Below, in pieces: positions 1 to 64,000 of a stretch of 64,000 nucleotides of DNA. Positions within the stretch are counted from its first letter, which is position 1. Every line of letters starts with the position of its first letter. Location: the NCBI RefSeq assembly GCF_003334405.1, contig NZ_QOWM01000011.1; one strand, written 5' to 3'. A model generated the notes under the pieces. The model did not search any database, was not told the DNA's origin, and saw only the letters and a program-made list of their open reading frames with translations. The stretch is from Escherichia coli. GTDB taxonomy: Bacteria > Pseudomonadota > Gammaproteobacteria > Enterobacterales > Enterobacteriaceae. Both the position numbers and the translations under genes were made by a program.

Positions 1-185
1 CGCGAGGCATCGTCTTAACGAGGCACCGAGGCGTCGCATTCTTCAGATGGTTCAACCCTTAAGTTAGCGCTTATGGGAGTAATCCCCGCATATCCGGTTG
101 TCAGGTCAGGATGGTAAGGCACCTGCTTTACACTTTCGCCCGTGGTCAGTGATGGCTGCGGGCGAATCGTACCAGATGTTGTCAA

Positions 186-806
186 TTAATCGTGTTGGCA
201 CAGCGTTATGACTATCTTTTCTTTTATCTGCCAGTGCACAGCAAACATCTCATTCTCACGATGAATGATGACCTGCTGTTTATTCCAGCTAATTATCTGA
301 TAGTCCAGAAAACCTGCATCAGTTTGGATCTCACTTGCCTTAAATGCGCTCTCTTTGGCGGAAAATGCCAGTGTCAGCGCCAGAGAAAAGGCTAAACCGC
401 AGTCTGCGAGTCGCTCGTGTTCCGCTGGTGTAATAATGTTGTCTGTCAATTCTCTTGCGGTTTGTACAGAAAAAATTTCTTCTATATCAATGCCAATCGG
501 TTGACGAGATACCACGGCTAATGCCGTAGTCCCACAGTGGCTAATACTGCCGTATACCTCCGCAGGCCAGACAGGTTGGCGTAGCTCGCCGATTGCGGGC
601 ACACATTTATAGCCATATTCCCGCAAAGCATAAACAGCAGCGATCCGTCCGGCTAAATGCTCTGTTTTACGTTTACGTCCAGCGTGTTGCAGTTGTGCGT
701 AGTGCGGCAGCCAGAGTAAATCCTGCTCACAAAAATTCGCCGGATCGAACTCAACAAAATGCAGCGTATGTCCGGCAAAGGGGAGGGAGGTATGCGTAGT
801 TTTCAT
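186..806 (-). CDS. entD: Enterobactin synthase component D, 4'-phosphopantetheinyl transferase (206 aa)
   Basis: ORF-track protein from MKTTHTSLPFAGHTLHFVEF... matches EntD as I recall it; the track's 50-codon N-terminal extension is discarded; ATG at 804-806 on the minus strand. Confidence 0.9.
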   Translation of the reverse strand: MKTTHTSLPFAGHTLHFVEFDPANFCEQDLLWLPHYAQLQHAGRKRKTEHLAGRIAAVYALREYGYKCVPAIGELRQPVWPAEVYGSISHCGTTALAVVSRQPIGIDIEEIFSVQTARELTDNIITPAEHERLADCGLAFSLALTLAFSAKESAFKASEIQTDAGFLDYQIISWNKQQVIIHRENEMFAVHWQIKEKIVITLCQHD

Positions 807-843
807 ATCGACCATATTCGAGACTGATGACAAACGCAAAACT

Positions 844-942
844 GCCTGATGCGCTACGCTTATCAGGCCTACATGGTCCTGCAATATATTGAATTGGCAA
901 GATTTTTGTAGGCCGGATAAGGCGTTCACGCCGCATCCGGCA
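844..942. repeat. Two inverted REP (palindromic unit) elements forming a BIME-like intergenic repeat
   Basis: GCCTGATGCGCTACGCTTATCAGGCCTAC (844-872) and GTAGGCCGGATAAGGCGTTCACGCCGCATCCGGCA (908-942) match the E. coli REP consensus; a second copy of the latter is at 22841-22875. Confidence 0.7.
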
Positions 943-980
943 TGAACGACGCGCACTTTGTCAACAATCTGACGTTAGCA

Positions 981-3221
981 TCAGAAGTGGGTGTTTACGC
1001 TCATATACCACGTACGTCCCGGCTCGTTATAGGTATACGCCCCGGCACCGGCGATATAGTTGGCCCCTGCCAAATCGCCCGTGGTCTGGGCATTACCCGC
1101 ACGCCACAAACGTTTGTCGAACAGATTGTCCACGCCGCCGGTCAGACTGACATTCTTCGTCACATCCCAGGTCGCGCTCAGGCCAACAATGCTGTAAGGA
1201 CTAATTTCTTTGGTTTCCGGTCCAACCGCTGGCTGACCTTTATAGTTGTACTTCTTCGGCTGCTGCTTGCCGTACCAGGTGAAGGTCGTTTGCATCGACA
1301 AATCTTCCCGTGCCTGCCAGCTCAGCGTTGAGTTCAACGTATACTCCGGGATGATCGACAAACGGTCGCCCGTGGTTTTGTTTTCACTCTTCAGCATATA
1401 AGTGATGTTATTGGTCCACATCACCGTTTCGCTAACCGGTACGTTTAACGATCCTTCCAGACCTTCAACCACCGCTTTCGGCACGTTATCCCACTGATAG
1501 AGATCGGTGCCGACTGCGTTTTGCCCTACAGCCACATAGCCCGCTTCAATCTTATTGCGATAATCGTTACGGAACCAGGTGACGCCCGCCAGCCACCCGT
1601 CGCGTTTGAACTCCAGACCAATCTCTTTGTTGATGCTGGTTTCTGCTTTCAGGTCATCGTTACCTTGCAGATAGCAGCCGCCCGCGCTGGCATAGCAACC
1701 CTGACCTTTACTGTAGAGAATGTAGTTCGGGTTAGTCTGGTACAGGCTCGGCGCTTTATAAGCACGGGCGATGCCCATTTTCAGCGTGAAGTCATCGCCT
1801 AAACCTTGCGATATGTTCAGCGCCGGGCTCCAGTTATTGCCGACAATACTGTGATGATCGAAACGCAGCCCCGGCGTTACGATGGTGCTGTCAGTCAGCT
1901 CCATGTTGTTTTCGGCAAACAGCGAGAAAATTTCTGCTTTTGAATACGGGCTACGGTCGGTGGTACTCACGCCATCAATAGCGCCACCGGTATTCGTTCC
2001 GGTCAGTGCCTGGGTGTTGGAACTTAAGTCCTTCATCCGTTGCTGATTCCACTCCGTACCCAGCGTCAGCGTCTGGTTAACGAGGAAATCAATCGGCAGG
2101 TTAACTTCGCTGTGCAGCATCACGTCATCAAGATCGATATCGACGAAATCCTGTGTCGCTTTTTCGTTAAATTTCCCTTCGGTACCGCCCGCCAGACCTT
2201 CCGGAATACGCGAGTTACGGGTGTGTTCGTACTGCACCCAGTTGCTGGTGGTCACGCCGTTATCCCAGCCACCGTTCCAGGTCAGCGCGTAGTTCTGGCG
2301 ATACAGACGGTTGGTTTCATCGCCATATTTCGAGCGGGTATAGGAATCGGAGTTGGTATTCTGGGTGTCGCCCGCATACAGGTTACCCTGGCGGCTGTAA
2401 CCTGCTTCCAGTTCCAGCGATTGCAATGGCGCGAAATCCCAGCGCACCACGCCATTAATATCTTTGTTGATTACCCCTTCGCGCCCGGCTGGTAACGTCG
2501 TGGCATACGTTCCGGCACGCGCGGACTGATGGCCCTGGTTGATATCCCACGCGTCAGCCTGGGTTTTGTCGAGGTTGCCATACAAACGGAAGCTGAATTC
2601 GTCGCCCAGCGGACCGGTCAGGCTAAAGTTAGTGCGTTTGGTGGCACCTTCCTCTTTATGTTCTGGCGCATTGAAATATGCGTCCCAGGAGCCGTGCCAC
2701 TCGCCGCTGCCTTTTTTGGTAATGATGTTAACCACGCCGCCCGCCGCGCCGTTGCCATAACGCGCAGCTGCCGGACCACGCAGAACTTCAATACGTTCAA
2801 TCATTTCAGGTGGCACCCAGGAAGTATCACCACGGGTATCGCGCTCGCCACGCCAGCCCTGACGCACCGAGTTACGGCTGCTTACCGGCTTGCCGTCAAT
2901 CAAAATCAGCGTGTTTTCCGGACCCATACCGCGAATATCAATCTGTCGGTTATTCCCACGCTGACCACTGGTGGAGTTACCGGTCAGGTTAACGCCTGGC
3001 ATGGTACGGATGATCTCCGACACATCGCGGGCAACCGGGTTTTTGCGGATTTCATCTGCGGTGATGGTCGAAACGCCAGGCGCCTGTAAGTTCTGCTCGG
3101 CGGCGGTAACGACAATAGTATCGTCATGTGAAACAGGAGTATCGGTCGGCTCTTGTGCCTGCGCTACCCCATAAATCCCCAGATTGACCAACAAGGCCAG
3201 GGAATGAATCTTCTTGTTCAT
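981..3221 (-). CDS. fepA: Ferric enterobactin outer-membrane TonB-dependent receptor (746 aa)
   Basis: Signal peptide MNKKIHSLALLVNLGIYGVAQA, TonB box DTIVVTAA and C-terminal ...YMSVNTHF; the track ORF is extended 20 codons upstream. Confidence 0.95.
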   Translation of the reverse strand: MNKKIHSLALLVNLGIYGVAQAQEPTDTPVSHDDTIVVTAAEQNLQAPGVSTITADEIRKNPVARDVSEIIRTMPGVNLTGNSTSGQRGNNRQIDIRGMGPENTLILIDGKPVSSRNSVRQGWRGERDTRGDTSWVPPEMIERIEVLRGPAAARYGNGAAGGVVNIITKKGSGEWHGSWDAYFNAPEHKEEGATKRTNFSLTGPLGDEFSFRLYGNLDKTQADAWDINQGHQSARAGTYATTLPAGREGVINKDINGVVRWDFAPLQSLELEAGYSRQGNLYAGDTQNTNSDSYTRSKYGDETNRLYRQNYALTWNGGWDNGVTTSNWVQYEHTRNSRIPEGLAGGTEGKFNEKATQDFVDIDLDDVMLHSEVNLPIDFLVNQTLTLGTEWNQQRMKDLSSNTQALTGTNTGGAIDGVSTTDRSPYSKAEIFSLFAENNMELTDSTIVTPGLRFDHHSIVGNNWSPALNISQGLGDDFTLKMGIARAYKAPSLYQTNPNYILYSKGQGCYASAGGCYLQGNDDLKAETSINKEIGLEFKRDGWLAGVTWFRNDYRNKIEAGYVAVGQNAVGTDLYQWDNVPKAVVEGLEGSLNVPVSETVMWTNNITYMLKSENKTTGDRLSIIPEYTLNSTLSWQAREDLSMQTTFTWYGKQQPKKYNYKGQPAVGPETKEISPYSIVGLSATWDVTKNVSLTGGVDNLFDKRLWRAGNAQTTGDLAGANYIAGAGAYTYNEPGRTWYMSVNTHF

Positions 3222-3382
3222 TGTTTTATTCCTGCATTTTTGCCACGAATTGCAACTGTCGGGCATGGTCGTCATCAACACGACGCATCCCGCTACCGCG
3301 AAAACCTTTGATCCTGAAAGACACGCAGTGCAGTTGGTTAATTAATGTCCGCGCTTCCCACGGCGCGCCATTACGCTATTGC

Positions 3383-3416
3383 AAATGCAAATAGTTATCA
3401 ATAATATTATCAATAT
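3383..3416. promoter_or_regulatory. Fur-box-like AT-rich operator in the divergent fepA / fes-ybdZ-entF promoter region
   Basis: AAATAGTTATCAATAATATTATCAAT resembles the Fur consensus GATAATGATAATCATTATC; it sits between two divergent iron-uptake operons. Confidence 0.55.
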
Positions 3417-3463
3417 ATTTCTGCAATCAATGAAAAATTGCACAGTAAACATGGGGTTATGGT

Positions 3464-4666
3464 GTGACGGCGTTAAAAGTAGGAAGTGAGAGCTGGTGGC
3501 AGTCGAAACATGGCCCGGAATGGCAGCGTCTGAATGACGAAATGTTTGAGGTCACTTTCTGGTGGCGTGATCCCCAAGGTTCTGAAGAATACTCGACGAT
3601 AAAGCGCGTATGGGTCTACATCACTGGTGTGACCGATCACCATCAGAACAGCCAGCCCCAGTCGATGCAGCGAATTGCAGGCACTAACGTCTGGCAGTGG
3701 ACGACACAACTCAATGCCAACTGGCGCGGCAGCTACTGCTTTATTCCCACCGAACGCGATGACATTTTTTCTGTACCATCCCCCGATCGCCTCGAATTGC
3801 GCGAAGGCTGGCGAAAACTATTACCCCAGGCGATAGCCGATCCGCTGAACCTACAAAGCTGGAAAGGCGGGCGAGGGCACGCTGTTTCTGCACTCGAAAT
3901 GCCGCAAGCGCCTCTGCAACCGGGATGGGATTGTCCGCAAGCGCCAGAAATACCTGCCAAAGAAATTATCTGGAAAAGTGAACGGTTGAAAAAGTCACGG
4001 CGTGTATGGATTTTTACCACCGGCGATGCAACAGCAGAAGAACGCCCGCTGGCAGTTTTGCTCGATGGCGAATTTTGGGCGCAAAGTATGCCCGTCTGGC
4101 CAGTGCTGACTTCGCTGACCCATCGTCAGCAACTTCCTCCCGCCGTGTATGTGTTGATCGACGCTATCGACACCACGCACCGCGCCCACGAACTGCCGTG
4201 TAATGCGGATTTCTGGCTCGCAGTACAGCAAGAGTTATTACCCCTGGTGAAAGCTATTGCCCCTTTTAGCGATCGTGCCGATCGCACCGTGGTTGCCGGG
4301 CAGAGTTTTGGTGGGCTTTCCGCGCTGTATGCCGGACTGCACTGGCCTGAACGCTTTGGCTGTGTATTAAGCCAGTCAGGATCGTACTGGTGGCCGCATC
4401 GGGGCGGGCAGCAAGAGGGCGTGTTACTTGAAAAGCTAAAAGCTGGTGAAGTTAGCGCCGAAGGTCTGCGCATTGTGCTGGAAGCGGGTATTCGCGAGCC
4501 GATGATCATGCGGGCCAATCAGGCGCTGTATGCGCAATTACACCCCATAAAAGAATCCATTTTCTGGCGTCAGGTTGACGGCGGACATGATGCGCTTTGT
4601 TGGCGCGGTGGCTTGATGCAGGGGCTAATCGACCTCTGGCAACCACTTTTCCATGACAGGAGTTGA
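3464..4666 (+). CDS. fes: Enterobactin/ferric-enterobactin esterase (400 aa with GTG start)
   Basis: Protein (M)TALKVGSESWWQSKHGPEWQRL... with esterase GQSFGG motif; GTG start at 3464; the 3' end overlaps the ybdZ start. Confidence 0.88.
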   Translation: MTALKVGSESWWQSKHGPEWQRLNDEMFEVTFWWRDPQGSEEYSTIKRVWVYITGVTDHHQNSQPQSMQRIAGTNVWQWTTQLNANWRGSYCFIPTERDDIFSVPSPDRLELREGWRKLLPQAIADPLNLQSWKGGRGHAVSALEMPQAPLQPGWDCPQAPEIPAKEIIWKSERLKKSRRVWIFTTGDATAEERPLAVLLDGEFWAQSMPVWPVLTSLTHRQQLPPAVYVLIDAIDTTHRAHELPCNADFWLAVQQELLPLVKAIAPFSDRADRTVVAGQSFGGLSALYAGLHWPERFGCVLSQSGSYWWPHRGGQQEGVLLEKLKAGEVSAEGLRIVLEAGIREPMIMRANQALYAQLHPIKESIFWRQVDGGHDALCWRGGLMQGLIDLWQPLFHDRS

Positions 4667-4668
4667 AT

Positions 4669-4887
4669 ATGGCATTCAGTAATCCCTTCGATGATCCGCA
4701 GGGAGCGTTTTACATATTGCGCAATGCGCAGGGGCAATTCAGTCTGTGGCCGCAACAATGCGTCTTACCGGCAGGCTGGGACATTGTGTGTCAGCCGCAG
4801 TCACAGGCGTCCTGCCAGCAGTGGCTGGAAGCCCACTGGCGTACTCTGACACCGACGAATTTTACCCAGTTGCAGGAGGCACAATGA
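4669..4887 (+). CDS. ybdZ: MbtH-like protein, EntF adenylation-domain partner (72 aa)
   Basis: MAFSNPFDDPQGAFYILRNAQGQFSLWPQQ... has the MbtH-like signature; its stop overlaps the entF start (ATGA). Confidence 0.85.
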   Translation: MAFSNPFDDPQGAFYILRNAQGQFSLWPQQCVLPAGWDIVCQPQSQASCQQWLEAHWRTLTPTNFTQLQEAQ

Positions 4888-7800
4888 GCCAGCATTTACC
4901 TTTGGTCGCCGCACAGCCCGGCATCTGGATGGCAGAAAAACTGTCAGAATTACCCTCCGCCTGGAGCGTGGCGCATTACGTTGAGTTAACCGGAGAGGTT
5001 GATTCGCCATTACTGGCCCGCGCGGTGGTTGCCGGACTAGCGCAAGCAGATACGCTGCGGATGCGTTTTACGGAAGATAACGGCGAAGTCTGGCAGTGGG
5101 TCGATGATGCGCTGACGTTCGAACTGCCAGAAATTATCGACCTACGAACCAACATTGATCCGCACGGTACTGCGCAGGCATTAATGCAGGCGGATTTGCA
5201 ACAAGATCTGCGCGTCGATAGCGGTAAACCACTGGTCTTTCATCAGCTGATACAGGTGGCGGATAACCGCTGGTACTGGTATCAGCGTTATCACCATTTG
5301 CTGGTCGATGGCTTTAGTTTCCCGGCCATTACCCGCCAGATCGCCAATATTTACTGCACATGGCTGCGTGGCGAACCAACGCCTGCTTCGCCATTTACGC
5401 CTTTCGCTGATGTAGTGGAAGAGTACCAGCAATACCGCGAAAGCGAAGCCTGGCAGCGTGATGCGGCATTCTGGGCAGAACAGCGTCGTCAACTGCCGCC
5501 GCCCGCGTCACTTTCTCCGGCACCTTTACCGGGGCGCAGCGCCTCGGCAGATATTCTGCGCCTGAAACTGGAATTTACCGACGGGGAATTCCGCCAGCTG
5601 GCTACGCAACTTTCAGGTGTGCAGCGTACCGATTTAGCCCTTGCGCTGGCAGCCTTGTGGCTGGGGCGATTGTGCAATCGTATGGACTACGCCGCCGGAT
5701 TTATCTTTATGCGTCGACTGGGCTCGGCGGCGCTGACGGCTACCGGACCCGTGCTCAACGTTTTGCCGTTGGGTATTCACATTGCGGCGCAAGAAACGCT
5801 GCCGGAACTGGCAACCCGACTGGCAGCACAACTGAAAAAAATGCGTCGTCATCAACGTTACGATGCCGAACAAATTGTCCGTGACAGCGGGCGAGCGGCA
5901 GGTGATGAACCGCTGTTTGGTCCGGTACTCAATATCAAGGTATTTGATTACCAACTGGATATTCCTGATGTTCAGGCGCAAACCCATACCCTGGCAACCG
6001 GTCCGGTTAATGACCTTGAACTGGCCCTGTTCCCGGATGTACACGGTGATTTGAGTATTGAGATCCTCGCCAATAAACAGCGTTACGATGAGCCAACGTT
6101 AATCCAGCATGCTGAACGCCTGAAAATGCTGATTGCCCAGTTCGCCGCGGATCCGGCGCTGTTGTGCGGCGATGTCGATATTATGCTGCCAGGTGAGTAT
6201 GCGCAGCTGGCGCAGCTCAACGCCACTCAGGTTGAGATTCCAGAAACCACGCTTAGCGCGCTGGTGGCAGAACAAGCGGCAAAAACACCGGATGCTCCGG
6301 CGCTGGCAGATGCGCGTTACCTGTTCAGCTATCGGGAAATGCGCGAGCAGGTGGTGGCGCTGGCGAATCTGCTGCGTGAGCGCGGCGTTAAACCAGGGGA
6401 CAGCGTGGCGGTGGCACTACCGCGCTCGGTCTTTTTGACCCTGGCACTCCATGCGATAGTTGAAGCTGGAGCGGCCTGGCTACCGCTGGATACCGGCTAT
6501 CCGGACGATCGCCTGAAAATGATGCTGGAAGATGCGCGTCCGTCGCTGTTAATTACCACCGACGATCAACTGCCGCGCTTTAGCGATGTTCCCAATTTAA
6601 CAAGCCTTTGCTATAACGCCCCGCTTACACCGCAGGGCAGTGCGCCGCTGCAACTTTCACAACCGCATCACACGGCTTATATCATCTTTACCTCTGGCTC
6701 CACCGGCAGGCCGAAAGGGGTAATGGTCGGGCAGACGGCTATCGTCAACCGCCTGCTTTGGATGCAAAATCATTATCCGCTTACAGGCGAAGATGTCGTT
6801 GCCCAAAAAACGCCGTGCAGTTTTGATGTCTCGGTGTGGGAGTTTTTCTGGCCGTTTATCGCAGGGGCAAAACTGGTGATGGCTGAACCGGAAGCGCACC
6901 GCGACCCGCTCGCTATGCAGCAATTCTTTGCCGAATATGGCGTAACGACCACGCACTTTGTGCCGTCGATGCTGGCGGCATTTGTTGCCTCGCTGACGCC
7001 GCAAACCGCTCGCCAGAGTTGCGCGACGTTGAAACAGGTTTTCTGTAGTGGTGAGGCCTTACCGGCTGATTTATGCCGCGAATGGCAACAGTTAACTGGC
7101 GCGCCGTTGCATAATCTATATGGCCCGACGGAAGCGGCGGTAGATGTCAGCTGGTATCCGGCTTTTGGCGAGGAACTGGCACAGGTGCGCGGCAGCAGTG
7201 TGCCGATTGGTTATCCGGTATGGAATACGGGTCTGCGTATTCTTGATGCGATGATGCATCCGGTGCCGCCGGGTGTGGCGGGTGATCTCTATCTCACTGG
7301 CATTCAACTGGCGCAGGGCTATCTCGGACGCCCCGATCTGACCGCCAGCCGCTTTATTGCCGATCCTTTTGCCCCAGGTGAACGGATGTACCGTACCGGA
7401 GACGTTGCCCGCTGGCTGGATAACGGCGCGGTGGAGTACCTCGGGCGCAGTGATGATCAGCTAAAAATTCGCGGGCAGCGTATCGAACTGGGCGAAATCG
7501 ATCGCGTGATGCAGGCGCTGCCGGATGTCGAACAAGCCGTTACCCACGCCTGTGTGATTAACCAGGCGGCTGCCACCGGTGGTGATGCGCGTCAATTGGT
7601 GGGCTATCTGGTGTCGCAATCGGGCCTGCCGTTGGATACCAGCGCATTGCAGGCGCAGCTTCGTGAAACATTGCCACCACATATGGTACCGGTGGTTCTG
7701 CTGCAACTTCCACAGTTACCACTTAGCGCCAACGGCAAGCTGGATCGCAAAGCCTTACCGTTGCCTGAACTGAAGGCACAAGCGCCAGGGCGTGCGCCGA

Positions 7801-8765
7801 AAGCGGGCAGTGAAACGATTATCGCCGCGGCATTCTCGTCGTTGCTGGGGTGTGACGTGCAGGATGCCGATGCTGATTTCTTCGCGCTTGGCGGTCATTC
7901 GCTACTGGCAATGAAACTGGCAGCGCAGTTAAGTCGGCAGGTTGCCCGCCAGGTGACGCCGGGGCAAGTGATGGTCGCGTCAACTGTCGCCAAACTGGCA
8001 ACGATTATTGATGCTGAAGAAGACAGCACCCGGCGTATGGGATTCGAAACCATTCTGCCGTTGCGTGAAGGTAATGGCCCGACGCTGTTTTGTTTCCATC
8101 CTGCGTCCGGTTTTGCCTGGCAGTTCAGCGTGCTCTCGCGTTATCTCGATCCACAATGGTCGATTATCGGCATTCAGTCACCGCGCCCCAATGGCCCCAT
8201 GCAGACGGCGGCAAACCTGGATGAAGTCTGCGAAGCGCATCTGGCAACGTTACTTGAACAACAACCGCATGGCCCTTATTACCTGCTGGGGTATTCCCTT
8301 GGCGGTACGCTGGCGCAGGGTATTGCGGCGCGACTGCGTGCCCGTGGCGAACAGGTGGCATTTCTTGGCTTGCTGGATACCTGGCCGCCAGAAACGCAAA
8401 ACTGGCAGGAAAAAGAAGCTAATGGTCTGGACCCGGAAGTGCTGGCGGAGATTAACCGCGAACGCGAGGCCTTCCTGGCAGCACAGCAGGGAAGTACTTC
8501 AACGGAGTTGTTTACCACCATTGAAGGCAACTACGCTGATGCTGTGCGCCTGCTGACGACTGCTCATAGCGTACCGTTTGACGGTAAAGCGACGCTGTTT
8601 GTTGCTGAACGCACACTTCAGGAAGGTATGAGTCCCGAACGCGCCTGGTCGCCGTGGATAGCGGAGCTGGATATCTATCGTCAGGATTGTGCGCATGTGG
8701 ATATTATCTCTCCAGGGACGTTTGAAAAAATTGGGCCGATTATTCGCGCAACGCTAAACAGGTAA
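4884..8765 (+). CDS. entF: Enterobactin synthase component F, NRPS (C-A-PCP-TE), serine-activating (1293 aa)
   Basis: Starts MSQHLPLVAAQPGIWMAEKL; adenylation core FTSGSTGRPKG (about 6690-6722), PCP motif FFALGGHSLLAM (about 7878-7913), thioesterase GYSLGG (about 8290-8307); the track ORF is extended 46 codons upstream. Confidence 0.95.
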   Translation: MSQHLPLVAAQPGIWMAEKLSELPSAWSVAHYVELTGEVDSPLLARAVVAGLAQADTLRMRFTEDNGEVWQWVDDALTFELPEIIDLRTNIDPHGTAQALMQADLQQDLRVDSGKPLVFHQLIQVADNRWYWYQRYHHLLVDGFSFPAITRQIANIYCTWLRGEPTPASPFTPFADVVEEYQQYRESEAWQRDAAFWAEQRRQLPPPASLSPAPLPGRSASADILRLKLEFTDGEFRQLATQLSGVQRTDLALALAALWLGRLCNRMDYAAGFIFMRRLGSAALTATGPVLNVLPLGIHIAAQETLPELATRLAAQLKKMRRHQRYDAEQIVRDSGRAAGDEPLFGPVLNIKVFDYQLDIPDVQAQTHTLATGPVNDLELALFPDVHGDLSIEILANKQRYDEPTLIQHAERLKMLIAQFAADPALLCGDVDIMLPGEYAQLAQLNATQVEIPETTLSALVAEQAAKTPDAPALADARYLFSYREMREQVVALANLLRERGVKPGDSVAVALPRSVFLTLALHAIVEAGAAWLPLDTGYPDDRLKMMLEDARPSLLITTDDQLPRFSDVPNLTSLCYNAPLTPQGSAPLQLSQPHHTAYIIFTSGSTGRPKGVMVGQTAIVNRLLWMQNHYPLTGEDVVAQKTPCSFDVSVWEFFWPFIAGAKLVMAEPEAHRDPLAMQQFFAEYGVTTTHFVPSMLAAFVASLTPQTARQSCATLKQVFCSGEALPADLCREWQQLTGAPLHNLYGPTEAAVDVSWYPAFGEELAQVRGSSVPIGYPVWNTGLRILDAMMHPVPPGVAGDLYLTGIQLAQGYLGRPDLTASRFIADPFAPGERMYRTGDVARWLDNGAVEYLGRSDDQLKIRGQRIELGEIDRVMQALPDVEQAVTHACVINQAAATGGDARQLVGYLVSQSGLPLDTSALQAQLRETLPPHMVPVVLLQLPQLPLSANGKLDRKALPLPELKAQAPGRAPKAGSETIIAAAFSSLLGCDVQDADADFFALGGHSLLAMKLAAQLSRQVARQVTPGQVMVASTVAKLATIIDAEEDSTRRMGFETILPLREGNGPTLFCFHPASGFAWQFSVLSRYLDPQWSIIGIQSPRPNGPMQTAANLDEVCEAHLATLLEQQPHGPYYLLGYSLGGTLAQGIAARLRARGEQVAFLGLLDTWPPETQNWQEKEANGLDPEVLAEINREREAFLAAQQGSTSTELFTTIEGNYADAVRLLTTAHSVPFDGKATLFVAERTLQEGMSPERAWSPWIAELDIYRQDCAHVDIISPGTFEKIGPIIRATLNR

Positions 8766-8783
8766 ATTAATATTATTTATAAA

Positions 8784-8818
8784 CCCATAATTACAGAAAA
8801 TAATTATGGGTTTTTTAT
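8784..8818 (+). terminator. Rho-independent terminator downstream of entF
   Basis: Inverted repeat CCCATAATTA...TAATTATGGG followed by a T-run (TTTTTTATTT). Confidence 0.55.
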
Positions 8819-8980
8819 TTGTTTGATTTATAGGTTTGATGAATATTTCTCTTAAATAGAGTGAATGTTGCATTCAGTGGAAGGAATTTACAAACTTCAG
8901 CTTCGGATAATTATCACCAACTGGTAAAGTGAGCGCCGTGGAGATTTCCCCCTATTGGACTCATTTTCAGGTTATACCCC

Positions 8981-10114
8981 ATGTCATCACTGAATATTAA
9001 ACAGGGAAGTGACGCTCATTTTCCCGATTATCCTCTGGCGTCGCCCAGTAATAATGAAATTGATTTACTTAATCTAATCTCAGTTTTATGGCGGGCCAAA
9101 AAAACGGTCATGGCGGTCGTTTTTGCGTTTGCCTGCGCAGGCTTGCTGATCTCTTTCATCCTGCCGCAAAAATGGACCAGCGCGGCGGTTGTCACGCCTC
9201 CAGAACCTGTTCAGTGGCAAGAGTTGGAGAAATCATTCACTAAGCTTCGTGTGCTGGATCTGGATATCAAAATTGATCGTACAGAAGCATTTAACCTGTT
9301 TATCAAGAAGTTTCAGTCGGTTAGCTTGCTGGAAGAGTACCTGCGTTCATCACCTTATGTGATGGACCAATTAAAAGAGGCGAAAATCGACGAACTGGAT
9401 TTGCATCGCGCAATTGTCGCATTGAGCGAAAAAATGAAAGCGGTTGATGACAATGCCAGTAAGAAAAAAGATGAACCGTCACTGTATACCTCCTGGACGC
9501 TAAGTTTTACCGCGCCAACCAGTGAAGAGGCGCAGACCGTTTTGAGCGGGTATATCGATTATATCTCTACGTTGGTGGTGAAAGAGTCGCTAGAAAACGT
9601 CCGTAATAAACTGGAGATCAAAACCCAGTTTGAAAAAGAAAAACTGGCTCAGGATCGCATTAAAACGAAAAATCAACTTGATGCAAACATTCAGCGCCTC
9701 AATTATTCACTCGACATTGCCAACGCGGCAGGAATTAAAAAGCCCGTTTACAGTAATGGTCAGGCCGTTAAAGATGACCCCGATTTTTCTATTTCTCTCG
9801 GTGCAGACGGTATTGAACGCAAACTGGAAATAGAAAAAGCGGTCACTGACGTTGCGGAACTGAACGGTGAATTACGTAATCGGCAGTATCTTGTCGAGCA
9901 ATTAACAAAAGCACATGTCAACGATGTGAATTTTACGCCGTTTAAATATCAGTTAAGCCCGTCATTGCCAGTGAAAAAAGACGGTCCGGGTAAGGCGATT
10001 ATTGTGATCCTTTCCGCGTTGATCGGCGGGATGGTGGCTTGTGGTGGCGTGCTGTTGCGCTATGCGATGGCATCCAGAAAACAGGATGCCATGATGGCAG
10101 ACCACTTAGTTTAA
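8981..10114 (+). CDS. fepE: Wzz-family polysaccharide co-polymerase / O-antigen chain-length regulator (377 aa)
   Basis: Length and sequence match FepE; a hydrophobic TM segment lies near each terminus. Confidence 0.88.
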   Translation: MSSLNIKQGSDAHFPDYPLASPSNNEIDLLNLISVLWRAKKTVMAVVFAFACAGLLISFILPQKWTSAAVVTPPEPVQWQELEKSFTKLRVLDLDIKIDRTEAFNLFIKKFQSVSLLEEYLRSSPYVMDQLKEAKIDELDLHRAIVALSEKMKAVDDNASKKKDEPSLYTSWTLSFTAPTSEEAQTVLSGYIDYISTLVVKESLENVRNKLEIKTQFEKEKLAQDRIKTKNQLDANIQRLNYSLDIANAAGIKKPVYSNGQAVKDDPDFSISLGADGIERKLEIEKAVTDVAELNGELRNRQYLVEQLTKAHVNDVNFTPFKYQLSPSLPVKKDGPGKAIIVILSALIGGMVACGGVLLRYAMASRKQDAMMADHLV

Positions 10115-32814: not shown

Positions 32815-34053
32815 ATGAAAGCATTGACTTATCACGGCCCACATCACGTTCAGGTAGAAAATGTTCCCGATCCGGGCGTTGAACAGGCAGATGATATTAT
32901 TCTGCGTATTACGGCAACGGCGATCTGTGGCTCTGACCTCCATCTTTATCGAGGCAAAATACCTCAGGTTAAACATGGCGATATTTTTGGTCATGAATTT
33001 ATGGGGGAAGTAGTTGAAACCGGAAAGGACGTAAAAAATTTGCAAAAAGGCGACCGAGTGGTAATTCCGTTCGTCATTGCTTGTGGCGACTGTTTTTTCT
33101 GTCGATTGCAACAATATGCCGCCTGCGAAAATACCAATGCGGGTAAAGGCGCTGCGCTCAATAAAAAACAGATACCAGCTCCAGCGGCATTGTTTGGTTA
33201 TAGTCACCTGTATGGCGGCGTTCCTGGTGGGCAGGCGGAATATGTCCGCGTCCCTAAAGGGAATGTGGGGCCGTTTAAAGTACCGCCTTTGCTTTCAGAT
33301 GATAAAGCGCTTTTCCTTTCTGATATTCTGCCAACGGCATGGCAGGCAGCAAAAAATGCGCAGATCCAACAAGGTTCAAGCGTTGCAGTCTATGGTGCTG
33401 GTCCTGTGGGATTGTTGACAATCGCCTGTGCACGGTTGCTCGGTGCGGAACAGATTTTTGTTGTTGATCATCATCCCTACCGCTTGCATTTCGCCGCCGA
33501 CCGCTACGGCGCGATCCCGATTAATTTTGATGAAGACAGCGATCCGGCACAGTCAATTATTGAACAAACGGCAGGTCACCGGGGCGTGGATGCAGTAATA
33601 GACGCCGTCGGTTTTGAAGCGAAAGGCAGCACCACGGAAACGGTGCTGACTAACCTGAAACTGGAGGGCAGCAGCGGTAAAGCGTTGCGTCAGTGTATTG
33701 CGGCGGTCAGGCGTGGCGGCATTGTTAGCGTACCGGGCGTCTACGCTGGATTTATTCACGGTTTCCTGTTTGGCGACGCCTTTGATAAAGGGTTGTCGTT
33801 TAAAATGGGACAGACCCACGTTCACGCATGGCTGGGAGAATTATTACCGTTAATTGAGAAAGGATTACTGAAACCAGAAGAAATTGTTACCCACTATATG
33901 CCGTTTGAAGAGGCCGCCCGGGGATATGAGATTTTCGAAAAACGTGAAGAGGAGTGCCGTAAGGTGATTCTGGTACCCGGTGCACAAAGCGCAGAGGCGG
34001 CGCAGAAGGCGGTTTCAGGTCTGGTGAATGCGATGCCGGGGGGAACAATATGA
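32815..34053 (+). CDS. ybdR: Zn-dependent alcohol dehydrogenase-family oxidoreductase (412 aa)
   Basis: MDR/ADH signature with structural-zinc cysteines (CGDCFFC) and GAGPVG NAD motif. Confidence 0.85.
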
Positions 34054-34283
34054 TCGTCAGGAGTGGTTTTCGAGGTAAAGGACAGCCATGACGATAATCG
34101 CCGCCATAATCAGAAATCCTATCAGGATGTAAAATGCTTCTGCCATGGTTATTCCCACAAACGAAACGGAATAATTTTGCAGCAAAAGTGAACAGTGAGA
34201 ACCAGGAAAAATTGCTGATTTTGCGTAAAGAGGATGCGAGTGCATCCTCTGGGCAAAGCGAGTTATCGCTTGTGCAGATGGGA

Positions 34284-34694
34284 TTAAAGCAGGTAGTCGC
34301 CAGCAGCTTCTGGCTGGTATTCGAGTTCCAGCACTTCAAGGTGGGTTGCAACGCCGCCCGGAAGTTCCCAGTGAATGGAATCGCCAACGCGCAGCCCCAG
34401 CAGTGCGGCACCTACCGGAGCCATAACGGAAAGCTGAGTATTGCTATCGGTCATTTTTGCCGGATACACCAGCGTGCGCACACGCACTTCGCCATCGCTA
34501 AGATTGCGGAATTTAACCCGGCTGTTCATTGTCACCACGTCGTGTGGCATCTCTTCTGGCGAACACATTTGGGCGCGATCCAACTCTGCGTTTAACGCGT
34601 CGGCGATTGGCAAACCAGCATAGGCGGGTTGCTCCAGCAGAATATCGATGCGTTCGGCATCCAGGTCGTTAATGATGATAGTTGGTCTGGACAT
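34284..34694 (-). CDS. rnk: Regulator of nucleoside diphosphate kinase, GreA/GreB-like (136 aa)
   Basis: [28 protein letters not shown]... matches Rnk. Confidence 0.88.
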
Positions 34695-34741
34695 TTTTAC
34701 TCCATGTCGTCGGTGCTGCGAGTGTCGCAGATAAACATACC

Positions 34742-34776
34742 CAAAAGAAAACCCTCACCGTCAGGCGGCGAGGGTT
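34742..34776 (-). terminator. Possible rho-independent terminator downstream of rna
   Basis: Hairpin AACCCTCACCG...CGGCGAGGGTT followed by a U-rich stretch on the minus-strand transcript. Confidence 0.4.
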
Positions 34777-34923
34777 TAACTCACATGATGATACTGACTG
34801 TTGCTCACTCTTTGAAGTGATTTGCGTCACATTCAGGGAATTCCTCAATGCAGCGCATTATGTATAAATCTTAATCGCCTTGGTTTATGGAAGACGAATT
34901 AGCGTGTTTTGTAAATCAGATGA

Positions 34924-35730
34924 TTAATAACCCGCTTTATCAATCACAAAGGTTTTGCCACAGTTACCTGGGTGAGGTTGTGGCAAGAATGAGTTTGCAG
35001 AAAGCGGAGCGTTGATGGCGTCAGCTTTGATCGAGATCTGAATTTCAGTCAAATACGCAGGGTTACCCTGGCACGTTAGCTTAACTGCTTTCACGTTCTC
35101 TTTTCCCCAGCTTTTGGCAAAGGCGGCGTCAAAGTCACGGCGGCTCACTGTTTTACCGTAATTATCCGCAAGGAATTTTCCGGCTTCGCTCTCTTTAATT
35201 TCTTGATTCAGGCGTACCATCGTACCGAAGTATGCGTCCGGATCAAAACCAAAGCAGGCACCGTGTTTGGCATATTCGTAGCGTTCCAGGCAGGAACGTC
35301 CGCCAGCTCCTGGCATGACTTCACTTAGTTTAGCGGCCGTTTCCAGTGATAATCCGGTTTCCGGCGATGAACACATTCGGCTGGCGCGCGCTTCTGGTAG
35401 ATTCGGGATTGGGCGAGTAGCGCAACCGAAGCGCATCCAGCGGCGTTCATCAACACCACGGGCAGCAACCGATTTAGGCAATCCTGGCCACAGACCATGT
35501 ACGGTCAGAAAATCAGCTTTGTTGGTCGTTTCGGTTTGCAGGCGACATTCATCTCGTTCGTTACGATTTCGATCGTGTTGACTCTGGCAAAATCCGGTTT
35601 GCCAGGAGAGGGCCAGGACATAGCGATCAAAATCGCCATACTGTTTTGCCTGCAACGCTAAGGCGTTGGCAGAAGAGAAGGGAAGCAGAGAAACCGCGAG
35701 CAACGCGGCGTTACGCCAGAATGCTTTCAT
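34924..35730 (-). CDS. rna: Periplasmic ribonuclease I, RNase T2 family (268 aa precursor)
   Basis: MKAFWRNAALLAVSLLPFSSANA signal peptide; the track ORF is extended 6 codons. Confidence 0.9.
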   Translation of the reverse strand: MKAFWRNAALLAVSLLPFSSANALALQAKQYGDFDRYVLALSWQTGFCQSQHDRNRNERDECRLQTETTNKADFLTVHGLWPGLPKSVAARGVDERRWMRFGCATRPIPNLPEARASRMCSSPETGLSLETAAKLSEVMPGAGGRSCLERYEYAKHGACFGFDPDAYFGTMVRLNQEIKESEAGKFLADNYGKTVSRRDFDAAFAKSWGKENVKAVKLTCQGNPAYLTEIQISIKADAINAPLSANSFLPQPHPGNCGKTFVIDKAGY

Positions 35731-35776
35731 AATGGGTGTGGAACTCATACATACACTGAATACTATCTATTAAATC

Positions 35777-35812
35777 ATAAAAAAGCCCGCCAGGTGGGCT
35801 TACCTGGCGGGC
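35777..35812 (-). terminator. Rho-independent terminator downstream of citT
   Basis: GCCCGCCAGGT...ACCTGGCGGGC perfect hairpin followed by a U-run on the minus-strand transcript. Confidence 0.6.
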
Positions 35813-35843
35813 GTGATGATTTATTCAGCGTTTGGCGAACGTA

Positions 35844-37307
35844 TTAGTTCCACATGGCGAGAATCGGCCAGCCAACCAACAGCAACATAGAGATGTAAAT
35901 CACCCCGAAGATTGCGCCAAGACGCCAGTAATCTTTTGATTTCACATAGCCACAGCCGTAAATAATCACCCCAGGACCGGTTGCATACGGCGTCAGACAG
36001 CCCATGATACCGATAGACAGCACCAGCAGGATACACAGTTGTTCCATTGGTACGCCCGGAATACCTTTACCGACGGCCAGAATAACCGGCAGCATGGTTG
36101 CGGTGTGCGCAGACAGGCTGGCAAACAGGTAGTGTGCAAAGTAGAACACCAGAACCAGTACAATCACCGTTGCGTTTGGTGAGAATCCTTCCAGGTGCGT
36201 ACTCATGGTACCGGCGAACCAGTCAATAAAACCAGAACGAGTCAGGCCGTTAGCCATCACAACCAGAGTTGCCAGGTTGACCAGTGTGTTCCATGCGCTG
36301 TTATAGCGGGTAATGTCTTTCCAAGGCACAACGTGCAGGGCCAGCATTAGCGAAACTGCCAGCAGACCAACCGCAGTAGCATTAATGACTTCACTGCCAA
36401 ATACCCACAAACCTAAGCTGAGCAATACAAGGCCAATCAGTGTCCACTCTCTGCGTGTCAGCGCACCCATGGTTTTCAGTTCATCACCCGCCCAGGTTGC
36501 CACTTCTTCACTGTGTGTGATTTCCGGTTTGTACAGCACGTAGGAAAGCCACGGCGCAATGATAAGCAAGATAACCCCAACCGGCAGGAAGCAGAGGAAC
36601 CACTGCAACCAGCTAATCTGGATACCGGCAATTTTGCTGACGAACTCCAGACCCAGCACGTTTGGTGCCGCACCGGTGACAAACATGGACGAACTCAGAC
36701 TGGTACTAATGACCATCATCCACATCAAATAGCCGCCAATACGACGCGCGGACGGATCGTTCGGGAATGATTTAAACAACGGCGGCAGGTTTTTAATGAC
36801 CGGAAAAACCGTACCCCCGGTACGCGCGGTGTTGGAAGGTGTAAACGGTGCCAGCAGAATGTCGATAATGACAATCGCATAACCCAACGTCAGCGTGCGT
36901 TTGCCCATGAATTTCACCAGGAAAAGGGCAATGCGACGACCTAACCCGGAAACTTCATACCCTAATGCAAAAATAAATGCGCCAAATACCAGCCATACCG
37001 TGGTGCTGGAAAAACCAGCCAGGCCCCATTTCAGCGCCTGTTTTTGCGCATTAAACGCTGGGTCAGCTAATTCTTTGGCATCAAAGAGCAGGTAATTACT
37101 GCCAATAACGCAAATAGTAACCGCAATAAAACTGATCGCTGTTGCCGGAATTGGCTCGAGGATCATGCCGACAATCATTGCCACAAACACAGCGAAGTAA
37201 TGCCATGCCTGCGGCGGCATACCGTCGGGGACAGGGATAAGAAACATGACACCCATCACCACCAGTGGGGCCAATAGTTTCCATATATTATCTTTTGCTA
37301 AAGACAT
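35844..37307 (-). CDS. citT: Citrate:succinate antiporter, DASS family (487 aa)
   Basis: Polytopic membrane protein MSLAKDNIWKLLAPLVVMGVMFLIP...; matches CitT. Confidence 0.9.
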   Translation of the reverse strand: MSLAKDNIWKLLAPLVVMGVMFLIPVPDGMPPQAWHYFAVFVAMIVGMILEPIPATAISFIAVTICVIGSNYLLFDAKELADPAFNAQKQALKWGLAGFSSTTVWLVFGAFIFALGYEVSGLGRRIALFLVKFMGKRTLTLGYAIVIIDILLAPFTPSNTARTGGTVFPVIKNLPPLFKSFPNDPSARRIGGYLMWMMVISTSLSSSMFVTGAAPNVLGLEFVSKIAGIQISWLQWFLCFLPVGVILLIIAPWLSYVLYKPEITHSEEVATWAGDELKTMGALTRREWTLIGLVLLSLGLWVFGSEVINATAVGLLAVSLMLALHVVPWKDITRYNSAWNTLVNLATLVVMANGLTRSGFIDWFAGTMSTHLEGFSPNATVIVLVLVFYFAHYLFASLSAHTATMLPVILAVGKGIPGVPMEQLCILLVLSIGIMGCLTPYATGPGVIIYGCGYVKSKDYWRLGAIFGVIYISMLLLVGWPILAMWN

Positions 37308-37357
37308 ACGGGTTCTCCGAAAATTAATATTTCCAAATTTATCAAGTGCTTAAATAA

Positions 37358-38762
<1,405 letters not shown>

Positions 38763-38765
38763 GGC

Positions 38766-40298
38766 TTATTCCTTCACCTGATGCACAACATCGATCACCG
38801 AGCCATCGCGGTAACGCACAACGGCAACGACGCGGTCTGTGAATTCAATCGGCTGTGGTTCACCGGTCAGCAGACGCGCACGTTCGCGCAGCCACTCAAT
38901 GGAAACCACTTTAATGCCCGCTTCCTGCAGACGTTCTGCCAGTTCCGGACGTGCCGGGTTAACTGCGATACCGTGGTCTGTGACCAGAATATCGACACTG
39001 GAGCCTGGGGTGATGCAGGTCAGTACGTTATCCACCAGAGTCGGAATACGACCGCGTACCAGCGGCGCGACGATGATGGAAAGCGCAGAGGCAATCGCGG
39101 TATCGCAGTGACCACCGGAAGCACCACGCAGTACGCCGTCAGAGCCGGTCAGCACGTTAACGTTGAACTGGGTGTCAATTTCCAGCGCGCTCAGTACCAC
39201 CACGTCGAGACGATCAACCGATGCGCCTTTCGAACCCCAGTTAGCGTACTGGTTGGCGCTGATTTCGATGTGATTGGGGTTACGGGCCAGCGATTGCGCA
39301 GCATGGCTGTCAAAGCTCTGCACATCCAGCAGTTTGCGGATCAGACCTTTTTCGTGCAGGTCAACCATCGTCGCGGTAATACCGCCAAGGGCGAAGTCGG
39401 CGCGAATATCGCGGCTACGCATTTTGTCTTCCAGGAAACGGGTTACCGCCAGCGATGCGCCGCCGGTGCCGGTTTGCATGGAGAAACCTTCTTTGAAGTA
39501 GCCAGAGTTGACAATCACATCCGCAGCGCTACGGGCAATAAGCAGTTCGCGCGGGTTAGTGGTCATACGGGTCGCGCCAGCGCCGATTTTTGCAGCATCG
39601 CCAACGCGGTCAACTTTGACGATCAAATCAACCTGATCTTGCTCAATGCTTGCCGGATTATGCGGATAAGGCAGCAGTTCTTCGGTAAGCATCACGACCT
39701 GTTTTGCGTTGTCGGCATCAACCATTGCATAGCCGAGGGAGCCGCAGCAGGCTTTACCGGTGTAGCCGTTGGCATTACCGAATTCATCACAGGACGGGAC
39801 GCCGAGGAAAGCCACGTCGATATTCAGTTCGCCGCTCTGTACCAGATGCACACGACCGCCGTGAGAGTGGATCTGCACCGGTTCTGCCAGCAGACCACGG
39901 GAGATCTCTTCCGCCAGTGGACCACGCAGGCCGGAGGTATAAATGCGGGTAACCACGCCCTGGCGAATGTGTTCTACCAGCGGCGCATGGCAATCACTCA
40001 GGGAGCTGGACGCCAGGGTCAGGTTTTTAAAGCCCATCTTCGCGATGACGTCCATCACCATATTGACGGTCAGGTCACCGCCACGGAAAGCGTGATGGAA
40101 GGAAACCGTCATGCCGTCCTGTAAACCAGAGCGACGAATCGCTTCTTCCAGGTTGGCGCACAGTTTGCGATCGCGCGCTTTTTCAGCCTGGTAGGTTTGC
40201 TTTGGCGAGTTCTGGAAAGCGGCAAGATCGCATTCAGCGCGACGATTCCAGGCCGCTACCCGTTCTTGTCGTTGAGATTGTTCAATTTTCTGCGTCAT
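38766..40298 (-). CDS. citF: Citrate lyase alpha subunit, citrate CoA-transferase (510 aa)
   Basis: MTQKIEQSQRQERVAAWNRRAECDLAAF...; the track ORF is extended 14 codons. Confidence 0.92.
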   Translation of the reverse strand: MTQKIEQSQRQERVAAWNRRAECDLAAFQNSPKQTYQAEKARDRKLCANLEEAIRRSGLQDGMTVSFHHAFRGGDLTVNMVMDVIAKMGFKNLTLASSSLSDCHAPLVEHIRQGVVTRIYTSGLRGPLAEEISRGLLAEPVQIHSHGGRVHLVQSGELNIDVAFLGVPSCDEFGNANGYTGKACCGSLGYAMVDADNAKQVVMLTEELLPYPHNPASIEQDQVDLIVKVDRVGDAAKIGAGATRMTTNPRELLIARSAADVIVNSGYFKEGFSMQTGTGGASLAVTRFLEDKMRSRDIRADFALGGITATMVDLHEKGLIRKLLDVQSFDSHAAQSLARNPNHIEISANQYANWGSKGASVDRLDVVVLSALEIDTQFNVNVLTGSDGVLRGASGGHCDTAIASALSIIVAPLVRGRIPTLVDNVLTCITPGSSVDILVTDHGIAVNPARPELAERLQEAGIKVVSIEWLRERARLLTGEPQPIEFTDRVVAVVRYRDGSVIDVVHQVKE

Positions 40299-40308
40299 TT
40301 TGATTGCC

Positions 40309-41217
40309 TTATTCTTCGCGGATGCCGGAAAGTTCTGCACGGGAGAGCACCAGACGGGCGCGATCGATAACCGGACCGTCCACCATCTTGCCGTTCAGGG
40401 AAACCACGCCGAGGCCTTCGCGAGCGGCGGCTTCAGCGGCTTCTACGACGCGGCGGGCGTGATCCACTTCTTTCTGGGTCGGTGCGTAGAGGTTGTGCAG
40501 CAGATCAATCTGACGCGGGTTGATCAGCGATTTGCCGTCAAAGCCCAGCTGTTTGATGTGGGCGGCTTCTTGCAGAAATCCGGCTTCGTTGTTAGCGTCG
40601 GAATAGACGGTATCGAACGCCTGAATACCCGCAGAGCGCGCGGCCTGCAAAATGGAACAGCGTGCGAACAGCAGTTCAGTTCCTTCCGGGGAGCGTTCTG
40701 TACGCAGGTTGCGCACATAGTCTTCTGCACCGAGGGCGATACCGATCAAACGCTCGGAAGCGTGAGCGATTTCCACTGCGCGGGTAATCCCCAGCGGAGA
40801 TTCAATCGCCGCCAGCAGGCCGGTGCTGCCGGGTTCACGACCACAGGCTTTTTCGATACGCAGGATCTCTTTTTCAATATCCAGAACATCCTGAGCGGTA
40901 TCGGTTTTCGGCAGACGCACAACGTCCGCACCACCGCGAACGACGGCTTCCAGGTCGTTAACACCCCATTCGGAATCCAGCGCGTTGACACGCACAATGG
41001 TTTCAATATCGCGATACAGCGGATGTTGCAGCGCGTGGTAAACCATGCGGCGGGCGGTGTCTTTTTCACGCAATGCTACGGAGTCTTCGAGGTCAAACAT
41101 CAGGGCATCAGCCGGGTAGATGAAGGAGTTGCTGACCATCGCGGCATTGGCACCAGGCACAAACAACATGCTGCGGCGGGTGCGAGTTTTACGTTGTTGC
41201 AGCGAAGCGGAAATCAT
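40309..41217 (-). CDS. citE: Citrate lyase beta subunit, citryl-CoA lyase (302 aa)
   Basis: [27 protein letters not shown]...; HpcH/HpaI aldolase-like; the track ORF is extended 5 codons. Confidence 0.92.
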
Positions 41218-41510
41218 TGGCAATCCTCCCATGGCAGAGCCGGGATACCGCTGGCGCGTGCCAGCAGGGCTTCCAGTCGTGCACGTAAAATGCAGTCCAG
41301 TGCGCCTTTGTCATCGACATTCAGCTGTACGCCGCGCACGTTGTAGCGGGCGAGAACGTCCAGAATGGTGGTGCGAATTGCATCGCCAAACTGTTTCTCA
41401 ACGCTGCTATTGATTTGCAGGTCGATATCCTGCGTATCGAGTGGGGCGATGCGTATCATCACATCCCCAGACTCAAGGGTGCCTGCAACGGCGGGCTGGT
41501 TTATTTTCAT
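41214..41510 (-). CDS. citD: Citrate lyase acyl carrier protein, gamma subunit (98 aa)
   Basis: [25 protein letters not shown]... matches CitD; 4-bp overlap with citE. Confidence 0.92.
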
Positions 41511-41524
41511 TTTTCACCTGTTTC

Positions 41525-42583
41525 TCATGCGGGGGTCTTTTGACGAGCTGCCGCGTCCTGGCGGGAGTGCTCAAGCAGGTTCTGCAAATAATGCAGCGTG
41601 ACTGCAGGGACCAGCGGCGCGATAGCCGTGAGATCGTTTTTCGCCAGCAGTTGACGTACCCGGGAAGCGGATATCGGCATCTCCTGGTAACGCAGCCGCT
41701 CAATTTCAACCAGTTCGATGGGCGGTGCGGAGATAGTCGGCGTTTCCAGCCAGTAGCGCATATCCTGGTTGTACTGGGCGGTAACGCGACAAAAGGGTTC
41801 AGTACCGACAAAGCGGTGAGTTACACCCAGCGCGGGAGCGAGGTACTGACGGAAAATCTTCAGATCAATTTCGGTGTAACAATGGTTAATGACGCTCTGT
41901 TCTTTAATGAAGTAGCAAGGGAACGTAGCGCGGGAGATGATGTATTCGGAGCCACGATGCACAGTCAGGCGTGGAATATCGGCGGTGCCTTTTAACACCA
42001 AATCCAGCCGGTCTTCATAGGGGAAGCGTGAAGAATCTTCTTTGACTAAAAACAGATGCAACCAGTCGCACTGTGCCGCAGCCTGTTGAATCAGATAACG
42101 GTGACCATTCGTAAAGGGATTGGCGTTCATCACAATGCAGCCAATCTTGTTCCCTGGATGACGAAATTTTTTCAGCGATTCGGCATAGCGTTTCAGTCGC
42201 GTGGCGCTGTTTTCCATCAGCACCATCACGCCGGGTACGCTGGTCAGCGTGGAAAAACCGCACTGGCGGAACAGCGCCTCGTATTCGGTTTTGGTATAAA
42301 TAAACAGATGCGTGCTGTGCCGCTCATAGGCGAGGTTTATCAATTCAGTGGCTAATGTCAGCGCCAGTCCTTCACCGCGGACGGATTCACTGATAGCAAC
42401 GCATTTAATAATATTTCCGGCAATTCCACCGCACGCGATAAGCTTTTCATCGCGGGTTACGGTAATAAATACTTCGACTGTGGTGTCAACGCTCAAATCA
42501 TTTTCATGCAGGAATTGGGCGATTTCCGCCATTTTTTTATTTTCTGAACGTTTTACGCGGGTGAAAATATCATTGCCGAACAT
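41525..42583 (-). CDS. citC: [Citrate (pro-3S)-lyase] ligase (352 aa)
   Basis: MFGNDIFTRVKRSENKKMAEIAQFLHEN...; the track ORF is extended 29 codons upstream, and the in-frame ATG at 42583 gives the 352-aa form I recall. Confidence 0.82.
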   Translation of the reverse strand: MFGNDIFTRVKRSENKKMAEIAQFLHENDLSVDTTVEVFITVTRDEKLIACGGIAGNIIKCVAISESVRGEGLALTLATELINLAYERHSTHLFIYTKTEYEALFRQCGFSTLTSVPGVMVLMENSATRLKRYAESLKKFRHPGNKIGCIVMNANPFTNGHRYLIQQAAAQCDWLHLFLVKEDSSRFPYEDRLDLVLKGTADIPRLTVHRGSEYIISRATFPCYFIKEQSVINHCYTEIDLKIFRQYLAPALGVTHRFVGTEPFCRVTAQYNQDMRYWLETPTISAPPIELVEIERLRYQEMPISASRVRQLLAKNDLTAIAPLVPAVTLHYLQNLLEHSRQDAAARQKTPA

Positions 42584-42961
42584 AATAAATAGTATCCTGA
42601 AGGTGCATGTTGTTATCGATTTGCAACGAATGTTGTTCAATGTTGCAAACTGATAACCTTTTATTTTCACTTGGGAGAAAGGGGGTGATCGAGGTATATC
42701 TTTTTCTCCTTTCGCTATACATCCTAAGGAGTATTTCGGCGTGAAATTTTGATTTATTTCACATAGAGTTAGTGGTTTTTTATTTATTTAATGATTTTAA
42801 GTTTTTTAATTAATGTAATTACGAAATGACTCGCAGGTTTAAGTGATTTAATTGATTTAATGAATAAAATTTGCCACGATCATAATTAATATCTATGTAT
42901 TTTGATTCAACATTTTAATTACATCCGTCAAAGAGGCTCGGGACAACCCGCAAGGAAAACA

Positions 42962-44620
42962 ATGTTGCAGCTTAACGAGAATAAACAGTTTGCATTTTTC
43001 CAAAGACTGGCATTTCCGCTGCGTATCTTTTTGCTGATTCTGGTGTTCTCAATATTTGTCATTGCAGCCCTGGCGCAATATTTTACGGCCAGTTTTGAGG
43101 ACTATTTAACGCTTCATGTACGCGACATGGCAATGAATCAGGCGAAAATTATTGCCTCCAATGACAGTGTCATCTCTGCGGTGAAAACGCGTGACTACAA
43201 ACGGCTGGCGACCATCGCTAACAAATTACAAAGAGATACCGATTTTGATTATGTGGTGATTGGGGACCGGCACTCGATCCGCCTTTACCATCCTAATCCG
43301 GAGAAAATTGGTTATCCTATGCAGTTCACCAAACAGGGCGCGCTGGAGAAAGGGGAGAGCTACTTCATTACCGGGAAAGGGTCAATGGGGATGGCGATGC
43401 GCGCCAAAACGCCAATCTTTGATGACGATGGAAAAGTCATCGGCGTGGTGTCGATTGGCTACCTGGTGAGTAAAATCGATAGCTGGCGGGCTGAGTTTTT
43501 ATTACCGATGGCAGGTGTGTTTGTCGTGCTGTTAGGGATTCTGATGTTGCTGTCGTGGTTCCTGGCCGCGCATATCCGTCGGCAGATGATGGGCATGGAG
43601 CCAAAGCAAATCGCACGCGTGGTCCGTCAGCAAGAGGCGCTGTTTAGTTCGGTTTATGAAGGGCTGATTGCGGTGGATCCGCATGGTTACATTACCGCCA
43701 TCAATCGTAACGCAAGAAAGATGCTGGGGCTGAGTTCCCCCGGACGGCAATGGTTGGGTAAACCCATTGTTGAAGTGGTCAGGCCCGCCGATTTCTTTAC
43801 CGAACAGATTGATGAAAAACGTCAGGATGTGGTGGCGAACTTTAACGGTCTGAGCGTTATTGCCAACCGGGAAGCTATTCGTTCAGGTGATGATTTGCTG
43901 GGGGCCATTATCAGCTTTCGTAGTAAAGACGAAATTTCCACCCTCAATGCGCAACTGACGCAAATAAAACAATACGTTGAGAGCCTTCGTACATTGCGAC
44001 ACGAGCATCTCAATTGGATGTCGACGCTCAATGGTCTGTTGCAGATGAAAGAGTATGATCGCGTGCTGGCGATGGTGCAGGGGGAGTCTCAGGCCCAGCA
44101 ACAGCTTATTGACAGCCTGCGCGAGGCGTTTGCCGATCGCCAGGTGGCGGGGCTGCTTTTTGGTAAAGTGCAGCGCGCCCGGGAACTGGGGCTAAAAATG
44201 ATCATTGTCCCCGGTAGCCAGCTTTCGCAACTGCCGCCAGGACTGGATAGCACCGAGTTTGCAGCCATTGTGGGCAATTTACTTGATAACGCCTTCGAAG
44301 CCAGCCTGCGTAGCGATGAAGGAAACAAGATCGTTGAATTATTCCTCAGCGATGAAGGCGATGATGTGGTGATTGAAGTCGCCGATCAGGGCTGCGGCGT
44401 TCCAGAGTCTCTACGAGACAAAATATTTGAGCAGGGGGTCAGTACGCGTGCTGACGAGCCCGGTGAACATGGCATTGGGTTGTACTTGATTGCCAGCTAC
44501 GTAACGCGCTGCGGTGGTGTTATCACTCTCGAAGATAATGATCCCTGCGGTACCTTATTTTCAATCTATATTCCGAAAGTGAAACCTAATGACAGCTCCA
44601 TTAACCCTATTGATCGTTGA
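42962..44620 (+). CDS. dpiB: Citrate-sensing two-component sensor histidine kinase (552 aa)
   Basis: MLQLNENKQFAFFQRLAFPLRIFLLILVFS... with TM segments, periplasmic domain, H-box and ATPase domain; divergent from citC; the track ORF is extended 20 codons. Confidence 0.85.
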   Translation: MLQLNENKQFAFFQRLAFPLRIFLLILVFSIFVIAALAQYFTASFEDYLTLHVRDMAMNQAKIIASNDSVISAVKTRDYKRLATIANKLQRDTDFDYVVIGDRHSIRLYHPNPEKIGYPMQFTKQGALEKGESYFITGKGSMGMAMRAKTPIFDDDGKVIGVVSIGYLVSKIDSWRAEFLLPMAGVFVVLLGILMLLSWFLAAHIRRQMMGMEPKQIARVVRQQEALFSSVYEGLIAVDPHGYITAINRNARKMLGLSSPGRQWLGKPIVEVVRPADFFTEQIDEKRQDVVANFNGLSVIANREAIRSGDDLLGAIISFRSKDEISTLNAQLTQIKQYVESLRTLRHEHLNWMSTLNGLLQMKEYDRVLAMVQGESQAQQQLIDSLREAFADRQVAGLLFGKVQRARELGLKMIIVPGSQLSQLPPGLDSTEFAAIVGNLLDNAFEASLRSDEGNKIVELFLSDEGDDVVIEVADQGCGVPESLRDKIFEQGVSTRADEPGEHGIGLYLIASYVTRCGGVITLEDNDPCGTLFSIYIPKVKPNDSSINPIDR

Positions 44621-45269
44621 GGACGAAACGCCGCTGGCAGAGATGCATGCGGAATATATTCGTCACATTCCCGGATTCAGTCAGATATTACTGGCGGGAA
44701 ATCTGGCGCAGGCCCGAATGATGATCGAGCGTTTTAAGCCGGGGCTAATCTTGCTCGATAACTATCTTCCTGACGGTAGAGGGATTAATTTACTGCATGA
44801 ACTGGTGCAGGCGCATTATCCCGGCGACGTGGTGTTTACCACTGCAGCCAGCGATATGGAAACGGTGTCTGAAGCCGTACGTTGTGGTGTATTTGATTAT
44901 CTCATTAAGCCCATTGCCTATGAACGGCTGGGGCAAACGCTAACCCGTTTCCGCCAGCGTAAACATATGCTGGAAAGTATTGATAGCGCCAGCCAGAAGC
45001 AAATTGATGAGATGTTTAATGCTTATGCTCGCGGTGAACCTAAGGACGAGCTACCGACCGGCATTGACCCCTTGACGCTAAACGCGGTGCGAAAACTGTT
45101 TAAAGAGCCTGGTGTGCAACATACGGCAGAAACGGTGGCGCAGGCACTGACCATCAGCCGCACCACTGCCAGGCGTTATCTTGAATATTGCGCCAGCCGC
45201 CATCTGATTATTGCTGAAATTGTTCACGGCAAAGTTGGCAGACCACAACGCATATACCACAGTGGGTGA
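44589..45269 (+). CDS. dpiA: Two-component response regulator of citrate fermentation genes (226 aa)
   Basis: Receiver domain (LLIVEDE...D...) plus C-terminal HTH; overlaps the dpiB 3' end by 32 bp. Confidence 0.9.
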   Translation: MTAPLTLLIVEDETPLAEMHAEYIRHIPGFSQILLAGNLAQARMMIERFKPGLILLDNYLPDGRGINLLHELVQAHYPGDVVFTTAASDMETVSEAVRCGVFDYLIKPIAYERLGQTLTRFRQRKHMLESIDSASQKQIDEMFNAYARGEPKDELPTGIDPLTLNAVRKLFKEPGVQHTAETVAQALTISRTTARRYLEYCASRHLIIAEIVHGKVGRPQRIYHSG

Positions 45270-45309
45270 CATGATAAAGCCGGAGGAAACTTGCCTCCGG
45301 CATTACTAT

Positions 45310-46695
45310 TTACTTGCCTGTGACCGCTGCTGCCGTTCCTGGCACCATCAGCTCTGTAGCAACGATAACAATCACCAAACCAACAAGCACCGGTACCGAG
45401 GTGCGTTTTACGACTTCAAACGGCGAGATCTTCGCCATCCCGGCAACCGCAACGACTACGCCAGAAACGGGCGAAAGGGTACGGCCAAGGTTTGACGCCT
45501 GCAGCATCGGGATAGTCAAATACGCCGGGTTAATGCCGGAAGAGTGCGCCAGTTTCGGGATCATCTCAACAAACGCATAAAACGGCGCATTGCCTGAACC
45601 GGTCGTGACTGCCGCCAGCATTGTCAGAATCACCAATACCAGCATCAGGATGATACTCGCCGAACCAAACGAGGTAGCGATAGAAATCAGACTTTGAATA
45701 AAGCCGATGGTGCTAAGCCCCTGAGCGAATACCCCAGCGGCAACCAGCAGCATCACCACGTTAGCAAACGCATCTGCCATCCCGCGATAAGCCACTTCCA
45801 GACCAGAGAAAACTTTCTGGGTATTAAAGCTGCGGAGGAACTCCAGAATGGAGGCAATCAGCATACAAATCACCAGAATAGTGATGATGTGTAATTGCGG
45901 ACCCCATTTACCGTCAAAAATCAGTACACCGATGATCGGCGTGAACGGCAAAATGGCATAAAACGCAGGAGCAGTGGTGGTGATTTCACTGACATCTAAC
46001 ATTTCATGAGAGATGTGCTCTTTTTTATCCAGATAACGTTGCCAGAAGAAGTGGGCGATCGCCATGCCGATAATTGCAGCAATTGAGATAGGCAGCGTCG
46101 TTTTGAAGGCGAAGTCAATCAGCGACATTTCGGAAGCTTGCGCCGCCAGCACCACATCCCCTGAAGTCGGTGCGAGAATAATCGCCGCCGGGGAGGCACA
46201 AATGGCAGCAGCTGCGCCACGACTGATACCAACGTTTACCATCACCGGAAATAGGGTTGCCATCAGCAAAACACCCAGACCGGTTGCGGAAGAGACGGCC
46301 AGAGACATCAGACAGGCGACAAAATAGGCGGCAATCATCAGCAGGTAAGGGGAGTTAATATACTGCAATGGTTTTGACGCCAGCTTGACCACCATATCAT
46401 TCGCGCCGATATGGGTCATGTAAGCGGCAAATCCACACAGCATCATAATCATCATGCCGAGGTCGCCGCCGCGGCTCATTAGTAATATTTTAACGTATTC
46501 AACGATATCCGTGGCGCTGTAGCCTGTTGAAGCCTGGCTGGACGGTAACACTTTGTGCCCCATAATGGCACTGATAATCAGCAATAACAGGCCACCGACA
46601 AATAACACACCAGTGGCGGAATACCCTTTAATGATGTAGCGAGCTACACCCACAATAACCACAACCCCAATAAGGAGCTCAATGAATGTCAGCAT
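45310..46695 (-). CDS. dcuC: Anaerobic C4-dicarboxylate transporter (461 aa)
   Basis: Polytopic membrane protein MLTFIELLIGVVVIVGVARYIIKGY...; matches DcuC; intact, with no IS interruption. Confidence 0.9.
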   Translation of the reverse strand: MLTFIELLIGVVVIVGVARYIIKGYSATGVLFVGGLLLLIISAIMGHKVLPSSQASTGYSATDIVEYVKILLMSRGGDLGMMIMMLCGFAAYMTHIGANDMVVKLASKPLQYINSPYLLMIAAYFVACLMSLAVSSATGLGVLLMATLFPVMVNVGISRGAAAAICASPAAIILAPTSGDVVLAAQASEMSLIDFAFKTTLPISIAAIIGMAIAHFFWQRYLDKKEHISHEMLDVSEITTTAPAFYAILPFTPIIGVLIFDGKWGPQLHIITILVICMLIASILEFLRSFNTQKVFSGLEVAYRGMADAFANVVMLLVAAGVFAQGLSTIGFIQSLISIATSFGSASIILMLVLVILTMLAAVTTGSGNAPFYAFVEMIPKLAHSSGINPAYLTIPMLQASNLGRTLSPVSGVVVAVAGMAKISPFEVVKRTSVPVLVGLVIVIVATELMVPGTAAAVTGK

Positions 46696-47283
46696 AATTT
46701 TTCCTGTCTCCAGGCCCCAAAGTAAATAATAAAAAATTCCTAAAGCTTAAGGAAAAAATATGCCCAATAAATTGGCGATGAATGCTGATTAAAATCAATA
46801 AAAACTGCCATTAAGACATTGAAGTTGCTGTTTTTATACATAGATAACAAAACGCATATTTAGCGGTTGGCAATTATCACATAATAATGTGTGCAAATTG
46901 ATGGTGGATTGATGCAAATTTGTTAATTGCAATGGTGTTAGCTGCGGCTGTGCGCTCAAAAAATAATCTAATATGAGCATAGGTTGACGATATATATTAT
47001 ATACTTCGTTAAGATGATTGTTGTATCTCGTTAAAAAATAAAATAATTTTTCCTTGATTGCATTTTGTCATCAAAAAAGACTTGGTTTTTCTTTTTTGAC
47101 TATTCCCATCGCAGAAAACGACGCATCATCTTTAATCGATGCGCGGAAATATTTAACTTGAACAAGCGGAAATAAATAGAGCAGCTATTCAGATTATTCT
47201 TTATGTTGGGTCTATTAAGGTTATGTTAATTGTAGCTTTGCTATGCTAGTAGTAGATTTTTGATAAATGTTTTATGGTCACAA

Positions 47284-47844
47284 ATGAACGTGAGTAAATA
47301 TGTCGCTATCTTTTCCTTTGTTTTTATTCAGTTAATCAGCGTTGGTAAAGTTTTTGCTAACGCAGATGAGTGGATGACAACGTTTAGAGAAAATATTGCA
47401 CAAACCTGGCAACAGCCTGAACATTATGATTTATATATTCCTGCCATCACCTGGCATGCACGTTTCGCTTACGACAAAGAAAAAACCGATCGCTATAACG
47501 AGCGACCGTGGGGTGGCGGTTTTGGCCTGTCGCGTTGGGATGAAAAAGGAAACTGGCATGGCCTGTATGCCATGGCATTTAAGGACTCGTGGAACAAATG
47601 GGAACCGATTGCCGGATACGGATGGGAAAGTACCTGGCGACCGCTGGCGGATGAAAATTTTCATTTAGGTCTGGGATTCACCGCTGGCGTAACGGCACGC
47701 GATAACTGGAATTACATCCCTCTCCCGGTTCTACTGCCATTGGCCTCCGTGGGTTATGGCCCAGTGACTTTTCAGATGACCTACATTCCGGGTACCTACA
47801 ACAATGGCAATGTGTACTTTGCCTGGATGCGCTTTCAGTTTTGA
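47284..47844 (+). CDS. pagP: Outer-membrane lipid A palmitoyltransferase (186 aa)
   Basis: [30 protein letters not shown]... matches PagP/CrcA; the track ORF is extended 8 codons. Confidence 0.9.
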
Positions 47845-48018
47845 GACAAATGAAGTTTTAGTAACTTCTTTAAAATCAATAGCTAAAATAAGTAACATCA
47901 AAAATAACGCGACTTTTATCACTTTTTAGTAAAGTTACACTGGACAAAGCGTACCACAATTGGTGTACTGGTAACCGACACAGCATTTGTGTCTATTTTT
48001 CATGTAAAGGTAATTTTG

Positions 48019-48228
48019 ATGTCTAAGATTAAAGGTAACGTTAAGTGGTTTAATGAGTCCAAAGGATTCGGTTTCATTACTCCGGAAGACGGCAGCAAAG
48101 ACGTGTTCGTACACTTCTCTGCAATCCAGACTAATGGTTTTAAAACTCTTGCTGAAGGTCAGCGCGTAGAGTTCGAAATCACTAACGGTGCCAAAGGCCC
48201 TTCTGCTGCAAACGTAATCGCTCTGTAA
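48019..48228 (+). CDS. cspE: Cold-shock-domain protein E (69 aa)
   Basis: [37 protein letters not shown]... has RNP1/RNP2 motifs; the track ORF is extended 10 codons. Confidence 0.95.
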
Positions 48229-48248
48229 GATACGTCAGCAAGAATTCA

Positions 48249-48277
48249 AAACCCGCTTAATCAGCGGGTTTTTTTTG
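48249..48277 (+). terminator. Rho-independent terminator downstream of cspE
   Basis: AACCCGCTTAATCAGCGGGTT hairpin followed by T8; it could also act bidirectionally for crcB. Confidence 0.7.
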
Positions 48278-48281
48278 GTCT

Positions 48282-48665
48282 TTAGTGTGCGGTTGAGGCC
48301 GAAAACAGCCAGAATGCCAGTGCGGTCATGGCAAAAGACCCCAGAAGGTTGACGAAAACGTTCAGTAATGCCCAGCCAAAGCGGCCCTCTTGTAACAAAA
48401 ACACCACTTCTGCCGAAAATGTTGAGAAGGTTGTTAGACCGCCACAAAATCCGGTGGTGATTAATACTTTCCACACTGGATCAATGTTCGTCATCCTGCT
48501 GAACCATGCGAATCCTATTCCTATGATGAATGCCCCAATCAGGTTTGCTGTCAGCGTCCCCAACGGAATCGCCTGATGCAGTGGGTTAAATCGCATACTT
48601 AACAGCCATCTCGCCACGCTTCCCGTACCACCGCCAATAAAAACTGCTAAAAGAAGTTGTAACAC
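48282..48665 (-). CDS. crcB: Fluoride ion channel (127 aa)
   Basis: Small 4-TM protein [23 protein letters not shown]... matches CrcB/FluC. Confidence 0.9.
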
Positions 48666-48751
48666 TGCAAAATCCTGCTATTTGATTTGTATGAGTGATA
48701 AGTGTAACGCCGAATAATCGTCGTTGGCGAATTTTACGACTCTGACAGGAG

Positions 48752-49545
48752 GTGGCAATGCTGGTTGCCGCAGGACAGTTTGCTGTTACATCTGTGTGGG
48801 AAAAGAACGCTGAGATTTGTGCCTCGTTGATGGCGCAGGCGGCGGAAAACGACGTATCGCTGTTTGTCCTGCCGGAAGCATTGCTGGCGCGCGATGATCA
48901 TGATGCAGATCTATCGGTTAAATCAGCACAGCTGCTGGAAGGCGAATTCCTCGGACTTTACGGCGAGAAAGTAAACGTAACATGATGACGACAATTCTGA
49001 CGATTCATGTTCCTTCAACGCCGGGGCGCGCATGGAATATGCTGGTGGCACTTCAGGCAGGAAACATCGTCGCCCGTTATGCCAAACTGCATCTCTATGA
49101 TGCATTTGCCATTCAGGAATCACGCCGTGTTGATGCTGGTAATGAAATCGCTCCGTTACTGGAGGTGGAAGGGATGAAGGTCGGTCTGATGACCTGTTAT
49201 GACTTACGCTTTCCAGAGCTGGCGCTGGCACAGGCATTACAGGGAGCTGAAATCCTGGTACTTCCTGCCGCCTGGGTTCGCGGGCCGCTCAAAGAGCATC
49301 ACTGGTCAACGCTGCTTGCCGCTCGTGCGCTGGATACCACCTGTTATATGGTGGCGGCGGGGGAGTGCGGGAACAAAAATATCGGTCAAAGCCGGATTAT
49401 AGATCCCTTTGGCGTCACCATTGCGGCAGCGTCAGAAATGCCTGCACTCATTATGGCGGAAGTGACGCCCGAACGTGTGCGTCAGGTGCGCGCGCAACTG
49501 CCCGTCTTAAACAACCGTCGCTTTGCGCCGCCGCAATTATTATGA
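48752..49545 (+). pseudogene. ybeM: Frameshifted carbon-nitrogen hydrolase (nitrilase superfamily) gene
   Basis: Two co-directional ORFs in different frames (48752-48985 and 48982-49545) together span a Nit-like protein with catalytic cysteine context ([10 protein letters not shown]); the frame break lies near 48940-48985. Confidence 0.75.
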
Positions 49546-49673
49546 TGTTTTTTTACTCGGCGCTTGATTCACCTTGTTACAGATTGCTATTGTGTGCGCG
49601 CGTCGAATGACCGTTAATATTCTCTGGTTTTTAAGGCGCGTTCTGTTGCCGGTTATATGTCAAGAAGGTATCT

Positions 49674-49877
49674 ATGGGTGAGATTAGTATTACCAAACTG
49701 CTGGTAGTTGCGGCGCTGGTCGTTCTGCTGTTTGGGACTAAGAAGTTACGTACGCTGGGCGGAGACCTTGGAGCGGCCATTAAAGGGTTCAAGAAGGCGA
49801 TGAATGATGACGATGCTGCGGCGAAAAAAGGCGCAGACGTTGATCTTCAGGCTGAAAAGCTCTCTCATAAAGAGTGA
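49674..49877 (+). CDS. tatE: Twin-arginine translocase subunit, TatA paralogue (67 aa)
   Basis: [43 protein letters not shown]... matches TatE. Confidence 0.92.
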
Positions 49878-49916
49878 CGTGGCGAGCAGGACGCTCCCTC
49901 AATATCTTGTTCGATA

Positions 49917-49948
49917 CAAAAAACCCGCTTCAAAAAGCGGGTTTTTTA
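49917..49948. terminator. Bidirectional rho-independent terminator between convergent tatE and lipA
   Basis: AAAAAACCCGCTTCAAAAAGCGGGTTTTTTAT: a hairpin flanked by an A-run and a T-run. Confidence 0.65.
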
Positions 49949-49977
49949 TCAGACAGATGTAAGTAATTATTACAGGA

Positions 49978-50943
49978 TTACTTAACTTCCATCCCTTTCG
50001 CCTGCAAATCGGCGTGGTAAGAAGAGCGGACAAACGGACCGCATGCAGCATGGGTAAAGCCCATCGCCAGCGCTTCGGCTTTCATTTCGTCGAACTCATC
50101 CGGGCTAACGTAACGTTGAACCGGCAGGTGATGGCGGCTTGGCTGCAAATATTGCCCCAGCGTTAACATCGTCACACCATGACGGCGCAGGTCGCGCATT
50201 ACCTCAATAATTTCTTCATTGGTTTCACCCAGTCCCACCATCAGACCAGACTTGGTCGGGATTTCCGGATGCGCTTCTTTAAAGCGTTCCAGCAGCTTCA
50301 GCGACCAGTTGTAATCTGCACCAGGCCGTACCTGACGGTAAATACGCGGTACGTTTTCCAGGTTATGGTTGAACACATCTGGTGGCGTTGCAGTCAGAAT
50401 ATCCAGAGCACGATCCATACGACCGCGGAAATCCGGCACCAGAGTTTCAATTTTGATTTGCGGGCTTTTTTCCCGAATGGCAGTAATGCAATCCGCAAAG
50501 TGCTGGGCACCGCCATCGCGCAGGTCATCACGGTCAACGGAGGTGATAACCACATAACGCAGCGCCATATCGGCAATGGTCTGAGCCAGTTTCACTGGTT
50601 CATTGGCATCAGGAGCTACCGGGCGACCGTGGGCAACATCACAGAACGGACAACGGCGGGTACAAATAGCGCCGAGGATCATAAACGTTGCTGTGCCGTG
50701 GTTGAAGCATTCCGCCAGGTTAGGGCAGGAGGCTTCCTCGCAGACAGAATGCAGGCCATTTTTGCGCATTGCGGCTTTGATGCCCTGGATACGTGTAGAG
50801 TCCGCTGGAAGCTTGATTTTCATCCATTCCGGCTTGCGCAGCAGGGCTTCGCGCTCTGTTGCCACGTTTTTAACCGGGATAAGGGCCATCTTATCGGCAT
50901 CGCGGTATTTAACACCGCGTTCCATCACAATGGGTTTACTCAT
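49978..50943 (-). CDS. lipA: Lipoyl synthase, radical SAM (321 aa)
   Basis: Radical-SAM CxxxCxxC (CTRRCPFC) plus N-terminal auxiliary-cluster cysteines; matches LipA. Confidence 0.95.
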
Positions 50944-51151
50944 AGCGTGCGTGTTCCAGTTGCGAATTACGAAGGAAAGCGTTTCAATTCAATAGATTGT
51001 TGTAATTATCAACTATTTTTGAATTAACGACTGGCAGTATATCATTGAAACGGACCTGAAAGCAGCCAAAGCGGTCGCGAAAATGTAAAATTGTTGTTGG
51101 ATTGTGCCATTTTATCGTTCTGCGCTGTGATCTGGCTGTAACAATACTTTT

Positions 51152-52105
51152 TCAAAATGCATTACGGATAACATCTATTACTCCGTGCAGGATGGGATCA
51201 CGCAGGCTGAATTTGTTGTAGTGGATAGAGAAATCTATTTGCTCCTCATTTAAGGACGGAAAAGGCAGTTTTTCCAGCGGCCAGCAGCGGCTAAACAGGT
51301 TATAAAAACGGCTGGGAATAATCGCTAACATGTCACTGTTGGCAACCAGTGCAGCGATTGTCAAAATGTTGTAGCTGGTGAAATTGATTTGCCGGTCCGG
51401 AAACATTTCTTGAACTCTCTGCCGCAGACCGCTGAAATTTTGCTCTTCCGGTAACAGAAGTACATGCGCAGCGTTGTCGATAGTCTCTCTGTCATCTTCT
51501 AAAGAGAGTAGTGGATTTCCCTCGCGGCAAATTAACACCATATTGTCGGTGAACAGAACATGATGTTGCACCGTACGATTGGTGCAAAACATGTTATCGA
51601 TGATGAGATCGGTTTGAAACTGACTGAGTTGGTTTTCCGCGTCGCTGATGGGCGGGTTGCGCAGTAAAAGCTGCGGATAGTGAGTTTTAATCGCCCGATA
51701 GATGACAGGAAGGACCAGTGCTCCGACCGAGGGAGTGGTCGCAATAGTTATCGTTCGTTGCTTATCATAGCTTCCTTCGATATCCAGCGCGCCAAGAATG
51801 GACTCAAGGCCCTGACTGATATACTCATGTAGATGCATCGCAAATGCGGTAGGAGTGACACCCTGGCCTTTGCGAATAAACAATGGGTCAGGGAATATAA
51901 CGCGCAGTTTCTGAATAGACTGACTGATTGCCGAGGGGGTCAGATTAAGCACTTTCGCTGCATTAACGATCCCTTTATGTACATATACAGCTTCAAAAAT
52001 AGTCAGAAGGTTAAGATCAATATTTCGTAAGGTTGTAAATATTTGTGGTTTACCTTCTGACGACTTTCTGCTTAAACAGGGTTCAATTTGATTATTACTA
52101 TCCAC
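51152..52105 (-). CDS. ybeF: LysR-family transcriptional regulator (317 aa)
   Basis: N-terminal HTH (LNLLTIFEAVYVHKGIVNAAKVLNLTPSAISQSIQKLR); AT-rich coding sequence. Confidence 0.82.
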   Translation of the reverse strand: MDSNNQIEPCLSRKSSEGKPQIFTTLRNIDLNLLTIFEAVYVHKGIVNAAKVLNLTPSAISQSIQKLRVIFPDPLFIRKGQGVTPTAFAMHLHEYISQGLESILGALDIEGSYDKQRTITIATTPSVGALVLPVIYRAIKTHYPQLLLRNPPISDAENQLSQFQTDLIIDNMFCTNRTVQHHVLFTDNMVLICREGNPLLSLEDDRETIDNAAHVLLLPEEQNFSGLRQRVQEMFPDRQINFTSYNILTIAALVANSDMLAIIPSRFYNLFSRCWPLEKLPFPSLNEEQIDFSIHYNKFSLRDPILHGVIDVIRNAF

Positions 52106-52363
52106 GCACTTACTCCAATTTTATTCATGGAAAAATAATATTTAAAAAATTACAATAATCTTATGTCTAATTGGAACGGAACGCTTTTGCTCACCATAAT
52201 CAACTATTTCAATAGGTTAATCAATGGGGTGAGTTACGGAGCAAGGCGTGGCACCGCATTTCTGCAAGTGATAAAGAAAATATACAAACGCGAAGGAGAT
52301 GTAAAGCATTAGCAGATATTATGAGTAATGACCCAGTGTAAATTGGGCCATTGATGTATGGAA

Positions 52364-53005
52364 TTAAGCGGTAATATATTCGAAGTCCGGATTGTTTAGT
52401 AGCGCTAAAATATTTTCCAGTAAACGTGGAGCAATATTATTAGTCGTCGCTTCGGGTTTCCATTGTGATATTTTAGCCATTTCCATTCCGGCATACCCAC
52501 AAGGATTAATACGTAAAAATGGTGAAAGATCCATATTGACGTTTAATGCCAGACCGTGGAATGAACAACCGCGTCGAATACGTAAACCCAGTGAGCAAAT
52601 TTTCTTTTCCCCAACATAGACACCTGGCGCGTCAGCCCGAGGATGCGCTTCTATACCCAGTTCAGCCAGGGTATTCACCACTGTTTGCTCAAGCAAGGTC
52701 ACCAGTTCACGCACACCGAGTTTACGGCGTTTCAGGTTAAGCAACACATACATCACCTGTTGCCCCGGCCCGTGATAAGTCACCTGCCCACCGCGATCGC
52801 TCTGGATCACCGGAATATCACCCGGCATTAAAATGTGCTCCGCTTTTCCTGCCTGACCTTGGGTGAATACCGGATAGTGCTCGACCAGCCAGATTTCATC
52901 AAGGGTACTATCATCGCGGGTATCGGTGAATTCATGCATAGCCTGGGAGATTGGCTCGTAAGGCTGAAGACCGAGCTGGCGGACAAGAATTTTATCCTGA
53001 TACAA
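52364..53005 (-). CDS. lipB: Octanoyl-[ACP]:protein N-octanoyltransferase (213 aa)
   Basis: [32 protein letters not shown]... matches LipB. Confidence 0.92.
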
Positions 53006-53105
53006 AACGGCATCTCCGTGGAGAATGAGTAAAAGTGGGGGAAAAGTATATCACAGCGAGGAGAGGGGAGTTACCCGACCAGGAGCCGGGTAACGGAGAA
53101 GCGAG

Positions 53106-53369
53106 TTACAGAACCATGCGGACAATATCGATTTTGCCCAGTTCTTCATACAGTGTTTCAACCTGCTCGATATGAGTGGCGTTGATAGTGATAGATACCG
53201 AGTGGTAGTTGCCTTTGCTGCTTGGTTTTACCGTTGGGGTGTAGTCACCTGGCGCATGGCGCTGTACCACTTCAACCACCTGATCAACCAGCTCAGGTAA
53301 CGCCTGCCCCATAACTTTGTAAGTAAAAGGAGTAGGGAATTCAAGCAGTTCGTTAAGTTTGGTTTTCAT
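53106..53369 (-). CDS. ybeD: UPF0250-family protein (87 aa)
   Basis: [43 protein letters not shown]... matches YbeD. Confidence 0.9.
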
Positions 53370-53399
53370 GTCAGCTCCGGCGTAACGTAATTAAATAGC

Positions 53400-53426
53400 A
53401 ACTCCCGCCAGAAGGCGGGAGTTTTT
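53400..53426 (-). terminator. Hairpin terminator between dacA and ybeD
   Basis: CTCCCGCCAGAAGGCGGGAG hairpin flanked by an A-run upstream and T6 downstream on the plus strand; strand assignment is uncertain and it may be bidirectional. Confidence 0.45.
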
Positions 53427-53478
53427 TACTGATGCTTAGTATATGGGGACGGAAATTACACTTTCAAGTGTTTAATTT

Positions 53479-54690
53479 TTAACCAAACCAGTGATGGAAC
53501 ATTAATTTAATGTAATCAATGATTTTGCCGAAGAAGTTACCTTCCGGGATTTCTTGCAACACAACCAGCGGGCGTTGCTCGATCGTTTTGCCATCAAGCT
53601 GGAAGTTGATAGTTCCGACGACCTGATTCTTTTGCAGCGGCGCATGCAATTCACTGCTGTTCAGCACATAGCTGGCTTTCAGATCTTTCATGCGACCACG
53701 CGGAATGGTCAGGTACACGTCTTTATCAACCCCTAACGAAGCGCGATCAGAATCACCAAACCAAACCGGTTCAGAGGCGAACTCTTTACCTACTTTCAGT
53801 GGGTTAACGGTTTCAAAGAAACGGAAGCCCCAGGTTAGCAGTTTTTTACTTTCGGCTTCACGGCCTTTAAAAGTACGTCCGCCCATTACCGCAGAAATCA
53901 AGCGCATCTGGCCTTCAGTCGCAGAAGCAACAAGGTTGTAACCTGCTTTGTCAGTGTGTCCGGTTTTGATGCCGTCGACATTCAGGCTGTTATCCCATAA
54001 CAGGCCGTTACGGTTCAGCTGGCGAATACCGTTAAACGTAAATTCTTTTTCTTTATAGATCGAGTATTCATTCGGTACGTCACGGATCAATGCCTGGCCG
54101 ATCAGCGCCATATCTCGCGCGGAGCTGTACTGACCATCAGCATCCAGACCATGTACCGTCTGGAAGTGGGTATTTTTCAGGCCCAGTGCGTTAACGTAGC
54201 TGTTCATCAAGCCAACAAAAGCGTCCTGGCTACCAGCGGCAAAATCGGCCATGGCGACACAAGCATCGTTACCCGATTGCAGGTTAATACCGCGGATCAG
54301 CTGAGAAACCGGAACCTGCATGCCCGGTTTGAGGAACATCAGCGAAGAACCTTTAAACACCGGGTTACCGGTGGCCCATGCGTCGTTGCCGATAGTGACT
54401 AAATCAGTTTCTTTAAATTTACCGGCTTTCATTGCCTGGCCGATAACGTAACTGGTCATCATTTTGGTCAGGCTGGCAGGATCGCGGCGGACATCTGCGT
54501 TCTGTTCGGCGAGCACTTTGCCGGAGTTATAGTCAATCAGGATGTAGGACTCCGCATCGATCTGCGGTACACCCGGGATCATAGTTTTGATATTCAGGTC
54601 ATCGGCATGTGCAGCAGAGATAAAGGCTGTGCAAAGAGCCGTGGTGAGCGCCAGGCGCTTCATGATACGAGCGGAAAAAATGGTATTCAT
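53479..54690 (-). CDS. dacA: D-alanyl-D-alanine carboxypeptidase, penicillin-binding protein 5 (403 aa)
   Basis: [29 protein letters not shown] signal peptide and SxxK active site (SLTKMM); the track ORF is extended 24 codons. Confidence 0.92.
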
Positions 54691-54828
54691 GGTCTGAACT
54701 ACGACATCCGTGATGGAATTAAAAAAGTGCCCTACTATAGCAAATGCACTACCGGCAGGCATCTGACTTTCCGCGTGACTTTGTTAACGTCATTTACAGA
54801 AATTGACACATCAGATGCCTGCTTTACG

Positions 54829-55917
54829 CTACTGCGCGGTAGTAATAAATGACTGTAATTGGGCTTCGGTTTGCAAACGTTGCTGCAAGGTACTGGCTTC
54901 GGCTTTGCTGGCGAATGGGCCAAGCTGGATCCGCCAGACCGCGCCATTTTGAGTTACGCGACCGGGGACGCCGAACTTCTGTCCCAGTTGCTGTTGGTAC
55001 TGTTGCGCACGAGCCTGATCGCTTACGGCCCCGACTTGCACCATAAAGTTGCCGCTGGCGCTTTGCGAGACGGCTTGCGGTGTCACCATTGCAGGCGAGG
55101 TTGCAGGCGTTGTCGACGGAGCTGTAACAACGGGCTGTGGCGCAGGCGTCGGTTCGCTGCCTTCCAGTACACCAGGCGCTAAGGTCGTTGGTGCGCCGAG
55201 GAAACCGCTACTGGTTACCGGCGCGCCGGTCGGATCTTCGCTTTTTAGCGTCGAATTACTGACCGGAAGAATGTCACCCTGCGGGCCAGACACTGAACTT
55301 GTTCCCGCGCCACCGCTTAAATCGGGAGGTGCAGGCAGGGCGTAAGTCTGTTTGGCGACTGTGGTACAAGCCATACCAGGACCAGAAAGCGAACCATCCT
55401 GGGCAACAATAATCGGATCGATACGAACTTTGGTGTTGTTTGACGTGTTAAGACGGTCAGCTGCCGCGCGAGAAAGTGAAATAACGCGGTCGTTGCCGTA
55501 AGGGCCGCGATCATTAATGCGCACCACGATCATTCGCCCGTTAGCCAGGTTAGTGATTCTGGCGTAGCTGGGGATCGGAAGCGTTGGATGGGCTGCCGTC
55601 AGCTGTGTCGGATCGAATGCTTCGCCAGAGGCCGTCAGGTTACTGCCGGGTTCGGCATCATAGATTGCCGCCAGTCCCGCCTGGCTAAATCGAGACGGAT
55701 CCTGCACGATTTTGTAGCTTTTACCGTCGCGCTGGTAATCCTGATTTGCCGTCGCGTTCAGTGGTTCGAAACGCGGGTCCGCCCCGCTAATTTCAACTAT
55801 AGGGCCGTTACATACCGCAGGCTGCGGTACACTTACCGTCTGTTGCTGACCATCATCGCTTGTACATGCCGCGAGCATTCCTGCCGCGATGCAGATCCCG
55901 AGCCACTGCTTACGCAT
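54829..55917 (-). CDS. rlpA: Septal-ring lytic transglycosylase, rare lipoprotein A (362 aa)
   Basis: Lipoprotein signal (LAACTS), Pro/Thr-rich linker and C-terminal SPOR domain; matches RlpA. Confidence 0.92.
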   Translation of the reverse strand: MRKQWLGICIAAGMLAACTSDDGQQQTVSVPQPAVCNGPIVEISGADPRFEPLNATANQDYQRDGKSYKIVQDPSRFSQAGLAAIYDAEPGSNLTASGEAFDPTQLTAAHPTLPIPSYARITNLANGRMIVVRINDRGPYGNDRVISLSRAAADRLNTSNNTKVRIDPIIVAQDGSLSGPGMACTTVAKQTYALPAPPDLSGGAGTSSVSGPQGDILPVSNSTLKSEDPTGAPVTSSGFLGAPTTLAPGVLEGSEPTPAPQPVVTAPSTTPATSPAMVTPQAVSQSASGNFMVQVGAVSDQARAQQYQQQLGQKFGVPGRVTQNGAVWRIQLGPFASKAEASTLQQRLQTEAQLQSFITTAQ

Positions 55918-55927
55918 TGCGCACCTC

Positions 55928-57040
55928 TTACACGCTTTTCGACAACATTTTCCTGTGGGTGTGGATTGACATTACAATCCCGAACCCAGCCATCAGCACA
56001 ATTAGCGCCGATCCTCCATAACTGACCAGTGGGAGCGGAACCCCTACAACCGGCAGAATACCGCTTACCATACCAATATTTACGAAGACATAAACGAATA
56101 ATATCAGCATTAAGCCGCCAGCCATGACGCGACCAAAGGTGGTTTGCGCTCTGGCGGCTATCCACAGCCCGCGCATGATCAGCAGAATGTAGAGAGCGAG
56201 CAGAATCAGAATGCCCACTAATCCCAGCTCTTCCGCCAGTACCGCGAAGATAAAGTCAGTATGGCGTTCGGGGAGAAATTCAAGCTGTGACTGAGTGCCG
56301 TGCAGCCAGCCTTTGCCGCGTAATCCGCCGGAGCCAATAGCAATTTTAGACTGAATAATGTGATAGCCCGCGCCGAGTGGGTCTGATTCCGGGTCCAGGA
56401 GCATCATTACGCGCTGGCGCTGGTAATCATGCATCAGGAAGAACCACAGAATCGGAATGAACGCCGCTACCAGCACTACTGCGACGCCAATCAGACGCCA
56501 GCTAAGGCCAGAGAGGAACAGTACAAACAGACCGGAAAGCGCAACGAGGATTGATGTTCCCAGGTCAGGCTGTGCAGCCACCAGCAGCGTGGGCATAAAT
56601 ATCAGCACCAGCGCGATGCCAGTGTTCTTCAACGATGGCGGGCAAACGTCGCGGTTGATAAAGCGCGCAACCATCAGTGGTACGGCTATTTTGGCAATTT
56701 CCGACGGCTGAAAACGAACAATACCGAGGTCCAGCCAGCGTTGAGCACCTTTAGAGATGGCACCGAAAGCATCTACCGCCACCAGCAAAATAATACAGAT
56801 GATATAGAGATAGGGGGCCCAGCCTTCATAAACGCGTGGAGGAATTTGCGCCATCACCACCATGATGACCAGACCCATCGCGATTTGGCCGATTTTACGC
56901 TCCATCATGCCAATATCCTGACCGCTGGCGCTCCAGATAACCAGGGCGCTGTAAACCAGCAATGCCAGTAAGATCAGCAGCATTGTGGGATCGAGATGGA
57001 CTTTATCCCAGAATGTTTTTTTATTCGGATTATCCGTCAT
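55928..57040 (-). CDS. mrdB: SEDS-family peptidoglycan glycosyltransferase of the elongasome (370 aa)
   Basis: Polytopic membrane protein [31 protein letters not shown]...; matches RodA. Confidence 0.95.
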
Positions 57041-57042
57041 GA

Positions 57043-64000: not shown

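Follow-up and report, generated by a model that had tools for sequence, protein, structure and literature searches.

A conserved 29-codon gene behind rnk in Escherichia coli encodes the predicted small membrane protein YldA, a probable relative of YoaI

A minus-strand open reading frame (ORF) between ybdR and rnk, in the 64-kb stretch of Escherichia coli DNA analyzed here (the window), corresponds to yldA (b4734), and we regard it as virtually certain that this is a real coding gene. Our overall explanation, to which we assign a probability of roughly 0.85, is that yldA is a known translated gene whose 29-residue product consists almost entirely of one predicted transmembrane helix. What is new here is a link to YoaI at the level of sequence profiles, which gives orphan YldA a testable hypothesis of Glu26-dependent action on a histidine kinase.

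The yldA coding sequence (CDS) occupies 34057..34146 on the minus strand and comprises 29 codons plus TGA, as placed by its translation, the MG1655 annotation and the family models. Its ATG at 34146-34144 opens the product MAEAFYILIGFLIMAAIIVMAVLYLENHS, which is followed by the TGA stop, and the flank directly before the ATG reads ...GTGGGAATAACC; this flank includes a Shine-Dalgarno-like GGGA (34153..34156, minus strand), recognized in the sequence 6 nt 5' of the start. Upstream on the same strand lies rnk (b0610; 34284-34694, minus strand), the probable operon partner of yldA, and from the other side ybdR (b0608; 32815-34053, plus strand) converges on yldA, with the two stop codons 3 nt apart. 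A preliminary description of this DNA had reported a hydrophobic 29-codon ORF opened by an ATG at 34144-34146 and preceded by GGGA, downstream of rnk and convergent with ybdR; translation, inspection of the flank and the gene coordinates all agree with it. Its label "unannotated", by comparison, was wrong, since the ORF is yldA (b4734) in MG1655, is named in RefSeq and is matched by two family models.

Positions 30727-36727 of the window are identical, base for base, to NC_000913.3 640000-646000 of E. coli K-12 MG1655, and the MG1655 record annotates the ORF as yldA, b4734, YP_009518757.1, at 643330-643419. Across 5,423 E. coli genomes, most sampled records carry the RefSeq product name "small membrane protein YldA". 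The NCBIfam model NF041476 matches YldA with 57.9 bits against a cutoff of 45, with residues 1-29 falling on profile positions 1-29 of 29, and the Pfam model PF23689 ("YldA-like") matches with 70.3 bits and an i-E of 8.9e-20; YldA covers each of the two models from end to end and passes its cutoff. The conserved family core, A-I-I-V-x-A-V-L-Y-L-E, corresponds to AAIIVMAVLYLE in the window protein.

The length of the ORF, taken by itself, lies within chance because the window holds hundreds of ORFs of this kind. Its hydrophobicity and, above all, its conservation raise it above chance. The best 19-residue Kyte-Doolittle window of YldA scores 2.97 (residues 7-25), the top value among the 390 ATG-to-stop ORFs of 25-50 aa in the 64-kb window, and the predicted hydrophobic helix spans about residues 4-25. 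The earlier view that the ORF encodes a single predicted helix of the small-membrane-protein type often missed by annotation is supported. The hydrophobicity screen flagged two further short ATG-to-stop stretches of the window, neither of which resembles a gene in its own right: one at 14143-14274 (plus strand) overlaps entS at its 3' end, on the strand of that gene, and apparently represents the EntS C-terminal helix, and one at 23513-23418 (minus strand) lies inside hcxA, also on the same strand.

The gene is already known, having been named, annotated and experimentally detected since 2018. VanOrsdel et al. 2018 listed the ORF with the same coordinates and sequence (PMC6001520, Table 1), and YldA was among the 36 of 80 candidate small ORFs for which a chromosomally SPA-tagged product was seen on immunoblots from LB cultures (PMC6001520). 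It is absent from the 13 proteins of that SPA-tag study that were also found by a tetracycline ribosome-profiling screen (PMC6001520). In a study of the response to NaF in anaerobiosis, yldA fell in a cluster of 100 NaF-induced genes that also holds phoPQ/rstAB and genes of the osmotic and envelope stress responses (PMC10100675), a membership that amounts to a correlative expression hint. The searchable papers report nothing on the function, localization, interactions or fractionation of YldA, and a literature search for "b4734" returned no result. YldA is unmentioned in the main text of the YoaI paper (PMC11429745), and hence is missing from the 17 small proteins induced by low Mg that are treated there; it is likewise unmentioned in a 2025 review of small membrane proteins (PMC12648545). 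An EHEC Ribo-seq paper speaks of the rnk leader only. A search of solved structures with the YldA profile gave no match.

In order to follow yldA across the Enterobacteriaceae, we scanned 80 species-level loci anchored on rnk by a six-frame HMM search restricted to the region downstream of rnk. A homolog was present in 34 of the 80 species, always with exactly 29 codons and an ATG start. The carriers include Escherichia, part of Citrobacter, many Enterobacter, Lelliottia, Leclercia, Pseudenterobacter, Phytobacter and some Kosakonia. The remaining 46 species, including Salmonella, the C. freundii group and Kluyvera, have no yldA behind rnk, and in these loci only 79-206 nt separate rnk from the gene that follows, so yldA is cleanly absent rather than decayed; absence downstream of rnk in this many species also means that yldA is dispensable. 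The sole decayed copy was found in Enterobacter cloacae DSM 26481 (locus L034, 3473-3511), where a remnant of CDS positions 51-89 survives and the 5' half is deleted. Several close Enterobacter relatives keep an intact yldA, and E. hormaechei and others are cleanly without it; this mixture of intact and missing copies within one genus implies repeated loss. The preliminary description had proposed SPA tagging, for which the positive result of VanOrsdel et al. 2018 was already published (PMC6001520), and had named frameshifts or stops in orthologous regions as refuting evidence; our scan disclosed only intact 29-codon copies, clean absences and the one truncated remnant.

Selection was evaluated on 37 unique yldA CDS, all of 90 nt with an ATG start. 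The pooled pN/pS came to 0.38 in the yldA frame. Among the five alternative frames, four gave 1.15-1.55, and the fifth, an antisense frame with shared wobble positions, gave 0.50. Column entropy at codon positions 1, 2 and 3 was 0.66, 0.48 and 1.19, respectively, with the third position the most variable. The yldA ORF is thus under purifying selection as a protein. Six residues are invariant in the 37 homologs (M1, E3, A21, V22, L25 and E26), and the usual C-terminus is AVLYLE-R-H-W. Most of the homologs carry a G-rich element (GGGGA, GGAA or GGGA) 5-8 nt 5' of the ATG, and a few loci have only a weaker AGG-type match upstream of it. The evolutionary evidence, namely constant length, frame-specific selection and near-universal presence in E. 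coli, shows that YldA is a functional protein and no product of incidental translation, a conclusion beyond the reach of the tagging study alone.

The convergent neighbor is less constant. ybdR stands beside yldA in only 15 of the 37 loci and is absent from the other 22. Where it is present, the stop-to-stop distance is 2-11 nt, so the ybdR and yldA transcripts must overlap, in agreement with the published classification of the pair as a convergent excludon (PMC12288877).

We rejected a 62-aa in-frame form beginning at an ATG at 34245, as the extension is unconserved and stops intervene in other species, often 8-12 codons upstream of the conserved Met; both NF041476 and PF23689 cover residues 34-62 only of this longer form. 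Some GenBank records of the same region (34057-34245, minus strand) nevertheless carry a "hypothetical protein" of 62 aa or longer, or a YldA of 81-98 aa, and these over-long versions are probably wrong start calls. A protein search with the 62-aa form returned only 10 entries, all near-identical: nine were E. coli or unnamed, one bore the label Vibrio cholerae, and several were "hypothetical protein" calls of excessive length. A 43-aa "YldA" with the V. cholerae label lies on a 564-nt contig and, where it aligns, matches E. coli at 100%; it is probably contamination.

Within E. coli, 5,423 of 5,426 complete genomes have yldA, each with either of two diverged alleles. The K-12 allele is linked to ybdR and occurs in 3,605 complete genomes; the second allele, MSEALGITAFYIFIAAIIVAAVLYLEQRW, occurs in 1,818 genomes, all of which lack ybdR and have uspG directly downstream. 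The two proteins are 52% identical (pS 0.80, pN 0.36), and both have 29 codons. DNA identity between the alleles collapses right 3' of a hairpin that follows rnk, with the breakpoint at its 3' edge, and the dimorphic region corresponds to 32815-34200 of the window versus 3700-4000 of the loci with the second arrangement (L002/L003). The second allele is also found in E. albertii and another Escherichia species, and the K-12 YldA is nearest to Citrobacter amalonaticus-type sequences (72-76%) and farther from the other E. coli allele. This pattern suggests an old replacement of the ybdR-yldA segment in E. coli.

The spacer between rnk and yldA (34147..34283, minus strand) measures 137 nt, and in 35 of the 37 loci its length is 128-146 nt. 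A scan of its coding strand for consensus sigma-70 promoters gave none in the window or in three other species; such a scan is blind to promoters that depend on an activator or on an alternative sigma factor. The rnk 3' hairpin, GAGGATGC-ACTC-GCATCCTC (34230..34249, minus strand), appeared in both the MFE and the centroid fold and is followed by only TTT, and a terminator scan did not call it as an intrinsic terminator. Read-through from rnk is favored because no promoter was found, the hairpin is followed by TTT only and the spacing is constant. On the strength of these missing consensus signals and the constant spacing we lean towards co-transcription of yldA with rnk by read-through. If this is the case, yldA would also come under control of the rnk leader, which Rfam identifies upstream of rnk (rnk_leader, RF01771; 124.9 bits, window 34740-34848, minus strand) and whose terminator-like hairpin (34777-34749) was also picked by the terminator scan. 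Over yldA and the spacer, the Rfam scan gave chance-level matches only, with no sRNA family.

The hairpin is invariant in 34 aligned yldA-positive species and is found in most yldA-negative species as well, where the top pair shows compensatory C:G to T:A changes. We therefore rejected it as a regulatory element of yldA, given that it persists behind rnk in species without yldA; the hairpin at 34230-34249 belongs to rnk. Taken as a feature of rnk, the element GAGGATGC-N3-5-GCATCCTC has a stem that is invariant in more than 60 enterobacterial species, with a variable loop and variable flanks and covariation at the top pair only, and it stands about 35-45 nt past the rnk stop (loci L004-L082). 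Invariance at the level of sequence is unusual for a plain terminator, and for this reason the palindrome could be a recognition site for a protein or an RNase. Citrobacter amalonaticus AUH_CA_2023_1 (locus L019, 3445-3811) has two copies of the hairpin, at 3445 and 3608, and 313 nt between rnk and yldA versus about 140, a sign that about 163 nt of this spacer have been duplicated in tandem. A second structure, a hairpin in the K-12 fold that would sequester the Shine-Dalgarno element, was discarded as unconserved in Enterobacter-type sequences when the alignment was inspected by eye.

YoaI (b1788; NCBIfam NF041475) is a PhoB-regulated small inner-membrane protein of 34 aa that binds and activates EnvZ (Vellappan et al. 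2025, PMC11429745). Its residues Ser26, Val27 and Glu31 are invariant, and the substitutions E31A and E31Q abolish both EnvZ binding and activation (PMC11429745). The NCBIfam YoaI model scores 22.5 bits (E 8.7e-5) on YldA, below the equivalog cutoff of 45, and judged by this score YldA is not a YoaI equivalog. In the opposite direction, the YldA HMM scores 18.9 bits on MG1655 YoaI, a value reached by 0 of 20,000 full shuffles and by 3 of 20,000 core-only shuffles; with the Pfam YldA model (PF23689), YoaI went undetected.

To compare the families at the profile level, YoaI representatives were gathered by exhaustive phmmer and aligned, and the resulting profile was compared with the YldA alignment by hhalign. 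The comparison gave 96.7% probability, an E of 3.3e-10 and a score of 39.4 over 27 ungapped columns (YldA 2-28, YoaI 7-33). A null built by shuffling the transmembrane-core columns had a mean of 13.2, an sd of 2.9 and a maximum of 25.6, with 0 of 400 shuffles reaching 39.4. Ser26, Val27 and Glu31 of YoaI align with Ala21, Val22 and Glu26 of YldA, all of them invariant in YldA; thus, the Val and the Glu are kept and the Ser is replaced by Ala. These profile comparisons make it probable that YldA and YoaI are homologous; likeness by convergence is possible, as the comparison covers about 27 residues of a transmembrane helix.

We propose a tentative mechanism. Most yldA transcription would come from rnk, with polymerase reading through the weak hairpin at the rnk 3' end. 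The protein would insert into the inner membrane, probably with its N-terminus out and with the tail at its C-terminus (E-R/N-H-W/S) facing the cytoplasm, the orientation predicted for YoaI. K-12 YldA ends in ENHS, without the Arg27 and Trp29 of most homologs, which leaves too little charge bias to fix its topology. In the manner of YoaI and other small membrane proteins, YldA probably works by binding a larger protein of the membrane. A sensor histidine kinase is the most plausible partner, and contact with the kinase would be made through the invariant juxtamembrane Glu26 that aligns with Glu31 of YoaI. Action as a kinase modulator is a possibility that we hold with low confidence. The fuller proposal, in which YldA and YoaI would be paralogs in one previously unlinked bitopic family of about 30 residues and YldA would tune a two-component sensor kinase, EnvZ or a different one, via Glu26, is speculative and rather unlikely to hold in all its parts.

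The best-surviving alternative is that YldA is a real small membrane protein with a partner other than a kinase, for example as a stabilizing or regulatory subunit of a transporter or respiratory complex, in the manner of AcrZ, KdpF, CydX or MgtS. The likeness to YoaI would then reflect common descent or helix packing without a shared target. This is about as likely as a kinase partner and comes close to an even chance. For most of the small membrane proteins characterized in E. coli, the partner is a transporter or an enzyme complex (reviewed in PMC12648545), YoaI itself has an EnvZ-independent overexpression phenotype (PMC11429745), and both the score of YldA under the YoaI equivalog cutoff and the Ala in place of YoaI Ser26 are in keeping with a different target. 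Against it, the best-conserved part of YldA (A21, V22, L25 and E26) falls on the stretch of YoaI that matters for EnvZ binding, and the neighbors rnk, ybdR and uspG all encode soluble proteins and no membrane complex.

A very improbable alternative makes YldA a type I toxin-like, membrane-depolarizing peptide held down by antisense from the ybdR 3' end. TisB, DinQ and ShoB are type I toxin peptides of a size similar to YldA. YldA is a short hydrophobic peptide, its transcript overlap with ybdR is obligatory with the stops 3 nt apart, the pair is listed as an excludon (PMC12288877), and overexpression of YoaI, a related protein, delays growth (PMC11429745). However, tagged YldA is detectable in ordinary LB cultures (PMC6001520), and yldA is a single-copy gene with fixed synteny in nearly all E. 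coli genomes. Moreover, ybdR is missing from 22 of the 37 yldA-positive loci and from 1,818 E. coli genomes (a third), so the antisense partner is unconserved, and the region has no Rfam sRNA match. That the ORF is non-functional, owing its conservation only to a place in the rnk 3' UTR or in the terminator region of ybdR and giving a tag signal by incidental translation, could draw on a spacer without its own promoter, on the absence of the gene from many related species and on the finding of VanOrsdel et al. (PMC6001520) that annotation and detection are in general uncorrelated, but it is essentially excluded by the protein pattern of a pN/pS of 0.38 with the third positions most variable, by the 29 codons, ATG and six residues that stay constant in 37 diverged sequences, by the persistence of yldA with or without ybdR, and by the location of the truly invariant RNA element, the rnk hairpin, outside the ORF.

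If YldA tunes a kinase and yldA is indeed transcribed behind rnk, expression controlled by the rnk leader would be coupled to envelope signaling. In that case the two E. coli alleles, ending in ENHS with ybdR and in EQRW without it, could differ in their partner or in the strength of their effect.

Within the YldA family (NF041476/PF23689), the window protein is the reference member, as its DNA is identical to that of MG1655 and it occupies the same place between ybdR and rnk; the K-12 allele is nevertheless atypical at its C-terminus, with ENHS in place of ER/Q-H/R-W. Relative to YoaI, both proteins have a single predicted helix, flanked by a conserved Glu near the N-terminus and by an LE[RK] tail at the other end. 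The arrangement of the genes is also alike: the yoaI stop lies 0 nt from that of convergent yeaK (MG1655, locus L084, 5575-6183) and those of ybdR and yldA are 3 nt apart, so that, with stops abutting convergent genes, neither yoaI nor yldA has room for its own terminator. In contrast to YoaI, YldA is without the five N-terminal residues MNDQM, has Ala where YoaI has the invariant Ser26, and is encoded at another locus, behind rnk. Other small membrane modulators of sensor kinases are known in the pairs MgrB-PhoQ, SafA-PhoQ and MzrA-EnvZ (PMC11429745, PMC12648545). The likeness here lies in the general design, a histidine kinase tuned by a short bitopic membrane protein, which for YldA is only proposed. 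MgrB, SafA and MzrA show no sequence relationship to YldA, are 47-127 aa long and act partly through periplasmic domains, whereas YldA is essentially without an extramembrane domain.

Follow-up and report, generated by a model that had tools for sequence, protein, structure and literature searches.

The 588 bp AT-rich spacer between dcuC and pagP of Escherichia coli is probably a divergent control region without a gene of its own

In the 64 kb stretch of E. coli DNA analysed in the present study (the window; positions are counted from its first letter unless stated otherwise), both the ORF list and the RefSeq annotation place dcuC on the minus strand and pagP on the plus strand, and the spacer between these two divergent coding sequences is therefore 588 bp in length (Table 1). 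No feature is annotated inside it in MG1655 or among the PGAP-annotated genomes listed, and over its whole length it is 100% identical with strain 300709 and 99.8% identical with K-12. It is the longest of the 49 intergenic regions of the window (median 109 bp, runner-up 378 bp), its GC content is 31.3% compared with 51.8% for the window, and the 500 bp stretches with the lowest GC content in the 64 kb fall within it. Twelve A/T runs of at least five nucleotides are present, i.e. 20.4 per kb compared with 3.1 per kb in the rest of the window (6.6 times denser), and the AA/TT helical periodicity is only weakly above that of shuffled sequences. The very AT-rich divergent gap of about 590 bp, with its A/T tracts, that an earlier inspection of the sequence alone (the original prediction) had described is thus present, with exact coordinates.

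The same inspection had pointed to direct TTGAT repeats and to short inverted repeats, and here the outcome was mixed. Two copies of ATTGATG do lie exactly 11 bp apart (46897-46903 and 46908-46914), but the six copies of TTGAT/ATCAA in the spacer compare with 3.1 ± 1.75 expected (P ~0.09), and the repeat is therefore not enriched as a class. Short inverted repeats likewise exist, but the dcuC leader on the minus strand is the sole region of the spacer that folds more stably than shuffled sequences (z ~−3), and sliding windows gave no unusually low folding z-score outside this leader.

Table 1 Features of the dcuC–pagP spacer and its flanking genes, in window coordinates
Feature	Position	Strand	Basis and remarks
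dcuC	45310-46695	-	ORF list and RefSeq annotation
Divergent dcuC–pagP spacer	46696-47283		588 bp, between the two coding sequences
Predicted dcuC 5′ UTR	46696-46750	-	~55 nt; read from sequence
dcuC Shine–Dalgarno AGGA	46702-46705	-	Shine–Dalgarno block conserved across genera
Near-palindrome TTCCTAAAGCTTAAGGAA	46737-46754	-	At the leader start; only EvgA-like palindrome of the spacer, 3 mismatches
Predicted dcuC −10 CATATT	46757-46762	-	Geometry from sequence; CACATT in other genera
FNR box CTGATTAAAATCAA	46785-46798	.	Motif scans; 9/10 consensus positions, 1 mismatch
Escherichia-only block	46800-46975	.	E. whittamii and Escherichia sp. E1V33 are 74-77% identical
Palindrome CACATAATAATGTG	46878-46891		In the Escherichia-only block
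TTTGTTAATT	46919-46928		In the Escherichia-only block
E. coli-specific AT-rich hypervariable core	46976-47190	.	215 bp
Promoter-like TTAAGA-17-TAAAAA	47010-47038	+	RpoD genomic-SELEX prediction (PMC3946193)
Promoter-like ATGACA-17-AATTAT	47071-47043	-	Our own scan and prediction of the RpoD genomic-SELEX authors (PMC3946193)
Terminator-like hairpin	47121-47144	-	Terminator scan; K-12-type allele only
Conserved block ATTCAGATTATTC	47187-47199	+	~55-65 bp 5′ of the predicted pagP start
PhoP box TATTAAggttaTGTTAA	47213-47229	+	Motif scan; 9/12 positions; direct repeat, 5 nt spacer
SlyA-like palindrome TAGCTTTGCTA	47233-47243		Overlaps the predicted pagP −10
Predicted pagP −10 TATGCT	47242-47247	+	Alignment; TATAAT, TACAAT or TATTAT in relatives
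pagP	47284-47844	+	ORF list and RefSeq annotation

At the dcuC end of the spacer, the motif scans located an FNR box centred upstream of a candidate −10 element, the box sitting 96 bp 5′ of the dcuC ATG. To examine its conservation we used orthologous loci from 80 species, obtained with PagP as the query, which included 47 non-E. coli loci with dcuC divergent upstream; an FNR box with two mismatches or fewer, positioned 92-106 bp from the dcuC ATG, is found in 46 of these 47 other Enterobacteriaceae species. A published ChIP-seq study of FNR reports a summit at 655,298 (U00096.2) and assigns dcuC to its Category 1, i.e. directly activated genes (PMC3688515). Using the sigma-54 motif located in both coordinate systems to set the offset between U00096.2 and the window, this summit converts to ~46802, some 10 bp from the centre of the box, so that the FNR site foreseen for dcuC proves to be a conserved box beneath a published FNR summit. 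The predicted −10 belongs to a block, ATGTGCCGAATAAA, that is kept in ten genera in the alignment, and it begins 23 nt past the FNR box; this distance would therefore place the box centre at approximately −41.5 and the transcription start site near 46750, which is the geometry of a class II promoter and which implies a leader of ~55 nt. The ChIP-seq authors flagged dcuC as ‘TSS not in peak region’ and assigned no distance (PMC3688515), and the database start site may therefore lie elsewhere.

At the pagP end, a scan with the PhoP consensus (T/G)GTTTA-N5-(T/G)GTTTA returned a direct repeat on the plus strand, 12 nt from the predicted pagP −10, and in the alignment a motif TGTTAAG-N4-yATTmA, ~70 bp 5′ of pagP, is conserved across genera. 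Transcription of pagP is predicted from this arrangement to start at ~47254, which would give a 5′ UTR of ~30 nt. In Salmonella, footprinting and S1 mapping have established a single PhoP-dependent start site for pagP, with a −10 of TATTAT, a footprinted PhoP box CTGTTTATAGTTTGTTAAG and a second PhoP box upstream (PMC3335776), and both the PhoP box region and the −10 of E. coli align with this footprinted promoter. In Shigella flexneri, a pagP promoter fragment is shifted by PhoP-P in EMSAs, and there are expression data too. The proposed PhoP site for pagP is therefore supported, since box and −10 are conserved across genera in the Salmonella arrangement, and the comparison with the orthologous Salmonella region, which had been put forward as a check, was informative: hexamers and −10 align, within a Salmonella spacer of 403 bp. 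Further upstream, the conserved block ATTCAGATTATTC is kept in Escherichia, Citrobacter and Salmonella, and an RcsB-box-like match with three mismatches (47189-47202) overlaps it.

As regards other regulators, genomic SELEX has placed an H-NS site and a site for the RNA polymerase sigma-70 holoenzyme in the dcuC/pagP spacer in vitro (PMC3946193), and a pagP–lacZ fusion is up 18-fold in an hns deletion mutant (PMC4147861), two results that agree with the suggestion of H-NS binding in the spacer. SlyA acts as an H-NS antagonist and is needed for pagP induction in biofilm (PMC4147861), and that report describes three SlyA-like sites in the pagP promoter region. Motif scanning, another of the checks that had been put forward, succeeded in part, in that the FNR and PhoP boxes were found but matches to the 10 bp H-NS motif in the spacer were poor. 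The AT-rich and A-tract-rich composition of the spacer does fit an H-NS platform. The H-NS site is known at the resolution of the spacer, and we infer that the filler at 46976-47190 serves as the nucleation platform; most likely, H-NS nucleates and spreads on this filler over the pagP promoter and SlyA or PhoP relieves the silencing.

An EvgA site for pagP, which had also been proposed, was not upheld, as the sole EvgA-like palindrome of the spacer is on the dcuC side and published work describes the effect of EvgA on pagP as indirect, via PhoPQ or YdeO–GadE. Scans with simple consensus sequences of CRP, ArcA, NarL, IHF, Fur and Lrp gave no match in the spacer at the thresholds used; an ArcA position-weight-matrix site has been reported there, without ChIP binding (PMC3798270). 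A sigma-54 promoter in the spacer was also considered and rejected. No sigma-54 motif (TGGCAC-N5-TTGCW, two mismatches or fewer) is present in the spacer, a ChIP-seq sigma-54 site, TTGGTAAAGTTTTTGCT, maps to 47342-47358 within the pagP coding sequence, and the RpoN/NtrC genomic-SELEX peak named ‘dcuC/pagP’ (655,760) converts to ~47264, adjoining that site, by which it is best explained.

The recognizable promoter elements occupy ~105 bp on the dcuC side and ~95 bp on the pagP side of the 588 bp, and in Klebsiella and Raoultella the whole spacer measures 284-297 bp. It was thus correct that the E. coli spacer exceeds what the two promoters need. Across the family, Salmonella arizonae has a spacer of 403 bp, most Citrobacter one of 410-465 bp, many Enterobacter one of ~437 bp and Escherichia one of 558-588 bp. 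In some Enterobacter and Kosakonia it reaches 570-1015 bp and contains inserted ORF fragments that are unrelated. The additional DNA in E. coli is of two kinds. The part nearer to dcuC (46800-46975) has no match in genera other than Escherichia and is nearly invariant among E. coli; with its two ATTGATG copies, its palindrome and the short element TTTGTTAATT, this part may bind further regulators or nucleoid proteins. For the part nearer to pagP, the core, no homologue was detected in any other species, and tblastx against the spacers of relatives also found none. An origin of the core in a phage or other mobile element was not supported, as it is single-copy in genomes and has no match in phages or genuine plasmids, the matches filed under plasmids being chromosomal fragments.

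Within E. coli, 30-38% of the alignment columns vary at ~46960-47135, compared with 3-5% in both genes and the remaining spacer, and in 1688 of 5377 genomes the core is only 80-90% identical with that of the window. Against one B2 strain, however, its divergence of 16.6% ranks only about tenth among the 175 bp stretches of the window, and the hypervariability is therefore no special mark of function; the idea that it is exceptional was rejected, since several other parts of the window differ more strongly from the B2 strain. Invariant islands, such as GTTGACGATA, TTAAAAAATAA and GACTATTCCCATCGCAGAAAACGA, are found inside the core.

The original prediction had left room for an unannotated small ORF or small RNA in the spacer, and neither was borne out. 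Eight ORFs of 20-48 amino acids lie in or overlap the spacer, and PGAP annotates small proteins nearby, e.g. yldA, so that small-protein genes do exist in the neighbourhood; nevertheless, most of the eight start with TTG, none has an NCBIfam match at E ≤ 10, none is annotated among the PGAP-annotated genomes listed, and each is disrupted, through stops or frameshifts, in one or more E. coli alleles or sister Escherichia species, which leaves no intact conserved ORF of at least 20 amino acids. We consider a small protein encoded in the spacer to be extremely improbable. An independent sRNA on the pagP strand would be the E. coli counterpart of Ssr31, a 295 nt sRNA predicted between pagP and dcuC, on the pagP strand, of S. 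flexneri 301 (PMC4782007), and this we judge to be very unlikely. Ssr31 was derived from a transcription-unit prediction and was positive by RT–PCR, the spacer contains an in vitro binding site of the sigma-70 holoenzyme, and the plus-strand hexamers TTAAGA and TAAAAA proposed as its promoter (PMC3946193) are both kept in all of the E. coli alleles examined. However, RT–PCR, which was used in that study without Northern blotting or RACE, would also be positive with read-through, with a long pagP leader or with DNA carry-over, and the proposed −10 lacks the final T. Promoter-like sites in the spacer number two, compared with 4.4 expected from shuffled sequences. Rfam returned nothing in the spacer, whether the window was searched at the gathering threshold or the locus alone at E ≤ 10, and on the plus strand the spacer has neither a terminator, according to the terminator scan, nor a window folding better than shuffled sequences, so that the sRNA searches as a whole yielded no sRNA. 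The plus-strand Cappable-seq table, covering the chromosome up to about 1 Mb, contains no start site between 653,077 and 656,393 (U00096.2), which spans the spacer and pagP, and the portions examined of the Kim 2012 and Adams 2021 supplements on transcript starts and 3′ ends, Term-seq included, name neither dcuC nor pagP. In addition, the region in question cannot be aligned beyond E. coli and diverges by 15-18% within the species. The terminator-like hairpin found on the minus strand was rejected as a terminator, being judged non-functional because its left arm varies across alleles and the right arm shows no compensating changes. A different kind of hidden transcript would begin at the minus-strand site ATGACA-17-AATTAT, acting as a distal dcuC promoter with a start at ~47035; in its leader of ~340 nt, the 14 nt segment 46763-46750 would pair with the dcuC Shine–Dalgarno sequence and AUG (46705-46692), to which it is complementary, and the FNR-dependent transcript alone would be translated. 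Our scan and the genomic-SELEX authors arrived at this hexamer pair independently, the known dcuC start site lies outside the FNR peak region (PMC3688515), an 88 nt dcuC leader has a folding energy of −22.5 kcal/mol (z = −3.25) with the Shine–Dalgarno sequence and AUG sequestered, and the three differences that E. whittamii shows in this pairing are all compatible with it. On the other hand, the distal −35 and −10 are lost in the B1, B2 and O157 alleles, RNAalifold detected no consensus structure of the dcuC leader across ten genera, and the leader z-score of about −3 is borderline because ~46 windows were tested. Furthermore, the 5′ arm of the pairing coincides with the −10/start region of the FNR promoter; its conservation is therefore otherwise explained, and only transcripts begun further upstream would contain this arm. 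We thus regard the distal promoter as quite unlikely, and the pairing in the dcuC leader as a curiosity of low probability.

The remaining alternative accepts both promoters and concerns the central ~215-390 bp, which might be functionless drift DNA, i.e. an insertion remnant or filler expanded by slippage, with H-NS silencing requiring promoter-proximal AT-rich DNA only. Klebsiella and Raoultella lack the central DNA yet keep both promoters, relatives have unrelated insertions at the same place, and the core itself is an orphan, hypervariable and tolerant of insertion sequences: one natural strain carries IS1 in the core together with a dpiBA–dcuC deletion, another has an IS3-family element and IS1B there, and a strain exists in which only 150 bp is left upstream of pagP. 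Against drift, the spacer measures 585-588 bp in each E. coli allele fetched, nearly all genomes match at least 80% of it, the invariant islands persist in the core, neither a gene remnant nor a trace of a mobile element is detectable, and IS5 insertions in the spacer have been repeatedly selected under kanamycin (PMC6307192), so that altering this DNA has a phenotype. On balance we find drift rather unlikely, while giving it serious weight. Two more speculative ideas, which together we would still call a long shot, are that the core haplotypes (three or four, deeply diverged: K-12/A, B1/O157 and B2) tune H-NS silencing, and so basal lipid A palmitoylation, by phylogroup, or that the anti-Shine–Dalgarno pairing makes transcripts begun within this promiscuous AT-rich DNA untranslatable and leaves only the FNR-driven mRNA to yield DcuC.

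We conclude that the 588 bp probably form one divergent control region for dcuC and pagP that contains no gene. Its anatomy and pattern of conservation are as described above, and it holds no conserved ORF or conserved RNA structure; the two start sites, at ~46750 and ~47254, are putative and read from the sequence. At the dcuC end (46696 to ~46800), a class II FNR-activated promoter would drive dcuC in anaerobiosis, with FNR on 46785-46798 and RNA polymerase using the −10 at 46762-46757 to start near 46750, giving the leader of ~55 nt. At the pagP end (~47187-47283), a PhoP-activated promoter, with its box at 47213-47229 and its −10 at 47242-47247, would start near 47254. Over the middle ~390 bp, H-NS would bind the AT-rich filler, spread over the pagP promoter and silence pagP, and this silencing would be overcome by SlyA, when cells are in biofilm or in late stationary phase, or by PhoP, when Mg2+ is low. 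The sequence of the filler would not be individually constrained, half of it being Escherichia-only and half E. coli-specific, hypervariable and IS-tolerant.

This reading of the spacer in terms of regulators is supported and had been published before. What is new, and mildly useful, is the map of its family-wide, genus-wide and E. coli-only hypervariable parts, from which allele-swap or deletion experiments on the strain-specific silencing of pagP can be designed directly. The gene pagP controls lipid A palmitoylation and, through it, antimicrobial peptide resistance, inflammatory signalling and biofilm survival, and DcuC, encoded by dcuC, serves succinate export in fermentation. For annotators, promoters and H-NS-bound filler rather than a gene mean that the spacer should be left unannotated; for experimenters, it is useful that specific control would reside in the two ends of ~100 bp.

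The region resembles several known systems. The dcuC promoter resembles class II FNR promoters, in which the box is centred at −41.5, in its near-consensus box, in the −10 located 23 nt downstream, and in its FNR occupancy in vivo and anaerobic activation (PMC3688515), but it differs from them in that the −10 is weak (CATATT or CACATT) and the start is predicted. The pagP promoter of E. coli is similar in position, hexamers and −10 to that of Salmonella, which belongs to PhoP ‘architecture IV’ (Zwir et al. 2012, PMC3335776). However, the best hexamer pair in E. coli is one helical turn nearer to the −10 (12 compared with 23 nt), and the hexamer at the place of the Salmonella upstream half-site is degenerate. 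Insertion of IS5 or IS1 upstream of bgl, flhDC and fucAO activates these H-NS-silenced loci. The spacer is similar in that it has acquired IS5 under laboratory selection (PMC6307192) and IS1 and IS3-family elements naturally. In overall organization there is also a resemblance to the promoters of Salmonella pagC and ugtL and of E. coli hlyE/clyA and fimB, which, like that of pagP, have extended AT-rich DNA upstream to which H-NS binds, strong derepression in hns mutants, a need for SlyA that is confined to the presence of H-NS, and a PhoP box at the core promoter. pagP differs from these in being ancestral and syntenic across the Enterobacteriaceae, rather than a horizontally acquired island, and in that the lineage-specific part of its locus is AT-rich filler and not a gene. 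The dcuC–pagP spacer is a divergent control region silenced by H-NS, of a kind that is already known.

The dcuC-pagP spacer has received natural IS insertions in other strains, and two loci, from strains MINF_8D (L006) and 873.10 (L094), carry them. MINF_8D has lost dpiBA-dcuC with IS1, so that only 150 bp remain upstream of pagP, and in 873.10 the insertion lies in the E. coli-specific hypervariable AT-rich core (46976-47190 in the window). The spacers of Enterobacter cloacae (L055) and Kosakonia oryziphila (L058) are enlarged to 899-1015 bp with a GC content of 44-47%, and because they contain ORF fragments, some pieces of which resemble a membrane transporter, this site gathers insertions in other genera as well.

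At the dcuC end of the spacer, we found a 14 nt inverted repeat in which 46692-46705 and 46750-46763 are complementary at 13 of the 14 positions in minus-strand RNA. On the basis of this complementarity, the segment 46750-46763 would pair with the Shine-Dalgarno sequence and AUG of dcuC (46692-46705), and this anti-Shine-Dalgarno arm shares positions with the -10 and start region predicted for dcuC. Folding of the 88-nt dcuC leader gave a z of -3.25. The pairing is retained in E. whittamii, but not in genera other than Escherichia.

Further strain differences were seen elsewhere in the window. The ybeM-region amidase gene is, by annotation, a frameshifted pseudogene in both the window strain and ATCC 8739; the examined B2 and O158 strains carry an intact copy. 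Comparison with ATCC 25922 also singled out the ybdR and citR regions (32626-34211 and 27186-28485), the former having no counterpart in that strain and the latter showing 15-32% divergence, far above that of adjacent genes. The fepB-entC spacer is approx. 186 bp longer in the window than in ATCC 25922 because a GC-rich repeat, of which there are 6-13 copies per E. coli genome, is missing from this site in the latter strain.

Across the whole window, four Rfam matches were counted at the gathering threshold, one of them covering cspE. A Cappable-seq table lists a very strong plus-strand start at 656,590 (U00096.2), and only weak starts upstream of cspE. With the coordinate offset applied, the strong start falls at about 48094 (+), approx. 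75 nt into the cspE coding sequence, and may reflect either genuine initiation within the gene or an effect of mapping between the csp paralogues.

Coordinates of features in the window and in loci from other strains and species
Feature	Position	Strand	Remark
ES036/CssrF	865-906	-	Rfam; close to entD-fepA
GC-rich repeat element GGGTGAGGG ... CCCTCACCC	15270-15460		fepB-entC spacer
STnc70	29434-29527	+	Rfam; dsbG-ahpC spacer
rnk leader	34740-34848	-	Rfam
Sigma-54 motif TTGGTAAAGTTTTTGCT	47342-47358	+	Inside pagP, signal-peptide codons
cspA-type thermoregulator	47834-48276	+	Rfam; cspE leader and gene
Deaminated glutathione amidase gene (ybeM region)	48758-49545	+	Annotated frameshifted pseudogene
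IS insertion, dcuC-pagP spacer	L006 3248-3945		IS1
IS insertion, dcuC-pagP spacer	L094 266-2485		IS3-family element and IS1B
Enlarged dcuC-pagP spacer	L055 2090-2988		Enterobacter cloacae
Enlarged dcuC-pagP spacer	L058 1977-2991		Kosakonia oryziphila

The sigma-54 motif within pagP has the same sequence as the intragenic ChIP-seq site IS06 (Bonocora et al. 2015) and is the probable source of the genomic-SELEX peak for RpoN/NtrC that was attributed to the dcuC/pagP spacer.

What the first reader, a model, noticed from the sequence alone, without database searches (positions are those of the whole stretch)
48752..49545. Nitrilase-superfamily gene ybeM is split by a frameshift
Two adjacent same-strand ORFs in different frames (77 aa and 187 aa) together encode one C-N hydrolase-like protein, and the break occurs around 48940-48985. 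This is consistent with the pseudogene status I recall for laboratory K-12. The 187-aa fragment starts at its own ATG and could still be expressed.
Basis: partly seen in the sequence, partly recalled or inferred. Interest (0 to 1): 0.4.

Follow-up and report, generated by a model that had tools for sequence, protein, structure and literature searches.

The report
Known ybeM pseudogene, one-base deletion
This is the well-known broken copy of the E. coli gene ybeM (a glutathione-repair amidase), inactivated by loss of a single G; the same lesion is in laboratory K-12 and in roughly one in six complete E. coli genomes, so it is real but ordinary.

Summary
Two same-strand ORFs, 48752..48985 and 48982..49545, overlap by ATGA. 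Together they encode one carbon-nitrogen hydrolase.

- **Lesion:** one G is deleted between 48956 and 48957 (GGAC[G]TTT, codon 67). It is not in a homopolymer run.
- **Repaired protein:** putting the G back gives a 262-aa protein identical to intact WP_000959109.1. It scores above the NCBIfam cut-off for deaminated glutathione amidase.
- **Known status:** MG1655 annotates the same locus as pseudogene ybeM (b4581). The two fragments are on record as "Putative protein YbeH" and "PUTATIVE PSEUDOGENE: YbeM".

- The true start is the ATG at 48758, which has a strong Shine-Dalgarno. The N-terminal fragment is therefore 75 aa, not 77.
- The window is not MG1655. It has 14 substitutions over 64 kb and lacks K-12's V33A and V37A.
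- The deletion is not confined to laboratory strains. It is exact in 860 of 5,424 complete genomes, about 365 of them K-12 lineage.
- The fragments split the catalytic triad: Glu40 is on the N-fragment, Lys110 and Cys147 on the C-fragment.
- The downstream ATG is the native Met76 codon and has no Shine-Dalgarno.
- There is no slippery site for recoding.

Verdict: already known, loss of function, low interest.

The parts
48758..49545 (+). ybeM pseudogene (frameshifted deaminated glutathione amidase gene), full extent as annotated in RefSeq relatives
   Evidence: Identical extent is annotated as 'deaminated glutathione amidase, frameshifted' in strain 300709 and in K-12 JME67, and as pseudogene ybeM b4581 in MG1655. 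Pfam CN_hydrolase E 9.4e-41 on the repaired product.
48747..48752 (+). Shine-Dalgarno AGGAGG of ybeM, 5 nt upstream of the ATG at 48758
   Evidence: Sequence; anti-SD duplex -11.6 kcal/mol, top 0.4% of 1,048 ATGs in the window.
48758..48985 (+). N-terminal ORF (old name ybeH): 66 native residues including catalytic Glu40 (codon 48875-48877), then 9 out-of-frame residues and a TGA stop
   Evidence: This exact 75-aa sequence is in public collections on at least 1000 contigs. The K-12 variant of it is named 'Putative protein YbeH'.
48956..48957 (+). Deletion junction: one G missing between these two bases (intact GGACGTTTAC, here GGACTTTAC), in codon 67 (CGT, Arg)
   Evidence: Alignment with the intact alleles of YPE3, CFT073 and E01.
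48982..48985 (+). ATGA overlap: the stop codon of the N-terminal ORF (TGA, 48983-48985) overlaps the ATG (48982-48984) of the C-terminal ORF
   Evidence: The ATG is the native Met76 codon of the intact protein.
48982..49545 (+). C-terminal ORF (187 aa, native residues 76-262), carrying Lys110 (49084-49086) and Cys147 (49195-49197) but not Glu40
   Evidence: The exact sequence is named 'PUTATIVE PSEUDOGENE: Putative protein YbeM [E. coli K-12]'.

Best explanation
The locus is ybeM, the E. coli gene for deaminated glutathione amidase. This enzyme is a Nit1-type member of the nitrilase / C-N hydrolase superfamily, and it clears glutathione whose amino group has been lost to a transaminase side reaction. 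Here the gene is inactivated by deletion of one G in codon 67. Translation from the strong native start reads 66 correct residues and 9 wrong ones, then stops at 48983-48985. Native residues 67-75 are lost. The catalytic Glu40 is separated from Lys110 and Cys147, so no single polypeptide carries the Glu-Lys-Cys triad and the enzyme activity is lost. The lesion is a real, inherited allele. It arose once, recently, on a common phylogroup-A-type haplotype that still circulates in intact form. It is carried by K-12 and by several hundred natural isolates. Shown here: the lesion, its position, its population frequency, the family assignment and the split of the triad. Inferred: loss of activity, single origin, and dispensability of the enzyme.
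For: - **ORF pair and overlap:**
- **Single-base deletion:** located by alignment with intact alleles.
- **Repaired product:** 262 aa, 0 differences from intact WP_000959109.1. The same exact sequence is named 'Deaminated glutathione amidase ... YBEM_ECO57' by UniRef.
- **Family assignment:** NF033621 scores 452 bits against a cut-off of 355 for the repaired protein. The fragments score 85.1 and 344.6 bits, both below the cut-off. Pfam CN_hydrolase covers residues 3-245.
- **Catalytic triad:** alignment to the NitFhit structure 1ems puts query E40, K110 and C147 on chain E54, K127 and C169. That triad numbering for 1ems is from my own knowledge of Pace et al. 2000.
- **Existing annotation:** pseudogene ybeM b4581 in MG1655, and 'frameshifted' in RefSeq relatives.
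- **Frequency:** the 60-mer carrying the deletion is exact in 860 of 5,424 genomes, and the intact 61-mer is exact in 3,569.
- **Recent origin:** the intact YPE3 allele differs from the window's gene only by the G and one synonymous site.
- **Literature:** the MG1655 'pseudo gene ybeM' is used as a neutral insertion site (PMC7242477).
Against: - Apart from the deletion the gene is pristine. The window and strain 300709 have no other amino-acid change, which is what a young pseudogene looks like but also what a still-selected gene would look like.
- The ATGA stop-start overlap is a classic arrangement for translational coupling, so the C-terminal fragment may be made at some level.
- Loss of enzyme activity was not measured here.
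Confidence: 0.93

Rival explanations
1. The frameshift is a sequencing or assembly artefact, and the gene is really one continuous ORF.
For: Single-base indels are the commonest assembly error. Two other frameshifts seen in relatives could be errors of this kind: delA in an A5 run in one ATCC 8739 assembly, and delC in a CCC run in M159-1.
Against: The missing G is not in a homopolymer run (GGAC[G]TTT). The identical 60-mer is present in 860 complete genomes from many laboratories and platforms, including the MG1655 reference, where it is curated as a pseudogene.
Confidence: 0.01
2. Programmed -1 ribosomal frameshifting (recoding) in the 64-nt window where both frames are open (48922-48985) restores a full-length active amidase.
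For: The downstream frame is open from 48922, so a -1 shift anywhere up to 48985 would give a near-native protein.
Against: That stretch has no X XXY YYZ slippery heptamer. It has only one TTT and two AAA triplets. Most E. coli genomes (at least 3,569) encode the protein in one frame, so the split is derived, not designed. No stimulatory structure was looked for.
Confidence: 0.02
3. The two ORFs are both translated, the second by termination-reinitiation at the ATGA overlap. Either they reassemble into an active split enzyme, or the 187-aa fragment has kept or gained a non-catalytic role.
For: There is an ATGA overlap and a strong SD on the upstream ORF. The window's allele carries no further damaging mutation. 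The allele persists in roughly 495 non-K-12 genomes (860 minus 365).
Against: The ATG is just the native Met76 codon, and its SD is no better than that of a random ATG (-3.1 kcal/mol). Nine native residues (67-75) are lost and nine foreign ones are added at the break. In the K-12 lineage the N-fragment has picked up two non-synonymous changes, V33A and V37A, next to Glu40 and no synonymous ones, which fits relaxed constraint. Other strains disrupt the gene in other ways, such as the IS21-family insertion in JNE21-003. The uniformity of the allele is explained equally well by a recent origin.
Confidence: 0.04

Closest known systems
ybeM pseudogene of E. coli K-12 MG1655 (b4581; formerly two genes, ybeH and ybeM)
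   Same: Same locus (crcB - ybeM - tatE - lipA), same extent, the same deleted G and the same two ORFs.
   Different: The window's allele lacks the K-12-lineage substitutions T48855C (V33A) and T48867C (V37A). It has a private synonymous T-to-C change at 49312. The window differs from MG1655 at 14 sites in 64 kb.
Intact E. coli YbeM, deaminated glutathione amidase (WP_000959109.1; UniRef name YBEM_ECO57)
   Same: The repaired window product is 100% identical over 262 aa.
   Different: The window lacks one G in codon 67, so the protein cannot be made as one chain.
Nit1 / NitFhit Nit domain (PDB 1ems) and yeast Nit2 (4h5u), nitrilase-superfamily branch 10
   Same: Best matches among solved structures (E 3e-29 and 1e-26). 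The Glu-Lys-Cys triad columns are conserved. From my own knowledge of Peracchi et al. 2017 (PNAS 114:E3233), which is not held in the paper library, Nit1 is the dGSH amidase.
   Different: The relationship is distant: the alignments share only a minority of identical residues. The bacterial protein is a stand-alone 262-aa domain with no Fhit fusion.

Membership tests
Nitrilase / carbon-nitrogen hydrolase superfamily (Pfam PF00795) | Full-length match to the CN_hydrolase domain | tested here: met
   Repaired protein residues 3-245 match model positions 2-255 of 256, E 9.4e-41.
Nitrilase / carbon-nitrogen hydrolase superfamily (Pfam PF00795) | Catalytic Glu-Lys-Cys triad present | tested here: met
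   E40, K110 and C147 align with E54, K127 and C169 of 1ems. All three codons are intact in the window (48875-48877, 49084-49086, 49195-49197).
Nitrilase / carbon-nitrogen hydrolase superfamily (Pfam PF00795) | Triad carried on one continuous polypeptide (a functional gene) | tested here: not met
   The frameshift at 48956/48957 puts E40 on the 75-aa ORF and K110 and C147 on the 187-aa ORF.
Deaminated glutathione amidase (NCBIfam NF033621) | Whole-protein score above the curated cut-off (355 bits) | tested here: met
   The repaired protein scores 452 bits. The fragments as actually encoded score 85.1 and 344.6 bits, both below the cut-off.
Deaminated glutathione amidase (NCBIfam NF033621) | Hydrolysis of deaminated glutathione | not testable with these tools
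   The assignment rests on the family name and on Peracchi et al. 2017, recalled from memory. The paper (PMC5402446) is not held.
K-12 ybeM pseudogene allele | Deletion of the G in GGAC[G]TTT | tested here: met
   The junction is identical in MG1655, JME67 and the window.
K-12 ybeM pseudogene allele | K-12-lineage substitutions V33A and V37A (C at 48855 and 48867) | tested here: not met
   The window has T at both sites. The C,C version is exact in 365 genomes, and all four sampled were laboratory strains. The lesion is the same but the strain is not K-12.

The most novel reading that the evidence does not exclude
The ATGA stop-start overlap created by the deletion lets ribosomes reinitiate at Met76. 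The cell would then make both halves, which reassemble into a working split amidase. Alternatively the 187-aa half serves some non-catalytic role. Either would explain why the allele stays otherwise undamaged in several hundred natural isolates.
Probability: 0.03. Interest if true: 0.4.

Novelty: already known. Interest (0 to 1): 0.07.

Why it matters
It matters little. The pseudogene is curated in the MG1655 reference and is routinely used as a neutral integration site. Three points are worth keeping. First, the lesion is a natural polymorphism carried by about 16% of complete E. coli genomes, not a laboratory oddity. Second, K-12 and its relatives presumably lack this glutathione-repair activity, which is relevant when K-12 is used as a model for metabolite damage control. 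Third, annotation pipelines still emit the two fragments as separate 'amidase/hydrolase' proteins.

Tried and rejected
- **Sequencing artefact:** rejected. The deletion is not in a homopolymer and is identical in 860 genomes.
- **Programmed frameshift:** there is no slippery heptamer in the 48922-48985 overlap window.
- **Independent initiation at 48982 or 48985:** the SD is no better than for a random ATG.
- **Promoter and terminator scan of 48500-49950:** the counts are no higher than in shuffles. It found no + strand promoter for ybeM and only a weak terminator-like hairpin at 49523-49536.
- **Rfam scan of 47800-50100:** the only hit is the cspA-type thermoregulator over cspE. There is no fluoride riboswitch upstream of crcB at gathering score, and nothing in ybeM.
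- **Primary paper for the enzyme activity (Peracchi 2017):** not held under its DOI or PMC id. No paper in the library combines 'ybeM' and 'Nit1'.
- **Structure prediction and large homologue searches:** deliberately not run, because they would not change the verdict.

Full report
**Observation**

The mechanical ORF list shows 48752..48985 (+, 77 aa, GTG start) and 48982..49545 (+, 187 aa, ATG start). They are in different frames and overlap by the four bases ATGA. Against NCBIfam NF033621 (deaminated glutathione amidase, profile length 260):

- The first ORF matches profile positions 2-65 (E 4.7e-24).
- The second ORF matches positions 76-260 (E 3.3e-103).

The two ORFs are therefore consecutive pieces of one protein.

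**The lesion**

A 901-base query across the locus matches 5,425 of 5,426 complete E. coli genomes. Some matches span 901 bases and are annotated 'deaminated glutathione amidase, frameshifted', for example strain 300709 and K-12 JME67. Others span 902 bases and are annotated as an intact 262-aa protein, for example YPE3 with WP_000959109.1.

Alignment shows a single missing G. Intact alleles read GGACGTTTAC, and the window reads GGACTTTAC, with the junction between 48956 and 48957. The deletion falls in codon 67 (CGT, Arg) and is not in a homopolymer run. Re-inserting the G gives a 262-aa product with zero differences from WP_000959109.1. UniRef names that exact sequence 'Deaminated glutathione amidase ... 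YBEM_ECO57'.

**True start**

RefSeq starts the gene at the ATG at 48758. AGGAGG lies at 48747-48752, five bases upstream. Its anti-SD duplex is -11.6 kcal/mol, in the top 0.4% of the 1,048 ATGs in the window. The GTG at 48752 used by the ORF finder sits inside that Shine-Dalgarno. The N-terminal product would therefore be 75 aa: 66 native residues, then LYGEKVNVT, then a stop.

**What the gene is**

- The repaired protein is a full-length CN_hydrolase domain (Pfam PF00795, E 9.4e-41).
- It scores 452 bits on NF033621, against a cut-off of 355.
- Its best solved relatives are the Nit domain of NitFhit (1ems, E 3e-29) and yeast Nit2 (4h5u).
- In the 1ems alignment, E40, K110 and C147 of the query sit on E54, K127 and C169 of the chain. 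From my own knowledge of the family these are the catalytic triad.
- The name 'deaminated glutathione amidase' traces to Peracchi et al. 2017 (Nit1 as a metabolite-repair enzyme). I could not read that paper here, so the substrate assignment rests on the curated family name and on memory.

**Consequence of the frameshift**

Glu40 (48875-48877) is on the 75-aa ORF. Lys110 (49084-49086) and Cys147 (49195-49197) are on the 187-aa ORF. Native residues 67-75 are lost altogether. Neither product carries the triad.

The 'own ATG' of the 187-aa ORF is the native Met76 codon. Its upstream 20 nt pair with the anti-SD at only -3.1 kcal/mol, the 40th percentile of the window's ATGs. Independent initiation is therefore not favoured. 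Termination-reinitiation at the ATGA overlap remains possible but untested.

The 64-nt stretch where both frames are open (48922-48985) contains no X XXY YYZ slippery heptamer. There is no sequence signal for programmed frameshifting.

**Known status**

- MG1655 annotates 658031-658818 as pseudogene ybeM, b4581.
- Public collections hold the K-12 version of the 75-aa piece as 'Putative protein YbeH'. They hold the exact 187-aa piece as 'PUTATIVE PSEUDOGENE: Putative protein YbeM [E. coli K-12]', each on at least 1,000 contigs.
- Papers use the 'pseudo gene ybeM' of MG1655 as a neutral site for inserting tetA (PMC7242477).

**Not a laboratory or sequencing artefact**

| Query | Exact matches |
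|---|---|
| 60-mer spanning the deletion | 860 of 5,424 genomes |
| Intact 61-mer | 3,569 genomes |
| 68-mer with K-12's C at 48855 and 48867 (V33A, V37A) | 365 genomes |

- In the sampled rows, the genomes that match neither junction query exactly have the intact length with nearby SNPs. LF82 and ST131 are examples.
- The deletion carriers include isolates from humans, dogs, chickens, frogs, river water and food.
- All four sampled carriers of the K-12-type 68-mer are laboratory strains. No sampled genome carries just one of the two changes.
- By subtraction, about 495 non-K-12 genomes carry the deletion. This assumes that all 365 K-12-type genomes also carry it.

**The window is not K-12**

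The window is collinear with MG1655 609,274-673,273 without any indel, but it differs at 14 positions. At four of the five differing sites that lie in the stretch also covered by strain 300709 (46799, 48855, 48867, 50584), the window agrees with 300709, so there K-12 is the odd one out. The C at 49312 is private to the window and synonymous (Leu111). No genome in the collection matches the 901-base query at 100%.

**Age and constraint**

The intact YPE3 allele differs from the window's gene only by the G and the private synonymous site. The deletion therefore arose on a haplotype that still circulates intact, which means it is recent. The K-12 lineage has since gained two non-synonymous changes and no synonymous ones, next to Glu40. 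That fits relaxed constraint, although two sites are too few for a test.

Other disruptions exist:

- An IS21-family element is inserted near the 3' end in JNE21-003.
- M159-1 has delC in a CCC run, and one ATCC 8739 assembly has delA in an A5 run. Both could be assembly errors.

**Verdict**

This is an already known loss-of-function pseudogene caused by a one-base deletion. The additions here are the exact lesion, the corrected start, the split of the catalytic triad, the lack of a ribosome-binding site or recoding signal for the downstream piece, and the finding that the allele is a common natural polymorphism in a window that is close to K-12 but not K-12.

Noticed in passing
window 1-64000: The window is collinear with E. 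coli K-12 MG1655 609,274-673,273 (entD to leuS) with no indels. It differs at 14 single bases: 3017, 18920, 19240, 26893, 27585, 28320, 38316, 39723, 46799, 48855, 48867, 49312, 50584 and 60137. It is therefore a close relative of K-12, not K-12 itself. No complete RefSeq E. coli genome matches the 901-bp ybeM query at 100%.
   Followed up: partly
window 48855 and 48867: The K-12 lineage alone (365 genomes, all four sampled being laboratory strains) carries two T-to-C changes 12 bp apart. They give V33A and V37A, just upstream of the catalytic Glu40 of the already broken gene. The window and all other alleles examined have T at both sites.
   Followed up: yes
L007 (M159-1), L008 (ATCC 8739 assembly GCF_026016785.1), L009 (JNE21-003); equivalents of window 49082, 49375 and about 49455: Other strains break ybeM in other ways. 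M159-1 has delC in a CCC run, one ATCC 8739 assembly has delA in an A5 run, and JNE21-003 has an IS21-family (ISEc62) insertion near the 3' end. The two homopolymer deletions may be assembly errors.
   Followed up: partly
window 49007-49177 (+), out-of-frame ORF inside ybeM: This ORF begins MFLQRRGAH. The same 9-aa peptide, encoded by a 29-bp ybeM fragment from UTI89, was reported to cause filamentation when over-expressed from pBAD24. Other out-of-frame ybeM fragments did the same in either orientation (PMC6206680; ORF).
   Followed up: no
about window 49100 (345 bp into ybeM): An NsrR ChIP-seq peak is reported inside ybeM in CFT073, and ybeM is also listed among NsrR targets in an earlier K-12 ChIP-chip study. 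ybeM is down-regulated 0.30-fold under NO stress in the CFT073 mutant used (PMC5320621). That table lists no NsrR motif for this peak.
   Followed up: no
window 47800-48276 (+): An Rfam cspA thermoregulator (RF01766) hit of 124.8 bits covers the cspE leader and gene. The match is cut at the 5' end by the chosen search window.
   Followed up: no
window 48731-48758 (-): The only sigma-70-like promoter match in 48500-49950 is on the minus strand (TTGCCA, 16 nt spacer, TAAAAT; 10 of 12 matches). It points toward crcB and overlaps the ybeM start codon and Shine-Dalgarno. The count is no higher than in shuffles.
   Followed up: no
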